Positions 1 through 64,000 of a stretch of 64,000 nt of DNA are shown piece after piece. The stretch is from Nitrospirota bacterium (GTDB lineage Bacteria; Nitrospirota; Nitrospiria; Nitrospirales; Nitrospiraceae): NCBI GenBank assembly GCA_963701855.1, contig CAVPBK010000014.1, positions 1 to 64,000 of the forward strand, given 5' to 3'. The notes under the pieces were generated by a model. That model was given only the letters and a program-made list of their open reading frames with translations. It was not told the origin of the DNA and did not search any database. The translations under genes were made by a program, and so were the position numbers. Numbering within the stretch: position 1 is the stretch's first letter; every line of letters starts with the position of its first letter.

Positions 1-307
1 CTTCAGACACGGATTGGTTTCCCCCGTTCGGACCAGGCCCGTTCGCACCTTCGCGCAAAGTCCTTCTACCAACTCCCTCTGTGCCCTGTCAAGAAACGCT
101 GAACGAGCCATGTGAAGGGACAGTCATGGTTCGATACCGTCATGAACACAGTGTGTCGTCGTCGAGGAAACTGCTGAATTGCCGGTCGTGGAAGCCGACA
201 TATCGTCTCGGAGCGTCGCTTCATGGCCTCAGAATTGATATTGACGCTCGCCGGCACTCTCGTGTAATTTCTCAATAAGCATCAGTCCGGTTCGCACTCA
301 TTGCCAT

Positions 308-1006
308 GTGCCTACAGAGCGCTTTTCCCAGAGTTCTCAGGGGAGTCTGGCCATGAAAGCTAAACGCATCGCACCGTTTAATCCCCAGACGTTCCTCAAG
401 CAGGTCGGCAGCGGCAAAACGACTCTGATGTCCATTAAGAAGCAGATTATCTTCTCGCAAGGGGATGCGTCGGATGCCGTGTTCTATATCCAGACCGGCA
501 AGATCAAGCTCTCGGTTGTGTCTCAACAAGGTAAAGAAGCTATCATTACAGTACTGGGGAAGGGCAGTTTTTTCGGAGAAGGGTGCCTCGCCGGGCAGCT
601 CGTCTGCATGGCCACGGCGATCACTATGGAAGACGCCACTCTCGTGCGCATTGAAAAAACCGCAATGATTCGTGTGCTCCACAACGAACCGGCCTTCTCC
701 GAGTTGTTCCTCGCGTATCTCCTGGGTCGCAACATTCGCATCCAAGAGGACTTGGTGGACCACCTCTTCAATTCCAGCGAGAAACGGCTGGCGCGGGTGC
801 TGCTATTAATGGCCCAATTCGGAAAAGAAGGCAAGCCGGAACCGGTCGTCTCGAAGGTCAGTCAGGAAATGCTGGCCGAGATGGTCGGCACCACGCGTTC
901 GCGCGTCAGTTTCTTCATGAACAAGTTCCGCAAACTGGGCTTCGTGTACTACAACGGTGGGTTGCACGTGCACAGTTCCCTCCTCAATATCGTCCTCCAC
1001 GACTAG
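308..1006 (+). CDS. Crp/Fnr family transcriptional regulator (paralogue 1); start may be ATG at 353
   Basis: cNMP-binding-like domain (IFSQGD...GSFFGEGCL) plus C-terminal HTH SQEMLAEMVGTTRSRVS. Confidence 0.92.
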   Translation: MPTERFSQSSQGSLAMKAKRIAPFNPQTFLKQVGSGKTTLMSIKKQIIFSQGDASDAVFYIQTGKIKLSVVSQQGKEAIITVLGKGSFFGEGCLAGQLVCMATAITMEDATLVRIEKTAMIRVLHNEPAFSELFLAYLLGRNIRIQEDLVDHLFNSSEKRLARVLLLMAQFGKEGKPEPVVSKVSQEMLAEMVGTTRSRVSFFMNKFRKLGFVYYNGGLHVHSSLLNIVLHD

Positions 1007-1080
1007 GCTTCCCATACCTAAGGGTTCGTTAATTTCGACCGGGCAAGCATGAATCGGCCTGCCATCTGGACCATGCAAAC

Positions 1081-1124
1081 TGAGCAATATTGACCAGACT
1101 GCCTTCCGTCTAGTTGGATATAGT
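1081..1124 (+). promoter_or_regulatory. Dyad TGAGCAATATTGACCA (1081-1096) plus -10 TATAGT (1119-1124); putative class II CRP-type promoter
   Basis: Motif recurs six times with constant spacing to a -10-like hexamer. Confidence 0.65.
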
Positions 1125-1253
1125 TGACGCGATATTTTGGGCGATCTGTACGAACAGGTCTGATTGAACAGATCTTCGCACCCCTGTCCTTGTCCCTAGC
1201 ACCGATTTGGCCCAGCGCCCTCAAGAGAACCACCGGCCGTGTGAGTCAAACCG

Positions 1254-1892
1254 ATGGCGACATTTAATCCACAGACCTTCTTCACCCAAGCCGGCAATGG
1301 CAAAACGACGCTGAAGGTCCCTAAAAAGCAGGTTCTCTTCTCTCAAGGGGATACGACGGATGCCGTGTTCTATGTCCAGGCGGGGAAAGTCAAGCTGATT
1401 GTGGTTTCTCCGCAGGGTAAAGAAGCTGTCATCGCGATACTGGAGCCCGGCAGCTTTTTCGGAGAAGAGTGTCTCGCCGGGCAGCCGGTGCATTTGGCCA
1501 CGGCGACTGTCGTCGATGACGCCCGTATCGTCCGCATCGACAAGCAGTCGATGCTCCGATTGCTCCAAGACGACCGCACCTTCTCCGCGCTGTTCCTCGC
1601 CTATATGCTGGCTCGGAACGTTCGCATCCAAGAGGACTTGGTGGATCAACTCTTCAATTCCAGTGAGAAGCGGCTGGCGCGGATTCTGCTGCTCATGGCC
1701 CATTTCGGAAAAGAAGGTAAGCCGGAAGTGGTCATTCCGAAGATCAGCCAGGAAACATTGGCCGAGATGATCGGCACCACACGCTCTCGCGTCAGTTTCT
1801 TCATGACTCGATTCAAAAAGATGGGTTTGATTCACTACGACAGCGGGTTACACGTCCACAGCTCCCTCTTCAATATCGTCCTCCACGACTAG
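1254..1892 (+). CDS. Crp/Fnr family transcriptional regulator (paralogue 2)
   Basis: Same architecture as 308-1006; HTH SQETLAEMIGTTRSRVS. Confidence 0.92.
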   Translation: MATFNPQTFFTQAGNGKTTLKVPKKQVLFSQGDTTDAVFYVQAGKVKLIVVSPQGKEAVIAILEPGSFFGEECLAGQPVHLATATVVDDARIVRIDKQSMLRLLQDDRTFSALFLAYMLARNVRIQEDLVDQLFNSSEKRLARILLLMAHFGKEGKPEVVIPKISQETLAEMIGTTRSRVSFFMTRFKKMGLIHYDSGLHVHSSLFNIVLHD

Positions 1893-1964
1893 GTTCTCTT
1901 CTTCAGGCTGAATCTTCGCGCAGGGACAAGCGCCCTGTGGCCTGCCACATAATATTTTCAAAAC

Positions 1965-2007
1965 TGAGCAATTGTGGGCAAGTAACACGCAGCCTTCTTG
2001 TCATACT
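1965..2007 (+). promoter_or_regulatory. Degenerate dyad TGAGCAATTGTGGGCA plus TG-n-CATACT -10
   Basis: Same left half-site and spacing as the other copies. Confidence 0.5.
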
Positions 2008-2034
2008 GCAGCGAACCTTTTAATGGAGACGACT

Positions 2035-2278
2035 ATGACACAACAAGCAGCCGACCATCGCAAGAAAGCTGAGGAGCATCATGAACAGACCGCTCATCAG
2101 CATAAGCAGACTCGACGGGCTATGAGGCGAACGAACGGGAAAAGGGACGCATCATGCCCACCGCGCGGATGGCCACAGTCTACAGGCGATCAATCATGGG
2201 ACTGACGAAGAAAAGTCCAATGTCGCACAGCATGGGAATAAGGAGCGGAGCCATGAAAAACGGAGCATATGGCTATAG
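2035..2278 (+). pseudogene. Small His-rich helical protein broken by two frameshifts
   Basis: GGAG RBS; MTQQAADHRKKAEEHHEQTAHQHK, then GYEANEREKG and HHAHRADGHSLQAINHG...HGNK in other frames. Confidence 0.5.
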
Positions 2279-2555
2279 TGACATCCCGTTCGCTCGGATC
2301 ACTCAGGCAGCCTTGTCCGCTTCGAGGATAGAGACGCCACTGCTCCCTGTCTGTTGTCTCTGCCGACTGATTCGAGACGAGATCGGAGCTTCGCCTGATA
2401 GTGCGCGTTGGGTCACGCAGCGAACCTATCGAAAAACGCATGGCGTCAATCCGGCCGATTGCCTTCAGACTCACACCTACTGTCCGGGGTGTTTCACGCA
2501 GGTGATGGAGACAATCAGGGCAGCCCAGGTCACGGAGACACTGTTGGTCGCCTAA
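2253..2555 (+). CDS. Small Cys-rich putative metal-binding protein
   Basis: LLPVCCLCRLIRDE...THTYCPGCF motif; GGAG upstream of ATG 2253. Confidence 0.6.
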   Translation: MKNGAYGYSDIPFARITQAALSASRIETPLLPVCCLCRLIRDEIGASPDSARWVTQRTYRKTHGVNPADCLQTHTYCPGCFTQVMETIRAAQVTETLLVA

Positions 2556-2649
2556 CGAGAGGAGAGGATAGGTGCCGTTCTGATTCTTGTGGTTCACGGT
2601 CCGGCGCTCCTGGCAACCCTGTATCATCATCCGACCTGGAGGAACGTGC

Positions 2650-2922
2650 ATGGCTACAGTCGAATCACTCATATGTGCCTTCGATATTCGAAATCCTTCG
2701 AATTCCTTAAGCATAGCTAGTGCCAAGCCTAGCCAAGAGATTCGAGTGCTCGTGTGTCCCGAAGACGATGCCACCGCGAAACTGATGGAAGCTTTGGGTA
2801 CCCTCAGCAATGACGGGAAGTTGTTCTCCTGTCGTGGTCACAAGATAAGATGGCACGCAGCAGACCCACGACGTGTGCTACAGAGATCTCTTGAAGGCTC
2901 TCTCGGACATCGGCTAAATTGA
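2650..2922 (+). CDS. Hypothetical protein
   Basis: GGAGGA RBS before ATG; no recognisable motif. Confidence 0.3.
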   Translation: MATVESLICAFDIRNPSNSLSIASAKPSQEIRVLVCPEDDATAKLMEALGTLSNDGKLFSCRGHKIRWHAADPRRVLQRSLEGSLGHRLN

Positions 2923-3137
2923 ACGTTCTACAAGCTCGAGACTTCGCCATACAGGGTGCCAGACGCAAGGGCCTCTGGGCGAAGCAAGACATCTACGACA
3001 TCCTCACCGAGTTTCTCCGCAAAAATTCCCCGCGCCATTGTTCCTGAAACGGCTTTCCCTGACCCGTATAAAAGGCACGAACCGCCTAGGTTAGCCCAAG
3101 CGGCTGCCGCCTGAATGATTCGCCGATATTCACGTTC

Positions 3138-3180
3138 TGAGCAATTTTGATCAGATACCCAAGAAGCGATCGCGTATCAT
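3138..3180 (+). promoter_or_regulatory. Dyad TGAGCAATTTTGATCA (within near-palindrome TCTGA-N10-TCAGA) plus -10 TATCAT
   Basis: Most symmetric copy; centre lies 41.5 bp upstream of ATG 3187. Confidence 0.65.
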
Positions 3181-3186
3181 CCTGAC

Positions 3187-3849
3187 ATGCTCCACGAGTT
3201 TTTGACTTCGAATCGTACAGAGTTGATCGCGCGTTGCAGAAACAAGGTGGCGCGAAGGCTCTCGCCCACCGAGATTCCCATGGCGCTCGATCACGGCGTC
3301 CCGCTATTCCTACAGCAGCTCGTCGAGACCCTTCGTCTCGAGCAACGAGAACCTCCCGGTGCTACTGTCGAACCAGCGCCGTCGCCGGCTGCTACGGAGA
3401 TCGGTCGCGCCGCGACCGTGCACGGCGCTGAGTTGCTACGCCTCGGATACACCGTTGACCAGGTCGTTCACGATTACGGAGATGTGTGCCAAGCCGTCAC
3501 CGAGTTAGCCGGTGAACACAATGCGCGCATCTCCACAGACGAGTTTCGCACGCTCAACCGGTGCCTCGACAACGCGATTGCCGACGCCGTCACGTCCTTT
3601 GGGCATGCCCGCCAGGTCTTAATCGATGACCAAGCGGAAACCTTGCAACAACGCCTGGATTATTATGCGCTCGAGCATCGACGGCTCGTCGATATCGCTC
3701 TCCAGTCATATGCCGTGATCAAGAGTGGCCAAGTAGGAGCGACTGGAGCAACCGGCACATTGCTGTTTCAAACCTTAGAGGATCTGCGCTCCCTCACTGA
3801 TCGGACATTGCCTGAGATTCGCCGGGCCTACGAAGTGGCGACCCCATGA
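3187..3849 (+). CDS. Histidine-kinase N-terminal sensor-like protein (RsbRD_N-like) without HATPase domain
   Basis: HGAELLRLGYTVDQVVHDYGDVCQAVTELA pattern; no N/G boxes. Confidence 0.6.
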   Translation: MLHEFLTSNRTELIARCRNKVARRLSPTEIPMALDHGVPLFLQQLVETLRLEQREPPGATVEPAPSPAATEIGRAATVHGAELLRLGYTVDQVVHDYGDVCQAVTELAGEHNARISTDEFRTLNRCLDNAIADAVTSFGHARQVLIDDQAETLQQRLDYYALEHRRLVDIALQSYAVIKSGQVGATGATGTLLFQTLEDLRSLTDRTLPEIRRAYEVATP

Positions 3850-4115
3850 CGTCGAGAGCTTCATCCGAAGTGTTGTACTGCTTCAGTTGACTTTCCGACA
3901 GTGTATTGAGCTCTGCAATCCGTCAATCTTGCCGAGAAGCCAGCCCTCTTCGAGTCTCCATTTCTCAAGAGACAACCAGGTACACGAGCCAGGTATTCTA
4001 TGGAGGGGGCTCCGGCTGGCTTCCGCTCCGATGGGTGTTGAATAGAGTCAGGGGATTTCCTTCATCTATCTCGCCCAGCGACCTCTCTACAATGTAAGTG
4101 AGGCGCCATTCAAAC

Positions 4116-4159
4116 TGAGCAATATTGACCAGATTGCCTTCCGTCTAGTTGGGTATAGT
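4116..4159 (+). promoter_or_regulatory. Dyad TGAGCAATATTGACCA plus -10 TATAGT
   Basis: Identical dyad to 1081-1096. Confidence 0.65.
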
Positions 4160-4272
4160 TGATACCTCATTTTGTGCGTTGGGTACGAACAGGTCTGATT
4201 GAACAGATCTGTGTACCTTCCGTTTGTCTCTAGCACTAACTTGGCCCAACGCTCCCGAGAGAAGCGCTGGCC

Positions 4273-4926
4273 GTGGGAGTTAAACCGATGCTGACGTTTA
4301 ATCCGCAAACCTACTTCAATCAAGTCGGCAATGGCAAAACGACGCTGAAGTGCACGAAGAAGCAGATTCTCTTTTCGCAAGGGGATATGGCGGATGCCGT
4401 GTTCTATCTTCAGGTGGGCAAAGTCAAATTGAGCGTGGTCTCGCCGCACGGGAAAGAAGCCGTCATCGTGATCCTGGATCCAGGCAGTTTTTTCGGGGAA
4501 GGGTGTCTCGCCGGGCAATTGATTCAGTTGGCTACGGCGACTACCGTCGATGCGGCTCATGTCGTCCGTATCGACAAACCGTCGATGCTCCGACTGCTTC
4601 AGGAAGACCGCACCTTCTCGGCGCTGTTCCTTACCTATATGCTGGCTCGGAACGTTCGCATCCAAGAGGACTTGGTAGATCAACTCTTCAATTCCAGCGA
4701 GAAGCGGCTGGCGCGGGTCCTGCTGTTAATGGCTCAGTTCGGGAAGGAAGGTAAGCAGGAAGGGGTCATTCCGAAGATCAGCCAGGAAACACTCGCTGAG
4801 ATGATTGGAACCACACGCTCCCGCGTCAGTTTCTTCATGACTCGATTCAAAAAGATGGGCTTGATTCACTACGATGACGGGCTACACGTCCATAGCTCCC
4901 TCCTCAATATCGTCCTCCACGACTGA
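4273..4926 (+). CDS. Crp/Fnr family transcriptional regulator (paralogue 3); start may be ATG 4288
   Basis: Near copy of 1254-1892. Confidence 0.92.
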   Translation: MGVKPMLTFNPQTYFNQVGNGKTTLKCTKKQILFSQGDMADAVFYLQVGKVKLSVVSPHGKEAVIVILDPGSFFGEGCLAGQLIQLATATTVDAAHVVRIDKPSMLRLLQEDRTFSALFLTYMLARNVRIQEDLVDQLFNSSEKRLARVLLLMAQFGKEGKQEGVIPKISQETLAEMIGTTRSRVSFFMTRFKKMGLIHYDDGLHVHSSLLNIVLHD

Positions 4927-4954
4927 CGTCTGCGGGCTCGCGGCCATCTTTCGG

Positions 4955-5668
4955 TTATTTCAATTTTCCCGATGTGCTTCTGGATTTCCTAGTAGTCTTT
5001 GGCTCGTCCCTCTCGAAGCTCCCACGCTGCACTGCATAGCGAATCAGGTCTTCGTGGGTGCTCAGGCCCAACTTCTTCATACAGGTGGCTCGATTGAATT
5101 CGACCTTGCGTGAACTGATCTCGAGTCGGATCGCAATATCTGAGATGCTCTCCCCCTGCACGAGTAGCCGCAGTATCTCTCGCTCCCGGACGGTCAGTTT
5201 ATCCTGAAGCTCCACCGAACCAGGTTGCGTTCCTTGCAGCATTGTTCCCATAGAAGAAAATGAGCCAATGGAAGCCTCGGATATTCCCGGACTTATGTAA
5301 CGCCGACCGGCGACGACTTCGCGAATGGCTTGGAAGAGTTCGGCTCCGCACGACTCTTTCAGGACATAGCCAGCCACACCATTATTGAACGCGGTCAATA
5401 CATACGCCTGATCTCCGTACATCGAAAGAATGATCACCTGGGTATTTAATTTCAGGCGCGAGAGTTTTTGTGCGATGGCGAGGCCATCCAGGCCGGGCAT
5501 CATGAGGTCGGTGATTAACACCGAAGGCTTCCGGTGCGTGACCATTTTAACGGCATCGAGCCCGTTAGACGCTTCGCCTGTAATGACAACCTTTGGGTCC
5601 GATTCCAGTAAAGCGCGCAGCCCTTGCCTCACGACAACATGATCGTCCGCCAGCACGACACTCACCAT
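4955..5668 (-). CDS. NarL/FixJ family response regulator (REC + LuxR HTH)
   Basis: LADDH, TDLMMPGLDG, GYVLK, LTVREREIL HTH. Confidence 0.92.
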   Translation of the reverse strand: MVSVVLADDHVVVRQGLRALLESDPKVVITGEASNGLDAVKMVTHRKPSVLITDLMMPGLDGLAIAQKLSRLKLNTQVIILSMYGDQAYVLTAFNNGVAGYVLKESCGAELFQAIREVVAGRRYISPGISEASIGSFSSMGTMLQGTQPGSVELQDKLTVREREILRLLVQGESISDIAIRLEISSRKVEFNRATCMKKLGLSTHEDLIRYAVQRGSFERDEPKTTRKSRSTSGKLK

Positions 5669-5846
5669 GACGCTTTCCTCACAGAGTCTGGGTCAGACTT
5701 CTTCTGGCAATTGACGAAGCGGCTGAGGCGCCCGGGTTCAGCGGGAAGGCAACGTGAACGCTGAGTGGCGGGTCAGTTTGCCTTCAGCGAGGCCCCCGCA
5801 CGTCAATTTCTAATTGGAATCATTACCTCACGCACCCAATGAAAGA

Positions 5847-5890
5847 TGCTCAATTTTGACCACGTTTCGATTGGTGGTAAATGCTAATGT
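5847..5890 (+). promoter_or_regulatory. Dyad variant TGCTCAATTTTGACCA plus TG-n-TAATGT facing kaiC
   Basis: 14/16 match to the 8901 copy, same spacing to -10. Confidence 0.5.
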
Positions 5891-6101
5891 CGCCATTCGA
5901 AACCGACTCACTGCCGGAAGTTGCCGGCAGGCAGGGTTTGCCAGCCGCGGGGCTCGTCAGGTGGCTCTGAACTATGCGCTGATCTGAAGCGTCCGTGACA
6001 TGGTGCTTGCTTGGATATGGCAGAGCGTCAAATGCGTAATCTTCCACACGAGCTCACTGTGACTGTTTAAGGGTGAATCGTAGAATAAAGGAGGGCCTGC
6101 G

Positions 6102-7559
6102 GTGGCCACATCAACACGAAGGGCGAAACACAAAGATCCGGCAGGACAGCAAGAGCGAAGGAAAGCGATCAAGAAAGTTCCAACCGGCATTGTAGGGCTG
6201 GATGAGGTGTTACGCGGTGGCCTCTCTGTCGGACGCATGACGCTTTTCAGTGGCGGTGCCGGGAGCGGAAAAAGCCTGATGGCCTTGCAGTTCCTTCTGC
6301 ACAGCGCCGGCGCCGGCGAGCCGGGCATTCTGGTGCTGTTCGAAGAACGTGCCGCTGCCGTGCGTCAAAACGCCAGGAGCCTGGGGTGGGACCTGGCGAC
6401 GTTGGAGCGGAAGAAATTGCTGTTCCTGATAGATGCGCGTGTGAACCCGGAACTGGTGATCTCCGGCGATTTCTCCGTCAAAGGGTTGTTGGCTATTCTG
6501 GATCATCAAGCCAAGGCGATGGGAGCCCAGCGCCTTGTGTTTGACGCCGTGGACACGCTCCTGCATTTGTATGATAGCCCATCGCGCGAGCGCCAAGAGT
6601 TATATGCGATGCACGAATGGCTATTGAACCGAGAATTGACCGCGATCATGACGGTCAAAACTGTCCAGAAGGATGAGTCTCCCTCCCGGTACGCGTTTTT
6701 GGACTTCATGGCGGATTGTGTTATTCACGTCGACCAGCGCGTTACGGGTCAGATCACCACGCGCCGATTGAGAGTGGTCAAGTATCGTGGTTCGGGATAT
6801 GGCCGCAATGAATATCCCTTCATCATCAGTGAGAACGGCATCAACGTCATCCCGATTACCAGTAACGTGTTGCAGCACCGTTCTCCCGGTTCCCATGCGC
6901 CCAGCGGTCAAGCTCAGCTGGACGGCGTGCTTGGAGGCGGATACAAACGAGGGACCGGCATTTTGTTCGCGGGGAGTCCCGGCGCAGGGAAGACCACACT
7001 GGCTTGCGTGTTCGCCCAGGCTGCCTGCCTGCGCGGCGAGCGAGTGCTGTATCTCAATTTCGAGGAGTCACCGGAATCGATGGTCAGCAACATGCTGAGC
7101 CCGGGGATTGTCCTCGCGCCTCTGATCAAGACTGGAAGGTTGGTGATTCAGTCCTACTTGCCGGAAGCGATGGGATCGGAGGAACACTTGTTTCATGCCC
7201 TGAACACTCTGGATGAGGTTCGCCCCCAACACGTGATCGTGGACGCCATTTCCGCATGCAATCGCATGGGCTCGGAGCAGGCGGCCTTTGAATACCTGAT
7301 GCGGGTGCTGAATGCCTGTAAAGAGCGCGGGATTACCTGTTTCTATCTCAACCAGGCTATCGGCCCTGATGTCATCGCGGAGATCAGCGGGATCGGCATT
7401 TCGTCTATCATCGATACCGTGGTCGTTCTCTCCCAACTCTCGATCGGCGGCTCGATGAAACGCCAGTTGATCGTCATGAAATCAAGAGGCTCGAAGCATT
7501 CTGATCAATTCCATGAATACCGAATCACCGATCGAGGGATCGATCTGGTGAAGGCCTAG
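6102..7559 (+). CDS. kaiC: KaiC-like double RecA-type ATPase
   Basis: Two Walker A motifs (GGAGSGKS, GSPGAGKT), FEE pairs, KYRGS/KSRGS, GISSIIDT phosphosite region; AAAGGAGG RBS. Confidence 0.9.
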   Translation: MATSTRRAKHKDPAGQQERRKAIKKVPTGIVGLDEVLRGGLSVGRMTLFSGGAGSGKSLMALQFLLHSAGAGEPGILVLFEERAAAVRQNARSLGWDLATLERKKLLFLIDARVNPELVISGDFSVKGLLAILDHQAKAMGAQRLVFDAVDTLLHLYDSPSRERQELYAMHEWLLNRELTAIMTVKTVQKDESPSRYAFLDFMADCVIHVDQRVTGQITTRRLRVVKYRGSGYGRNEYPFIISENGINVIPITSNVLQHRSPGSHAPSGQAQLDGVLGGGYKRGTGILFAGSPGAGKTTLACVFAQAACLRGERVLYLNFEESPESMVSNMLSPGIVLAPLIKTGRLVIQSYLPEAMGSEEHLFHALNTLDEVRPQHVIVDAISACNRMGSEQAAFEYLMRVLNACKERGITCFYLNQAIGPDVIAEISGIGISSIIDTVVVLSQLSIGGSMKRQLIVMKSRGSKHSDQFHEYRITDRGIDLVKA

Positions 7560-7619
7560 TTCGCTCGATACATATGAGCAGATCTCTTCTCTGTCGGAAT
7601 ACGGGAGAAATTTACGCTA

Positions 7620-7949
7620 ATGAATAACGGTGGCAGGCGCGCGGGGAGGGGAGCCGCAGTGGCAGGAGGTAAGGCCTATGCTTTCCGACTCTTCGTGGCT
7701 GGCAATGGGTCGAACTCCACTCAAGCTACGGGAAATTTGGCTCGGCTATGCGAGGAGTACCTCAAGGGACGCTACCAGATCCACATCGTGGACGTGTTGA
7801 AAGACCCCGCGCTCGCTCTCAAACATAACATATTGTTGACGCCCATGTTGATCATGCTCAAGCCCCGCCCTGGGGTTTCCGTGCTGGGCAACCTCAACGA
7901 TACGAAAATAGTCCTTGCCACGCTCCGACTGATCGGCGACGCGCGATGA
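7620..7949 (+). CDS. kaiB: KaiB family protein
   Basis: FRLFVAG...NS..A..NL..LCE.YL.GRY.I.IVDV...P.LA....ILLTP.L...LGNL. Confidence 0.88.
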   Translation: MNNGGRRAGRGAAVAGGKAYAFRLFVAGNGSNSTQATGNLARLCEEYLKGRYQIHIVDVLKDPALALKHNILLTPMLIMLKPRPGVSVLGNLNDTKIVLATLRLIGDAR

Positions 7950-8767
7950 GTCATCGGAAGCCACCAGTCCGAAGAATGAAGGCCAGGATGGATGAGGCCG
8001 AGGCGCTCGTCCACGCGCTCAGGACCCACCAGGTGGACGCGATTGTCGGTGAGCGCCACGTCATGGTTGTGCGTTTGAAGCAGGCGGAAGAGCAGCTTGA
8101 GCATTCGCGCAATGAGTTGCGGGCCCTCGCGGCAAACTTGCAGTTCCTGCGCGAGAGTGAACGGACCGCGATTGCGCGCGAGCTTCACGATGAGTTCGGC
8201 CAGACACTGACATGCCTGCAGCTGGGATTATCCTGGATCGTCCAAAGGGTGATGCCACAGCAACGGTCGATACAGGCGAAAGCCAGATCGCTATCCACGC
8301 TGGTCACGACCATGATCCGATCGGTGAAACGAATCGCGGTCGAGTTGCGGGCGGGCGTGTTGGACGAGCTGGGCCTGGTGAAGACCTTGCAATCGTTGGC
8401 GCGGGAATTCGAGGAACATACGGGAATCCGGTGCCGGTTTGAGACGAATCTTGGGAAGGCCAAGTTCGATCGCGTCGGAAGCGTCGCCCTGTTCCGGATC
8501 ACTCAGGCAGCGCTCACGAATGTGGCCCGGCATGCTCAGGCTTCCACAGCCACGATTGCCTTAATGAAACAGGGCGACGATCTGATGTTGAGTGTGAAAG
8601 ACGACGGGAAGGGAATTACCAAGAAGGCGATCCAAAGCCATAATTCTCTTGGCATTATCGGCATGCGAGAACGCGCCATCGCGCTCGACGGAACGCTGAC
8701 TCTCCGGAGATCAAAAGAGAAGGGGGCCACATTGACGATACGAATTCCTCTGATCCGGATTCTCTAA
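7946..8767 (+). CDS. Cytoplasmic HisKA_3 (NarX/UhpB-type) histidine kinase
   Basis: IARELHDEFGQ H-box, NVARHA, DDGKGI, LGIIGMRERA; ATGA overlap with kaiB. Confidence 0.9.
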   Translation: MSHRKPPVRRMKARMDEAEALVHALRTHQVDAIVGERHVMVVRLKQAEEQLEHSRNELRALAANLQFLRESERTAIARELHDEFGQTLTCLQLGLSWIVQRVMPQQRSIQAKARSLSTLVTTMIRSVKRIAVELRAGVLDELGLVKTLQSLAREFEEHTGIRCRFETNLGKAKFDRVGSVALFRITQAALTNVARHAQASTATIALMKQGDDLMLSVKDDGKGITKKAIQSHNSLGIIGMRERAIALDGTLTLRRSKEKGATLTIRIPLIRIL

Positions 8768-8900
8768 CGGTTATACGGCGGTGTTTTTCTGCATCGACTC
8801 AAGGATCCCTGCGTCCTTCGCGACTAGGTTCCCCTTCGTGATACGTCGTCGATTTCAAGCGGGGCAAGTGTGAAATTGGCTGTCGCTACATCCTTCAACC

Positions 8901-8944
8901 TGAGCAATTTTGACCAGACTCCCTTCTGTCTTGTTGGATAGAGT
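8901..8944 (+). promoter_or_regulatory. Dyad TGAGCAATTTTGACCA plus TAGAGT; partial third copy of the Crp-gene promoter
   Basis: About 60 bp similar to 1080-1140 and 4115-4175. Confidence 0.55.
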
Positions 8945-9318
8945 TGACGGAGGATTTTGCGCGGCTGGATTGATCGCTAGCGTTTCTCATTGTATCGCAC
9001 CTCCGATAGGTCAGCTATACTGTTCAAACTCCCCCTCGTGCCGAACCACGGCGAACGAGAAATTCTGGGCTTTGACGGCCTGGTGTGAATCTGGTGCTGA
9101 GCAGGTTTCGCCAGGACCAACTGCCCAACGGAGCGGTGCAGTCGCTGCTCATTCCCGTTTACTCGCTGACGATCGAGCTTCTGTGTCGTATCGGACTTCG
9201 ACACACACGTAAGTTCTGAGAATTCGCCTCGGACCGAGCGTTGCTCTCAGCAACAAGTACCGAAGAGAGCCATCCACACCGCCATCTTGGGTGCAAACCA
9301 GTTCGCGATCCCTCGCCT

Positions 9319-9614
9319 CTGAGAGGATGCGGAAATACACTGTTTGCATGATAAAAATTCGATGGCCCGCGCGAGTGGCACAACTGGAGAACACTCCTGC
9401 AGGATGCTCAAAAAGGCCGTCCAGCAAGGCCGCAGCAAGTGAAGAGCCGAGGAGGCACAAACCGCACTTCGTGTGGGCCGTTCGCCCTTGGAATGAATCT
9501 TGGCGAACGGATAAGCCCCTCTAGTGTTTCCGACCTCCGAGAATCTCATTCGGTACGTTGAGGATCTGAACGATGCGAGAACGCAGCCGGTGGACTTTTT
9601 CAGCATCCTGCTAA
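9319..9614 (+). mobile_element. MITE-like repeat family A, copy 1
   Basis: Internal GCAGGATGCTCAAAAAG, end TTTTTCAGCATCCTGCTA; reverse complement of 19470-19765. Confidence 0.8.
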
Positions 9615-9630
9615 GAAAGAGATCTCACAC

Positions 9631-12600
9631 GTGAAAGTAAGCAGCAAAATTAATCTCGGAGGCTTACTCCATTTCAGGGCCAGCTTCCCTGAAAACGATC
9701 TGGCGGAAAAATACGCCAGTGGCGAGCCACCGCTGCGTTCGGATCTCTTCAGCACCGATCAAATGGAGCAACACGGCAAGATCCTGGCCGGTCTGCATCG
9801 GTTGAGCCCGGAGCAGGCTCCGGACCAGCTTCTGAGCAGGCTGGCGGAGAACGAAGACGTCCTGATCGGAGTCCGCGATCTGTTGGCAGAGGCGGTGAAG
9901 GCGAACCGACGGATTACGCCGGCCGGCGAATGGCTGCTCGATAACTTCTATCTCATCGAAGAGCAGATTCGCATGGCCAAGAGACATTTACCCAAGGGGT
10001 ACAGCCGGGAGCTGCCTCGCCTGCTGAATGGTTCATCGGTTGGGCTTCCGCGCGTGTATGACATCGCGCTCGAAACGATCTCGCACGGCGATGGACGAGT
10101 CGACCCGGGAAGCCTCAGCAGTTTCGTCACCGCGTATCAGACGATCACCGGCCTCACGTTAGGGGAATTATGGGCCATCCCGATCATGCTTCGCCTGGCG
10201 CTCATCGAGAATCTCCGGCGCGCGGCGACACGGATCGCCGCACAGAGAATCGACCGCAATCGCGCCGACTACTGGGCGGATCAGATGATGGACATCGCCG
10301 AGAAGGATCCGAAGAGTGTGGTTCTGGTGATCGCTGACATGGCGCGCTCGAGCCCGCCGATGGCGAGTGCGTTTGTGGCGGAGTTTGCGCGCCGATTGCA
10401 GGGACAGAGCCCAGCATTGGCATTGCCGCTTACCTGGATCGAGCAGCGGCTTTCCGAGTCCGGTCTGACGATCGAGCAGTCGGTACAATCGGAAAACCAA
10501 CAGCAGGCTGTCGACCAGGTCTCCATCAGCAACAGCATCGGCAGTCTCCGATTTCTGGGCGCGATGGACTGGCGCACGTTCGTTGAGGCGATGAGCGTGG
10601 TCGAATGGACGCTGCGTGAGGATCCCGCTGCAGCCTACGGCAAGATGGATTTCTCCACCCGTGATCGCTACCGTCATGTGGTGGAGAAAATGGCGAGGAG
10701 CAGCCGGCTCTCGGAACGCGAAGTCGCGCGCCACGCAATTTATCTGGCGCAGCAGTGTGCAGGCAGGAAAGGCGGCGACGATCGAGAGGCCCATGTCGGC
10801 TTCTACCTGATCGACAAAGGAATGCCGCAACTCGAACGAGCAGCTGAGGTGCGCTTCTCCACATCTGATGCGCTTCAGCGAACGAGCGGCCGGCTTCCGT
10901 TGCTCCTCTATGTCGGCACGATCGTCTTGATGACGGGGATCTTCACCGGTGGCTTACTGGCACAGGGCTATGCTGAGGATGAAGAGGGTTGGTTGCTCGC
11001 ACTGGCCGGTTTCCTGTCCCTGCTCTGCACCAGTCAGCTGGCGGTCGCGCTGGTGAATTGGCTTGCCACAGTGTTGGTGACGCCGCATGCGCTGCCGCGA
11101 ATGGACTTCTCCAAGGGTATCCCCGCGGAATCGAGCGCGCTCGTCGTGGTTCCGACTATGCTGAGCAGTGTAGAGAACATCGAGGCGCTCATCGAGGCGC
11201 TCGAAGTCCGGTTCCTGGCTAATCGAGACGAGCACCTCTACTTCGGCCTGTTGACCGATTTTCGAGATGCGCACGAGGAAACACTTCCGGAGGACGAGCT
11301 TCTTTTGAGGCTGGCTCAGAAGGGGATCGAAGAGCTGAATGGAAAGTACAGAGAAGCGACTCGCGATGCGTTCTTTCTATTTCATCGCCCCCGCCGATGG
11401 AATCCCGAGGAGCGGGTCTGGATGGGGTACGAACGAAAACGGGGCAAGCTTGCAGATTTGAATGCGCTTCTCAGAGGCGGCTCACGCGATCACTTCTCAC
11501 TCATCGTCGGTGAGACGACTGTGCTGTCGGCCGTACAGTACGTGATCACGCTTGACACGGACACACAATTGCCGCGCGATGCAGCGTGGCAGTTTGTGGG
11601 TACAATGGCGCACCCGTTGAACCGTGCGCGGTACGACGAACACAAGCAGCGGGTCTGCGACGGATACGGCATTCTGCAGCCACGCGTTGCCGTGAGCCTG
11701 CCGGGCACGAACCGGTCGCGCTATGCGCGACTCAACGGGAGCGATCCCGGCATCGATCCCTATACGCGCGCCATCTCTGATGTGTACCAGGACTTGTTCG
11801 GTGAAGGCTCGTTTATCGGCAAGGGGATTTATGAGGTGGATGCGTTCGAGCGCGCCCTCGCCGGGCGCTTTCCCGAGAACCGGATTCTCAGCCACGATCT
11901 TCTCGAAGGATGTTACGCGCGGGCGGGGCTGTTGAGCGATGTGCATTTATACGAGGAGTATCCCTCGTGTTACAGCGTCGATGTGAGCCGGAGACACCGC
12001 TGGATCCGCGGGGACTGGCAGCTTGCAGGATGGCTTCTGCCCCGCGTTCCCGGTCCCGGAGCGCAGCGTCAGAAAAATCCGCTCTCCAGGTTGTCTCGAT
12101 GGAAACTCTTCGACAACCTTCGGCGTAGCCTTGTCCCATCTGCGATGACCCTGATGCTGCTGCTGGGCTGGACGGTCTTGTCACCGTTCTGGATGTGGAC
12201 CTTGTCGGTGATCGGAGTCATCCTCATTCCTCCTGTACTTTCCACGATCCTGGATCTGTTTCAGAAGCCGGAGGATGTGCTGCTGAGGCAGCACTTCGTT
12301 GCCGTGCTACGCTCGGCAGGCCGGCACGCCGTTCAGGCGGTGTTCACGGTCGTGTGCCTTCCCTACGAGGCGTTCTTCAGTCTGGATGCGGTTGTGCGCA
12401 CGATCTGGCGGATGTTGATTTCGCATACACGATTGCTCGAATGGAGTCCCTCAAGCGACCCGGGTCGCAATCGCCGCACAGACCTCGTCGGCTACTGTCG
12501 AACGATGTGGATCAGTCCCGTTCTTGCCACTGCCGCCGTGATGTATCTGACCCAGTCTGATCCGAGCGCGTTAGACATGGCGCTGCCCATTCTGGGTCTC

Positions 12601-15600
12601 TGGTTCGCTTCCCCCGCTATCGCATGGTGGATCAGCCGGCCACTTACTCAGCGCGCAGCAAGGCTGACGACCGACCAGACGATCTTTCTCAGAAAGCTGG
12701 CCCGGAAGACCTGGGCATTCTTCGAACAGTTCGTCGGGCCGGACGATCATTGGCTGCCACCGGACAACTATCAGGAGCATCCCGTTGAGAGGGTCGCGCA
12801 TCGCACGTCGCCGACCAATATGGGACTCGCGCTGCTCGCAAATTTGTCCGCGTACGACTTCGGTTATATCTCGGCCGGGCAACTCATCGAACGCACGACG
12901 AATGCGCTCCATACGATGAAAGCATTGGAACGGCACCGGGACCACTTCTACAACTGGTATGACACGCAGTCTCTCAAACCGTTGCTGCCGACCTATGTGT
13001 CGACGGTGGACAGCGGGAACCTTGCGGGTCATCTGCTGACATTGCGTCCAGGTCTGCTTACCCTTCCCGATCAGAAAATTCTTGGGCTGCGATTCTTGGA
13101 TGGACTCAGCGACACACTTCGAGTCCTCGAAGATGCTGCGGAGGAAATCATTCCAGCTCAACTCGCTCAATTTCAGACGTATCTGGAATCCACCTATGAG
13201 TCCCGGCCCACTACGCTCACGGCGGCATGGCTCTGTCTTGACCGGCTGGCAAGATCCGCCGAAGAGGTGCTGGCGAGCTTGAAGGCTACCCCCGAAGGTC
13301 CAGCGACTTGGTGGGCGCGCGCACTTGCCCGGCAATGCCGGAGCGTCCTCGATGATCTCATGCACCTCGCTCCGTGGGTATTGCTGCCCGACTCACAGAA
13401 TAGGCTTAGAGAGTTCGACCATCTTGACAAGATTCTTACGCTGCGTGAATTGGCAGGGCTTGACATGACATATCTGCCGGAAATCGAGCATCGGTTGGCC
13501 GCAGAGGCGGCGCCCGGGGCGAGTACATGGGTTGGTGACCTTCAAGAACTCATTGTGAAGGCAAGCCAGCGAGCCAGAGAACGAATCGCGACCGTCGAAG
13601 GACTGGCACGTCAATCAAGTCGCTTGGCCGAGATGGAATATGATTTCCTGTTCGACAAGGGCTGTCATCTGTTGGCGATCGGCTTCAACGTCGGCGAGCG
13701 CCGGCGGGATTCGAGTTACTACGATCTGCTGGCTTCGGAAGCGAGATTGTGTTGTTTCGTGGCGATTGCACAGGGGCAACTGCCGCAAGAAAGCTGGTTT
13801 GCGCTCGGGCGCCTCCTCACGACCGCCGGTGGCGGACCGGTACTCATCTCGTGGAGCGGGTCGATGTTCGAGTATCTCATGCCGCTGTTGGTGATGCCGA
13901 CATACGACAACACGCTGCTCGACCAAACCTGCAAGACGGCGGTGGAGAGGCAGATCGAGTATGGAAGGCAGCGCGGCGTCCCGTGGGGCGTTTCGGAATC
14001 CGGCTACAACACCATCGACGTACATCTTAACTATCAATACCGCGCGTTCGGCGTGCCCGGCCTGGGACTCAAACGTGGGCTTGCCGATGATGTGGTCATC
14101 GCGCCTTACGCCTCGGCGCTCGCGCTGATGGTGGCGCCCGAGGAGGCGTGCTCGAATCTGCAGCGGCTCGCAGCGGCGGGGCTCGAAGGACCGTTCGGTT
14201 TATATGAAGCGATCGATTATACGCCTTCCCGTCTTCCGCGTGGACAATCGAGTGCAGTGGTTCAGTCCTATATGGCTCATCACCAGGGCATGAGCCTTTT
14301 GTCTCTGGCCTATCTGCTCCTGGACCGACCGATGCAGAAACGATTCGAGTCGGATCCCTTGTTCCAGGCCACCACGCTGTTGCTCCAGGAACGGATTCCA
14401 AAGGCCACGGCATTCTACTCGCACAGCGCCGAGCTGTCAGACATCCAGACGACTGCCGATGGATGGGAGACGCCGGTGCGCCGGTTCAACAGCCCTCACA
14501 CGCCGGTTCCGGAAGTGCAGTTGTTGTCGAACGGTCGATATCACGTGATGATCACGAACGCGGGGGGTGGGTACAGCCGTTGGAAGGATCTCGCCGTCAC
14601 ACGCTGGCGCGAAGACAGTACTTGCGACAACTGGGGCACGTTCTGTTACCTCCGCGACGTGACGAGCGGGGAGTTTTGGTCCACGGCCTATCAGCCGACG
14701 CTCAAGCAATCGAAAAATTACGAAGTCATTTTTTCTGAGGGGCGGGCTGAGTTTCGCCGCCGAGAACAGAATATCGAGACGCATACCGAAATCGTGGTGT
14801 CGCCGGAAGATGACATCGAACTGCGTCGAATCCGCATCACCAACGGCTCGCGGACCAGCCGGACGATCGAGATCACGAGTTATGCGGAAGTCGTACTCGC
14901 ATCGTCCGCCGCGGACGCGCTGCATCCGGCGTTCAGCAATCTCTTTGTTCAGACCGAGATCATCCGCGACCGGCACGCGATCCTCTGCACGCGCCGGCCC
15001 CGCTCCCTCGACGAGCACTCGCCGTGGATGTGTCATCTCATGGCTGTGCATGGAGCACACATCGGAATGATGTCCTATGAGACGAACCGCCTACAGTTCA
15101 TTGGCCGTGGTCGCACTTCCGCTGATCCACAAGCCATGAGTCATTCCGCGGCGCTTTCGGGCAGCGAAGGCTCTGTGCTCGATCCGATTGTCGCCATCAG
15201 GTGTCGAATCACGCTCGATCCGGAAGAATCGGCCACGATTGATATGGTGTCCGGCATCGGCGACACCCGCGACGTCTGCCTGGGACTGATCGAGAAATAC
15301 CACGATCGGCGCCTCGCCGATCGTGTCTTCGATTTGGCGTGGACCCATAACCAGGTGGTCATGCGGCAGTTGAATACCACCGAAGCCGATGCACAACTCT
15401 ATGGCCGACTGGCCAATTCTGTTCTCTACGCGAATTCTTCTCTGCGGGCTGACCCCGGCGATCTGATCAAGAACCGCCGTGGGCAATCCGGGCTCTGGGG
15501 CTATGCGATCTCAGGCGACTTGCCGATCGTGCTGCTGCAGATCGGAGATCCGGCCAATATCGATCTAGTGCGCCAGCTTGTACAGGCCCACGCGTATTGG

Positions 15601-18360
15601 CGCTCCAAGGGGTTGGCTGTGGACCTGGTGATCTGGAACGAAGATCACGCCGGGTACCGGCAACTACTCCACGAACAAATCATGGGGCTGATTGCCGCGG
15701 GCCTCGAAGCACACGTGATGGATCGACCGGGCGGAATCTTCGTCCGTCCTATTGACCAAATATCGAACGAGGACCGCATTCTACTCCAATCGGTCGCTCG
15801 CGCCATTCTCACCGACAGGCGGGGATCGCTGGCGGACCAGATCACCCGTCGTGGCCATGCGGACATCACTGTGCCGCGCCTGACTCCAACCCGAACGCGC
15901 CGCGCTGAGCCATTGCCATCCGTTGCGGTACCGCGCACCGATCTCATCTTTTTCAATGGGCTGGGAGGATTCACGCCTGATGGCCGCGAGTATGTCATTA
16001 CGACTTCGCACGGGCATGTGACGCCGGCACCGTGGGTCAATGTCCTGGCGAATCCGAACTTTGGCACCGTCATCTCAGAGAACGGCCAGGCCTATACCTG
16101 GAGTGAGAACGCCCACGAATTCCGTCTCACTCCGTGGCACAACGACCCGGTGAGCGATGCGAGCGGAGAAGGCTTGTATCTCCGCGACGAAGAGCGGGGC
16201 CACTACTGGTCCCCCACGCCGTTGCCCAGCCGCGGGGCGACACCGTACGTTAGTCGGCACGGCTTCGGCTATAGCGTCTTTGAGCATACGGAGCGCGGCA
16301 TCCGCTCAGAGCTGTGGGTGTACGTGGCACTGGATGCACCGATGAAGTTCATGGTGCTCAAGGTACGGAATGAGTCAGGCCGATCGCGCAAGCTATCCGC
16401 GACGGGTTATGTGGAATGGGTGCTGGGAGATCTACGGCCAAAATCAGTGATGCATGTCGTGACCGAACTGGACCCCAAAAGCGGCGTCCTTTTCGCGCGA
16501 AATCCCTATCATACGGAGTTCGCCGGCCGGACTGCCTTCTTTGACGTGGACGAGAAGACTCGGAGCGTCAGTGGCGACCGGACGGAATTTATTGGACGCA
16601 ATGGCACGCTTCGCAGTCCGGCTGCGATGGCCCGGGTGCGTCTGTCGGGCAAAGTGGGGGCCGGACTCGATCCCTGCGGCGCAATCCACGTTCCATTCGA
16701 GCTGGCCGCTGGGCAAGAGCGCGAGATCATCTTCAGGCTGGGGGTTGGGCGGGACGTCGAAGATGCCAGGAACCTGGTGCGCCGCTTTCGTGGACCTGCC
16801 TCGGCGCGCGAGGCGCTCGAGATGGTCTGGCAGTACTGGAAGCACACACTTGGCGCTGTGCATGTGGAGACGCCGGACCAATCTCTCAACGTACTAACGA
16901 ACGGCTGGCTCTTGTATCAAACGCTCGCGTGCCGTCTGTGGGCGCGGAGCGGATACTATCAATCGGGGGGGGCCTTCGGTTTCCGCGACCAACTTCAAGA
17001 TTCGATGGCGCTCATCCACAGCGAGCCGCAGCTTGTGCGCAAGCACCTCCTGCTCTGTGCAGCGCGGCAGTTTCAGGAAGGCGATGTCCAGCACTGGTGG
17101 CATCCCCCTGCAGGACGAGGCGTGCGTACGCGCTGTTCGGATGATTACCTTTGGCTGCCCCTGGCGACAAGCCGCTACGTGCTGAGCACAGGGGACAGTG
17201 GGGTCTTGGATGAACCCATCCACTTCGTCGAGGGCCGCCCGGTCAATCAGGAGGAGGACTCGTATTACGATTTACCGGGCCGGTCTGAAAAAGGGGCCAG
17301 TGTGTATGAACACTGTGTGCGAGCCATTCTGAAGGGCCTCACACGCGGGGAGCACGGCCTGCCACTCATCGGCTCCGGCGACTGGAACGATGGGATGGAC
17401 ATGGTCGGCAAACAGGGCAGAGGCGAGAGCATCTGGTTGGGATTTTTCCTGTATGACGTGCTCATGCAGTTCACGAAGGTCGCGCGCCTGCGTGGTGATC
17501 TGTCCTTCGCTGAACGTTGCCAGAACGAAGCGGCGCAATTGCGCCAGAATATCGAACAGCATGGCTGGGATGGAGATTGGTATCGCCGCGCTTACTTTGA
17601 CGATGGCTCGCCCCTTGGGTCGGCAAGTAATCCCGAATGCCAGATCGATTCGATTGCGCAAAGCTGGTCGGTGCTCTCCGGGGCGGGGGATGCCTCGCGC
17701 TCACGCATGGCTATGGACGCGCTCGATCGGCGTCTCGTTCGCCGGGACCATGCATTAATCCAACTGCTGGATCCGCCGTTCGACAAGTCTAATTTGAATC
17801 CTGGCTATATCAAAGGGTACGTTCCTGGGGTGCGAGAGAATGGAGGGCAGTATACGCATGCGGCAATCTGGGCGGCGATGGCGTTCGCCGCCTTGGGAGA
17901 CAGACGGCGCGCGTGGGAGTTGTTGGCCATGATCAATCCGGTCAACCATGCGAGATCTCCGGAGGGGACCGCGACCTACAAGGTGGAACCGTACGTGGTC
18001 GCGGCCGATGTCTACGCGGTTTCTCCGCACACCGGCCGTGGTGGATGGACGTGGTACACAGGCTCGGCAGGCTGGATGTACCGGCTTATCGTCGAATCAC
18101 TCCTCGGATTGAGGCTGGAAGTAGACACATTGCGTTTCGCTCCGTGTCTCCCTGAGGATTGGAAGGGGTTCACAGTGCACTATCGATACCGGGAAACGCT
18201 CTATCATATCACCGTTCTGCAAACGCGTGCCGGAAATGGTGATACGAATGTGACTGTCGATGGCATCGAGCAGCACGATGAGGCTATTTCCCTTGTGGAC
18301 GACCATCAGGAACACTCGGTTGAGGTGCATGTACGGCTCGTCGTACCCAACTTAGAGTAA
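9631..18360 (+). CDS. ndvB: Cyclic beta-1,2-glucan synthase (Cgs/NdvB/ChvB type) with C-terminal GH94 phosphorylase region
   Basis: 2909 aa; WMGYERKRGK, ITLDTDT, ILSHDLLEG, RHRWIRGDWQ, TM block, SWSGSMFEY, GAFGFRDQLQD, GDWNDG, RENGGQYTH, WYTGSAGW. Confidence 0.93.
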   Translation: MKVSSKINLGGLLHFRASFPENDLAEKYASGEPPLRSDLFSTDQMEQHGKILAGLHRLSPEQAPDQLLSRLAENEDVLIGVRDLLAEAVKANRRITPAGEWLLDNFYLIEEQIRMAKRHLPKGYSRELPRLLNGSSVGLPRVYDIALETISHGDGRVDPGSLSSFVTAYQTITGLTLGELWAIPIMLRLALIENLRRAATRIAAQRIDRNRADYWADQMMDIAEKDPKSVVLVIADMARSSPPMASAFVAEFARRLQGQSPALALPLTWIEQRLSESGLTIEQSVQSENQQQAVDQVSISNSIGSLRFLGAMDWRTFVEAMSVVEWTLREDPAAAYGKMDFSTRDRYRHVVEKMARSSRLSEREVARHAIYLAQQCAGRKGGDDREAHVGFYLIDKGMPQLERAAEVRFSTSDALQRTSGRLPLLLYVGTIVLMTGIFTGGLLAQGYAEDEEGWLLALAGFLSLLCTSQLAVALVNWLATVLVTPHALPRMDFSKGIPAESSALVVVPTMLSSVENIEALIEALEVRFLANRDEHLYFGLLTDFRDAHEETLPEDELLLRLAQKGIEELNGKYREATRDAFFLFHRPRRWNPEERVWMGYERKRGKLADLNALLRGGSRDHFSLIVGETTVLSAVQYVITLDTDTQLPRDAAWQFVGTMAHPLNRARYDEHKQRVCDGYGILQPRVAVSLPGTNRSRYARLNGSDPGIDPYTRAISDVYQDLFGEGSFIGKGIYEVDAFERALAGRFPENRILSHDLLEGCYARAGLLSDVHLYEEYPSCYSVDVSRRHRWIRGDWQLAGWLLPRVPGPGAQRQKNPLSRLSRWKLFDNLRRSLVPSAMTLMLLLGWTVLSPFWMWTLSVIGVILIPPVLSTILDLFQKPEDVLLRQHFVAVLRSAGRHAVQAVFTVVCLPYEAFFSLDAVVRTIWRMLISHTRLLEWSPSSDPGRNRRTDLVGYCRTMWISPVLATAAVMYLTQSDPSALDMALPILGLWFASPAIAWWISRPLTQRAARLTTDQTIFLRKLARKTWAFFEQFVGPDDHWLPPDNYQEHPVERVAHRTSPTNMGLALLANLSAYDFGYISAGQLIERTTNALHTMKALERHRDHFYNWYDTQSLKPLLPTYVSTVDSGNLAGHLLTLRPGLLTLPDQKILGLRFLDGLSDTLRVLEDAAEEIIPAQLAQFQTYLESTYESRPTTLTAAWLCLDRLARSAEEVLASLKATPEGPATWWARALARQCRSVLDDLMHLAPWVLLPDSQNRLREFDHLDKILTLRELAGLDMTYLPEIEHRLAAEAAPGASTWVGDLQELIVKASQRARERIATVEGLARQSSRLAEMEYDFLFDKGCHLLAIGFNVGERRRDSSYYDLLASEARLCCFVAIAQGQLPQESWFALGRLLTTAGGGPVLISWSGSMFEYLMPLLVMPTYDNTLLDQTCKTAVERQIEYGRQRGVPWGVSESGYNTIDVHLNYQYRAFGVPGLGLKRGLADDVVIAPYASALALMVAPEEACSNLQRLAAAGLEGPFGLYEAIDYTPSRLPRGQSSAVVQSYMAHHQGMSLLSLAYLLLDRPMQKRFESDPLFQATTLLLQERIPKATAFYSHSAELSDIQTTADGWETPVRRFNSPHTPVPEVQLLSNGRYHVMITNAGGGYSRWKDLAVTRWREDSTCDNWGTFCYLRDVTSGEFWSTAYQPTLKQSKNYEVIFSEGRAEFRRREQNIETHTEIVVSPEDDIELRRIRITNGSRTSRTIEITSYAEVVLASSAADALHPAFSNLFVQTEIIRDRHAILCTRRPRSLDEHSPWMCHLMAVHGAHIGMMSYETNRLQFIGRGRTSADPQAMSHSAALSGSEGSVLDPIVAIRCRITLDPEESATIDMVSGIGDTRDVCLGLIEKYHDRRLADRVFDLAWTHNQVVMRQLNTTEADAQLYGRLANSVLYANSSLRADPGDLIKNRRGQSGLWGYAISGDLPIVLLQIGDPANIDLVRQLVQAHAYWRSKGLAVDLVIWNEDHAGYRQLLHEQIMGLIAAGLEAHVMDRPGGIFVRPIDQISNEDRILLQSVARAILTDRRGSLADQITRRGHADITVPRLTPTRTRRAEPLPSVAVPRTDLIFFNGLGGFTPDGREYVITTSHGHVTPAPWVNVLANPNFGTVISENGQAYTWSENAHEFRLTPWHNDPVSDASGEGLYLRDEERGHYWSPTPLPSRGATPYVSRHGFGYSVFEHTERGIRSELWVYVALDAPMKFMVLKVRNESGRSRKLSATGYVEWVLGDLRPKSVMHVVTELDPKSGVLFARNPYHTEFAGRTAFFDVDEKTRSVSGDRTEFIGRNGTLRSPAAMARVRLSGKVGAGLDPCGAIHVPFELAAGQEREIIFRLGVGRDVEDARNLVRRFRGPASAREALEMVWQYWKHTLGAVHVETPDQSLNVLTNGWLLYQTLACRLWARSGYYQSGGAFGFRDQLQDSMALIHSEPQLVRKHLLLCAARQFQEGDVQHWWHPPAGRGVRTRCSDDYLWLPLATSRYVLSTGDSGVLDEPIHFVEGRPVNQEEDSYYDLPGRSEKGASVYEHCVRAILKGLTRGEHGLPLIGSGDWNDGMDMVGKQGRGESIWLGFFLYDVLMQFTKVARLRGDLSFAERCQNEAAQLRQNIEQHGWDGDWYRRAYFDDGSPLGSASNPECQIDSIAQSWSVLSGAGDASRSRMAMDALDRRLVRRDHALIQLLDPPFDKSNLNPGYIKGYVPGVRENGGQYTHAAIWAAMAFAALGDRRRAWELLAMINPVNHARSPEGTATYKVEPYVVAADVYAVSPHTGRGGWTWYTGSAGWMYRLIVESLLGLRLEVDTLRFAPCLPEDWKGFTVHYRYRETLYHITVLQTRAGNGDTNVTVDGIEQHDEAISLVDDHQEHSVEVHVRLVVPNLE

Positions 18361-18728
18361 TTGCGTACGAGAAAATAGAAAAAATCTGTGCGGTGGACTT
18401 AAATCTCTATTTGAATGAGAACCAGCAGAATTATCGAAGTATTCGGGACGCGCATAATACCGCTTGACCAAGCTCTCCATGGCGTCTAGCATAGGGCGGT
18501 GCTGTATTGAGCCTCGCTGACTGTCCCATCCCTCGCGCTTCTTGATTTCTTCCTGCGCGTTTGATTTCTCAGTCTCCGCCGCTCTTATGCCAGAGCGTTT
18601 CTGAAGTGCTGAAATCATTGGGTGTGACCACCAGGACGGAAGCGGATCGGTTCCTTGAGGACACATGAGTTCGCAGATACACGGCAGACTTCTCGGTACA
18701 GACCCTCAACCTATGAAGGAATAACGAA

Positions 18729-18923
18729 ATGACACCGGAAGAACAAATCACGAAGATGAAGAAAGCGATCACGCAGGCCATTAAGGTGATGGGAGACCGG
18801 TTTGGATCGACGGAAGCAGATGTTGAGAGGGCTATGAATGAGCTGAAGGCGTCCATGCAGACGGCGCCATCCGTAACGGCTCAACCTCCCCAGAGCACGG
18901 CAGCCGTGGCTGCTGGGGTGTAG
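18729..18923 (+). CDS. Small hypothetical protein
   Basis: GAAGGA RBS, helical protein-like composition. Confidence 0.5.
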   Translation: MTPEEQITKMKKAITQAIKVMGDRFGSTEADVERAMNELKASMQTAPSVTAQPPQSTAAVAAGV

Positions 18924-19011
18924 CGACGCGAGTCGACCGTTGGCGGTTTTTTTCGGCATCCTGCCAGGATGCTGCTCACGTCATGGGTAATCAGCATCAA
19001 GAGAGGATAGT

Positions 19012-19230
19012 ATGAAGAACACCACGCAAGTCTATGTACTGACGCTAAATGCACCGTCAAGAAAAACGGTTCGACTCTGGACCGGAGCGAGCATCCATTC
19101 GTTACGGCATTGCTCCAGCAAGAAGATTGATCGCACGCTGGCGGAGATGCAGCAGCATGTGGATGATTTGCAGCGCGCGATCAGCGTATTGGCGACGGGC
19201 GGATCATATTCCATCAATCGCTCTCGATAA
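19012..19230 (+). CDS. Small hypothetical protein
   Basis: GAGGA RBS; coiled-coil-like C-terminus. Confidence 0.35.
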   Translation: MKNTTQVYVLTLNAPSRKTVRLWTGASIHSLRHCSSKKIDRTLAEMQQHVDDLQRAISVLATGGSYSINRSR

Positions 19231-19278
19231 TGTGTCACTGCCGGCGGAATGTACTCACTGAAACAGAGGACAGCCATC

Positions 19279-19473
19279 ATGCCGGACGAAGTAGAAAATA
19301 AGAAAGTTCATGCCGCGGCTAAGCCGGCCAGCGCTCCATCACGGAAACCGGCCGATGGCGATCTCACGTGCAGCGAATCCCAAATTGAGGACATTCTTTC
19401 TGAGGGTGAGTCCAGCAGGCCAATGAGCAAGGGCGACAAGGGCTTGCATCCGAAACGCCAGCCGAAGTCCTAG
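19279..19473 (+). CDS. Small hydrophilic hypothetical protein
   Basis: GAGGA RBS before MPDEVE; stop TAG coincides with MITE end. Confidence 0.4.
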   Translation: MPDEVENKKVHAAAKPASAPSRKPADGDLTCSESQIEDILSEGESSRPMSKGDKGLHPKRQPKS

Positions 19474-19765
19474 CAGGATGCTGAAAAAGCCCGCCAGCGT
19501 CGTTCTCGCTTCGCTCAGAGGCTCAACGTACTGAATGAGATTCTCGGAGGTCGGAAACACTAGAGAAGCTTATCCGTTCGCCAAGATTCATTCCAAGGGC
19601 GAACGGCCCACACGAAGTGCGGTTTGTACCTCCTCGCCTCTTGCTCGCTGCGGCCTTGCTGAATGGCCTTTTTGAACATCCTGCGCAGTGTTCTTCTGTT
19701 GTTCTAGCCCTGTGAGGACCAGTGAAGCCCCAGCGTGCCTAGAGAATATTTCCGCAGCCTGCTAG
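19470..19765 (-). mobile_element. MITE-like repeat family A, copy 2
   Basis: CTAG-CAGGATGCTGAAAAA ... TTTCCGCAGCCTG-CTAG; CTAG at both ends. Confidence 0.85.
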
Positions 19766-19985
19766 CGGTATGATGTCCAGGGTAAGGTCGGCGTGTTCTT
19801 TTCTGTCGTGTCGAATCTGTGGTATCGCCTGTTCCTTTGTCCCACAGCAGAGTCGTGCGACTAGAATCCTGCCTGGTCCGTCGCACTGCCCACCATGTTC
19901 ACAAGGGATGTTTCGCGAGTCAGCTTGTGTCCTTGGCAGGGCGGAGGAGTACGCTGTGCCGAGAGTGCAACAGGGAATCAGCCAT

Positions 19986-20789
19986 ATGCCCGAACACACG
20001 AAGGATGATGGCAGGCCTCGCTGGCCTCTTCCGGCCCACGACTACTGGTCTACGCCCTTTGCCGAATCATTGTTGCAGCATCTGAATCTTTGCCCTGGAG
20101 CTTCCATTCTCGATATTGCCTCCGGCCACGGGATTCCGGCCTTCTACCTGGCAGAGCAGGTAGGGCCTGCGGGACAGGTTTTGGCCATCGATCTCAGTGG
20201 GCGTCAGGTCGAGAGTGCGCGAGCGATCCAAGGAGCGCAGCTCCCATGGCTGCGGTTCGAATGTTTGGATATGCGTGCGCTGCCTCAGCATCTGCCCTGT
20301 TTTGACCGCATCACCGGCAATCTCTCGGTCATGTTTTTTCGTCCCAATCGGTTCGAAACCATCCAGGGATTGGTGAAATATCTCAAGCCTGGCGGGCAAC
20401 TAGTGCTGACCTTTCCTTCCCTCGGCACATTCGATTCACTCTGGCATCGGATCGATCAGGAGATGGCGGTCTGTGGTCTCCTGGCGGAACGCCGTCGGTT
20501 GGAAGTTTATCTCGCTGAACGACCGTCAGCAGCAGACGTTCGTGGGTGGCTGGATCGGCTTGATCTCGTGCGTATTGTCGTGGCCGAGTATCCGTTGGAG
20601 GTCTCGACTGGTACTGGTCAAGCGTTTCTCCACCATCCGCTGCTCCGGGGCGGTTTTCTCGATGATGCCTATGAATGTTTCGAGGACCAGGGGCTGGCAG
20701 ATGAGGTCATGACCAGAGTTTCGGAAGATGTGGAGAGCTTCACGCCGCTGATTGCTCAACGGTGTGTGCTGTCAGGGTGGAAGCTATAG
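19986..20789 (+). CDS. Class I SAM-dependent methyltransferase (UbiE-like fold)
   Basis: ILDIASGHG motif I, VLAIDLS, LKPGGQL. Confidence 0.85.
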   Translation: MPEHTKDDGRPRWPLPAHDYWSTPFAESLLQHLNLCPGASILDIASGHGIPAFYLAEQVGPAGQVLAIDLSGRQVESARAIQGAQLPWLRFECLDMRALPQHLPCFDRITGNLSVMFFRPNRFETIQGLVKYLKPGGQLVLTFPSLGTFDSLWHRIDQEMAVCGLLAERRRLEVYLAERPSAADVRGWLDRLDLVRIVVAEYPLEVSTGTGQAFLHHPLLRGGFLDDAYECFEDQGLADEVMTRVSEDVESFTPLIAQRCVLSGWKL

Positions 20790-21013
20790 CAGGATGCTGA
20801 AAAATCCCTCCAACGTCGTTCTCGGTTCGTCAAAATCCTCAACGTATCCCAGAGGGTACGTCTCCGGTTTTGACTCGCCTGCGGCCTAGCTTGGGTTGGG
20901 CGGGTGAGAAAGCCACCTTTTTGAGTATCCTGCTGGAGTGTTCTTCTGTTATGGCACACGTGTAGGCCATTGATGTTCTGCTGTGCTGAAAAGGGTTTTT
21001 CTTAGCCTGCTAG
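20786..21013 (-). mobile_element. MITE-like repeat family A, copy 3 (short variant)
   Basis: Same termini TAGCAGGATGCTGAAAAA ... AGCCTGCTAG; central segment differs. Confidence 0.8.
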
Positions 21014-21075
21014 GGCGCCAGAGTCGTGACTGGTTATGTAGGCATGGAGGGATTACCAGTTCGGCGGCATCAGGA

Positions 21076-21651
21076 TTAGAAGCGGTATCCAAGCTCTACG
21101 ATGTACATATCCACGCCGAGGCTGGATGGCCCGTATAAGCCGGCATCGGAGAAGTGTTGGACACGAAAGCCGGTATAGGCATGCGGGAACGGACTCACGC
21201 GAATCCCCGAGGTAGCGACGATTTGAACCGGACCTCCGAAGTCTTGTGCGCCGAACCGATAGTTGCTGAAGAACCCTACACCAGCTCCTGCGTCGAAGGT
21301 GACAAGTCCTTCCCAGCCGTTCAACGCTAGGCCAGGCACGGCCGTCACCATCAAACCACTCTCATTTGCCCCTGTCAGTAGCCCCGCGCTTGCGATCAGT
21401 CTCGTTTCTAAATTCCACCGGCTCTCACCGAGCGGCCAGGACCAGGGGAGCTTGATGACCGCCGCGACGTCGTACAAGTGAAAATAGTATTTTTGCTCTT
21501 TCCCCATTAGGGGAATTTTTTCACCGAATCCAATGCGGGGGCCGATGCTCAGGAGGGCCATATCGCCTGCAAGGCTTGGCGTACAGATCGCTGTGGAAAG
21601 CCAGAGAGCGAGCAGCAGATTTAGAAGGGGTGGATGCCGATAGCAGCGCAT
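21076..21651 (-). CDS. Outer-membrane acyloxyacyl hydrolase / PagL-like lipid A deacylase
   Basis: Signal peptide, RVQHFSDAG His-Ser motif, C-terminal GYRF beta-barrel signal. Confidence 0.7.
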   Translation of the reverse strand: MRCYRHPPLLNLLLALWLSTAICTPSLAGDMALLSIGPRIGFGEKIPLMGKEQKYYFHLYDVAAVIKLPWSWPLGESRWNLETRLIASAGLLTGANESGLMVTAVPGLALNGWEGLVTFDAGAGVGFFSNYRFGAQDFGGPVQIVATSGIRVSPFPHAYTGFRVQHFSDAGLYGPSSLGVDMYIVELGYRF

Positions 21652-22004
21652 GTACGGTCTCTCGGTGATCGGAATTAGTGTGCCATGGTTCGAAGCTTTC
21701 TCCAATAAATCGCCCATATTAGAACCATATGCTTGCCGAGCGTGTATCCCAAAGTGTCCCACATCGAGGACGCAAATGGTTTTTATTGCGCAGACACTTT
21801 CTGCTTGACTGTGCGGGTGAGACAATCCTCGAAGCCGAGAGACTTGTGAGGGCAATCGGTGTGAAGTCTGAATTGGTAGAATGCGAGTGGTACAGAGAGT
21901 CGTTCGCTACGGCAGATCGAATATATGGTCTGGGAGCAGGGTGGGATGTGAAGGGGCACTTCAACGAAGCGCCCCTTCAGCAACTGTAGCTTCTTGGTGC
22001 TTTG

Positions 22005-22343
22005 TTAGAAGCGACCGCGTCCGCCGCGATCGCCACCGCCGCCGCCACCACCGCCGAAACGACCGCCACCGCCGCCACCACCACCGGTGCGTGGTTCTTG
22101 TGGCTTGGCTTCATTGACAGTCAGGGGACGTCCGTCCATCTGTGAGCCATTCAGAGCGGTAATCGCGGCCTTGGCTTCCTCCTGTGTGGCCATCTCGACG
22201 AAGCCGAAGCCTCGCGATTGCCCGGTGAACTTGTCCGTGATCACACGCGCAGACTCGACGGTGCCATGCGCGGCGAAGAGGGTGGTAAGCTGTGATTCGG
22301 TTGCCGCATAGGGCAACCCGCCGACATAAAGTTTTGAACCCAT
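22005..22343 (-). CDS. RRM RNA-binding protein with Gly-rich tail
   Basis: RNP2 LYVGGL, RNP1 RGFGFVEM, GGGR/GGGF tail; AAGGAGG RBS. Confidence 0.95.
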   Translation of the reverse strand: MGSKLYVGGLPYAATESQLTTLFAAHGTVESARVITDKFTGQSRGFGFVEMATQEEAKAAITALNGSQMDGRPLTVNEAKPQEPRTGGGGGGGGRFGGGGGGGGDRGGRGRF

Positions 22344-22564
22344 GGGGGTTCCTCCTTCTGAAATTGATATTGTGTGAGACTCGAGAACGAACCCACGAGG
22401 GGAAGGAACGGGCCGAAGACGCAAACAGTGGAGCGGCTTGGGTCGAGCTTCCGATCAGCTTCTCGGTACCAACAATATCGGTGATGGGCCGTTCGATTTG
22501 CTGTTTCCTGCGAGGCCCGCCGCCTGAAACAGAAGATACTCTAACAGAAGATGGATAGGGAAAG

Positions 22565-22691
22565 CTAGCCCGCATTATTCATGAGAGTTCGTGACAAAAA
22601 TGCCGAGATGCCAAGCGAGCCGACTCGGCGTCAGATTGTCGCAGCAGCATAACGGCGGTTGCTAGAAGTCTTCGTGAATAATACGGGCTAG
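22565..22691. mobile_element. 127-bp MITE, family B
   Basis: Termini CTAGCCCGCATTATTCATGA and TCGTGAATAATACGGGCTAG are imperfect inverted repeats. Confidence 0.7.
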
Positions 22692-22798
22692 AACTCCTGG
22701 GTGTCTGCATGACGGCGCTTGCGGGTCGAAGGGAGGATTGTGCGGGTGAGTGGAGGATCGCGGCTGCCGTCTGTTGCGAGAGGATTCGGCGTTATCTC

Positions 22799-23103
22799 CT
22801 ACACATCGGCATTGCCGGTGGGACCGGGGCCTGGCCAGATGAGATAGGGTGGCTTCTTCATCGTTTCAGCTGATCGTGGGTAGAGACGTTGGGCATAACT
22901 GTAGGCGTCTTCTTGCGCAACCACAGCAAGTGGCTGCGTCGAGATGGGTGGAAATGACTCGGAAGGTCCCTCGATCATCTGCGGCGATAGTTGCCATGTA
23001 CAGGGCACAGGAAAAGTTCCTATCCTTTGGAGTAGGCAGTGCTGATCAAGAGGTGTGATCCATCCGGAAAGGTCATAATCGGGTCCAAGTTGGTACGGCC
23101 CAT
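22799..23103 (-). pseudogene. Hypothetical protein broken by frameshifts
   Basis: AAGGAG RBS; MGRTNLDP...AYSK, then FSCALYMATIAADD... and VAQEDAYSYAQRLYP... in different frames. Confidence 0.45.
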
Positions 23104-23134
23104 GTGGTACTCCTTTTGCGGAGCGTGTGTGATT

Positions 23135-23398
23135 CTACACGACCTGGTTCGAGTAGGGGGTGACATAGATCCTGAGGAAGTGACCATCCCATTTGGTTCC
23201 TTCAAGGGCAACCACGGCGTTTAAGGCCTGTTCACCGGACCCCATTTCGACGAATCCGTATCCGGCAGACTTTCCCGTATGTTTGAATCGGACCACATAG
23301 GCTCTGGCGACTAAGCCATAGGAAGTGAAGATACCTCGTAGCTCGCAGTCCGAAACCTTGTCCGGGAGTCCACCGACATACAGGACCCGTTTCCCCAT
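23135..23398 (-). CDS. RRM RNA-binding protein
   Basis: LYVGGL and GYGFVEM motifs. Confidence 0.88.
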   Translation of the reverse strand: MGKRVLYVGGLPDKVSDCELRGIFTSYGLVARAYVVRFKHTGKSAGYGFVEMGSGEQALNAVVALEGTKWDGHFLRIYVTPYSNQVV

Positions 23399-23419
23399 CG
23401 AAATTCCCTTCGTGACGCG

Positions 23420-24345
23420 TCAGTTCGTCCGAGCGAGCGAGTCTTCGACATACGAGCCAGTCCGTAACGAGGTCGCAAGCCCCAGTGAGTAGAGCCCGTG
23501 GATGAGCCATTTTGAGGGGTCGAAATGGTACCAGCGAGGACCGTTTCGGTAATCGGTCGGATACATGTGATGGTAGTTATGGTACCCCTCGCCGAATGTC
23601 ACAAGGGACATCAGCCAGCTGTCTCGGTTGGAGTCTGATGTGCCGTGCGGTTGCTGTCCCCATAGATGACAGACGGAATTGATAAAAAATGTCGAATTGA
23701 GCACAGTGAAAGTGCGCCCCACGCCGGCGAGGAGAAAACAGCCGATTCCGCCCATCAAGCCGTTGAAGAGAAAGCCGATGAGAAATGTGCCGGCCAGGCC
23801 AGCGAGAAGCAGGAGGGGATAGTACTTGTGTTGCCAGATCGCAACAGGATCGTTTGCGACACGCGTTGCATATTTGGGGTCGGCGCGCCGATCGGGGGTA
23901 AAGAGCCATCCACAGTGGCTATGCCAGAATCCTTGTTGTGCATTGTACGGATCTTTTTCCTCGTCACAGTGCGCGTGATGACGCAGATGATCGGTGCCCA
24001 TTTGATGGCGGAATTCTGAAACGCCCAGGCGCCTCCGATTAACAGTGCGCCTTTGACCCAGTTCGGGCAGTCAAAGCTCCGATGGGACATCAATCGATGG
24101 TAGCCGACGGTGATGCCCAGTCCGCTGATGACATAGAGCATCCCAAACAGCGACCAGTCGAGCCAGGTGTAATGGTAGAGATACCCATAGAGAGGGACTC
24201 CGATCACGGCGCCTATGGCAATGGCACAAAAAAGGATGATGGTCCAGATCCCTTGGCGACTGCTGATCTTGATCGATACACCGGTGCGGCTGATGGCGAA
24301 TGTCGTTGATTGTGGAGTCATGCGTTGTTTTGTTGCCTGGCTCAT
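23420..24345 (-). pseudogene. Acyl-lipid/acyl-CoA delta-9 desaturase with one frameshift near 23995
   Basis: His boxes HRLMSH (first frame), HLRHH and GEGYHNYHH (second frame). Confidence 0.85.
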
Positions 24346-24943
24346 AGGAAATCTTAATCTTAATGGATTTGTAGTGGTGGCTCAGGCCGACACTCTACGT
24401 TGCATTTCGATTCGATCAACGTCTGCACCGTCATGGACTGTCTGCCGTCCCTGCTATCGGAACAGGGACGAGTGTGGCACGGACTGGTACTGTTCGACGG
24501 TCTCCCTGAAGAGACCTGTGCGCGGAGCAGAGCGGAAACTAGAGCATCAATCGCGCAGAATCTAGAGGGAGGGAATGAAGGCGCGAGGGATAGAGTAGTG
24601 ACCGGACTTCATATGAATGTATTTTAGCACAGTCTGCCTATGATAGCGAACGCATCAAGCTGTTATGGCGTGATAATAGCTCATTACTTTGTACACAGGG
24701 ATGGATTTTCCCCCTCGGCATTGTCAAGCCTTTCTTTTTCAAGAGAGTTGACGCCAGAGAAGGCGTGCTGTACGATGATTTCCACATCGGTGTCGCAGTA
24801 GTCCGGCGGCGCGGCTGTATACACCATAACGGACTTCGCGATCGCATCGCGACCAGGTCCTGTCGGAGTTGATGCCTTCCTGGTTTCTCTCCCCTCGGTT
24901 CTCTGATCCCGTCTTAATGCGATCACACTGAAAGGATAGTGCA

Positions 24944-26227
24944 TTGCATACCTCTGTTCACAAGAGTTTTCACGCCCTTGGTCTGTCTGAACCGCTTTTG
25001 CGGGATTTGACGGCAGCGGGCTTGCTGGTTCCCACACCCATTCAAGCTCAGGCCATTCCACCAGCCCTTGAGGGCCGAGACGTCATTGGTTGCGCCCAAA
25101 CCGGTACCGGAAAGACGGCGGCATTTGTTGTTCCCATAATCGAACGGCTCGCGGTCCTGCCGAAAGGCCAGCCGCAGGCCTTGATCCTTGCACCGACGCG
25201 AGAGTTAGCGTTGCAGATTTTTGACTCAATCGAAAAACTTGGTCGGAGCCACCGCATCTCTGCCACGGTCATCGTCGGAGGGAGCGATATGCAGGCGCAG
25301 ATCAGAGGATTACGCCAACGACCTGATATTCTGGTTGCCACACCGGGGCGTTTGTTGGACCACATGTGGAACGGGACGATCAATTTGGTTCCGATTAAAA
25401 TTCTGGTGCTCGATGAAGCTGATCGCATGCTTGATATGGGCTTTGCCCCACAGATCAATCAGATTCTTGATGCGTTGCCGGTTGAGCGACAGACGTTACT
25501 CTTTTCCGCCACGATTCAGACAGATGTCACCCGCCTGGTTCAAGCGAGCCTGAACGGTGCCGTTCATGTGATGGTGACACCTGCCTCGACGACGGCTGAA
25601 GGTGTGACGCAGATGTTGCATCATACGACCTCTCAGGATAAGACGAAGCTATTGGTGTCGTTGCTGGCGGTGGAACGAGGGACCGTCCTCGTATTTGCAA
25701 GGACAAAGAATCGGGTCGATCGACTCGGTCAGACGCTTGAACAAGCTGGTCACCGCGTCGCAGTTATCCACGGAGACCGAAGTCTGCCCCAGCGCCTCCG
25801 TGCGCTCGACGGATTTAAACGAGGACAAGTCAGAATTCTCGTCGCGACGGATGTCGCAGCCCGAGGGATTGACGTGGCCAACATCGGCCACGTGGTGAAT
25901 TACGATTTGCCGAATTGTCCGGAGGACTATATCCATCGTATTGGACGGACAGCCCGAATGAAGATGACCGGGCGAGCCACCAGTTTTGTGACCTTCGAGG
26001 AACGTGATCAGCTGTGTGCCATCGAACGGTTGTTGGGGCATTCAGTGCCGTTGGCAGAGGGGAGTCCCAGCTCCAGTGATCGTTCGCATGTGCGCGGGGG
26101 GGCTGAACGTTCCAGCGGTGATCATAAGCGGTGGGGGCGTCCAAGCGAAGACAGAGGCCAGCATCAGCCGAGTCCCGCATCATACCGGAGGGGATCGCGG
26201 TCTCTTAGGTCAGAGCCTGCCAGCTAG
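24944..26227 (+). CDS. DEAD-box RNA helicase (RhlE-like)
   Basis: PTPIQ, AQTGTGKT, PTRELA, DEAD, SAT, HRIGRTAR. Confidence 0.95.
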   Translation: MHTSVHKSFHALGLSEPLLRDLTAAGLLVPTPIQAQAIPPALEGRDVIGCAQTGTGKTAAFVVPIIERLAVLPKGQPQALILAPTRELALQIFDSIEKLGRSHRISATVIVGGSDMQAQIRGLRQRPDILVATPGRLLDHMWNGTINLVPIKILVLDEADRMLDMGFAPQINQILDALPVERQTLLFSATIQTDVTRLVQASLNGAVHVMVTPASTTAEGVTQMLHHTTSQDKTKLLVSLLAVERGTVLVFARTKNRVDRLGQTLEQAGHRVAVIHGDRSLPQRLRALDGFKRGQVRILVATDVAARGIDVANIGHVVNYDLPNCPEDYIHRIGRTARMKMTGRATSFVTFEERDQLCAIERLLGHSVPLAEGSPSSSDRSHVRGGAERSSGDHKRWGRPSEDRGQHQPSPASYRRGSRSLRSEPAS

Positions 26228-26291
26228 GGGCGAAGTAGCGACGTGTATAGACTGACAGACTATGAGGTTGAGGGATCAGGGGCGTATCATC

Positions 26292-26608
26292 ATGACCAGC
26301 CCAATGGCTGATGGGCTGTACACGGGGAAGAGGTGAGTGAGAATTCCTGATGGCACGAAGGTCAAGTTTCGTGAAGACGGACGTGAAGGCATCATCGACG
26401 GACTGACGCAACTCGTAGTCGGCCCTAGCAGAAATCCAGATAGCCGGACGCAGTATCAGATCAATGTCGGAGATCCGGCCTGACATTGGCGATAGCGGAC
26501 GATTTGCTGGCCCTGCTAATGGTGAAGCAAAAGGCGAATATCGCCGTGTGCTCACCCAGCAAGTGCGGGCAGTGTTTGGTGCAGACCGGTTTGTGAGAGC
26601 GGCGTAGG
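26292..26608 (+). pseudogene. Degraded hypothetical gene
   Basis: Protein-like fragments RIPDGTKVKFREDGREGIIDGLTQLVVGP... and EYRRVLTQQVRAVFGADRFV split by stops/frameshifts. Confidence 0.3.
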
Positions 26609-26645
26609 ACGGGAGTAATATGAGGGGTTTGCGCTCACGCTATCA

Positions 26646-26834
26646 CTAATACAGTGGTTCTTGCGGACCCCACTGAAGTCCAGCCAAATCCGGATCCTCC
26701 CCCTCTGTGTTCAGAGGGCGAGCGGGCTTCTCGGTCTTGCGCTGTTCTCGACGGGCGTCTTTCTCACGCCGCTGAACTTGTTTCGCTTTCTCACGGTCTC
26801 GTTTTGCGATGGTCGTTTTTCCTGCTCGTCCGAT
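26646..26834 (-). CDS. 62-aa basic small protein with ATC start codon
   Basis: AAAGGAGG 5 nt before ATC; (M)GRAGKTTIAKRDREKAKQVQRREKDARREQRK...EDPDLAGLQWGPQEPLY; absent from the ORF track. Confidence 0.65.
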   Translation of the reverse strand: MGRAGKTTIAKRDREKAKQVQRREKDARREQRKTEKPARPLNTEGEDPDLAGLQWGPQEPLY

Positions 26835-27799
26835 GGTGCCCTCCTTTGCGTAGCGACTCGTAACAAGTCACCAAGCGCCTGCTGTTTATAGGATACTACC
26901 CCGCGCGAGGATGATTAGGACGGCTCTGTCGCTCCACGACGTCTTTTGCTGCTTGAGTCAGGAGCATGGCTGGTCGTCTTGGCTTCTCGTTCAGCTGTGC
27001 GCGAGCGAGTGCCTTGGCCAAACCCACGGCTTGCCATGTTCGACACTTGCCGACGGATATCTTCCATTGAGGTCGTTAGACTGGCATCAAGAGGGTTTGG
27101 AAGGCCGAGAACCTCCCATCGGATTTTTGGCTTCCGCGTTGCCCGTGCTCGGTTCTTTCTCGTCTTGTCGGCTCGCCACCCAGTGGATAGCTTCATATGC
27201 TCTCCTTTTATAGAACCGTGTATCTCCAACGTGGGATAACGTTCGATGGAGATGAGGGGGTCGGACAGAAAAACCGTAATCGCTGCGTCCATTTTCCCGC
27301 AGGGCGTCTAAGTGCAGGACAATGAAACGTAGGAGCTACATTTACGATAACGCATCATTGCGGTGGAAAATTATACGCAGTTCCAGCCGCATGAAGGCTA
27401 GTGCTAGCTCGTTTCCCGGTAGAGGGTACCATGGGTCATGGCAAGAGTCAAATAGGGTATTTAGCTAATTATATAAATCTGTAGGGAGGACAGCCCGCAG
27501 GCCTGCATTAACACAACCATCGTCGAACGGTAGCTTGTACGCGTGTGTTGTGTTTGCGGGATAAATTAGTCGCCGGGAGAGGAAACTGTCGAGAGTCAGC
27601 GGTCATACTCATCGTATAACTGACGTTGATCGAATCATTTGCAATGAGCCGAGAATAATTGAGAAATTTTCTGGCTAGGTAAATTTCGACATGCTGGTGA
27701 GTTTTTCACTGCAGGAGCCAATTCAATTGGTGCGATTGAGGAATTGTATTTGTGAATAGCGCGTCCTGATGTACGGTAGAACATCAGCAGGGGCGCTCT

Positions 27800-28180
27800 A
27801 TGGAACAGGCCGCACATCGAAACTCTGCCTCAAATAGATTTCGCCAACATCCTCGGGTCCGCATTTCTGCTCCTTTTGCTTGCGCGCTGTCTCATTGCCA
27901 GTCTCGTCGTTGGTTGAGGAAGCCTGGTATTGACTTGGGCGTGGTCTACGATCTTTCGTTACGTGGCGCCCGAGTCAGCACTCAGGCTGAGATCAGGCCA
28001 GGGGATGAAGTCACGTTGAGCCTGCGTCTTCCCAAGCAAATCAAGTCTGCCGATATTACTGTCGCCACCGTGAAGTGGGCGAAGGATCACTTCTTCGGTC
28101 TGGCTTTCAAGGAACTATCTCCTGCTGCACTGAATCGCCTGCAAAAGTATGTAGCGGTTGTTTCAATGACTATCGCGTAG
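27800..28180 (+). CDS. PilZ domain protein
   Basis: RQHPR (RxxxR) and DLSLRG (DxSxxG) c-di-GMP motifs. Confidence 0.85.
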   Translation: MEQAAHRNSASNRFRQHPRVRISAPFACALSHCQSRRWLRKPGIDLGVVYDLSLRGARVSTQAEIRPGDEVTLSLRLPKQIKSADITVATVKWAKDHFFGLAFKELSPAALNRLQKYVAVVSMTIA

Positions 28181-28605
28181 GCTCCGGCCCATTCTTCGCC
28201 ATATTCTGCCAGTCTAGATCATCATGTGTCGCTTGAAGCGGCGCGTTGTGTGTCGGCATCCTTGCCTGTTTGTTTCCACGCTTCGGCTTTCAACGGTGGT
28301 TAGCTGTTGATCGTGCCGGATTGAACATTGCACTCATGTTTTGTTGGATGGTGAGAAGGTCATGAGACCGGCCTCCGTGAGCCTGAAAATTCAGTTTCCG
28401 ATCAGTCTGCGCTTGCCGGATCAGACTGCGACGATGAATGTCGATGTAACAGTGCGATGAGGGCATTGTCACACTGCCGGAGTAGAATTTTCCGAGTGCG
28501 CAACTTGCTTGCGGAACTTTCTCTCCCGTGCGCCATCATCACAGGCGGAAGGCCTATTGTTTTATGATGTCCCTTTGACCTTCCCCCAATTCCGTGGACA
28601 CCGGG

Positions 28606-29468
28606 TTAAGCCACCTCCGTCCTCGCTTCGTACTCGGTCGGGGAGTCATCGCCGAGGGTCGAGTGACGGCGTCTCCGGTTATAGAACACCTCAATGTACT
28701 CGAAGATATCCTGTGTCGCGTCGTCACGGGTTGCATAGCGCCGATGGGACACGAGCTCGCGCTTAAGGGTCCCGAAGAAGCGTTCAACACAGGCGTTGTC
28801 CCAGCAGTTGCCGGTGCGGCTCATGCTGGGGGTGATGCCGTGCTCGCCGAGCAGCCGCTGGTAGCGCGTAGCCGCATACTGACTCCCGCGATCCGAATGG
28901 TGCAGGAGCCCGGCCCTTGGGTTCCGGTTGCCAGCGCCATCGTGAGGGCCTGCTCGGCCAGTTCCACGGTCAGCCGGTGGCCCATCGCCCAGCCGATCAC
29001 GAGGCGCGAGTACAGATCGAGGATCACGGCCAGGTAGAGCCAGCCCTCTGTGGTCCACACGTAGGTGAGGTCCCCGGCCCACACCCGATTCGGAGACTCG
29101 ACCGTGAACTGGCGATTGAGGGTGTTCGCCGCCACGGGGAACCGATGCTGGGACTGGGTGGTGGCACGCCACTTCTTCACGGTCTTGGCCCGGATGCCGT
29201 CCTGGCGCATCAGCCAGGCGACGCGATGCTCGCCAATGCGGTGTCCCTGCTTGACCAGGGCATCCCAGATGCTAGGACTGCCGTAGGTCTCACGGGACTC
29301 TCGATGGATCACCCGGATGGCTGAGAGCACGGTCCGGGCAGACACTGATCGGGTACTTTCAGGCCGTGAGCGCCACGCGTAATAGCCCGCAGCCGAGACG
29401 GCAAGGGCGCGGCACATCAGCCGGATCGGATAGCGACGGTCGTGCTCCTGGATCGCGAGGTATTTCAT
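28606..29468 (-). pseudogene. IS3 OrfB DDE transposase with frameshift near 28930
   Basis: [14 protein letters not shown] in one frame; [28 protein letters not shown] in another. Confidence 0.88.
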
Positions 29469-29761
29469 TCGCATTCCCTCGCGAAGAACGCCGCCGCACG
29501 TTGTAAAAAATCCCGTTCCTTCCGCAGCGTCTCATTTTCCCGTTTGAGTCGTGTCAGTTCATCCTGCTCAGTGCGCACCGCCTGGCGCGTGCGGCCCTGG
29601 GATTCGACCTGTTGCTGCTCAGTCCTCCAGCGATACAGCACATTGTCCGAAATCCCAAGTTCCCGCGCCACCTGGGCCACCGGCCGACCGGATTCCCGCG
29701 TGAGCCGGACGGCCTCGGACTTGAATGCGTCGGTAAACTGACGCCGTGTTGTTTTGGGCAT
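29465..29761 (-). CDS. IS3 OrfA (HTH)
   Basis: RRQFTDAFKSEAV, VARELGIS, LKRENETLRKERDFL. Confidence 0.9.
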   Translation of the reverse strand: MPKTTRRQFTDAFKSEAVRLTRESGRPVAQVARELGISDNVLYRWRTEQQQVESQGRTRQAVRTEQDELTRLKRENETLRKERDFLQRAAAFFARECE

Positions 29762-29946
29762 ACTGACCTCCAATTTCATCATTCTCCCCCGTATGGAGGT
29801 GTCTGTGAAATCAGGGGAGGGTCACTTGCAGGTCTTCTCCTATGAAAAGAGAAAAAGAAAGGCCCCCCAGGCTCCGCCAGGATGCTGGGCCGTATCGATA
29901 TGGCTATCTATGTTGATGGAATGGAGGAGGTGTTCTTCCAGTCAGA

Positions 29947-32262
29947 TTACTTGATAGCCACTGCCTTGACTTCCTTGAACGTGGTTTGACCAAGCAGGAC
30001 CTTCTGAACTCCATCCTGCATCAGGGTAGTCATACCCTCTTCAATGGCAGACTGCAGCATCTCTTCCGTTCTCGCCTTCGTCTGAATCATACGTTTAAGT
30101 TTGTCCGATCCTAGAAGCAACTCATGGAGGGCCACGCGTCCTTTAAAACCTGTTCGATTGCAAGTCTCACATCCCTTCCCGCGGGTCAGGCGGAACGTGT
30201 TGTCTTGTGGGATGCCGAGCTTGTCCCAATGTGCAGGTCCATAGCCTTGACGGATTTCCTCGTATTCTACCGCGGTTCCGACGTACTGCTCCTTGCAGTC
30301 CTTGCAAATTCTGCGAGTGAGGCGCTGGGCGAGGACTCCCAACATGGCATCGGCAAAACTAAACGGGTCGCAGCCCATATCGAGAAGTCGCGTAACGGTT
30401 TCCACCGCGCTGTTGGTGTGGAGCGTGCTCATGACCAAGTGTCCAGTCAAGGAGGCTTCAATGCCGATATCAGCCGTTTCTTTATCGCGCATTTCTCCAA
30501 CCATGATCACATCTGGGTCCGCCCGAAGAAACGCGCGCATGGCAGCGGCAAACGTGAAGTTGATCTTTGGAAGAACTTGCACCTGCCGGAGCCCATATTG
30601 TGTGATTTCGACGGGGTCTTCTGCCGTCCAGATCTTAATGTCTGGCGTGTTGATGAAACCGAGGACGGAGTGCAGGGTCGTGGTTTTTCCTGAGCCGGTC
30701 GGCCCGACGCAGAGAATGATGCCGTAGGGTTTTGCGGCGATCACCTTGATCTCTGTGAGATTTCGGTCCGAGAACCCCATCTTGTCGAGAGGCAACGGTT
30801 CGCTGGCCGCGAGCAAACGCATGACCACGTCTTCGTTATATCCGGCGGTGGGAATCGTCGCGACGCGTAACTCGATGTCTTTGCTATCCGATAGTTTGAA
30901 TTTGATTTTGCCGTCCTGGGGTTTTCGCCGTTCAGCGATGTCGAGGCTCGCCATGATCTTTAGACGCGACACGATGGCGCGCCGATAGCTTTGCGGAATC
31001 TTCATGTATTCGAAGCAGTCTCCGTCAACCCGGAACCGGACAAGGGTCTCACGTTTTTCGCCATAGGGTTCGACATGAATATCGGAGGCGCCTTGTCGAT
31101 AGGCATCGGCGATGATCTGATTGGCCAGCCGCACGATGGCATTGTCGTTTTCGTCGAGCCCGCCTCCAGCTTCCTCCGCTGCCGCCTCTTGGGCGTCATT
31201 GACGAGTTCGCCGAGAATGTCGGAGACATTTTCATCTAACTTTCGCGTGCTGCCATTGTCTCCCTGCCCTGTGGCGGAGCCGAGGAACTGGGCGATATCA
31301 CGACGGAGGCTGATCGCAAAGCGAATGTTAAGACCGGGGAAGGTCCGTTTAATATCCGCCACACGGTCGAGATCGCCTGGATCATCCGTCAAAATTTCGA
31401 TGGCGGTTCGGTCCCGCTTGAGGGGCATCCAATGGTTTTTCTTGAGATAGTCGACGTTGAGATTTTTCAGAAGCTCGATATCGACAAGTGTTCGATCGCT
31501 GTACTCGATGTAGGGGCATTTATGAAACTGGGCGAGCGACTTGCCGATCTCGAGTTTCGGCACCTTGTATTTTTCAATCAGAATGCTCTCGAAGTCCGAA
31601 AGGCCTTTCCGAGACTCGGCAATCGCATTATCCAATTCATTCTGGGAAATGTGGTTGTTTGTAACCAGGCGATCGAACTTAGTCGGGGCTTTCTTCGAGA
31701 CCTTGCGGAGATTGAAGAAGGCGATTCCGAGTGCCTTTGCAATCTCTGCGACGGATTCTTCGTCTTTTCTCGTGAAACGTACGCCGCTCTTTTTGTTGAG
31801 AAGTTGCAGGACGCCCATCAAATACTTGTTGTCCGCCACGATCGGGTAGGTCAGGACTTGTTTCGTCTTGAAACCCGTCCGCTTGTCGTAGGATGTGTCG
31901 TGGACAAGTGCGGGATGGACCCCTTGCAGCTCGGCGATGTTATAGGCGTCGGTAATGCTCACTGGGCGGAGATACTTTGCGCAGAAACCAGCCAGGCTTT
32001 GTTCGGTGATGGGAATTCGGAATTCCTCGACGCTGTCGATGTGAGGGACTTTGGAGAAAATTTCTTTCTTTTCCGAATCAAACGCGAAGATGGTGAGATC
32101 TTCGGCATCGAAAATGCTGAGAATTTCTTTGCGTAGATCGAGGAGAATATGGTCAAGATCGCTGGCCGCATGGATTTGGTCCGTGATGCGCTTGACGTTC
32201 TCGGCGAATACCACTTTCTGTTGAAGTTCCTGAAGGTTTTGTGGGATGGGATTGGCTTGCAT
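29947..32262 (-). CDS. GAF-containing PilB/GspE type IV pilus / T2SS ATPase
   Basis: N-terminal GAF, ASDIHVEP, GPTGSGKT, EDPVE, GEMRD, LHTN, CxxC...CxxC. Confidence 0.92.
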   Translation of the reverse strand: MQANPIPQNLQELQQKVVFAENVKRITDQIHAASDLDHILLDLRKEILSIFDAEDLTIFAFDSEKKEIFSKVPHIDSVEEFRIPITEQSLAGFCAKYLRPVSITDAYNIAELQGVHPALVHDTSYDKRTGFKTKQVLTYPIVADNKYLMGVLQLLNKKSGVRFTRKDEESVAEIAKALGIAFFNLRKVSKKAPTKFDRLVTNNHISQNELDNAIAESRKGLSDFESILIEKYKVPKLEIGKSLAQFHKCPYIEYSDRTLVDIELLKNLNVDYLKKNHWMPLKRDRTAIEILTDDPGDLDRVADIKRTFPGLNIRFAISLRRDIAQFLGSATGQGDNGSTRKLDENVSDILGELVNDAQEAAAEEAGGGLDENDNAIVRLANQIIADAYRQGASDIHVEPYGEKRETLVRFRVDGDCFEYMKIPQSYRRAIVSRLKIMASLDIAERRKPQDGKIKFKLSDSKDIELRVATIPTAGYNEDVVMRLLAASEPLPLDKMGFSDRNLTEIKVIAAKPYGIILCVGPTGSGKTTTLHSVLGFINTPDIKIWTAEDPVEITQYGLRQVQVLPKINFTFAAAMRAFLRADPDVIMVGEMRDKETADIGIEASLTGHLVMSTLHTNSAVETVTRLLDMGCDPFSFADAMLGVLAQRLTRRICKDCKEQYVGTAVEYEEIRQGYGPAHWDKLGIPQDNTFRLTRGKGCETCNRTGFKGRVALHELLLGSDKLKRMIQTKARTEEMLQSAIEEGMTTLMQDGVQKVLLGQTTFKEVKAVAIK

Positions 32263-32476
32263 TACCAGGGCTCCTGGCCATCGGCCATGTAGGTCATCAC
32301 CGGACCTGTATGCTCAATGAAGAGTGGGTACGATCCTCATGACCACATGTGCCTTGAGGCAGAGATTGATGCTCAGTCTAGCTGATAACGGATGGAAGGC
32401 AAGGAAAAGGCGGTTTGAGACTGGGATATTTGCGGAAGTGACAATGCGGATAAAGCCGTTGATGAGTGGATGGTGT

Positions 32477-34177
32477 TCAACTTGTTTGTATGCGAATCAA
32501 ATGAGCCGAGACTTGCGCCGGAGGCAGCTTAAGTTTCACCCCATCCTTTCGAGTTTTGACCTCCACCACTCCTTCTGCGAGACCCTTGTCTCCGACAACA
32601 ACCTGGAACGGGGCTCCAATCAGGTCTGCATCGTTGAACTTTACGCCCGCTCGTTCATCCCGATCATCCCAGAGTACTTCGAACCCTGCCGACTCCAGTT
32701 CGTCGTAGAGCTGCGCAGTGACCTTGGCGGTCTGCGCTGATTGGGTGAGCGGGAGGAGATGCACATGGAACGGGGCGATGGGGAAGGGCCAGATAATGCC
32801 TTTCGCGTCGTGGTTCTGTTCGATCGCCGAAGCGGCGGTGCGTCCGACGCCGATGCCGTAACATCCCATGACGGCAAGACACTCGTTGCCGTGAAGATCA
32901 AGGAAGGAGGCCTTCATGGCTTCACTGTATTTGGTGCCGAGCATAAAGACATGTCCGACTTCGATGCCTTTTGTTGCCTTCAATGTCCCGTCTTTTCTCG
33001 GCGACGGATCTCCTGCGCAGGCGCTGCGGAGATCGGCAAACAGCTCAACCTGAAAGTCACGATCCCAATTTGCATCGACATGGTGCGTATCGCTCTGATT
33101 GCCGCCGATGACCACGTTGCGCAGGGATTTGACCGCGTGGTCGGCTATAATCCGAACCTGTTTCAGGCCAACGGGGCCGGCAAACCCGACCGGTGCGCCA
33201 GTGACTTGCTCGACGGTTGTGGGAGTTGCAAGCTCAAGATCAGTCACTCGCAGGAGTCGTTGAATTTTAACCTCATTCGCCTCATGGTCTCCCCGTATCA
33301 ACACGGCAACCGTGTCTTTGCCCGCCGAATAAATGAGTGTTTTCACGAGATGCGTAGGGGAGATATTCAAGAATTTTGTGACCTCTTCGACTGTCCGGCA
33401 GCGAGGCGTTTGGACGGTACGCAGAGGACGCGGGGATTCGGTATCCACCTCAGCAGGAGGCAGCACTTCGGCCTGTTCGACGTTGGCGGCGTAGGTGCCG
33501 GCATCGCTATAGACAATGGTGTTCTCTCCCGTTTCGGCGAGCACCATGAACTCGTGAGATGAACTGCCGCCGATAAGGCCGGTGTCGGCTTCCACGGCAC
33601 GGAAGGTGAGGCCGCAGCGTGTGAAGATACGATGGTAGGCATCGTACATTTTCTGATAACTGAGCCTGGCGCTCGCTTCGTCCTGATCGAAGCTGTAGGC
33701 GTCCTTCATGATGAACTCTCGTCCCCGCATAAGTCCGAAGCGGGGACGAATTTCATCTCGAAACTTTGTTTGGATCTGATAGAAGTTCAGCGGCATCTGC
33801 CGATAGGAGCGGACTTCGCGTCTGAATAGATCGGTGATCACTTCCTCATGGGTCGGTCCCAAGCAGAACTCGCGCTCGTGGCGATCCTTGAAGCGCAGCA
33901 GTTCTTTGCCGTAGAAATTCCATCGGCCGGTTTCTCGCCACAACTCCGCGGGAGAGGCAATAGGCATGAGGAGCTCTTGGGCTCCGGCTCGGTTCATTTC
34001 CTCACGAATGATCTGTTCGACCTTTCGAATGACCCTGAGGCCGAGCGGAAGGTAGGTGTAGATGCCGGCCGCCACCTTGCGAATCAGACCGGCTCGGAGC
34101 ATGAGCTTATGGCTGACGGTTTCCGCTTCGCCCGGGTCTTCTCGCAATGTAGGGATTAAGATTTGGGAGGTCCGCAT
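32477..34177 (-). CDS. proS: Proline--tRNA ligase
   Basis: [33 protein letters not shown], editing insertion, GCYGIG. Confidence 0.98.
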
Positions 34178-34300
34178 ATTTCTTTGAGAAAGGTCAAAAA
34201 GTCGTCAAGCCCGAACGTCATCACGCCTGATGTGCCGGTGAGCAAGGAAGTGTGTTGCTGATACGATGGTGTTCGACATTCAGGTTATCGGAGGCATGAT

Positions 34301-35692
34301 CTATCGCAAGAAGATCCGTTCGAGGTCATTCCAAAACGCAAAGATCATGACGCCAACTAACAACACGAGGCCAGCCTGTTGTGCGAGTTCTCTCTGGCGC
34401 TCACCAAGGGGTTTCCTCAGGATGCCCTCGATTAGAAAAAACAACAGATGGCCGCCGTCGAGAATGGGAATGGGGAGCAAGTTGAGGACGCCCAGATTGA
34501 TGCTTAGAATGGCGATGAGAAAGACCACACTTGAGGCCCCCTGCGCAGCGGCTTCTCCGGAAATATTGGCGATCGTCAGCGGGCCGCCGATGTTTTTGCT
34601 TGAGATATCCCCCACGATCATTTTGTAGAGGCCGATTGCGGTCAGCTCAGTCCAGCCCCACGTGGCTCCCAAGCCGTCGTAGAGCGACAGCAGCGGGGTG
34701 CTGGAACGCATGATTGTACGACCTGGCCCTTGAATGCCGATCTTGCCGACTTCGACCGACTGGCCGTTGACCATGGCCTTCTCAGCAGAAGGCGTCACAG
34801 TCAGCGGAACTCGATGCCCTTCCCGCAAAACCTCTATCTGTAACTGGTGATTGGGATTATCCTTCACGATGCCGGTCATCTGGGACCACGTATGGATCGT
34901 CTGGCCCTCGATGTTGACCACATGATCCCCGGCTTGAAGCCCTGCTTTCGCCGCCGGTGAATTTTGCATGACTGACGTAACGAGGGGCGGTGCTTCTTCG
35001 ACGCCCAGGTAGTATCCTGGCTCTTGTGCAGAGGCCTGTGGTCCGGGGGCGGTTGTGGGCGTAACCGTCAGCGTTTTGACCTGTTCGCCTCGTTTGATCT
35101 CGAGGGTCAACGCCTGTCCCTTGCTCTTCGCCACGGTGTCGAAGAGTTCATTCTTGGTCGAAATGTCTTGTCCATTGACTCGGCTGACACGATCTCCGAT
35201 CTGAATACCTGCGATATCGGCTGGAGAGCCGGGGGTCATCGCTTCGATATCGGGGGAGAGATCCTGGAACGTCGGGACAAAAAGCGGCGTTCCGGTCGCA
35301 AGCCATCCGGCAAAAATGAAATACGCCAGAATAAAGTTAAACCCAGGTCCTGCGGCGACGATCAGGACTTTGCCCCACAATCCTTTGTGCGCAAACGACC
35401 GCGCACGATCCTCCTGTGTGGTCGCCTCGGTCTCATCTTCGCCGAAGAGTTTCACGTAGCCACCGAGTGGAATGGCCGAGAGGAGATATTCTGTCTCGCC
35501 CATTTTTCTGCCGAAGAGCTTCGGTCCGAATCCAAGAGAAAACTTGAGAACCTTGACGCCGACCCAGCGAGCGGCCAGGAAATGCCCGAGCTCATGGAAT
35601 GCGACTAACACACCTAGAACGACTAGGAACCACCATGCTTTTTGTAATAACAACCAGACGGAATCGGGGGACCAGGTAAATGCCATGAACAC
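34301..35692 (-). CDS. rseP: Site-2 zinc metalloprotease RseP with PDZ domains
   Basis: HELGH, PLGGYVK, NLLPIPILDGG; syntenic after dxr. Confidence 0.95.
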   Translation of the reverse strand: MFMAFTWSPDSVWLLLQKAWWFLVVLGVLVAFHELGHFLAARWVGVKVLKFSLGFGPKLFGRKMGETEYLLSAIPLGGYVKLFGEDETEATTQEDRARSFAHKGLWGKVLIVAAGPGFNFILAYFIFAGWLATGTPLFVPTFQDLSPDIEAMTPGSPADIAGIQIGDRVSRVNGQDISTKNELFDTVAKSKGQALTLEIKRGEQVKTLTVTPTTAPGPQASAQEPGYYLGVEEAPPLVTSVMQNSPAAKAGLQAGDHVVNIEGQTIHTWSQMTGIVKDNPNHQLQIEVLREGHRVPLTVTPSAEKAMVNGQSVEVGKIGIQGPGRTIMRSSTPLLSLYDGLGATWGWTELTAIGLYKMIVGDISSKNIGGPLTIANISGEAAAQGASSVVFLIAILSINLGVLNLLPIPILDGGHLLFFLIEGILRKPLGERQRELAQQAGLVLLVGVMIFAFWNDLERIFLR

Positions 35693-35716
35693 GGTGTTTG
35701 CTCCTTCGTGTGAATC

Positions 35717-36877
35717 CTAGCGTGCCAACGCCACAACCAAAGATTCGGCTTTCTCTCGCGCCCAGCGATCCGCCTCCAGCGCGTCCTCCAACGTCTCGAC
35801 GTCTTTGGTCGTGTGGATGTCCATCGTGCTGTGAATGATCTTCGGAATGTCAGTGAAACGGATACCTCCGTTCAAGAATGCCTCGACGGCGATTTCATTT
35901 GCGGCATTCATCGTGGCAGGCATCGTACCGCCGATTCGCAGGGATTCATAACCAAGACCCAAGCAGGGGAACCGGTCGTGGTCCGGCTTGCAAAACGTTA
36001 ACTTCCCGATCTCCGTCAGATCCAACGAAGGCAGATCAAGCGGCATGCGCCCTGGATATCTCATCGCATAGGAAATTGGCGTTCGCATATCCGGTAATCC
36101 CAATTGCGCGATCATTGAACGATCCTGATACTCTACCAGAGAATGAATAATGCTTTCCCGATGGATCATGACCTCGATCTGGGATTCCGGGATGTCGAAG
36201 AGCCACCGGGCTTCGACAACTTCGAGTCCTTTGTTCATGAGCGTGGCAGAATCGATCGTGATTTTTGCGCCCATCTTCCAGTTGGGATGTTGGAGCGCCC
36301 GTTCTGGTGTGACGTCCTGCAGCTCCTCCCGGTCCAGGGTCCAGAGAGCCCCTCCGGACGCAGTCAAGATCAGGCGGCGGACATCCTCTTTGCGATGGCC
36401 TTCTAACGACTGGAAGATCGCACTGTGTTCGCTGTCGACCGGGAAGATACGAACGTTATGCCGTCGCGCCTCGTCCTGCATCAGTTTTCCCGCCATGACC
36501 ATCGGCTCTTTATTGGCCAAGGCGATTTGTTTTCCGCTTCGGATTGCCGCAAGAGTGGGCACGAGACCGGCTCCTCCGACGATGGCGGAGATGACGAGTT
36601 CAGCTTCGAGCGCAGAGGCGACCTGAATCAATCCTTCTTGCCCAGCCAAGATTTCGACAGGCAGTTCCGCACAGCGTTGCCGGAGCCTGGCGGCAGCGGA
36701 GGCGTTCGATAGGGCCACGACGCGGGGCTTGAACCGGCGGATCTGCTCCTCAAGCTTTTCATCGTTGCTGCCAGCTGTCAGTCCAGCCACGCGGAATTCT
36801 TCTGGGAACCGGTCCACGATATCTAAGGTGCTGGTGCCGATTGACCCAGTCGATCCGAGGATGACGATTGTTTTCAT
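35717..36877 (-). CDS. dxr: 1-deoxy-D-xylulose 5-phosphate reductoisomerase
   Basis: ILGSTGSIG, LANKE, PVDSEHSA, HPNWKMG, NAANE. Confidence 0.98.
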   Translation of the reverse strand: MKTIVILGSTGSIGTSTLDIVDRFPEEFRVAGLTAGSNDEKLEEQIRRFKPRVVALSNASAAARLRQRCAELPVEILAGQEGLIQVASALEAELVISAIVGGAGLVPTLAAIRSGKQIALANKEPMVMAGKLMQDEARRHNVRIFPVDSEHSAIFQSLEGHRKEDVRRLILTASGGALWTLDREELQDVTPERALQHPNWKMGAKITIDSATLMNKGLEVVEARWLFDIPESQIEVMIHRESIIHSLVEYQDRSMIAQLGLPDMRTPISYAMRYPGRMPLDLPSLDLTEIGKLTFCKPDHDRFPCLGLGYESLRIGGTMPATMNAANEIAVEAFLNGGIRFTDIPKIIHSTMDIHTTKDVETLEDALEADRWAREKAESLVVALAR

Positions 36878-36888
36878 AGGGGACTCCT

Positions 36889-37764
36889 TCACTCCATGAC
36901 TCGTAGCCGACTTGCCAGCGTTACATAGTAGTAGAAGACAGGGGCGGTGAACAAGAGACTATCCAGACGGTCGAGCATACCTCCATGACCCGGCAGTATC
37001 CCGCCGGAGTCCTTCATGCCGACGCTACGTTTCATGGCCGATTCGGTCAGGTCGCCCCAAAGACCTGTGATGGTCAGTAGGATGCCCAAGATCAGACAAT
37101 CGAGGCCTGACAACTCAGGGAGAAACCACCAACGGGCTACATACGCGACAATTATGGCACCGATCAACCCACCCACCAAGCCCTCGACCGTTTTCTTTGG
37201 ACTGATTGTGGGGGCCAATCGATGTCGCCCAAACAGTGTGCCGACATAATAGGCGCCGGTATCCGAGGCCCAGGTTACCAGCAGGAGAAAAAAGATCAGC
37301 CATTCACCCTGAGGCAAGAGCCTCGTCATCGAGAGCGCACTGAGTGTGAGACCGAGATAGAGTACGCCGAACAAGGTCATGGCGCCATTCCTCAGGCTCT
37401 GCTCGAGGGGAGCGCAACTAAAGAGTGGGACAGACAGAATGCCGACCAGTGTGGCCAGGAGGGCTGGAACGATGATGTCCGTCCAGTGTGTTCCGAGAAT
37501 CAGAGCGCCGAATCCTATCAGGCCGATCCCTATCAGCCAGGAATGGCTGCGGTCGCTGAGACACAATCGGTAGAACTCGAAGAGGGCGAGCCCTCCCGCT
37601 AGCACCACGATCCCGGAAAATGCGAGGGGTGGAAGATAACGAATCACGGCGTATAAGAGTGGAGCAAGAACCAGAATGGTATAGATCCGGCGGAGATCGA
37701 ATCGGGGTGCCGCTTTAGGCGCTGGTTCAGCTTGCTGTTGGCCGGCGGTTTTGTATTCCTGCAT
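36889..37764 (-). CDS. cdsA: Phosphatidate cytidylyltransferase
   Basis: SDTGAY, SPKKTVEG, KDSGGILPGHGGMLDRLDS. Confidence 0.95.
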   Translation of the reverse strand: MQEYKTAGQQQAEPAPKAAPRFDLRRIYTILVLAPLLYAVIRYLPPLAFSGIVVLAGGLALFEFYRLCLSDRSHSWLIGIGLIGFGALILGTHWTDIIVPALLATLVGILSVPLFSCAPLEQSLRNGAMTLFGVLYLGLTLSALSMTRLLPQGEWLIFFLLLVTWASDTGAYYVGTLFGRHRLAPTISPKKTVEGLVGGLIGAIIVAYVARWWFLPELSGLDCLILGILLTITGLWGDLTESAMKRSVGMKDSGGILPGHGGMLDRLDSLLFTAPVFYYYVTLASRLRVME

Positions 37765-37784
37765 GGGGAGGTTGAGATCGATCA

Positions 37785-38570
37785 CTATGACGAAATGGCG
37801 CTGAGGACACGACCGAATCGCCGCTCGCGTCGCTGGTATTCCAGCAAGGCCAATAAGAGGTCGCGGCGACGGAAGTCGGGCCACAGGGTTGGGGTGAAAT
37901 AGAGCTCGGTGTAGGCGAGCTGCCAGAGGAGAAAGTTACTGATCCGCGTTTCGCCGCTGGTGCGGATCAATAAGTCTGGATCGGGCAGGTCATGGGTGTA
38001 GAGATATTGCTTGATACAAGACTCATCCACTTCGTCCGGTTGTAGCTTTCCGTCTTGTGCGTCATGCAGGAGTTCACGCACTGCGTCCACGATCTCAGCG
38101 CGTCCGCCATAGCTGAGGGCCACGGTGAGATGCAGTTTATCGAGATGGGCGGTTTCCTGCTCGGCGGTCCGGACCCATTGGAGGGCGGAGGCCGGGAGTG
38201 AGTCGAGCCGGCCAATCATGCGCAACCGGACACCCTGCTCAATGAGTTTTGCTCGTTCCGTCGAAAGGTAGTATTCCAGCAAGCCCATGAGCGAGGAGAT
38301 TTCCTGAACGGGACGGTTCCAATTCTCTTGTGAAAATGCGTAAATGGTCAGGGCGTTAATGCCCAGTTCCAAGCAGACCGTGATCATTTCCCGGACGGAT
38401 TTGATCCCTTCTCGATGACCGGCAATGCGAGGGAGGTGTCGTAGTTCTGCCCAGCGGCCATTGCCATCCATAATAATGGCGATGTGCTTGGGTGAGAGGT
38501 CGGGCTCAAGTTTTGCGGCAAGCTCTTCTATGGATAGCTGATCTACGTCCGACAAGTCTTTCGTGTCCAT
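37785..38570 (-). CDS. uppS: Undecaprenyl diphosphate synthase
   Basis: HIAIIMDGNGRWA, FSQENWNR, RTSGETRISNFLLWQ. Confidence 0.97.
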   Translation of the reverse strand: MDTKDLSDVDQLSIEELAAKLEPDLSPKHIAIIMDGNGRWAELRHLPRIAGHREGIKSVREMITVCLELGINALTIYAFSQENWNRPVQEISSLMGLLEYYLSTERAKLIEQGVRLRMIGRLDSLPASALQWVRTAEQETAHLDKLHLTVALSYGGRAEIVDAVRELLHDAQDGKLQPDEVDESCIKQYLYTHDLPDPDLLIRTSGETRISNFLLWQLAYTELYFTPTLWPDFRRRDLLLALLEYQRRERRFGRVLSAISS

Positions 38571-38778
38571 AAATGTGCTGTTGGTAAAGATCCCTTCTTA
38601 CGAGTTTCGTGCGGTAGGCGAGCAAAGTCTACTGGCGAGGGTGCAGAATGTCAAACAAATTTTCGTAAAAGTCCTGTAAAAGCGATGAGTTGGATGAATT
38701 ATCATTGCGCCAGACGAAAGTGATCGGCTATACTTTGCCGTCTTTCCGCAGGCTAACCATCGTGAGGATTCGTATACC

Positions 38779-40209
38779 ATGGGGGATCTTGTTCAGTTAA
38801 CGTCCTTCGGTCTGACCGAAGGCGAGGTGATCGGGGCGCTTGGGCGGGTCAAAGTTCGCGATGTCGACTATGCCGATCTCTACTTTGAATCCTGCGTGTC
38901 TGAATCCGTCTCGATGGAAGAGTCTCTCGTGAAGCGTGCGACCAAGAGTGTATCGCAAGGTGTGGGGGTGAGAGCAACAGCGGGGGAAAAAACCGGCTTT
39001 GCCTATTCCGATGAACTGACAAAGAAGGATCTTGAACTGGCCGCGGATACGGCCCGGTATATTGCCAATTCGCCAAGCGGGACCGAGGCGGTTCCGGTGC
39101 CTGTCCGCCAACGCCCAACGCGCGATCTCTATCCAGTTGAGCAGGCACAGACCGAAGTTGCCACAGCGGATCGTGTGTCCCTCTTGAATGCCATCGATGC
39201 AGAAGCGCGCCGGTATGATCCGCGCATTAAGAATGTCATGGCTTCGTTTAACACGGAGTATAAGGTGGTCATCGTTGCCACCTCGGACGGCACGCTGATC
39301 GGGGATGTGCAGCCTCTTTCGAGACTACAAGTGACCTGTATTGCTGAAGAGAATGGCCAACGGCAAGCCGGTTCGTTCGGAGGAGGGGGCCGTGTCGGGT
39401 TTGAGTTTTATCACGAGGGCGACCGGTATCTGCGGTTTGCGCGTGAAGCGGCTCGGGAGGCGATTCTCAACCTGTCTGCCGTCGAGGCGCCGGCCGGTGT
39501 CATGCCGGTCGTGCTGGGTGGAGGCTGGCCGGGGATTTTATTGCACGAAGCCATCGGCCATGGCCTTGAGGCGGACTTCAATCGTAAGAAAACGTCAGCT
39601 TTTTCGAATCTTCTCGGCAAACGAGTAGCGTCCGATGTTTGTACGATTGTCGATGATGGGACTTTGCCGGGCCGACGAGGCTCGCTCAACATGGACGATG
39701 AAGGGACCCCGACCGGTCGTACAGTGCTCATTGAGAAGGGGATTCTCCGCGGCTACATCACCGATAAACTCAATGCGCGCCTGATGGGCATTCCTGTGAC
39801 TGGCAACGGCAGGCGAGAAAGTTACCAAAGTGTGGTGCTGCCGCGCATGACGAATACGTTCATGTTAGCTGGAACGTCGGACCCTGAGGAGATTATCCGC
39901 TCCGTCGATCGCGGACTGTATGCCGTGTCGTTTGGTGGCGGGCAGGTGGATATCACCAACGGTAAATTTGTGTTTTCTGCCAGTGAAGCCTACTTGATTG
40001 AGGGGGGAAAGGTGACGAGGCCAGTCAAGGGTGCGACATTGATCGGCAGCGGACCGGAGATTCTCACCAAGGTCTCGATGGTCGGGCATGACCTCAAGCT
40101 GGACGAGGGCATTGGCACCTGTGGCAAAGAAGGGCAATCCGTTCCAGTGGGTGTCGGTCTGCCGACCATTCGAATCGACGAAATCACCGTGGGCGGGACA
40201 CAGCGATGA
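38779..40209 (+). CDS. tldD: Metalloprotease TldD
   Basis: HEAIGHGLEAD, PRMTNT, CGKEGQSVPVGVG. Confidence 0.95.
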   Translation: MGDLVQLTSFGLTEGEVIGALGRVKVRDVDYADLYFESCVSESVSMEESLVKRATKSVSQGVGVRATAGEKTGFAYSDELTKKDLELAADTARYIANSPSGTEAVPVPVRQRPTRDLYPVEQAQTEVATADRVSLLNAIDAEARRYDPRIKNVMASFNTEYKVVIVATSDGTLIGDVQPLSRLQVTCIAEENGQRQAGSFGGGGRVGFEFYHEGDRYLRFAREAAREAILNLSAVEAPAGVMPVVLGGGWPGILLHEAIGHGLEADFNRKKTSAFSNLLGKRVASDVCTIVDDGTLPGRRGSLNMDDEGTPTGRTVLIEKGILRGYITDKLNARLMGIPVTGNGRRESYQSVVLPRMTNTFMLAGTSDPEEIIRSVDRGLYAVSFGGGQVDITNGKFVFSASEAYLIEGGKVTRPVKGATLIGSGPEILTKVSMVGHDLKLDEGIGTCGKEGQSVPVGVGLPTIRIDEITVGGTQR

Positions 40210-41573
40210 ATCAGCAGATACAACAGCGCGATGGGTATAGCCAGCTTGCGTTGGACCTTTTGGCCAAGGCAAAACGCGGTGGGGCGACGGAAGCGGACAT
40301 CATTGTCGCTGACGGCGAAACCTTTTCGGTGCAAGTCCGGTTAGGTGCCGTCGATCGCCTCACGAAAGCGCGGGAGAAGCATCTCGGTTTGCGCGTGTTT
40401 GTCGGAAAACGCTCAGCCAGTACCTCCACCTCCGATTTTTCAGCGGACTCATTGGATCAGCTCGTTGCCGAGACCTGCACCCTGGCGAAGGCTGTCGTAG
40501 AAGATCAGGTATCCGGCTTGCCGGCGGCGGATCAAATGGCGGGAGAGAAGCCAGATTTGGATCTCTACGATCCCACCCGACTCAATACAGAACAGCAAAT
40601 CGAATTGGCCAAACGTGTCGAAGCTGCTGCTATGTCTACGGATGAGCGTGTGACGAATTCGGAAGGGGGCGACTTCGATTCCTCTTCTGGCCGCGTAGTG
40701 CTGGGCAATAGTCACGGATTCTTGGGTGAGTACCAGAGTTCCAGTTTCTCCATGTCAGTATCGCCTGTTGCCACCGATCCGGAGACCGGCGCCATGCAAC
40801 GGGATTCCTGGTACGCGGTGCAACGGAAATTTGCCAAGCTGGACTCCCCGGAGGCGGTGGGACTGGAAGCGGCACGGCGGACGATCCGAAAGCTCGGGGC
40901 GAGGAAAGTGGCAACCCAACAAGTTCCTGTTGTCTTTGATGCAGAAACAGCCGGAAGTCTCATGGGGAATCTTTGCAGCGCAGTGTCGGGGTATGCCCTC
41001 TATAAAGGGGCGTCATTCCTGGCCGGCCAATTAGACAAATCGCTGGCTCCGGAGTATGTCACGGTTTACGACGATGGGCGAGTAGTCGGAGGTCTGGGCT
41101 CTCGACCGTTTGATGGCGAAGGTCTGCTGACCAGGAAGACGACGGTGGTGGAGCGAGGAGTATTGAAGAGCTACCTGCTCGATACCTACTCAGGGCGGAA
41201 GCTCGGGTTGGCTTCGACCGGCAACGCTTCCCGTAGTGTCGGCGAGAATCCATCGGTCGGTCCCACGAATTTCTATCTCGCCCCAGGGGCAAAGACCGCG
41301 CAAGACATTATCAAGACGGTGAAACAGGGCTTGTATGTCACGGACCTCATCGGTTTCGGTATCAACATGGTGACTGGTGATTATTCGCGGGGAGCTGCTG
41401 GGTTTTGGATCGAAGGGGGCGAGTTGGCCTATCCCGTGGAAGAGATCACGATTGCGGGCAATCTGAAAGACATGTTTGCGGGAATAGAAATGATCGGCAG
41501 CGATCTTGTGTTTCGCGGACGCATTGCCAGTCCGACTGTGAAGATTACAGAGATGATGGTGGCGGGAAGCTAG
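40206..41573 (+). CDS. pmbA: PmbA/TldE protein
   Basis: PFDGEG, TGDYSRGAAG, EITIAGNL; ATGA overlap with tldD. Confidence 0.93.
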   Translation: MNQQIQQRDGYSQLALDLLAKAKRGGATEADIIVADGETFSVQVRLGAVDRLTKAREKHLGLRVFVGKRSASTSTSDFSADSLDQLVAETCTLAKAVVEDQVSGLPAADQMAGEKPDLDLYDPTRLNTEQQIELAKRVEAAAMSTDERVTNSEGGDFDSSSGRVVLGNSHGFLGEYQSSSFSMSVSPVATDPETGAMQRDSWYAVQRKFAKLDSPEAVGLEAARRTIRKLGARKVATQQVPVVFDAETAGSLMGNLCSAVSGYALYKGASFLAGQLDKSLAPEYVTVYDDGRVVGGLGSRPFDGEGLLTRKTTVVERGVLKSYLLDTYSGRKLGLASTGNASRSVGENPSVGPTNFYLAPGAKTAQDIIKTVKQGLYVTDLIGFGINMVTGDYSRGAAGFWIEGGELAYPVEEITIAGNLKDMFAGIEMIGSDLVFRGRIASPTVKITEMMVAGS

Positions 41574-41674
41574 GAGCAGATGGCAGATAGCGCATAGCTG
41601 ATGGTTCGGATGCGAAGCGCAATGCTTTCCCATATGCCCTTAGCCATAAGCTCTTCATCCCAGCGAGGTAAGCC

Positions 41675-42385
41675 ATGGCCGAGTCAATCAGGGAAACGTT
41701 GGTCCAGTATCCCGGCGACAAGGTGACGATGCGGGCCTATGTCGCTGCCCCGCAAACCAAGGAGCGACGCCCAGCGATTATCGTGATTCAGGAATGGTGG
41801 GGACTGACCGAACATATCAAGGGCGTGGCAAGGCGCTATGCCGCTGAGGGGTATGTGGCGGTCGCTCCGGATTTGTACTCCCGATTAGGGAACGCCCTCA
41901 CCACCGATCCCGGCGAGGCAGGCAAGTTGATGAATACGCTCCAGCAGGAAGATGGACTCAAGGATCTCAATGCCACCGTTGCCTATCTCAAGTCCGTTCC
42001 TGAGGTCGACGCCACGAAAATCGGAGTGACCGGATTCTGCATGGGCGGATCCTATGCGCTCATGCTGCCTTGTGTGAACAAAGATATTAAGGCCGCCGTG
42101 CCGTTCTATGGTCAGGTGCCGAATCCCGATGCGCCGCTGCAACAGCTGTCGGCTCCTGTCCTCTACCTCTATGGAGAGGATGACGGCTGGATTACCAAGG
42201 CGGATGTTCAGCGGCTCGCGGCAGGCTTCAAGAAATACAATAAGTCCGGCGAGATCAAAACCTATCCCGGCGCGCCCCATGCTTTTTTTCGAGATACAGA
42301 TAAGACCGTCTATCGTTCTGAGGCAGCCCAAGACGCCTGGATTCGCGCCACAGCATTTTTCAAACAGCACTTGAGATCGTCGTAA
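41675..42385 (+). CDS. Dienelactone hydrolase family protein
   Basis: QEWWGL, GFCMGG nucleophile, HAF. Confidence 0.92.
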   Translation: MAESIRETLVQYPGDKVTMRAYVAAPQTKERRPAIIVIQEWWGLTEHIKGVARRYAAEGYVAVAPDLYSRLGNALTTDPGEAGKLMNTLQQEDGLKDLNATVAYLKSVPEVDATKIGVTGFCMGGSYALMLPCVNKDIKAAVPFYGQVPNPDAPLQQLSAPVLYLYGEDDGWITKADVQRLAAGFKKYNKSGEIKTYPGAPHAFFRDTDKTVYRSEAAQDAWIRATAFFKQHLRSS

Positions 42386-42402
42386 GAGGAGTTAGAAGTT
42401 TT

Positions 42403-42858
42403 ATGCCGCTTGATGTCGAAATCGGAAAGACCATGCTCCAGTTGATTACGTCGCGATACGACGACCGGCATTGGCGCAAGAGGATAGAAAAGACCTTGGG
42501 TTTGCCTCAATCCGGTGTCGGAGATCCTGCGCAACAGCAGATATTCATGTATCTCAAGATCGGTCTCAAGGCCTACAAGTCGCGCCGGGCCGATCCTGAC
42601 TCCTGGATTATCGGAGGGTATGCGACGAAAGAAATTATTGATCGAGCCAAGTTTCAACCTCAGCTGGTCGGTCCAAACGTGACGAAGGATGATGTGGCAT
42701 TTCTCGGCAGCGATCCGGGGAAAGAGATCGACGAAGCCTGGTGGGATGAGATGCTGGTGTCCTGGTTCGATGTGCCGGAAGAAGAAAAGCCTGCCGAAGA
42801 AGAAGCTGCCGAGTCCACCGGTTCAGACCCCTCGTTCACCATCAAAGCGAAAGTCTAG
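42403..42858 (+). CDS. Hypothetical protein
   Basis: GAGGAG RBS, same strand directly after the hydrolase, acidic tail. Confidence 0.75.
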   Translation: MPLDVEIGKTMLQLITSRYDDRHWRKRIEKTLGLPQSGVGDPAQQQIFMYLKIGLKAYKSRRADPDSWIIGGYATKEIIDRAKFQPQLVGPNVTKDDVAFLGSDPGKEIDEAWWDEMLVSWFDVPEEEKPAEEEAAESTGSDPSFTIKAKV

Positions 42859-43156
42859 GACCGACGCCCGCTGCTGCTTCCGCTCTTGCCAGCAGGGGGT
42901 GGTCGCCCGGGAGGATGCGCGCCGCCGCAAGACCTCCTGAATCACCCAACTACGCCTTACTCGCTCGAAGCCTGTAAACTCGCCGAGCCTCAAACAATAC
43001 AGGCTTCGCCGTTGCAGCGGAAGAGCAACGGCCGCGAGTTGCGGCAAGTTGTGTCCCGATTCATCCGGTCATCGGCGGCAACGATCCTCCCGAACGACTT
43101 TGAGGAATAAACTGAGCGAGCTTGAAAGGATTTATAGAGACAGATGCGAAGCGTCG

Positions 43157-43253
43157 GCTCAACGCTTGAACTCAGCGGCACTTGAGGCGGCGTGCGTGGC
43201 GCGGCAGCGCCATGCGTGACGAGTCAAGTGTCCGCTGCAGCGATTTGTTCGGC
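43157..43253 (-). other. Integron attC site (97 bp)
   Basis: Minus strand GCCGAAC-AAATCGCTGCAGCGGACACTTGA...TCAAGTGCCGCTGAGTTCAAGC-GTTGAGC: R'' and R' cores, long imperfect palindrome with unpaired bases. Confidence 0.8.
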
Positions 43254-43327
43254 AGCATATGGAAATGGTCTATCAAGAGAATATGGCCGTTCGCGTAGAA
43301 CTCATTTTGGGGATGTGGAATGTCCTA

Positions 43328-44824
43328 TCAGTATGCCCACGCATTCTGCTTGAACAGTTCGACTTCTTCGGGTTGTACCACTTCTTGAGCATCAGACGCT
43401 GACCCCACCACAATCTTTGATACCTCTAACGCGCACTTGAGGTCATCGCTTGCGATCCAATCGTTCTCCCACAGATCTGGGGATTGGCCATTCACGATTT
43501 GACATATCGGCTCATCACTAGTGAACGTCATACCGACTGCTTTCGGCTGTGTTACTCGTTGCAACCATATTTCAAGGTAGCCGTTATACGGCACTCGGGC
43601 CATCTTTTTGTGAACCTTCTTCCACAGTCGAGCTTTCTCTTCGGTTGAGGCAAGTGAGATGAGGTGGCTCAGGATGGCCGCAACAGCGGGGAAAGTGGCC
43701 GGCGAAACGAACGCAATGTCCGCTGCAATCGCAACTTGCACCTCAAGATCGTCAGGATTTTCAGTTTGCGTCGAAATTTTGGTGTGAAACTCGCTAACCA
43801 AGCGTCGGAGCGCTCCACTATTCGGGAAGCGCTGCCCGAATGAATGTAGTCTTAGAAGTTGTTTCTGAATCGTTTTTGCATTTGCATCTCCTAGGTCTTG
43901 TAGATCAATGCCTGCCAACTTGTCCGGTTTGATTGATCCCTCGACGACATTCCTGCATAAGAAAGTCTTAGCTACGCCTAGCTTCATTCCGACTGACCGC
44001 AATTTATCACTGATAATTTTCAGTATCTCTTCGGCTCGATCGTCGCTATTGGAAAATATCTTGTAATCGTCGCGATATCTGAGTATCCGAAAATCGGCCT
44101 GATCGTCTAGAGCGGAGTTGATTTGTTGGTCAACATACCCAAGAACGATCTCCGCCACAAAGTCCATCAAGACAGAACCCTGAGAAATGCCGTTGGTCTG
44201 TCCGTACCTGCCTGCTTGGATGTGTGAATCGATTTTTTCTCCGAGAAGAGAGTTTTTCCCTTTTTCCCTCTTGGCTTCTTCAAGGCCGTGGAGTGCCCAG
44301 GAAATGCTGTGTGTATATAGAGATCCGTAACAGTCTGTTACATCGGTGTGAAGAATGTGACTGAATTCCAGAGAGTAGACTAGAGATCGCTGCTCGACAC
44401 TTTGCCACCAGCTCTTAATCTGTGTTGCCACATCTGCTTGATTGTCTAGCGACATCACTGGAGCGCTGCAACAGTCAACAGCGCCATCTTCAAACTCAGA
44501 TAAGCGTTTAGTGATATGTGTCCAATTCTCCGGGGCGCAGATTACATTCACCAAAGAGACATAAAGCGCCGGGTGCATCAGCTCATATGGACGCCACGCG
44601 AACTTGCCATCCTTATTTGCGATAAAGTTGTAGTTTACGTTTGGCAAATCCTTAGGGTTCTTCGACTTAAATGCAGCATAGTTCCCCCCTTTCAAGACCG
44701 TCTCGACGTCGTTCAGAATCGGCTCGAAGCTGATGTAGCTAGGCAAGTCACCATTGAAGTAGCTACTCTCCTTCAAGAAGTGCTTTCTTGCTTCTTCGTT
44801 TGAAAGCTCAACTAATCGCTTCAT
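43328..44824 (-). CDS. Reverse transcriptase, UG/Abi (defence-associated, DRT-like) class
   Basis: HTDVTDCYGSLYTHSISWA, NGISQGS, RYRDDY catalytic motif, helical C-terminal extension; AT-richer than flanks. Confidence 0.88.
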   Translation of the reverse strand: MKRLVELSNEEARKHFLKESSYFNGDLPSYISFEPILNDVETVLKGGNYAAFKSKNPKDLPNVNYNFIANKDGKFAWRPYELMHPALYVSLVNVICAPENWTHITKRLSEFEDGAVDCCSAPVMSLDNQADVATQIKSWWQSVEQRSLVYSLEFSHILHTDVTDCYGSLYTHSISWALHGLEEAKREKGKNSLLGEKIDSHIQAGRYGQTNGISQGSVLMDFVAEIVLGYVDQQINSALDDQADFRILRYRDDYKIFSNSDDRAEEILKIISDKLRSVGMKLGVAKTFLCRNVVEGSIKPDKLAGIDLQDLGDANAKTIQKQLLRLHSFGQRFPNSGALRRLVSEFHTKISTQTENPDDLEVQVAIAADIAFVSPATFPAVAAILSHLISLASTEEKARLWKKVHKKMARVPYNGYLEIWLQRVTQPKAVGMTFTSDEPICQIVNGQSPDLWENDWIASDDLKCALEVSKIVVGSASDAQEVVQPEEVELFKQNAWAY

Positions 44825-44846
44825 AGGCTTCAGAATTATTTTGATC

Positions 44847-44869
44847 GCATAACGCGGCGTGGGTTATGT
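44847..44869 (-). other. Cassette core site GTTATGC within a 23-bp hairpin ACATAAC-N9-GTTATGC
   Basis: 22 nt upstream of the RT ATG. Confidence 0.55.
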
Positions 44870-45267
44870 GTTCAACGAAAGAATGTAGTTGCCTTACCAT
44901 GCTATTTGTGTGCGCAGATGGTGGGGACATTCTACTTTTTCGAGCATGACGAGTCTATCTCTAGTCAGAGCCTCGGATGGAAGGGATGGGCACGGAGGCT
45001 TTCGCCATGGCGTCATATGCCGATTGCTTGCCAAACCAAGTGCAGTGGCGTCGTTCTTCCGGTCCGGTAAGGCGCACGGCCAACAATGAAGCGCCCATTT
45101 GCAGTCTTGCGTCATCGCATCATGGTGAAGCCGGAGCTGTCCGCCCTTCGTCAGCCGAGACATTTTTCTGCCCGACCAAGTCAGAAAGGGTCGCTCCGAA
45201 AGATGAGGGGTGGTGGCTCTGATAGGTACCGGCTGTGGTGGCTCGATGTGGAGTGTAAAGGGTTGGG

Positions 45268-45564
45268 TTACAGCAAGTAACGGTCGATGTTGAGCGCGCC
45301 ATGGAAAACGCCGAGAATATCGATCGCACCGGAATCTCTGATTATATAAGCGATTCGATAATGCCCATGTAGAAGAATGCGGATGTGTCGGTCTGCTCGC
45401 TGCCAGTAGCGATAGCCTGACTCGGGGAATTCTCTGAGGACTTCTGCTTTCTGGTAGAGCGTTTCTACGGTGCGATAGGCAGCGGCGGGGTTATCTTGCG
45501 CAATATAGTCGTGGATGTCGCGCAGCCATCGTTCGGCTTCGACTGTCCAGGTCAGCTCCCCCAT
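45268..45564 (-). CDS. RelE/ParE family toxin
   Basis: LTWTVEAERWLRDIHDYIAQDNP...FPESG...YRIAY...ILGVFHG. Confidence 0.88.
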   Translation of the reverse strand: MGELTWTVEAERWLRDIHDYIAQDNPAAAYRTVETLYQKAEVLREFPESGYRYWQRADRHIRILLHGHYRIAYIIRDSGAIDILGVFHGALNIDRYLL

Positions 45565-45737
45565 GTCTTGATGCGGCGCCCCATCTCTTCATGGCTGATC
45601 GTTCTTCGGGTATCGGAGTCCGCAAGCCCTCGTTCGATCATTCTGGCAAAGGCCAACTCCCGAAGAATTTCGTCGTAGGAACTGTCGTCTGGCTGGTCTT
45701 GAAGGATTTTGGCGATCTGTTCTTTTGCGGAAGGCAT
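45552..45737 (-). CDS. Cognate antitoxin
   Basis: Small acidic ORF overlapping the toxin start; IERGLADSD..RTISHEE. Confidence 0.82.
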   Translation of the reverse strand: MPSAKEQIAKILQDQPDDSSYDEILRELAFARMIERGLADSDTRRTISHEEMGRRIKTWGS

Positions 45738-45855
45738 GATCACCTCGTTAATTGAGATAACGATTCACTGACCCTACGCTCACAAGCTTAGCGGTAAGCC
45801 TCTTGATTTACAAGCAACCAACTGGATGTACCGATCATTTCACGGACGGCGGTTT

Positions 45856-46497
45856 CTAGCCGAAGAGATCCATTTGAGTCGGCTGCGGCGGTTCGATGTT
45901 GAGGGCTGGAGCGGCTGGCGTTGTGGATTCGGCTGGGGTCGGTTGAGAATGGCGGTCGAGGAATTCTCTTAACTTCTTGAAGTCTTCCTTGAGTGGTTCG
46001 AGCATGCTGCCTTGGTGCAAGGCTGCGGCTGGATGCAGTAAGGGGAAGAGGACGAAGTCTTTCAAGTAGAAGGCCTGGCCGCGAACCTTGGTAATCCCCA
46101 CCTTCCGTTCCAGTAATGTTTGCGTCGCCCAATTCCCCAACGTGCAGACTAGTTTGGGGTGGATCATCGCGATCTGTTGCATGAGAAATGGTTTACATGT
46201 CTCGACTTCATCCGGCTCCGGGTCGCGGTTATTCGGAGGCCGGCACTTGATCACATTGGCGATGTAGATGTCGCTGCGTGACAATCCAGCTGATTGTAGG
46301 AGATCGTTCAAGAGTTTTCCTGCAGCCCCGACAAACGGTTCCCCTTGCTGGTCCTCATGGAAGCCAGGCGCTTCCCCTACGAACATCACGCTCGCATGCG
46401 GATTTCCCACACCAAACACCACTTGGGTTCGGCCCATCTTCGCGAGCTTGCAACGTTGGCAGTTGTGCAGAGACTTGCCGAGTTCGAGGAGAGTCAT
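45856..46497 (-). CDS. udg: Family 4 uracil-DNA glycosylase (Fe-S)
   Basis: CQRC, GEAPG, PFVG, KCRPP, HPAA. Confidence 0.93.
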   Translation of the reverse strand: MTLLELGKSLHNCQRCKLAKMGRTQVVFGVGNPHASVMFVGEAPGFHEDQQGEPFVGAAGKLLNDLLQSAGLSRSDIYIANVIKCRPPNNRDPEPDEVETCKPFLMQQIAMIHPKLVCTLGNWATQTLLERKVGITKVRGQAFYLKDFVLFPLLHPAAALHQGSMLEPLKEDFKKLREFLDRHSQPTPAESTTPAAPALNIEPPQPTQMDLFG

Positions 46498-46627
46498 GAT
46501 GGTGAAGGGGGCCGGTGAAAATTTCAAAGGATTTTAGGCGGGCCGACTTTTCTTGTCAATGGAAGGGAAACGTGTGAAAAATGGTTGCGCAGACTGCCAT
46601 GTCTGTATGGAGCCAAAGGAGGACATC

Positions 46628-47284
46628 ATGCCATTCATAAAACGGCTCGTAGTCGGATTTTTTGTCTTCACGATGAGTGTAGGCGCGGCCTGGGCTGCTG
46701 AACGAGGGTATCAGCTTGTCGCCAGCAAGGACAGCAAGCTCTGCGCAAGAGCGCTGGAAGCGTTTCGTGAGGATGTGGACGATCGATGGCGGCTGCGATA
46801 CCAGCACGAGATCTTTCGGCAGATTCCCTGGAAGCCGGTCGAGTTGAAGGGGCAAGGGCCAAAAACGAGGCATTGCTCGAGTCTCGATAAAGCGGTATTT
46901 GATTTGGATAATGATGGGCAACCGGATTTGGTGGTCAAGACAACGTTCTGTATGAAGGGGAGTCCGAGCGACAGTTTCTATATGTTTCCTGCCAATAGCG
47001 CTGTTCTTGAGCAAGCCAATTGGCAGGACTTGTCGCCTCTGATGGCGACGCCTGATAAGTTCGAGCGGACGGGCGGGGCCTATCCCTTGACGCAACTTCC
47101 TATTGAGGAAACAGGCGTGAGCCGGACGACATTGGCAGGGGTCTTTACAGTTCAACCCTTCATGGTGGACGAGAGCGCGTACGTTAGTCTGACGGATGGG
47201 CGTGCTGAATGGACCGTGATCGCGCAATACCGAGGCAACGGACGTTTCGAGGACCTTTGTTACCTTCATGCGGCGGCAAAGTAG
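46628..47284 (+). CDS. Secreted hypothetical protein
   Basis: AAGGAGG RBS, signal peptide ending AWA, FDLDNDGQPD Ca-binding-like loop. Confidence 0.7.
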   Translation: MPFIKRLVVGFFVFTMSVGAAWAAERGYQLVASKDSKLCARALEAFREDVDDRWRLRYQHEIFRQIPWKPVELKGQGPKTRHCSSLDKAVFDLDNDGQPDLVVKTTFCMKGSPSDSFYMFPANSAVLEQANWQDLSPLMATPDKFERTGGAYPLTQLPIEETGVSRTTLAGVFTVQPFMVDESAYVSLTDGRAEWTVIAQYRGNGRFEDLCYLHAAAK

Positions 47285-47495
47285 GGAATTGCCTATTCCG
47301 ATCTATATCCCTTGGCGTTAGACAGATATTGCGCAACGCGTTGATGCTCGATATTCCATGCAGTGCCCGGGCGTGGTCGCTCGGGCTTTTGGCGTCTGGG
47401 CCAAACGGAGAAAAGTTGCTCTGGTTGTAGAAGTGGTTTTCGTTCACTAGACTCGCCTTTCCCGCCAATCTCGCGTGTCTCGCTCTGCGATCCTG

Positions 47496-48842
47496 TTAGC
47501 GGTGCGTGATTGCATCGGCGCAGCGGTTGCCGCTGACGATGGCGCTTTCGAGGTTGGGTGGCCATCCTGTGTCGGTCCAACTACCAGCCAGCAGCAAGTT
47601 GGCAATGGGACTGCGTTGGATGGGTCGATGTAATTTGGCTCCAGGCTTGAGTGAGAGGATGGCGTTGGAGATCGTTCGGCATCGGGTCGCTGCAATCCTG
47701 CGGTCGGGCGTCAGAAGTCCCCACGATTTGAGCAGGTCAGGGATAGCGATATCAAGCTGTGAGTCAGGGCGAGCCTGATCGAATTGACTGTCGGTGGTGA
47801 TGAGGGAGAAGGCTGTGCGATCAGGCGCTGCCGCTGTCGCAAGTACCAAGTGAAAGGATGTGTCACCCAGCAAGATGAGGCGAGGAGTGGCGCAGGGTTG
47901 CTCGACATGCACATGAAGGTTTGTGCTGTCGATCGATCGCAATTCCACGAGTTGTTGAAAATAGGCGTAGCGGGTTAGCCATCGTTCTGGAAGCAGGGAC
48001 GTGAGCTGTTGCGGAGGCAGGGCTGTCACATACCAATCGGCTTGCAATAAGGAACCATCTCGCAGCAAGACGCCGGAGATACGGTCTTGTTCGTAACGGA
48101 GTTGTGTCGCCTCAGTATTGTGCAAGATGGCGGCGCCCTCCTGCATCAACACCTCGCTGATCGGCTGTACGAAGCAGGTCTGAAGCGAGTCCTGCACGAC
48201 CGAGATGCAGCTATCGGGATGAGTGCTGAGGAACAAGGGCTTCATCGAGCGCACGAAGGCATCGGCGGACATCGTGGCGAGACCGTTGCCGGTCAACCAT
48301 TGCGCGAGAGGATTCCAGACGACCCGACGCGTCTGCGCACTTTGTCCGATCGAAGTAAGCCATTCATCGGCGGTGCGTTGCTCCAGATCGGCAGGCAGCT
48401 CTGCATCGCCTTCCCACAGCTGCTCCACCCATGATGCCAACCGCCACCGTTCATTCCAGGGAATGCCTGCAAATCTCAGGAGGTTTGCCCAGGTGTGAAG
48501 AGGAGCGGGGAAGGAGGTGCGTGGGTAATGAACGAAAGAGCCATCAGGGAGGCGAAATTCTAGCGGGATAGCAATTTTTTCCGGCTGCTGTGGACTGGAA
48601 TGCAGCGAATGTAGCAATGCTTGTGTCGCGTGATGGCAACCGAGGATAGTGAAGGGCTCAGGGTCATTGTGAGGGTCTTCGCCTATGAGGGCTCCTCCAA
48701 GCAGGGGGCGCCGTTCGATGACTGTGACGCGATAGCCCTGGCGGGTGAGGCGGTAGGCGGCGGTGAGACCGGCCAGGCCTCCTCCAAGAATCGCGACGGA
48801 CTGGGGGTTAGGGGACCTCACGAGGATCGGGTGCGAAACCAC
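47496..48842 (-). CDS. hpnE: HpnE-like FAD-dependent hydroxysqualene dehydroxylase
   Basis: GGGLAGL Rossmann motif, LAGSWTDTGWP..LESAIVSG; coupled to hpnD. Confidence 0.8.
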   Translation of the reverse strand: MVSHPILVRSPNPQSVAILGGGLAGLTAAYRLTRQGYRVTVIERRPLLGGALIGEDPHNDPEPFTILGCHHATQALLHSLHSSPQQPEKIAIPLEFRLPDGSFVHYPRTSFPAPLHTWANLLRFAGIPWNERWRLASWVEQLWEGDAELPADLEQRTADEWLTSIGQSAQTRRVVWNPLAQWLTGNGLATMSADAFVRSMKPLFLSTHPDSCISVVQDSLQTCFVQPISEVLMQEGAAILHNTEATQLRYEQDRISGVLLRDGSLLQADWYVTALPPQQLTSLLPERWLTRYAYFQQLVELRSIDSTNLHVHVEQPCATPRLILLGDTSFHLVLATAAAPDRTAFSLITTDSQFDQARPDSQLDIAIPDLLKSWGLLTPDRRIAATRCRTISNAILSLKPGAKLHRPIQRSPIANLLLAGSWTDTGWPPNLESAIVSGNRCADAITHR

Positions 48843-49687
48843 ACTCCGGCGGCCACGGCCAGTCGACGACTCGCTGAGAGTCGGGCGCGAGGGCCGAATA
48901 TCCGATGCTTCGGTTCCTCAATCTTTTTTAGAATTCTGAAATACACCGCGCGCATGATTTCAGCGACCGTCAACGCCTGCCGGTCGCTTGCCGGCAAGGC
49001 TTCAAACGCCGCCTGCGCTTTTGCATAGTATTCATGGGCTCTCGCGGTTTCGAAATGGAATAGTTCGTGGAAGGCGTCGCTTTCTTGCTGTTGGAGGACT
49101 GTTTGATCGGTGCAGCTAAACTTGTGGAGATCTTCGTGCGGGAGATAGATGCGACCTTGGGCTGCGTCTGTTCCAATGTCTCGTAGAATGTTCGTCAATT
49201 GAAACGCCATACCGAGAGCGACGGCATAGTCTTGTGCTCTGGCAGATGTGGGGCCGAAGATATGGAGGCAGATCAGTCCCACGACCGACGCAACACGATA
49301 GCAATAGAGCGAGAGGTCTTGAAACGAGGCATACCGTGACGCCGAGAGATCCATTTCGACCCCGTTGATCAGTTCATCGAAATAGGCCTGCGGGATAGCG
49401 AGTTGCCTCACATGCTCGGCCAAACTAATGGTCACCGGAAAGGTCGGTGTCCCGCGATAGGCCGCGTCAAGCTCAGCACGCCACTTTCTGAGTTCCTCTT
49501 GGGGATTGCTTCCTGTCGGCGGCTCATCGACCGCATTGTCGACTTCCTTGCAGAACGCATAGACCGTGTACATCGCGGCGCGCCGTTTTCTTGGAAGGAA
49601 GAGGAAGGAATAATAGAAATTGCTCCCGCTCTTCTTGGTGAGAGCCGTGCAATAGGCTTGCGCATCAGCGACAGAGCGTGAAGTCAT
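48818..49687 (-). CDS. hpnD: Presqualene diphosphate synthase HpnD
   Basis: KSGSNFYYSF, YCYRVASVVG, QLTNILRD. Confidence 0.85.
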   Translation of the reverse strand: MTSRSVADAQAYCTALTKKSGSNFYYSFLFLPRKRRAAMYTVYAFCKEVDNAVDEPPTGSNPQEELRKWRAELDAAYRGTPTFPVTISLAEHVRQLAIPQAYFDELINGVEMDLSASRYASFQDLSLYCYRVASVVGLICLHIFGPTSARAQDYAVALGMAFQLTNILRDIGTDAAQGRIYLPHEDLHKFSCTDQTVLQQQESDAFHELFHFETARAHEYYAKAQAAFEALPASDRQALTVAEIMRAVYFRILKKIEEPKHRIFGPRARLSASRRLAVAAGVWFRTRSS

Positions 49688-50619
49688 GAGTATTGGCGCG
49701 TCGGCAATGGTCCAAGGCGACAGGCCATGGACTCATGAATGTGGTTGTGACCTGACGGGTGCAGGATGGCAGCCAAGAGTTCGATGCCGTCGATAAGTCG
49801 CGGGCCCGGCCTGCTGAAATAGGACGAGGCATCGACCAGGAATGTGCGTTGCGCCAGGTCCTGGGAGAGGCGCCATTGATCCGGTTGCTGCAGTAGTTGG
49901 AGCAGTTCTGTTTGTGTCCGTTCAACAGAAAACCCGCAGGGCATCACGATGAGAACGTCTGGAGCTGCGGCAAAAATCTCGTCCCACGTCACAACCCGCG
50001 AGGGGCTGCCAGGCTGCGCGAGGACATCCTGGCCGCCGGCTAGCTGGACCATTTCAGGTACCCAATGGCCTGCGACGTACAGTGGAGAAAGCCATTCGAT
50101 ACAGACCACGCGAGGGCGATGCGAAATGTCCTGGACTCGAGTTCGGATGGTGTCCAGTCGGTCACGTAATTGCGTGGCGAGGCGGTGGCCCTCCGCCGAC
50201 CGACCGGCGGCGTCGCCGATTCGAACGACATCGTCGATCACGTCATGGACCGTACTGGGGTTCAACGTGAGAACGGTCGGTTGCTGTGGCATGGAGCAAA
50301 GGGCATCGTGGAGCTGGTCCGGCGTGACAGCACAGACATGACAGAGGTCTTGGGACAGAATCAGATCGGGTTGCGCTTGCCGCAACAGATGATCGTTCAG
50401 CCGATACAGCCGCTGTCCTGACGCCACCAGTTGATGAACCTGTCTGTCGATGTCGTTGCTGGACAGTCCATGAGGTGGAATTATCGGTTCAACCATGACG
50501 GGCACATCCTTGATCGATGGTGGGTAGTCGCACTCGTGACTGATCCCAACCAATTCATCGCTCAGGCCTAGCGAGGCAATTATTTCGGTCGCACTTGGAA
50601 GCAGGGAGCAGATTCTCAT
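49684..50619 (-). CDS. BtuF-like cobalamin/TroA-family binding protein, no signal peptide
   Basis: RICSLLPSATE, GISHECDYP, FSRPGPRL. Confidence 0.8.
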   Translation of the reverse strand: MRICSLLPSATEIIASLGLSDELVGISHECDYPPSIKDVPVMVEPIIPPHGLSSNDIDRQVHQLVASGQRLYRLNDHLLRQAQPDLILSQDLCHVCAVTPDQLHDALCSMPQQPTVLTLNPSTVHDVIDDVVRIGDAAGRSAEGHRLATQLRDRLDTIRTRVQDISHRPRVVCIEWLSPLYVAGHWVPEMVQLAGGQDVLAQPGSPSRVVTWDEIFAAAPDVLIVMPCGFSVERTQTELLQLLQQPDQWRLSQDLAQRTFLVDASSYFSRPGPRLIDGIELLAAILHPSGHNHIHESMACRLGPLPTRQYS

Positions 50620-50631
50620 ATCATTCGGTTC

Positions 50632-51327
50632 TTATTCGCCAGACCACAGGCGTGTGCGGAGTTCGCTGAGACGAACTTGTGGAAGACTCTGGGTGACTGC
50701 ATGGGCTTCATACAGATCTTGGATCGTGTGCGTGTTTGCCACGGCGAGGACTTTCATTCCGGCGGTCTTCGCACCGCGGATACCAGGGATGGAGTCCTCA
50801 ATCACCAAGCAGGATTCGGCAGTGATGGATTGCTCTCGGCGTGGCCGATTCAATGCATTGAGGGCGTGGAGAAAGGGTTGCGGATCGGGCTTCCCTCTGG
50901 TCACGTCTTCTGCGCTGGTGATGTGAAGAAACATTTTTTGGAGTCCTGCCTGTTCAAGGATCACCTCGATCTCATGGCGGAGGGCGCCGGACGCGATGGC
51001 CAAGGGGTAGGCGGCGGCGGCTTCGCACAGAAATTCGCGCACACCGGGGAAAATGACCAGATGATCCTTTACCGATTCCAGATAGGCATGAGCTTTCCGG
51101 CACATCAGTTGCGCGATGACGGCTGGGTCAGTGGAGCGCTGGTGCGCGGTGAGTGCTGCGATAAAGCAGCCTCGATCGTCGTACCCCAAGTAGTTGGCGT
51201 AGTAGTCTGACTCAGTCAGGCTGATGCCGATTTCAGCCAGAGTCTGGCGAAAACCAGCGAAATGGAGGGGCTCGGTGTTCGCGATCACGCCATCGAAGTC
51301 AAAGATAATCGCTGAGAGCGTGTTCAT
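50632..51327 (-). CDS. HAD-superfamily phosphatase
   Basis: FDFDGV, KPDP, IEDS. Confidence 0.92.
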   Translation of the reverse strand: MNTLSAIIFDFDGVIANTEPLHFAGFRQTLAEIGISLTESDYYANYLGYDDRGCFIAALTAHQRSTDPAVIAQLMCRKAHAYLESVKDHLVIFPGVREFLCEAAAAYPLAIASGALRHEIEVILEQAGLQKMFLHITSAEDVTRGKPDPQPFLHALNALNRPRREQSITAESCLVIEDSIPGIRGAKTAGMKVLAVANTHTIQDLYEAHAVTQSLPQVRLSELRTRLWSGE

Positions 51328-51456
51328 TGGGATCGCATCGATAGTTTTGGTATGACCACGAAATGTAAAACGCGCAGATTATAGCACAGGGCGATTGCCA
51401 GATCAGGCGTAATGTGCCTGCTCTGGAGACCACTCGCGTGAAAGAAAATGCGGGGG

Positions 51457-52197
51457 TCAGAACTTCAAGCGAAGACGTTTCTCCGATACCCAACCCTGGA
51501 CACCTTCGTCGGTGCGCACCAAATACATCCATCCGTAGGCCTGAAGATCACCGTCCATGACGGTCAGTGAGACTCCCGGTCGAACTATTGGCCCAGGCTT
51601 GCTGCTCGATGAATCTGCGAACAGCGGAATGTTTCCGCCGGGAGCCCGTTCGTCTAGGGTGACGGTCACTTTCTGTCCTTCACTGAACATCGGGTCGAGA
51701 GGAGGTACGACGGGTGTAGCGGCTCTGGCTGCCATTTGGGGCGGTGGAACGATTGCTGGGGCTGCAGGGGGGACGGCAGTGGCGGGAGAGGTTGCTGGCG
51801 CCAAGGGGGCGGAGGCTTCGTTCCTCGGGCTGGGAGCGGCTTGCGGTGCGGGCACCGGTGGAACTACGGGTGCCGGAATCGACGGCTTCGGTTTCATGGC
51901 CATTGGTGGCGGGGTGCTCTCACCCAGATAGGGGCTCAGCCACTCTTCCAGCATCTCCGGCTCCATGGTGGCGACATAGGCAATGCCTCCGACAAGAGCT
52001 AGGAGTAGTACCCAGAGAATCGGGCTTCCCCCACCGGATTTCTTGCGGGGGGTTATCGGGCCACGTGCTTTCGTGGCGATCGTTTGATCGAGTTCTTCTT
52101 CCGTGAATTCCAAGTCCGGTTCTGGTTGGCGGGCGAAAAGAAGAGTCCAATCAAAAGGATTCAAGGCGGATGTCAGGTTCCCAACGAGCGCAGCCAT
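51457..52197 (-). CDS. Single-pass membrane protein with Pro-rich linker and SH3-like C-terminus
   Basis: TM ILWVLLLALVGGIAYVA, W.LVRTDEGVQGWV. Confidence 0.65.
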   Translation of the reverse strand: MAALVGNLTSALNPFDWTLLFARQPEPDLEFTEEELDQTIATKARGPITPRKKSGGGSPILWVLLLALVGGIAYVATMEPEMLEEWLSPYLGESTPPPMAMKPKPSIPAPVVPPVPAPQAAPSPRNEASAPLAPATSPATAVPPAAPAIVPPPQMAARAATPVVPPLDPMFSEGQKVTVTLDERAPGGNIPLFADSSSSKPGPIVRPGVSLTVMDGDLQAYGWMYLVRTDEGVQGWVSEKRLRLKF

Positions 52198-52474
52198 CGA
52201 GCACCTCCCTACTGAGCGATTCAATTCCACATGGACTAACCTGTGAAAATACCTATCACCATCGCGGAGTACTGTCAATTTACTTGAATAGTTCTGTATA
52301 CGAGAAGCGAGGCTTAACAGGGATGGGCGGAGCTGTAAGACAAGACTTGCCGTTGCCGACTGCCTGTACGATAGACGGTGAGGCCTTTGCATTCGAGTCG
52401 GTATGCGAGCAGAAAGGCTGCGGCCACCTCGGCTTGAGATGCCGTGGCCGGAAAATTGATAGTTTTGAGACGCC

Positions 52475-53123
52475 TCAGCCGCTATAGCGTTGAAACACGG
52501 CTTGCATGAACGAATCGGTGATGTCGATGGAGAGGTTAAAATTGGTCATCTCGGTCGGTGTCTGTTTGAGTGCGATGAAGTCGAGGATGTCCGGGTGATC
52601 GATACGGAGCACGCCCATATTGGCGCTGCGCCTGGTTCTGCCTTGTTTGATGACGTCCGTCGAGAGGTTGAAGATGCGCATGAAAGAAATTGGTTCGGAG
52701 GCCACGCCGCTCGACGACGCGACTCGGTCGTTGTGAAGGCGCAGGTGACCAAACGAGAATCCCGTATTGCCGCCCGATTGGTGGATGAGAGCCTGATGTC
52801 TCAGGCTCCCATAAATAGAGGTCAGAGAGTCTTTGACCGGGAGGACAAAACAGGCGAAGAGTTGCTGGAGCCGTCGTCCGGCGTTCATCAACGTGGGCGA
52901 ATTGGGAAGAAAGTCGAGCCGGGTCATGCAATCGTACCAGCGCTGAGCCGCGTGGGGCAGCCGGCAGGCGGGTAAAGTCGTTCAGCTTGTGCGATGTCAC
53001 TCGCGACGCGCCAGTATCTCGACGATCGTTCCCGCAATATTCTTGGCCAGATAGCGCTCCCGGAGGACTATTTTGGCATGGGCTAACAGTCGAAGTCGTG
53101 GAGTGAGCGGTGGGCGTGAGGAC
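52475..53123 (-). pseudogene. nrdJ: N-terminal remnant of class II ribonucleotide reductase
   Basis: VLRERYL fragment, FLPNSPTLMNAG, ACFVL, IKQG..RR.ANM, HPDI..FI..K, NFNLS, then truncated. Confidence 0.75.
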
Positions 53124-53258
53124 ATGGTCGTCTTCTTGACGGACATAGCACCATTTATAGTGGCAGGATTCTGATTGATCGACGGTGTGGGAATAGATGG
53201 TGAGGCTTGCATCTTAAGTGTCCAGTTCGGCAGAATGAACGCCCACTGACCACCGGCC

Positions 53259-53672
53259 ATGAAATCTTATCGCGAAGAGCTTTGGTTTGAGACGAAGACG
53301 CGGCGCGCCTACCTCAACATCACGCAGCAGGTTGAGGCGGCGGTCAAGAAGAGCGGCGTCCAGGAGGGGCTCGTGCTGGTCAATGCCATGCATATCACGG
53401 CCAGCGTCTATATTAATGACGACGAACCAGGATTACTCGAGGACTATGACAGATTCTTGGAGACGCTCGTTCCTCAGGGCGCGACCTATCGGCACAACGA
53501 GACGGGAGAAGATAATGGCGACGCCCACATCAAGCGTCAGCTGATGGGGCGAGAAGTCGTCGTCGCGATTACCGAAGGCCGGTTGGACTTCGGCCCATGG
53601 GAACAAATTTTTTATGGGGAGTTCGACGGTCTGAGGCAAAAGCGTGTGTTGGTGAAAGTGATTGGATCGTGA
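53259..53672 (+). CDS. yjbQ: YjbQ/UPF0047 family protein
   Basis: [27 protein letters not shown]. Confidence 0.88.
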
Positions 53673-53799
53673 GCATGATGTTATCTGATCGGCAGCCAGG
53701 ACCCTGCGGGAATAAACTATTGGAGCGCTTGCTACCACAGGGAAAGTTTGGCAACATGGAGAGCGGTGTCGCAAGTCTGTGCGGTAGGAGTCTGTCGAT

Positions 53800-54813
53800 A
53801 TGTTAAGTTGGTCTCGCCCGGATCCCCTTACACGAGATCTCGTTCACTTAATCAATGCTCGGCGCCATGATCATGGCGATACTGAGGCTGCCATCGATAC
53901 GCTGCAAGCGTTCTTGGAGCAGGGACGGGAGTATGATCTTTTAACAGTGCTGGCGGCGTTGGACGAGGATATGGCGGAATGGCTCTTCGATCTTCTCGCG
54001 GAGGCATCCTGCTCCGTGCTCATCGATGGGCCAGCCGATGAAAAACTGGCTTATGCCATTATGGCGGCTTTGGAACTTCCTCTCCAGGCCAATCTGACAC
54101 ATCCACTTAAGTTGAAGATTGACCCGGTTGCGACGGCTGAGCTGTTGCATCGGCATCTTCGGCTCTCTGCCGGGACGGTGGTGCGCGTAGAGTCTCGCTT
54201 GTTGACCGATTCTACGCTGGAGCCGCTCAGTCTCCAGGGTTTGAATGATCATTTGAGTACGGTGGCGGATTCCCAGCGGGCCACTTCAATTGCCGCTCGG
54301 CTGTATCCTCCTGTTGAGAGTACCGCCTTTCTCTTCTTTGAGTTGATCGGTGTGCCGGACTCTGGACTGCCCGATTCGCTGGAGGACCGGCATCGCCGGG
54401 CTCTCCTTGAAGGTCTCGTGGCGCAATGTCCCGAGTTGGCGCTGGCTCCCGATATGATCGAAGCACCGGTCTATGCCGCCTATGCCATTTTCGATGCGCA
54501 AAATGCCGTGCGGCTCCATAGGTTGGCGGATGAGACCGCAGCAGTCTGGCGCGATCTGGATCCACTCGTCCGTGCACGCACGATCGTGCACCTCCATACG
54601 CAATGTGGGAACGGTGTGTACATGCCGGTCTGGACCGATTTGTTCGATCCCGAACTCCCTGAAGACCACGGTCCTGTGTGGACCTCTCCCGATGTGTGGA
54701 TCTTCACGGCTGATTTGCCCATCGAATGGCCTGGAGAAATGCTCACCAATCGGCTGCTCGCCGAAGGCTGCACCAGGTTTGAAAACCACATCGTCGAAAC
54801 TCCTGACAACTAA
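53800..54813 (+). CDS. Hypothetical protein
   Basis: 337-aa ORF filling the interval; no motif recognised. Confidence 0.65.
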   Translation: MLSWSRPDPLTRDLVHLINARRHDHGDTEAAIDTLQAFLEQGREYDLLTVLAALDEDMAEWLFDLLAEASCSVLIDGPADEKLAYAIMAALELPLQANLTHPLKLKIDPVATAELLHRHLRLSAGTVVRVESRLLTDSTLEPLSLQGLNDHLSTVADSQRATSIAARLYPPVESTAFLFFELIGVPDSGLPDSLEDRHRRALLEGLVAQCPELALAPDMIEAPVYAAYAIFDAQNAVRLHRLADETAAVWRDLDPLVRARTIVHLHTQCGNGVYMPVWTDLFDPELPEDHGPVWTSPDVWIFTADLPIEWPGEMLTNRLLAEGCTRFENHIVETPDN

Positions 54814-54995
54814 CTGGCGTCCTGCCTGCTCCGTCGGTTCACTCCATCACGTTTCCCTGCGCCTGCCTTGCCATGCGATGTCTTAATGTCGTGACAAACC
54901 ACAAAGCCGGATAGCCGTCTGGTAGAAACCTGAGAATTCGTCGATTTTTTCATCGCCATATCCTATGCTGGGTTTGTTCATGCTAGGGAGCAACC

Positions 54996-55628
54996 ATGGC
55001 TCAGCAGCAGTCTTCCAGCGAGATAATCACCGGCGCAATCACCATCCTGGGGCTTGGGCTTGTGTGGGCGACGGTGGTCTTCAATTTTCCGTCACAAGAA
55101 GAGATGTCTTCGGCCGCACTGCCTGCTGAGACTCGTGAGGCAGCACGTCCCTTGTCTTCCCTGTCTGTGCCACCCACGCTGGATTTAACCATCCCCACCT
55201 CTCCTCCGTTTCCGTCGGAGGAAGCTGTGTCGAGACCGGATGACGATCGGTCGCGTGACTCAAGTGTCGAAGCTCCAATTGTGCCGGGGGTGGATCCTCG
55301 TGCGCTACAGGCATCCCGTCTGAAATGTGAAGCTGAGATTGAACAAATGTGCCCCGATTCTTTGGACGGTTCTGATCGTACACTCTGTCTGAAACAGCGA
55401 GCCAAACGACTTCCGCCGCTATGCCAAAGCCAGTTGCACGAGCGGTTTGTAAAATGGAAGGAAGATCAAAGTCGATTGAAGGCGTCGTGCGACGAGGATG
55501 TGAAACAATTCTGCAGAGCAGTCAAGCCTGTGGGTGGCCAGATCCTCCAGTGTCTACAATCGCATGGCCAGGAGGTCTCAGACCGGTGCTACCAGGCCCT
55601 TCCGAAGGGCGCCGTTTTTTTCAAGTAG
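54996..55628 (+). CDS. Membrane-anchored cysteine-rich repeat protein
   Basis: N-terminal TM; two C.....Q.C...CL.....L/V...C repeats. Confidence 0.7.
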   Translation: MAQQQSSSEIITGAITILGLGLVWATVVFNFPSQEEMSSAALPAETREAARPLSSLSVPPTLDLTIPTSPPFPSEEAVSRPDDDRSRDSSVEAPIVPGVDPRALQASRLKCEAEIEQMCPDSLDGSDRTLCLKQRAKRLPPLCQSQLHERFVKWKEDQSRLKASCDEDVKQFCRAVKPVGGQILQCLQSHGQEVSDRCYQALPKGAVFFK

Positions 55629-55639
55629 TCGGGTGGATA

Positions 55640-56356
55640 TTATCGAGAGGTGTTCTTTGTTCCAGAGCGCAGACAGAACGTCAGCGTCACGCCCGCCACT
55701 TCGACCTGGTCCTCATCCCTCAGATCCTGTTGTTCCACAACGTTCGTGCCGTTGACCAGCAGAGACTTTACGCCCCGAGAAGGGCTGATGGAATAGGTCA
55801 GGCCTCGGCGGGCGATCGTCGCCGCAGATTTTGGGGCAAACCAGCCGGTCAACCGAATGGCCGCTCCGTCTTGTGATCCGATGACATTCACCTGTTTGGT
55901 GAGCGGGTATTCCAACCGATCGGTTTTCCCGGCAACAATTAGAACTTTGGCAGTGAGCGTCAATTCGTCGGGTGTACGGTCTGTACCTTTGAGCACCGTA
56001 GTTCGATCTAGATCGACAAATGGTGCCGGTGTCGCGGTACTGGCCGTCATATTCTCTTGGAAGATGAGCCGATGTTGGCCGATGGTGATTACGTCTGCGT
56101 CACGTAGTTGGTGGCGCGTGATCGGCTTGCCATTAATGGCGGTGCCGTTGGTGCTCATCAAGTCTTCGAGAAAGAAGACGGCCTGAACCTTCACGATCCG
56201 CGCATGATGCCCGGAGACGGCGGGATCCTCGATGACGAGGGTATTGTCGGTTTTTCGACCGATCGTCAAGGTCTCAAGAGTCAGTTCGATATGCTGCGAG
56301 CCTTGCCCGTGAAGTTTGACGAGCAGTGTGGCCGGTTGTGGCAGAGTTTCAGGCAT
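55640..56356 (-). CDS. FHA domain protein (two FHA-like domains)
   Basis: IGRK, VSGHHA, STNGT; second degenerate FHA. Confidence 0.9.
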   Translation of the reverse strand: MPETLPQPATLLVKLHGQGSQHIELTLETLTIGRKTDNTLVIEDPAVSGHHARIVKVQAVFFLEDLMSTNGTAINGKPITRHQLRDADVITIGQHRLIFQENMTASTATPAPFVDLDRTTVLKGTDRTPDELTLTAKVLIVAGKTDRLEYPLTKQVNVIGSQDGAAIRLTGWFAPKSAATIARRGLTYSISPSRGVKSLLVNGTNVVEQQDLRDEDQVEVAGVTLTFCLRSGTKNTSR

Positions 56357-56390
56357 AGCGTTTCCTCCTGTGCAAGACCCCTGTGATTCG

Positions 56391-57206
56391 TTACGCGGCG
56401 AATCGTTTTTTTAGCCGCTCCCACAGCCCGGCTTGGAGTTCATCACGCAGGGCCACGATGATCACGGTGGTGTTATCTTCTCCGCCGGCTTCGTTTGCCA
56501 TGATGATGAGGCGATCGGACATGGTGGGAAGGTCTTCCGATCCACTGAGGACGTGAAGAATGTCGTCCGCCTGGACATCACGGGTCAGTCCGTCTGAGCA
56601 GAGCAACAGGATGTCTCCGCTTTTGACTGGAATCTCCGTCAGCTCCACATCGACGGTGCTCTCGACACCGAGGGCTTTCGTGACGATGTTCCTGCGGGGA
56701 GAGTGTTTGGCCTCATCTTCTGTGATGAGCCCCCTGAGGATCTGTTCGGCAACCCAGGAATGGTCTGTGGTGAGAGCTTGGATTGTTCCGTTTCGAATAA
56801 GATAGAGTCGGCTGTCTCCGACATGGGCGATGGCGAGCACGTCCTCACGAAGCAGTGCGGCGACCACGGTGGTACCCATTCCGGCATAGTCAGGCCTGCT
56901 CCATGATTCGCGATGGATGGCATCGTTCGCTGCACGAATCGCGCTGGCAAGACGATTGGCTGGCGCCGACACGGTGGCATCGCAGGGGCCGATCATCGGC
57001 AGGTCTGTGTGCCGGCCTGCTTGGACCAGATGGGCCTGTATCGCCTCGACTGCGAGGGTGCTGGCAATTTCTCCGGCGTTGCCACCGCCCATGCCGTCAC
57101 AGACGACATAGAGGCCGAGCAGAGGGTCGGCCACAAAGCGATCCTCGTTATGGGGCCGTTTGATGCCTGTATCTGATTTGGCACTATGCAATCGTTCGAA
57201 TGCCAG
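56391..57206 (-). CDS. PP2C-family Ser/Thr phosphatase (probable CTG start)
   Basis: NED, CDGMGG, GMGTT, HVGDSR, CSDGL, GGEDN; GGAGG precedes in-frame CTG at 57206. Confidence 0.93.
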   Translation of the reverse strand: MAFERLHSAKSDTGIKRPHNEDRFVADPLLGLYVVCDGMGGGNAGEIASTLAVEAIQAHLVQAGRHTDLPMIGPCDATVSAPANRLASAIRAANDAIHRESWSRPDYAGMGTTVVAALLREDVLAIAHVGDSRLYLIRNGTIQALTTDHSWVAEQILRGLITEDEAKHSPRRNIVTKALGVESTVDVELTEIPVKSGDILLLCSDGLTRDVQADDILHVLSGSEDLPTMSDRLIIMANEAGGEDNTTVIIVALRDELQAGLWERLKKRFAA

Positions 57207-57218
57207 ACGACACCTCCC

Positions 57219-58649
57219 TTAGGCCGCGAGACTTTGCAGACAGGCGCGGAGCTCGCTTGCGAATTCATCCGCGCGCCGATAGCGGTGAGGCAACTCTTTT
57301 TGTAACGCGCGATCCAGGATCTCCTGCACCCTTGGGGGAAGATCCGGTCGCAATGGTTGAATGGCGGGATGCGGATGATGGGCGATGCTGAAGAGGACGG
57401 CCGACAGGTTGTCGGCCATAAACGGCAGCTGTCCCGTGAGGAGCTCAAACAGCACGATACCGAGTGAAAAAATGTCCGACCGGCCGTCCACTTTCTTGCC
57501 TGCGATTTGCTCTGGTGACATGTACGTCGGCGTGCCCATCACAATATTCGTTTGTGTCTTGCTGCTTGAGGCCATCTTCGCAATACCGAAATCCATGACT
57601 TTCACAATGCGATCCTTCGTGAGCATGATGTTTGCCGGCTTGATGTCACGATGGACGACGCCTTGTTGATGGGCGTAGTCCAGGGCATCTGCGACGGTAG
57701 CCACAGTCAGGAGAACCTCGTTGACCGGCATCAAGTTGGGTTTCCGTGCCCACTGTTTCAGGGGCGTTCCTTCAATGAGTTCCATCGCGATATATCCTAA
57801 ATCGTCTTCTTCTCCTGCATCATAGATGGTCACGATGTTGGGGTGGGAGAGACGCCCGGTGGATTCTGCTTCTCGGAAAAACCGTGCCTTGACGTCTTGC
57901 AGCTTGTCATCGTGGTCGATCTGATCGAGTCGCATAGTCTTGATGGCTACGAAACGCTGAATCGTTGGATCTTTTCCCAGGTAGACCAGTCCCATTGCGC
58001 CGCGTCCGAGCTCTTTCAACACCTTATAGCGCCCAAGCATGCCTGGTGTGTAGCTACTGATCGTTGTTGTGGCGGCTGTATTCTTTGGTTCTGATGAAGC
58101 CTCTGCTTCTTCTTGTCCTACGTCATCATCCTCAGAGAGCGCCTGTACCTCGTGGCGTCGTGTCTGTCTGGGGGGAGCAAACGCTTCGCGTAGCGAACTC
58201 CGGTTCATAATCCAGGCTGCCGTAATCCAGAGGCCGGAACCGACGAGACCAATTGCATACCCCATGGCGAGTTGAGAAGGATCTATTCGTTCGATCAGCG
58301 GCAGGCCCAGGGTCCTGAATGTTCTGTTGGTGAAAAGCACGACGATGAGGGTCGTGAGTGGAAGAATGAGTCGGCGGAGAAAGCTCGATCCGCGACCGCT
58401 GTCTGGGATTTTCCGAGAGGCAACGAGGGCGAAGATCCAAAGGATGGCGAGCGCGAGGAGGTTGGCCACCAATCGAATGGCGTGAGGCCCACTGAGTTGC
58501 GCATACGGAACCGGGACAGATTGGACCACTGCCAGGCTGCTCAGCAAGGGGCCGGCTAGGAGCACAGCCAAGATGAGTAAGGTATAGGGAGCGATCCAAG
58601 TCCAGGATTTCGACATAGGAATCTTTAAGGGTGTCCGTGAACGTTTCAA
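57219..58649 (-). CDS. Membrane-bound Hanks-type Ser/Thr kinase
   Basis: N-terminal TM helices; LGRGAMG, VAIK, HRDIKPAN, DFG, GTPTYMSPEQ. Confidence 0.95.
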   Translation of the reverse strand: MKRSRTPLKIPMSKSWTWIAPYTLLILAVLLAGPLLSSLAVVQSVPVPYAQLSGPHAIRLVANLLALAILWIFALVASRKIPDSGRGSSFLRRLILPLTTLIVVLFTNRTFRTLGLPLIERIDPSQLAMGYAIGLVGSGLWITAAWIMNRSSLREAFAPPRQTRRHEVQALSEDDDVGQEEAEASSEPKNTAATTTISSYTPGMLGRYKVLKELGRGAMGLVYLGKDPTIQRFVAIKTMRLDQIDHDDKLQDVKARFFREAESTGRLSHPNIVTIYDAGEEDDLGYIAMELIEGTPLKQWARKPNLMPVNEVLLTVATVADALDYAHQQGVVHRDIKPANIMLTKDRIVKVMDFGIAKMASSSKTQTNIVMGTPTYMSPEQIAGKKVDGRSDIFSLGIVLFELLTGQLPFMADNLSAVLFSIAHHPHPAIQPLRPDLPPRVQEILDRALQKELPHRYRRADEFASELRACLQSLAA

Positions 58650-58799
58650 AGTGTAGCGGATGGGAAGGGAGAGTCAACGAATTGGGGGAAATGAGCAGCA
58701 GCGCCTCGATGCTAGTGAAGCGTGCAAACCGACGATTGCCCCGGTTTGTTTAGTTTGTCTCGTTGATTGAGCTAGATAATCTGCAAAACTAGATGAGCT

Positions 58800-59648
58800 T
58801 CAAACGAGGAGGGCAGCTTTCTTCAGGGGATCGAGTAGCCTCTCGGGTACATTCAAGTCACCTCGGCCTGTACCCACTTCGATGTCCGGTTTGGTGATGC
58901 CGTGGAAATCGCTTCCACCGGTCACTAACATGTCCAGCCGCTTGGCCAGGTCGAGATACTCCATCGTCTGTCGCTTCGTGTGTGTACTGTAGTGGACTTC
59001 GATGCCGCCGAGGCCTTCAGCTTTCAATGTTGTCAGGAGTGTGTTCAGCCCTTCTCCGGATACTTTGGCCCAGGTAGGATGGGCCAGCACAGCTACGCCA
59101 CCGGCGGCTCTGATCCAGGCGATGGCATCCACCGGCTGGGGCAGTTCACGCGCCACATAAGCCGGGCGTCCCTCTGCTAAGTACCGGTCAAAGGCATCTT
59201 TGGCGGACGTGACATACTTTTTGTCCATCAAGAGCCGTGCAATATGCGGGCGGCCGACCGCATCCGTGCCGGCCAGAGCCCGCACCTCTTCATAGGTCAC
59301 GTCCAGTCCTAATGAGCGCAGCCGTTCGATGATCTGCGGGTTGCGGGTATGACGACTCTCGCGCAAGGAGACCAAGCGTCGAATCAATTCCGGGTTTTGC
59401 CAGTCTATGCAATAGCCAAGGATATGGAGTTCACTAGTGCCAACAAAGGAGCTGATTTCCACGCCGGGAATGATTTCAATTCCCAACTCAGCTCCGGTTG
59501 CTATGGCTTCGGGAATGCCGGCGACAATGTCATGGTCCGTAATAGCCAGTGCGGTCACATTGGCTTTGTGGGCGAGCCGTAGTACCTCAGCCGGCGCAAG
59601 GCTTCCATCGGAGTGGGTTGTATGGAGATGGAGATCGAGACGACTCAT
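58800..59648 (-). CDS. PHP-domain phosphoesterase (TrpH/YciV-like)
   Basis: DLHLHTTHSDG, TDHD, LAHP, GGSDFHG. Confidence 0.92.
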   Translation of the reverse strand: MSRLDLHLHTTHSDGSLAPAEVLRLAHKANVTALAITDHDIVAGIPEAIATGAELGIEIIPGVEISSFVGTSELHILGYCIDWQNPELIRRLVSLRESRHTRNPQIIERLRSLGLDVTYEEVRALAGTDAVGRPHIARLLMDKKYVTSAKDAFDRYLAEGRPAYVARELPQPVDAIAWIRAAGGVAVLAHPTWAKVSGEGLNTLLTTLKAEGLGGIEVHYSTHTKRQTMEYLDLAKRLDMLVTGGSDFHGITKPDIEVGTGRGDLNVPERLLDPLKKAALLV

Positions 59649-60598
59649 GCCGACTCGTGCGGCAGGCTGCTGGGGCCTGCTTGTTGAGCGACAAGTCGTG
59701 CGGTGAAGACGGAGCCTGGTCCATGGCTGTCGTGTTCGCCTTCGTCGTACGACAGCACGCGGAGAGTGGACGTGAGCCTGAGCAATTCATTGTGCGCGAG
59801 GCAAAATTCCCATCGGCGCGGATGACGATGGCGCATGTAATTGTCGATGGTGAAGGTTTCGTAGATCAAGACCCCGTTCGGTTTCAGTGAATCAATAATA
59901 GCGGGGAACAGTGCTCGATGGAGATAGAAGAATACGACGACCACATCATATTCCTGCTTCGGGAATTCCGGTCGTTCCTCGGTCTTTCGCTCGAGGTCCA
60001 GCGTGCGAACAGTGAGGTTCGGGAGATTCCGTTGTTTCGCCGTGGCAGCGAGGTGAGCCATGGTCTGTTCATCCCGATCGATCGCATCGACTTGAAAACC
60101 ATGCGAGGCCAGATAGAGCGCATTACGTCCAGATCCGGCCGCAACGTCGAGCGCCCGGCCTTTGGGTAAGCGATGGAGTTGGAGCTGTTGCGCTAAGAAT
60201 GACGAAGGAGCTTGATCAGTCTGTTGCGGCTGATGCGCCATGCGGCTCCGTTCCACCTTCACGCCAACCGATCCGGTCATGTGTGAGAGAGGAGGCGCCA
60301 ACTTTCTGAGCCACAGCGAGACCTTCGCGACAGGGAATTTTGTGAACAACATCGCAAGGATCTGTTCCGAGAAAGTTTCCAGGAGCGCACAGTCTTGAGT
60401 CGCAGCCAACTCGACGATCTGCTCAGTTACCTGGGCATAGTCCAGGGTCTTGTTGATCTGGTCGGCAGCCTCGGCAGGAGTTCCTTCGCAGTCCAATTCC
60501 AAATCGATTGCCAGGGGCTGCGGTCGACGCCGTTCTGCCGGCATGACCCCGCAGCGCCCTTGAAATTCCAACCGTTCAATTGCCACACGATAGGCCAT
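59645..60598 (-). CDS. folB: Dihydroneopterin aldolase fused to a TehB-like methyltransferase
   Basis: GRCGV..AE...PQ.L.IDL, TLDY, LLE, K..PP; then LDVAAGSGRN, LKPNGVLIYETF. Confidence 0.75.
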   Translation of the reverse strand: MAYRVAIERLEFQGRCGVMPAERRRPQPLAIDLELDCEGTPAEAADQINKTLDYAQVTEQIVELAATQDCALLETFSEQILAMLFTKFPVAKVSLWLRKLAPPLSHMTGSVGVKVERSRMAHQPQQTDQAPSSFLAQQLQLHRLPKGRALDVAAGSGRNALYLASHGFQVDAIDRDEQTMAHLAATAKQRNLPNLTVRTLDLERKTEERPEFPKQEYDVVVVFFYLHRALFPAIIDSLKPNGVLIYETFTIDNYMRHRHPRRWEFCLAHNELLRLTSTLRVLSYDEGEHDSHGPGSVFTARLVAQQAGPSSLPHESA

Positions 60599-60928
60599 GG
60601 CAGCATTCTCACGGATTGGATTTCCGGCTGTCAACCTATCGTTGGGGGGGTAGGTGAGAGGAGGGATGGGTACGCCTAGCGGGCCTTCTTCTTCCCAGAA
60701 CGCGCACGATGGAACAGTGGTTGCCTGGGACAAGAGCGCGTCTCGATGCGCTCAGGGTTGGGCGGGTGAGAATGTTGCTCGCAGCCAAGGATGGTTTGCC
60801 AGCCCCTACCCTTATGACAAAGTGGGGAAAATCTGAAGTCCTCTCCAGGGCTAACGGAGGGATCATTGAGAGGAACAGCCGTCGCCGGTATGTCGAACGT
60901 TAGGAGTGAGGGCGCCTGTCAGTGGTGA

Positions 60929-61234
60929 TCAGACTATAGCGATCGTGCCTTCGGTGCTGACCCCCGTCTTCGAGACCGTCACAGGTGAGGCTCCGGCCTC
61001 CTTCAATTTATCTCCCAGTCTGGATGACAGGAGCGTCTGTTGCAGGCCTTCAGTGGTCTGGTCGAGGAGAAAGTCCAGTCCGAGGACAGCGTAATGGAGG
61101 GGGTGGCCATGTGGCCCATCGACACGGAAGACATGCGCGCGGCTGGTGCCTTCCTCGAAATCGGCGATGTGGTGCTTGGGGAACTGCTGGCGTAGATAGA
61201 GGCGGATCACATCAAGGTTGGCGAGATTGCCCAC
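60929..61234 (-). CDS. Hypothetical protein
   Basis: Protein-like 101-aa ORF with GTG start. Confidence 0.55.
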   Translation of the reverse strand: MGNLANLDVIRLYLRQQFPKHHIADFEEGTSRAHVFRVDGPHGHPLHYAVLGLDFLLDQTTEGLQQTLLSSRLGDKLKEAGASPVTVSKTGVSTEGTIAIV

Positions 61235-61336
61235 GTGCGTTGTTCTGCCTTCGAAAGTCAGGAGGTTGAACTAACGCTAAGGTCGAGCAACCGATTCCAA
61301 GTTTGTGCCTGTCTGACCCCATTGCGGCAGCGGCAC

Positions 61337-61687
61337 CTATTTATTAAATGGATGAAACCCAATCTTATTTTCTTCCCGGTCTTGCAAGCCTGTGAAGTAT
61401 ACGAGGACCGAATCAAGCTTCTGCATCAGAATGGCTCGCTCGCACCACAGACCTTCGAGATACGTCACGTCATTCGTCATGCTGTTACACGAAGCGACAA
61501 ATCGTTTGAGCGCGTCTTGCGGAACCTTGAATTCCTGCAGATCGATGTCCAGTGACTTCTCGAGTTTCTCGATCGCAGTGTTGAACTCATTGACCCATCG
61601 CGCTTCAATCTCGTGGCGCTCCGGAACATTCGCCCGAATCGAGGTGATGGCGGCATACGCTCTCAGAATCTGGTCATCGTTGTTCAT
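61337..61687 (-). CDS. Hypothetical protein
   Basis: 116-aa ORF, TAATG overlap with upstream gene. Confidence 0.65.
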   Translation of the reverse strand: MNNDDQILRAYAAITSIRANVPERHEIEARWVNEFNTAIEKLEKSLDIDLQEFKVPQDALKRFVASCNSMTNDVTYLEGLWCERAILMQKLDSVLVYFTGLQDREENKIGFHPFNK

Positions 61688-61953
61688 TATGTGGCCATGA
61701 TTTGGACGTGAGCTGCATAGCCCAATCGCTTTAGCAATTGTTCACAGTCGTCCCAGGTCAAACCGAAGGCACGGACGTCGGCCACGCCAAGGCGTGCCAC
61801 GACATCGCGGATAGCGGTGAAATGTTGAGAGTAGAATTCTCCCTCCATCATGGCGGACTCAGCCCAGGCGACGAGGCCGGCCAGTGACAGATCATGCTGG
61901 AGATAGGCCGCCAGTTTGTCAGCAACCATCTGATGAGTGATGACTTCTTTCAT
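61687..61953 (-). CDS. Hypothetical protein
   Basis: 88-aa ORF, AAAAGG upstream. Confidence 0.6.
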   Translation of the reverse strand: MKEVITHQMVADKLAAYLQHDLSLAGLVAWAESAMMEGEFYSQHFTAIRDVVARLGVADVRAFGLTWDDCEQLLKRLGYAAHVQIMAT

Positions 61954-62564
61954 GACATGACCTTTTGGTGGCCCTGGTCTACCGGGTACTTGTGATGGCG
62001 TTCAACGAGCTTCCCGGTGTCGTCGTAAATCTCCTGATAAAATCGCACCGTTATCTCGTCGGCGTCAACCTCTTTTCACGTACCGAGCTTTCCAGCCCTG
62101 CTTGCCCAGCACATCAAGCCAGTGTCGCCGTCCCCCAGGAAGGAGAGTATCCCAATTGGAGAATTTCCGTTCATTCTGTTCGCGTGTGCTCACAGGTTCT
62201 GCAAGGCTCTAATAAATCAATATCTTGCCAAGCCTTATAGCAGTTCTCCAGGAAATTTCCCACAACCTCCATGCGTGCGCGGGCCCCGCGGACAGCAGGA
62301 GTGCAGGAGTTGATGGTCTATGAGGAGGGGAGCGAATGGTGTATAGCGGGAAGGGGGTGAAGAGAAGCGCTGATGGCGGGAAAGAAAGACCGTCGTTAAC
62401 GTGAAGCGTATTTCGTTTCAGATCAGACTCACCAAAGGGATGAACGACCAGAGGGGAGAGCCGAACGGCGAACCGACAGGCAGGCAAGCCCCGCGCCGAA
62501 AATGTTAGATTGCAAGACCCGACCAGATTTTTGACATGTGCGGTGGAGGAGTTAGTTGTCGAGT

Positions 62565-63668
62565 TTATTCCGCTTCTTCTGCGTACTCGTCGAGCACAGT
62601 GTCTGAGAGATGGGCGACATGCTTTTGCCCTGCCAGCTCACGCAAACTGTCATAGGACAGGTATGTGCAGCTTTCAGCGAGTGGGCCTTTTTCGAGCAGA
62701 GAAAACACAGGGCGGCGTATCTCTTGGAAGACCTTATCTCGCTTGGCGATAGGGGCAACTATGTGAAGTTTGATGTCCATGTTGGGTTGAAGAGCCAACA
62801 GATCTGCCATTCTCAGGAGGCCGGAGTAAACGGCAGTCGTGTGCTCAACCTCGAATGCGCGGACGATAGATCGACCACGTAGCCATATAACATCGATCTG
62901 TTCGATCGTGCGAAGTGTGGTGTCGTCGTAGTTGAGCGGTAGGCGCTCTAGTAAGAGTTGGCCATCGTTCTTCCACTCCTTAAGCACGCCACCGCGGTCG
63001 GCGCGGGGGAGCCAGATGGACATGCCCATTCGTGCTCCGATCTGAGCGATGAGGGATTGGATTCGAATTGACTCTCGGGCTTCTGCTTCCTGCGGCGCTG
63101 ACACATCTTCAGTGGGAGCTGCATCTTCAGGAACAGATACTGTGACTACTTTGTCAGGCCGGTTGACAGTGTGTGTTGCTAATTTCTTCCGCTCGGCTTC
63201 GTCAAGCGCATAGACCTGGTGGGAATTAGCCTGTGTGGTCAGCGCATCCGCCAAGAACTTGCCGTCCTTATCGTCAAGCTTAACAAGGCTACCGCGGACC
63301 TTGCCGGTCCACCCAATGGACCCCTTCTCAAGCGATCGAGTGAACGAAAGGCCATTCCATACTTTGTCATCGTGAATGGGGAGTGCTTGGTCGATTGGTA
63401 GCCACACCTTGGGTCGGACGCGGAAGCGAACAACAAAAGGGTCGTTCTCTGGAAGGAAGATCGGCTTGTTATCGATGAAGGGGCCTTCAAGGATCTCGAG
63501 AAGTCCGCACCAGCGCGACACTCGAGTTACGTAGCACGCAAACATGTCGCCTGGCTTGATTCGATCAGCCATTCCCTTGTGCCGCATTCGGAAGCCTGAT
63601 ATGTCTTGGGTCGAGCGGCCGAAGGCTTCATACGTTTCAGGTGAAAAAAGATCGATGTAGTAAGCCAT
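62565..63668 (-). CDS. EVE/PUA-like domain plus PD-(D/E)xK-like C-terminal domain
   Basis: N-terminal YYIDL.SPETY...IKPGD.F..Y; C-terminal EQIDVIW...AFEVEHTT. Confidence 0.65.
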   Translation of the reverse strand: MAYYIDLFSPETYEAFGRSTQDISGFRMRHKGMADRIKPGDMFACYVTRVSRWCGLLEILEGPFIDNKPIFLPENDPFVVRFRVRPKVWLPIDQALPIHDDKVWNGLSFTRSLEKGSIGWTGKVRGSLVKLDDKDGKFLADALTTQANSHQVYALDEAERKKLATHTVNRPDKVVTVSVPEDAAPTEDVSAPQEAEARESIRIQSLIAQIGARMGMSIWLPRADRGGVLKEWKNDGQLLLERLPLNYDDTTLRTIEQIDVIWLRGRSIVRAFEVEHTTAVYSGLLRMADLLALQPNMDIKLHIVAPIAKRDKVFQEIRRPVFSLLEKGPLAESCTYLSYDSLRELAGQKHVAHLSDTVLDEYAEEAE

Positions 63669-64000
63669 AGTGCTATTGGGCGATATCTAGCTATTAGGTC
63701 TGCCGCAGTCTACCCGTATAGCATAGCAAGGCGGTCTCAGGAGTCTGTTGTGGGGGAGTCTACTGCAAAGTCCAATGCGTATCTACTGCTCATCATCAGA
63801 ATGGTCCGTCTAAGCTCGCTCGTTACCCCTTCCTCTTTCATTTCATGTTTCGAGCTTCTTTCTCCTTCCCTCGCAGGAAGCCCGGATTGCTCCCTCACCG
63901 CCCGCATCTTTTATTAGCCACCCCTTTCCCCACGACTTTCTTTATAAAAGGGTATCCGTGGTGGTCCCACTGCGCCCGTTGAGCGAGCACATTCTGATCG

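Follow-up and report, generated by a model that had tools for sequence, protein, structure and literature searches.

Abi-P2 proteins are reverse transcriptase (RT)-like DNA polymerases whose classical genes are described as residing in P2-like prophages (PMC9508834). Among described systems, the closest to the gene studied here is orf570 of the E. coli P2-like prophage P2-EC30 (PDB 7R08), a single-gene system from a variable region of the prophage. In the account given in PMC9508834, Abi-P2 purified free of nucleic acid carries out template-independent DNA polymerisation in vitro, Tyr61 is the priming tyrosine of the P2-EC30 protein, and a Y61F variant showed no DNA polymerisation. The same UG/Abi class, whose polymerases are protein-primed and need no template, also includes AbiK from Lactococcus lactis, DRT4/UG15 and DRT6. 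Defence genes on attC-bounded cassettes have already been published in the field of BRiCs of mobile integrons and Vibrio sedentary chromosomal integrons (Kieffer et al. 10.1101/2024.07.02.601719), and phage-defence integron cassettes are also reported by Darracq et al. (10.1101/2024.07.02.601686) and in a review (PMC13434031). The terms 'reverse transcriptase', 'DRT' and 'AbiP2' are absent from the main texts of the first two reports, whose supplements may list Abi-P2 or DRT. Our literature search found no paper joining Abi-P2 with an integron. Among the papers listed on attC gene cassettes, abortive infection and RTs (two reviews and a study of Tn7-like transposon cargo), none was about such an RT cassette, judged by title and abstract.

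We analysed an Abi-P2 family gene in a 64-kb window, meaning the whole stretch of DNA under study, from a Nitrospira-type genome (Table 1). We think it likely that this gene encodes a single-protein anti-phage polymerase that is carried on an integron cassette, was placed in a chromosomal hotspot by an integrase acting in trans, and is now stranded. The locus resembles the published phage-defence cassettes in having a compact defence gene that is attC-bounded, promoter-poor and exchangeable. It differs from them in its size, as 1.75 kb is long for a cassette, in having a single attC outside any integron, and in its lineage, which occurs under 12 phylum labels. It extends the growing set of anti-phage functions known on integron cassettes by a defence gene of the RT type.

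Table 1. Positions of the RT cassette, its parts and its borders in the window.
Feature	Position	Strand	Description or basis
RT ORF	43328..44824	minus	intact 498-aa RT-like DNA polymerase of the Abi-P2 family
attC, 97 bp	43157..43253	minus	covariance models R1 and R2, rule-based scan, DNA folds, G004 breakpoints
attC R'' box GCCGAAC	43253-43247	minus	followed by 5-nt spacer and L'' arm
attC extra unpaired bases, L'' arm	G at 43238, A at 43231		read from attC model alignment
attC 3' part: variable hairpin top, L' arm, 6-nt spacer TCAAGC, R' GTTGAGC	R' 43163-43157	minus
attC crossover point	between G43163 and T43162
Stop-codon-to-attC spacer (cassette 3' untranslated part)	43254..43327	minus	74 nt, from sequence
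Non-coding left flank of cassette site	42859..43156		conserved beside ORF151 in G004, G010, G012, G018
Cassette 5' leader as retained	44825..44908	minus	84 nt; 95% identity to G004 up to 44908
GTTATGC heptamer	44852-44846	minus	21-22 nt ahead of ATG
7-bp mini-hairpin in leader	44847-44869
Junction with cassette 5' end missing	44909..44923		about 11 nt missing, including TTCGGC half-site; contig and G004 comparisons

A full-length member of the Abi-P2 family

The 498-aa ORF is a full-length member of the known Abi-P2 family. Its translation contains LRYRDDY, QTNGISQGS and YTHSISWA, the motifs on which the original prediction of a UG/Abi-type RT had been based, and Abi-P2 was among the lineages named there. 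The PADLOC profile AbiP2 (PDLC03744) matched residues 1-495 over profile positions 4-487 of 489 (E 4.3e-195, 647 bits), with RT_UG14 as the runner-up at 166 bits. Weaker HMM matches were to Drt6 (154 bits), Drt4 (132 bits) and AbiK (97 bits), and the NCBIfam Drt4 score was 122 bits against a cut-off of 450. The protein is not a retron, group II or DGR RT, as the original prediction requires: NCBIfam scores fell far short of the cut-offs (group II, 43.2 bits versus 300; retron St85, 25.9 versus 235) and Rfam gave no match of these kinds. The sequence of 7R08 matched query residues 1-491 (E 9.6e-79), and the start of our protein corresponds to residue 32 of the crystallised chain; the structural alignment showed only about 30% identity. 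The likeness to the P2-EC30 protein is therefore full-length in sequence and fold. The two differ in setting, as the P2-EC30 gene belongs to a prophage and ours to an integron cassette of an environmental genome of the nitrite-oxidiser type.

An AlphaFold model of the RT (pLDDT 90.1) was compared with solved structures using Foldseek. The predicted fold was closest to the six chains of 7R08 (TM 0.82-0.86), followed by DRT4, UG15, DRT6 and AbiK at TM 0.50-0.64. AbiK, DRT4/UG15 and DRT6 were the next-best matches both by HMM and by fold, with scores far below those for Abi-P2 and with different helical domains. The model has the bilobal Abi-P2 architecture: a thumbless RT lobe made of palm and fingers, and a helical solenoid at the C terminus. 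This last domain, predicted at residues ~293-490, is nearly all helix, as had been claimed from the sequence.

The YxDD motif (Y250, R251, D252, D253) aligns with Y282-R-D-D of 7R08, and Y30 in LPSYISF aligns with Y61 in LPAYINF, placing the candidate priming tyrosine in the same loop. Y30, R251, D252 and D253 were invariant across 35 aligned homologues and Y250 was at least 90% conserved; every residue invariant in this alignment is retained in the RT. The protein is predicted to be enzymatically active. By homology, it would form the trimers or hexamers that Abi-P2 needs for activity and prime DNA synthesis on its own Y30, making single-stranded DNA with neither template nor ncRNA. On phage infection this would result in abortive infection, and the RT may protect its Nitrospira-type host in this way. 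For Abi-P2 biology, the lineage offers compact, diverse natural variants for structure-function work and reveals no new mechanism.

The attC site and the 5' end of the cassette

The attC next to the RT is genuine, and the RT is carried on a true integron gene cassette. A covariance model (R1) was built from nine attC sites located beside IntI in four other genomes of the genus (G038, G089, G043 and G004). Across the 64-kb window it gave a single match, on the minus strand, with end points of precisely 43157 and 43253 (full model 1-72, 41.8 bits, E 2.6e-7), and a second model (R2) matched the same interval with 44.5 bits (E 5e-9). This was also the only site in 64 kb returned by a rule-based search for the R/L-box layout. 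The two extra unpaired bases are spaced as in the attC sites of the genus, and the folded DNA reached -34.8 kcal/mol on the plus strand (z -2.99) and -29.0 on the minus strand (z -2.04). The ORF lies upstream of the attC and in the same orientation. A well-formed 97-bp attC located 74 nt from the stop codon had been predicted, as had AT-richer DNA; GC content was 0.45-0.52 over 43300-44950 and 0.54-0.60 in the flanks. A crude first scan had suggested a second attC at 42944-43054, which neither R1 nor R2 supported; this segment is part of a dispersed repeat.

We examined 80 related loci, 53 close (62-96% identity) and 27 distant. R1, which was trained on none of these loci, gave 46 matches at E <= 1, all on the RT strand, and found attC in 22 of the 53 close loci versus 0 of the 27 distant ones. 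R2 gave 54 matches, again all on the RT strand, and placed an attC no more than 250 nt after the RT in 20 of the 45 close loci with enough downstream DNA. Many relatives have thus lost the cassette form or never had it. Rule-based attC detectors were specific and insensitive (5 of 45 found in the relatives), and the covariance models were used for the counts. The attC began about 35 nt past the end of the RT match in nine loci and 5 to 97 nt past it in others.

In relatives, the cassette starts at G|TTCGGC, which is complementary to the R'' box of its own attC. A GTTCGGY sequence was located ahead of the ATG in 11 of the 51 close relatives having at least 120 nt of upstream sequence. Among the 19 attC-linked loci listed, 11 had GCCGAAC as R'', eight of them together with GTTCGGY. 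This pairing was found in G004, in contigs of the sequencing runs X3 and X4, and in seven further relatives. The complete cassette runs from the G|TTCGGC start through a short leader and the ORF to the attC, with R'' complementary to the first bases of the cassette. The window has no such R''-complementary start (TTRRRY). Contigs of runs X2, X3 and X4 and the G004 sequence match the window up to 44908; past this point X3, X4 and G004 continue into the complement of the GTTCGGC start. With the half-site absent and homology ending at 44908, the copy in the window is a 5'-truncated cassette. The attC model, run with filters off, detected no upstream attC.

The original prediction had placed the cassette boundary at the GTTATGC heptamer, 22 nt ahead of the ATG. 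The heptamer is present but is not the boundary, as it sits within the stretch that is 95% identical to G004. In G004 the G|TTCGGC start is located about 95 nt ahead of the ATG and therefore the leader here is at least 84 nt long, not 22. The mini-hairpin that overlaps the heptamer was likewise rejected as an attC (8.2 bits, E = 1 with filters off). The leader in the window contains a motif comprised of TTGAAC, a gap of ~17 nt and a T/A-rich hexamer, which it shares with the long leaders of G004 (L057), L037, L040, L041 and L064. It looks promoter-like when read by eye; a consensus scan made no call there. That scan found one promoter-like and one terminator-like site, both within chance expectation. 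The only minus-strand consensus promoter (44957-44929; 1 found versus 2.4 expected) is in the flank, with none convincing inside the cassette. Expression could come from the putative long-leader promoter or from the flank site.

Integrase recombination at a chromosomal hotspot

The cassette is located in a variable hotspot bounded by a dienelactone-hydrolase (DLH)/ORF151 pair and a uracil-DNA-glycosylase (UDG) gene. On the left, the segment 43115-43152 is also found after the final attC-bearing cargo of G012 and of G015. Right of the junction is hotspot flank DNA common to other genomes of the genus, with homology to G009 and G018 starting at 44924. Other attC-bearing cargo occupies the same hotspot in G012 and G014, and the site therefore acts as a small cassette array lacking an integrase, not as an isolated insertion. 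The locus provides an example, from nitrite-oxidiser-type genomes, of such a small cassette hotspot without an integrase. Attachment-site-bearing cassettes in chromosomes without an adjacent IntI have the same arrangement, and an integrase is reported to be able to insert cassettes at non-att genomic sites (10.1101/2022.09.11.507474). The present locus differs in that its original target site is unreadable because the 5' junction has eroded.

Evidence for past recombination came from the crossover point. In G004, the attC of the RT has GTTAGGC at its end, and after it comes a second cassette with its own R'' GCCTAAC; homology to the window breaks at 43161/43162. This second cassette (at 43161-43164) is present in G004 and in X3, which has the two-cassette form. 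It is absent from the window, X1 and X4; one X4 contig spans 42902-44908 without it. That relatives and metagenome contigs vary in having or lacking a neighbouring cassette, with the difference exactly at G|TT, shows recombination of the integrase type at this site.

No intI was found in the 64-kb window, as had been noted. Across the whole genome (97% complete), none of 19 TIGR02249 matches reached the 265-bit cut-off, the best scoring 80.8 bits. Only short C-terminal IntI remnants were present, on another contig (C6:177955-178097 and C6:756709-756876). There is no IntI and attI beside an array as in a complete integron, and the locus is a single attC without integrase, not an integron. In the genus, IntI scored above the cut-off in 6 of 85 genomes. 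The RT was present in three of the 85 (G000, G004 and G057), of which G004 and G057 both have IntI. In G057 an attC lies 35 nt after the RT and is followed by three further attC matches in the same orientation.

Together these comparisons are consistent with a history in which an integron integrase acting in trans placed the cassette in the hotspot of a Nitrospira-type genome. About 11 nt of the 5' end have been lost. What is left is a stranded copy whose attC is the sole one in the window, in a genome that has no intact IntI. The claim that integrase recombination moved the cassette thus stands for the past. It does not extend to the present: with no intact IntI and the 5' half-site lost, this copy is probably no longer mobile.

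Competing explanations and the spread of the cassette

The strongest competing explanation, which we consider rather unlikely, is that the cassette is a decaying relic whose gene is open but silent or useless in its host after loss of the integron system. The truncated 5' end with its missing upstream recombination site, the IntI remnants and the lack of a significant promoter call all fit this. So does the state of the relatives. A frameshift splits the closest copy, that of G004 (95-96% identical), into two frames, and stops interrupt five more (L053, L064, L065, L070 and L077). With 6 of 80 loci affected, decay is common in this RT lineage. Against this, the ORF of the window is intact over 498 codons with all invariant residues kept, including Y30 and RDD, and its long leader with the conserved motif could hold its own promoter. 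In addition, near-identical DNA with the same arrangement was present in run X1, and the RT segment was present in runs of 13 studies. The runs compared are DNA contigs; RNA runs X20-X24 contained few or none of the sampled words. We favour a predicted defence gene on a stranded cassette.

It is very improbable that the RT needs an ncRNA in the manner of DRT2, DRT9 and retrons. Such an RNA would have to be encoded in the 84-nt leader, the 74-nt trailer or the attC hairpin transcribed at the 3' end. In the copy in the window and in a few relatives the leader is indeed 72-95 nt long and contains a conserved motif, and the attC hairpin would be stable as RNA too. However, eight relatives have just 30-32 nt from cassette start to ATG and nine loci have a trailer of ~35 nt. 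An Rfam scan of 42000-46500 (E <= 1) gave only snoR9 (20 bits, E 0.15), which we take as chance. The closest solved fold is that of Abi-P2, and the model matched ncRNA-bound DRT2 and DRT9 at TM only 0.30-0.37. The template-independent activity reported for nucleic-acid-free Abi-P2 (PMC9508834) points the same way. Independence from ncRNA, which the original prediction had argued from a cassette boundary leaving no room for one, is thus the best reading, although that argument was wrong for this copy with its longer leader.

The least probable explanation, now largely refuted, is that the hairpin is merely a terminator or genomic repeat and the RT came by prophage, defence island or group IIC-attC intron: the prophage setting of classical Abi-P2 genes (PMC9508834), the dispersed repeats in the hotspot and the absence of IntI nearby would suit it, but the attC model match is specific and single in 64 kb, the hairpin has no trailing T-run and drew no terminator call, the G004 and X3 breakpoints coincide with G|TT, R'' is complementary to the cassette start in eight relatives, the flanking genes (DLH, UDG and ParE) include no phage genes, and there were no group II intron RNA matches, with the maturase model at 43 bits against a cut-off of 300. 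Group IIC-attC introns share with this locus an RT gene adjoining an attC. Here, however, the intron RNA domains are absent, and the RT is not of the maturase type and forms part of the cassette, ahead of the attC, which it does not interrupt.

The cassette-borne Abi-P2 gene that we favour is one of many. Relatives with RT and attC occur in the tree under 12 phylum labels, some of which may be wrong for contigs of metagenome-assembled genomes (L068 and L069 have identical proteins and two phylum labels). One cassette, at 62-96% protein identity, is common to the bacteria under these labels. This is a clear case of integron-mediated immunity spread far beyond the clinical and Vibrio integrons studied so far. 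On a broader proposal we are evenly divided: one Abi-P2 sub-lineage would have been captured once as a cassette, and the RT and attC unit with its GCCGAAC/GTTCGGC pair passed among at least 12 phyla, including genomes without integrase. Among environmental bacteria, Abi-P2 would then travel mainly on integrons, not on prophages, and the long leader would be an adaptation for expression once stranded. All 17 of the attC-linked rows in the tree fell in one subclade of 33 rows.

A reverse transcriptase of the Abi-P2 family

The original prediction placed this reverse transcriptase (RT) among the UG/Abi enzymes, with Abi-P2 as one of the lineages named, and the three motifs that it quoted (YRDD, NGISQGS and YTHSISWA) are all found in the translation of one long ORF. 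When the 498-aa protein was compared with the PADLOC profiles, AbiP2 matched with 647 bits (E = 4.3e-195), residues 1-495 aligning with positions 4-487 of the 489 in the profile, and the runner-up families scored far lower (RT_UG14, 166 bits; Drt6, 154; Drt4, 132; AbiK, 97). Scores against the NCBIfam models for Drt4, Drt3b, group II maturase, retron St85 and AbiA were far under every cut-off, and Pfam recognized the RVT_1 core only. Thus, the UG/Abi assignment was borne out.

The crystallised Abi-P2 from prophage P2-EC30 (7R08) aligned with the RT over query residues 1-491 (E = 9.6e-79). An AlphaFold model of the RT, made with an alignment of 35 homologues as input, had a pLDDT of 90.1, and its best six Foldseek matches were the six chains of 7R08 (TM 0.82-0.86), followed by DRT4, UG15, DRT6 and AbiK at TM 0.50-0.64. 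Figiel et al. (PMC9508834) describe Abi-P2 as a template-free DNA synthesizing enzyme that forms trimers, arranged in the crystal as dimer-of-trimers hexamers, and that is inactive as Y61F and not as Y46F. In the alignment with 7R08 the counterpart of Tyr61 (LPAYINF) is Y30 of the RT (LPSYISF), and all 35 aligned sequences keep both Y30 and R251-D252-D253. The RT is therefore a member of the Abi-P2 family by every feature open to in silico testing.

The Abi-P2 family has already been solved. Kieffer et al. (10.1101/2024.07.02.601719) and Darracq et al. (10.1101/2024.07.02.601686) describe defence genes on integron cassettes, a subject also covered by a review (PMC13434031), and a further report (10.1101/2022.09.11.507474) describes cassette insertion outside att sites. 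In a literature search that took in the main texts of the Kieffer and Darracq preprints we found nothing linking Abi-P2 with integrons. The RT cassette combines a known family with the known principle of defence cassettes.

The attC site and the limits of the cassette

In this genus, the genes for the integron integrase (IntI) adjoin arrays in which small ORFs of one orientation alternate with canonical sites. We built a first attC covariance model, with R and L helices, from nine sites in G038, G089, G043 and contig C104 of G004 (genomes of the genus), all beside IntI genes and none near an RT. Across both strands of the 64-kb window this model gave a single, full-length match at 43157-43253 on the minus strand (41.8 bits, E = 2.6e-7); with filters off, the second-best score within 41500-47500 was 8.2 bits (E = 1). 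A second model of 50 sites, none from the window, again returned this match alone (44.5 bits, E = 5e-9). Both models therefore recovered exactly the site that had been predicted, and the attC is real.

Features of the RT cassette, its neighbourhood and related sites
Feature	Location	Strand	Description
RT ORF	43328..44824	minus	one long ORF, 498 aa
attC R'' box		minus	GCCGAAC, then 5-nt spacer (covariance-model alignment)
attC L'' arm		minus	two extra bases, spacing as in attC sites of the genus
attC R' box		minus	6-nt spacer, then GTTGAGC (covariance-model alignment)
TldD/PmbA-like ORFs	left of RT		gene neighbourhood
Dienelactone hydrolase	41675-42385		left of RT
ORF151	left of RT		151 aa, no Pfam family
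ParE toxin and small upstream partner	45268-45743	minus	right of RT
Uracil-DNA glycosylase	45856-46527		right of RT
Further attC matches, source genome (G000)	C6:754530-756876, C6:175491-178097, C13:80065-81557, C6:859862-860527, C14:91496-91586		covariance model
ORF of second cassette in G004	L010 2697-3308 (G004:C77)	plus	203 aa, no Pfam family

The DNA of the RT ORF has a G+C content of 0.45-0.52, below that of its flanks (0.54-0.60). Ordinary chromosomal genes lie on both sides, with no phage genes among the neighbours. The ParE-family toxin (Pfam E = 3.5e-14) has a 63-aa upstream partner without a Pfam match. The pair is mobile, since G005, G008, G016 and G017 have copies of it, ~80% identical, elsewhere in their contigs. 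The covariance model found no attC beside it.

A GTTATGC heptamer 22 nt before the ATG had been taken as the core site of the cassette. The heptamer is present, but it lies inside the cassette rather than at its start. In G004 and in contigs from sequencing runs X3 and X4, the sequence runs on beyond 44908 into the complement of GTTCGGC, and GTTCGGY lies 30-32 nt before the ATG in eight other relatives (loci L042, L044, L045, L049, L068, L069, L070 and L075). The GTTCGGC start is the exact complement of the R'' box of the RT attC (GCCGAAC), which is common to 11 of the 19 attC-linked loci listed. As the start is complementary to its own R'', the cassette consists of G|TTCGGC, leader, ORF and attC. 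In the window, homology ends at 44908, ~11 nt short of this start, and the flanking DNA beyond the truncated end is common to G009 and G018 from 44924. The window copy is 5'-truncated and lacks an upstream partner site.

Movement, spread and decay of the cassette

A DNA search of 30 relatives delimited a variable hotspot at 42792-45859, from ORF151 to the uracil-DNA glycosylase gene. It spans merely ~110-125 bp in G016, G011, G013 and G003 and holds other, unrelated cargo of 1-6 kb in G009, G012, G014, G015, G017 and G018; G014 and G012 have their own attC sites at that spot, in the same orientation. In G004, a stretch 95% identical to window 43161-44908 carries the RT, and 757 extra bases are inserted exactly at 43161/43162. 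There the RT attC ends GTTAGGC; next come a 203-aa ORF and a further attC-like site starting GCCTAAC, the complement of the first bases of that second cassette. This attC-like site, the R' of which is degenerate, was missed by the covariance model. An attC followed by a second cassette with its complementary GCCTAAC is the hallmark of integron cassettes. Both forms occur among metagenome contigs: X3 has two cassettes (loose ends at 43161 and 43164), and an X4 contig is unbroken from 42902 to 44908, like the window. The exact presence of the second cassette in G004 and X3 and its absence from the window and X4 support the integrase-type movement proposed originally.

Scanning one genome per species gave 172 relatives, and 80 loci were kept, 53 at 62-96% identity (close) and 27 at 35-47% (distant). 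At E <= 1 the first attC model, trained on none of these loci, gave 46 matches, each on the same strand as the RT, in 22 of the 53 close and 0 of the 27 distant loci; an attC followed the RT within 250 nt in 15 of the 45 close loci whose downstream DNA sufficed and in none of 21 distant ones. At E <= 0.1 the second model gave 54 matches, again without exception on the strand of the RT, and 20 close loci had an attC after the RT, some of these sites being in its training set. In a FastTree phylogeny of 68 intact proteins (12 loci were left out for stops or truncation), the close group formed one clade (support 100) carrying 12 phylum labels, and all 17 attC-linked rows fell within one 33-row subclade (support 93); branch support is from FastTree only and MAG phylum labels may be wrong. 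The RT proteins and attC arrays of loci L068 and L069 are identical, with one contig labelled Planctomycetota and the other Nitrospirota; either the transfer was very recent or a contig was misbinned.

IntI (profile TIGR02249) exceeded the cut-off in 6 of 85 genomes of the genus. The source genome has none, the best of its 19 matches scoring 80.8 bits where the cut-off is 265; all that is left are two short remnants of an IntI C-terminus, which lie 1-2.5 kb from attC matches and align with the G038 IntI at 47% identity over 60 residues and 67-77% over 46 residues. Genome-wide, the attC model gave seven sites at E < 0.001, an eighth at E = 0.00103 and 11 at E <= 1. The two attC clusters near the remnants are decayed integrons. 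Three of the 85 genomes carry the RT: the source genome, G004 and G057, the latter two both with IntI. In G057 an attC lies 35 nt past the RT, followed by three more co-oriented attC matches. The RT ORF is intact in the window. Frameshifts or stops occur in 6 of the 80 RT loci (G004, at L010 994-2497; L053, L064, L065, L070 and L077), which reflects either cassette decay or misassembly, and decay is frequent in the RT lineage. The picture is one of former integron use in the source genome, followed by loss of the integrase, with scattered cassettes including the RT left behind.

At L025 7280-11373 (G038:C10), the integrase and cassette ORFs lie on one strand with the array downstream of intI. 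Integrons of this genus thus have intI and array on the same strand, whereas the usual layout is divergent; a same-strand arrangement is known for some 'inverted integrase' groups.

RNA dependence and nearby elements

According to the original prediction, the cassette boundary left no room for an upstream ncRNA. This spatial argument fails for the window copy because 84 nt of leader (not 22) are kept, and it is the family-wide evidence that favours a single component without ncRNA. It does so because leaders are just 30-32 nt in eight relatives, trailers are short (in nine loci ~35 nt separate the RT match from the attC), an Rfam search around the RT (42000-46500) gave no accepted match, and Abi-P2 that carries no nucleic acid is active in vitro (PMC9508834). 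The long-leader copies (window, G004, L037, L040, L041 and L064) have a common motif that by eye resembles a -35/-10 pair, a reading to which a consensus promoter scan lent no support.

Just upstream of the truncated cassette end, at 44968-45166 (plus strand), is a dispersed ~200-nt element that recurs several times per genome across the genus (copies include L117-L124 and L011). Its consensus fold has a closing helix of ~35 pairs and inner hairpins, one with a UUCG-type loop; compensatory changes occur at 13 of 58 predicted pairs, and the element has no Rfam match. Possible identities are a small structured RNA and a MITE whose inverted ends are long, and in other phyla the element is unlinked to the RT. 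On the left flank, a non-coding block with nested inverted repeats (42902-43124) is kept beside ORF151 in several relatives and also matches elsewhere in G011, G018, G009, G014 and G012; the block is possibly another dispersed element, at the edge of the cassette site. A ~44-nt repeat at 47452-47495 has many copies across the genus, with three more in the source genome (C5, C6 and C11).
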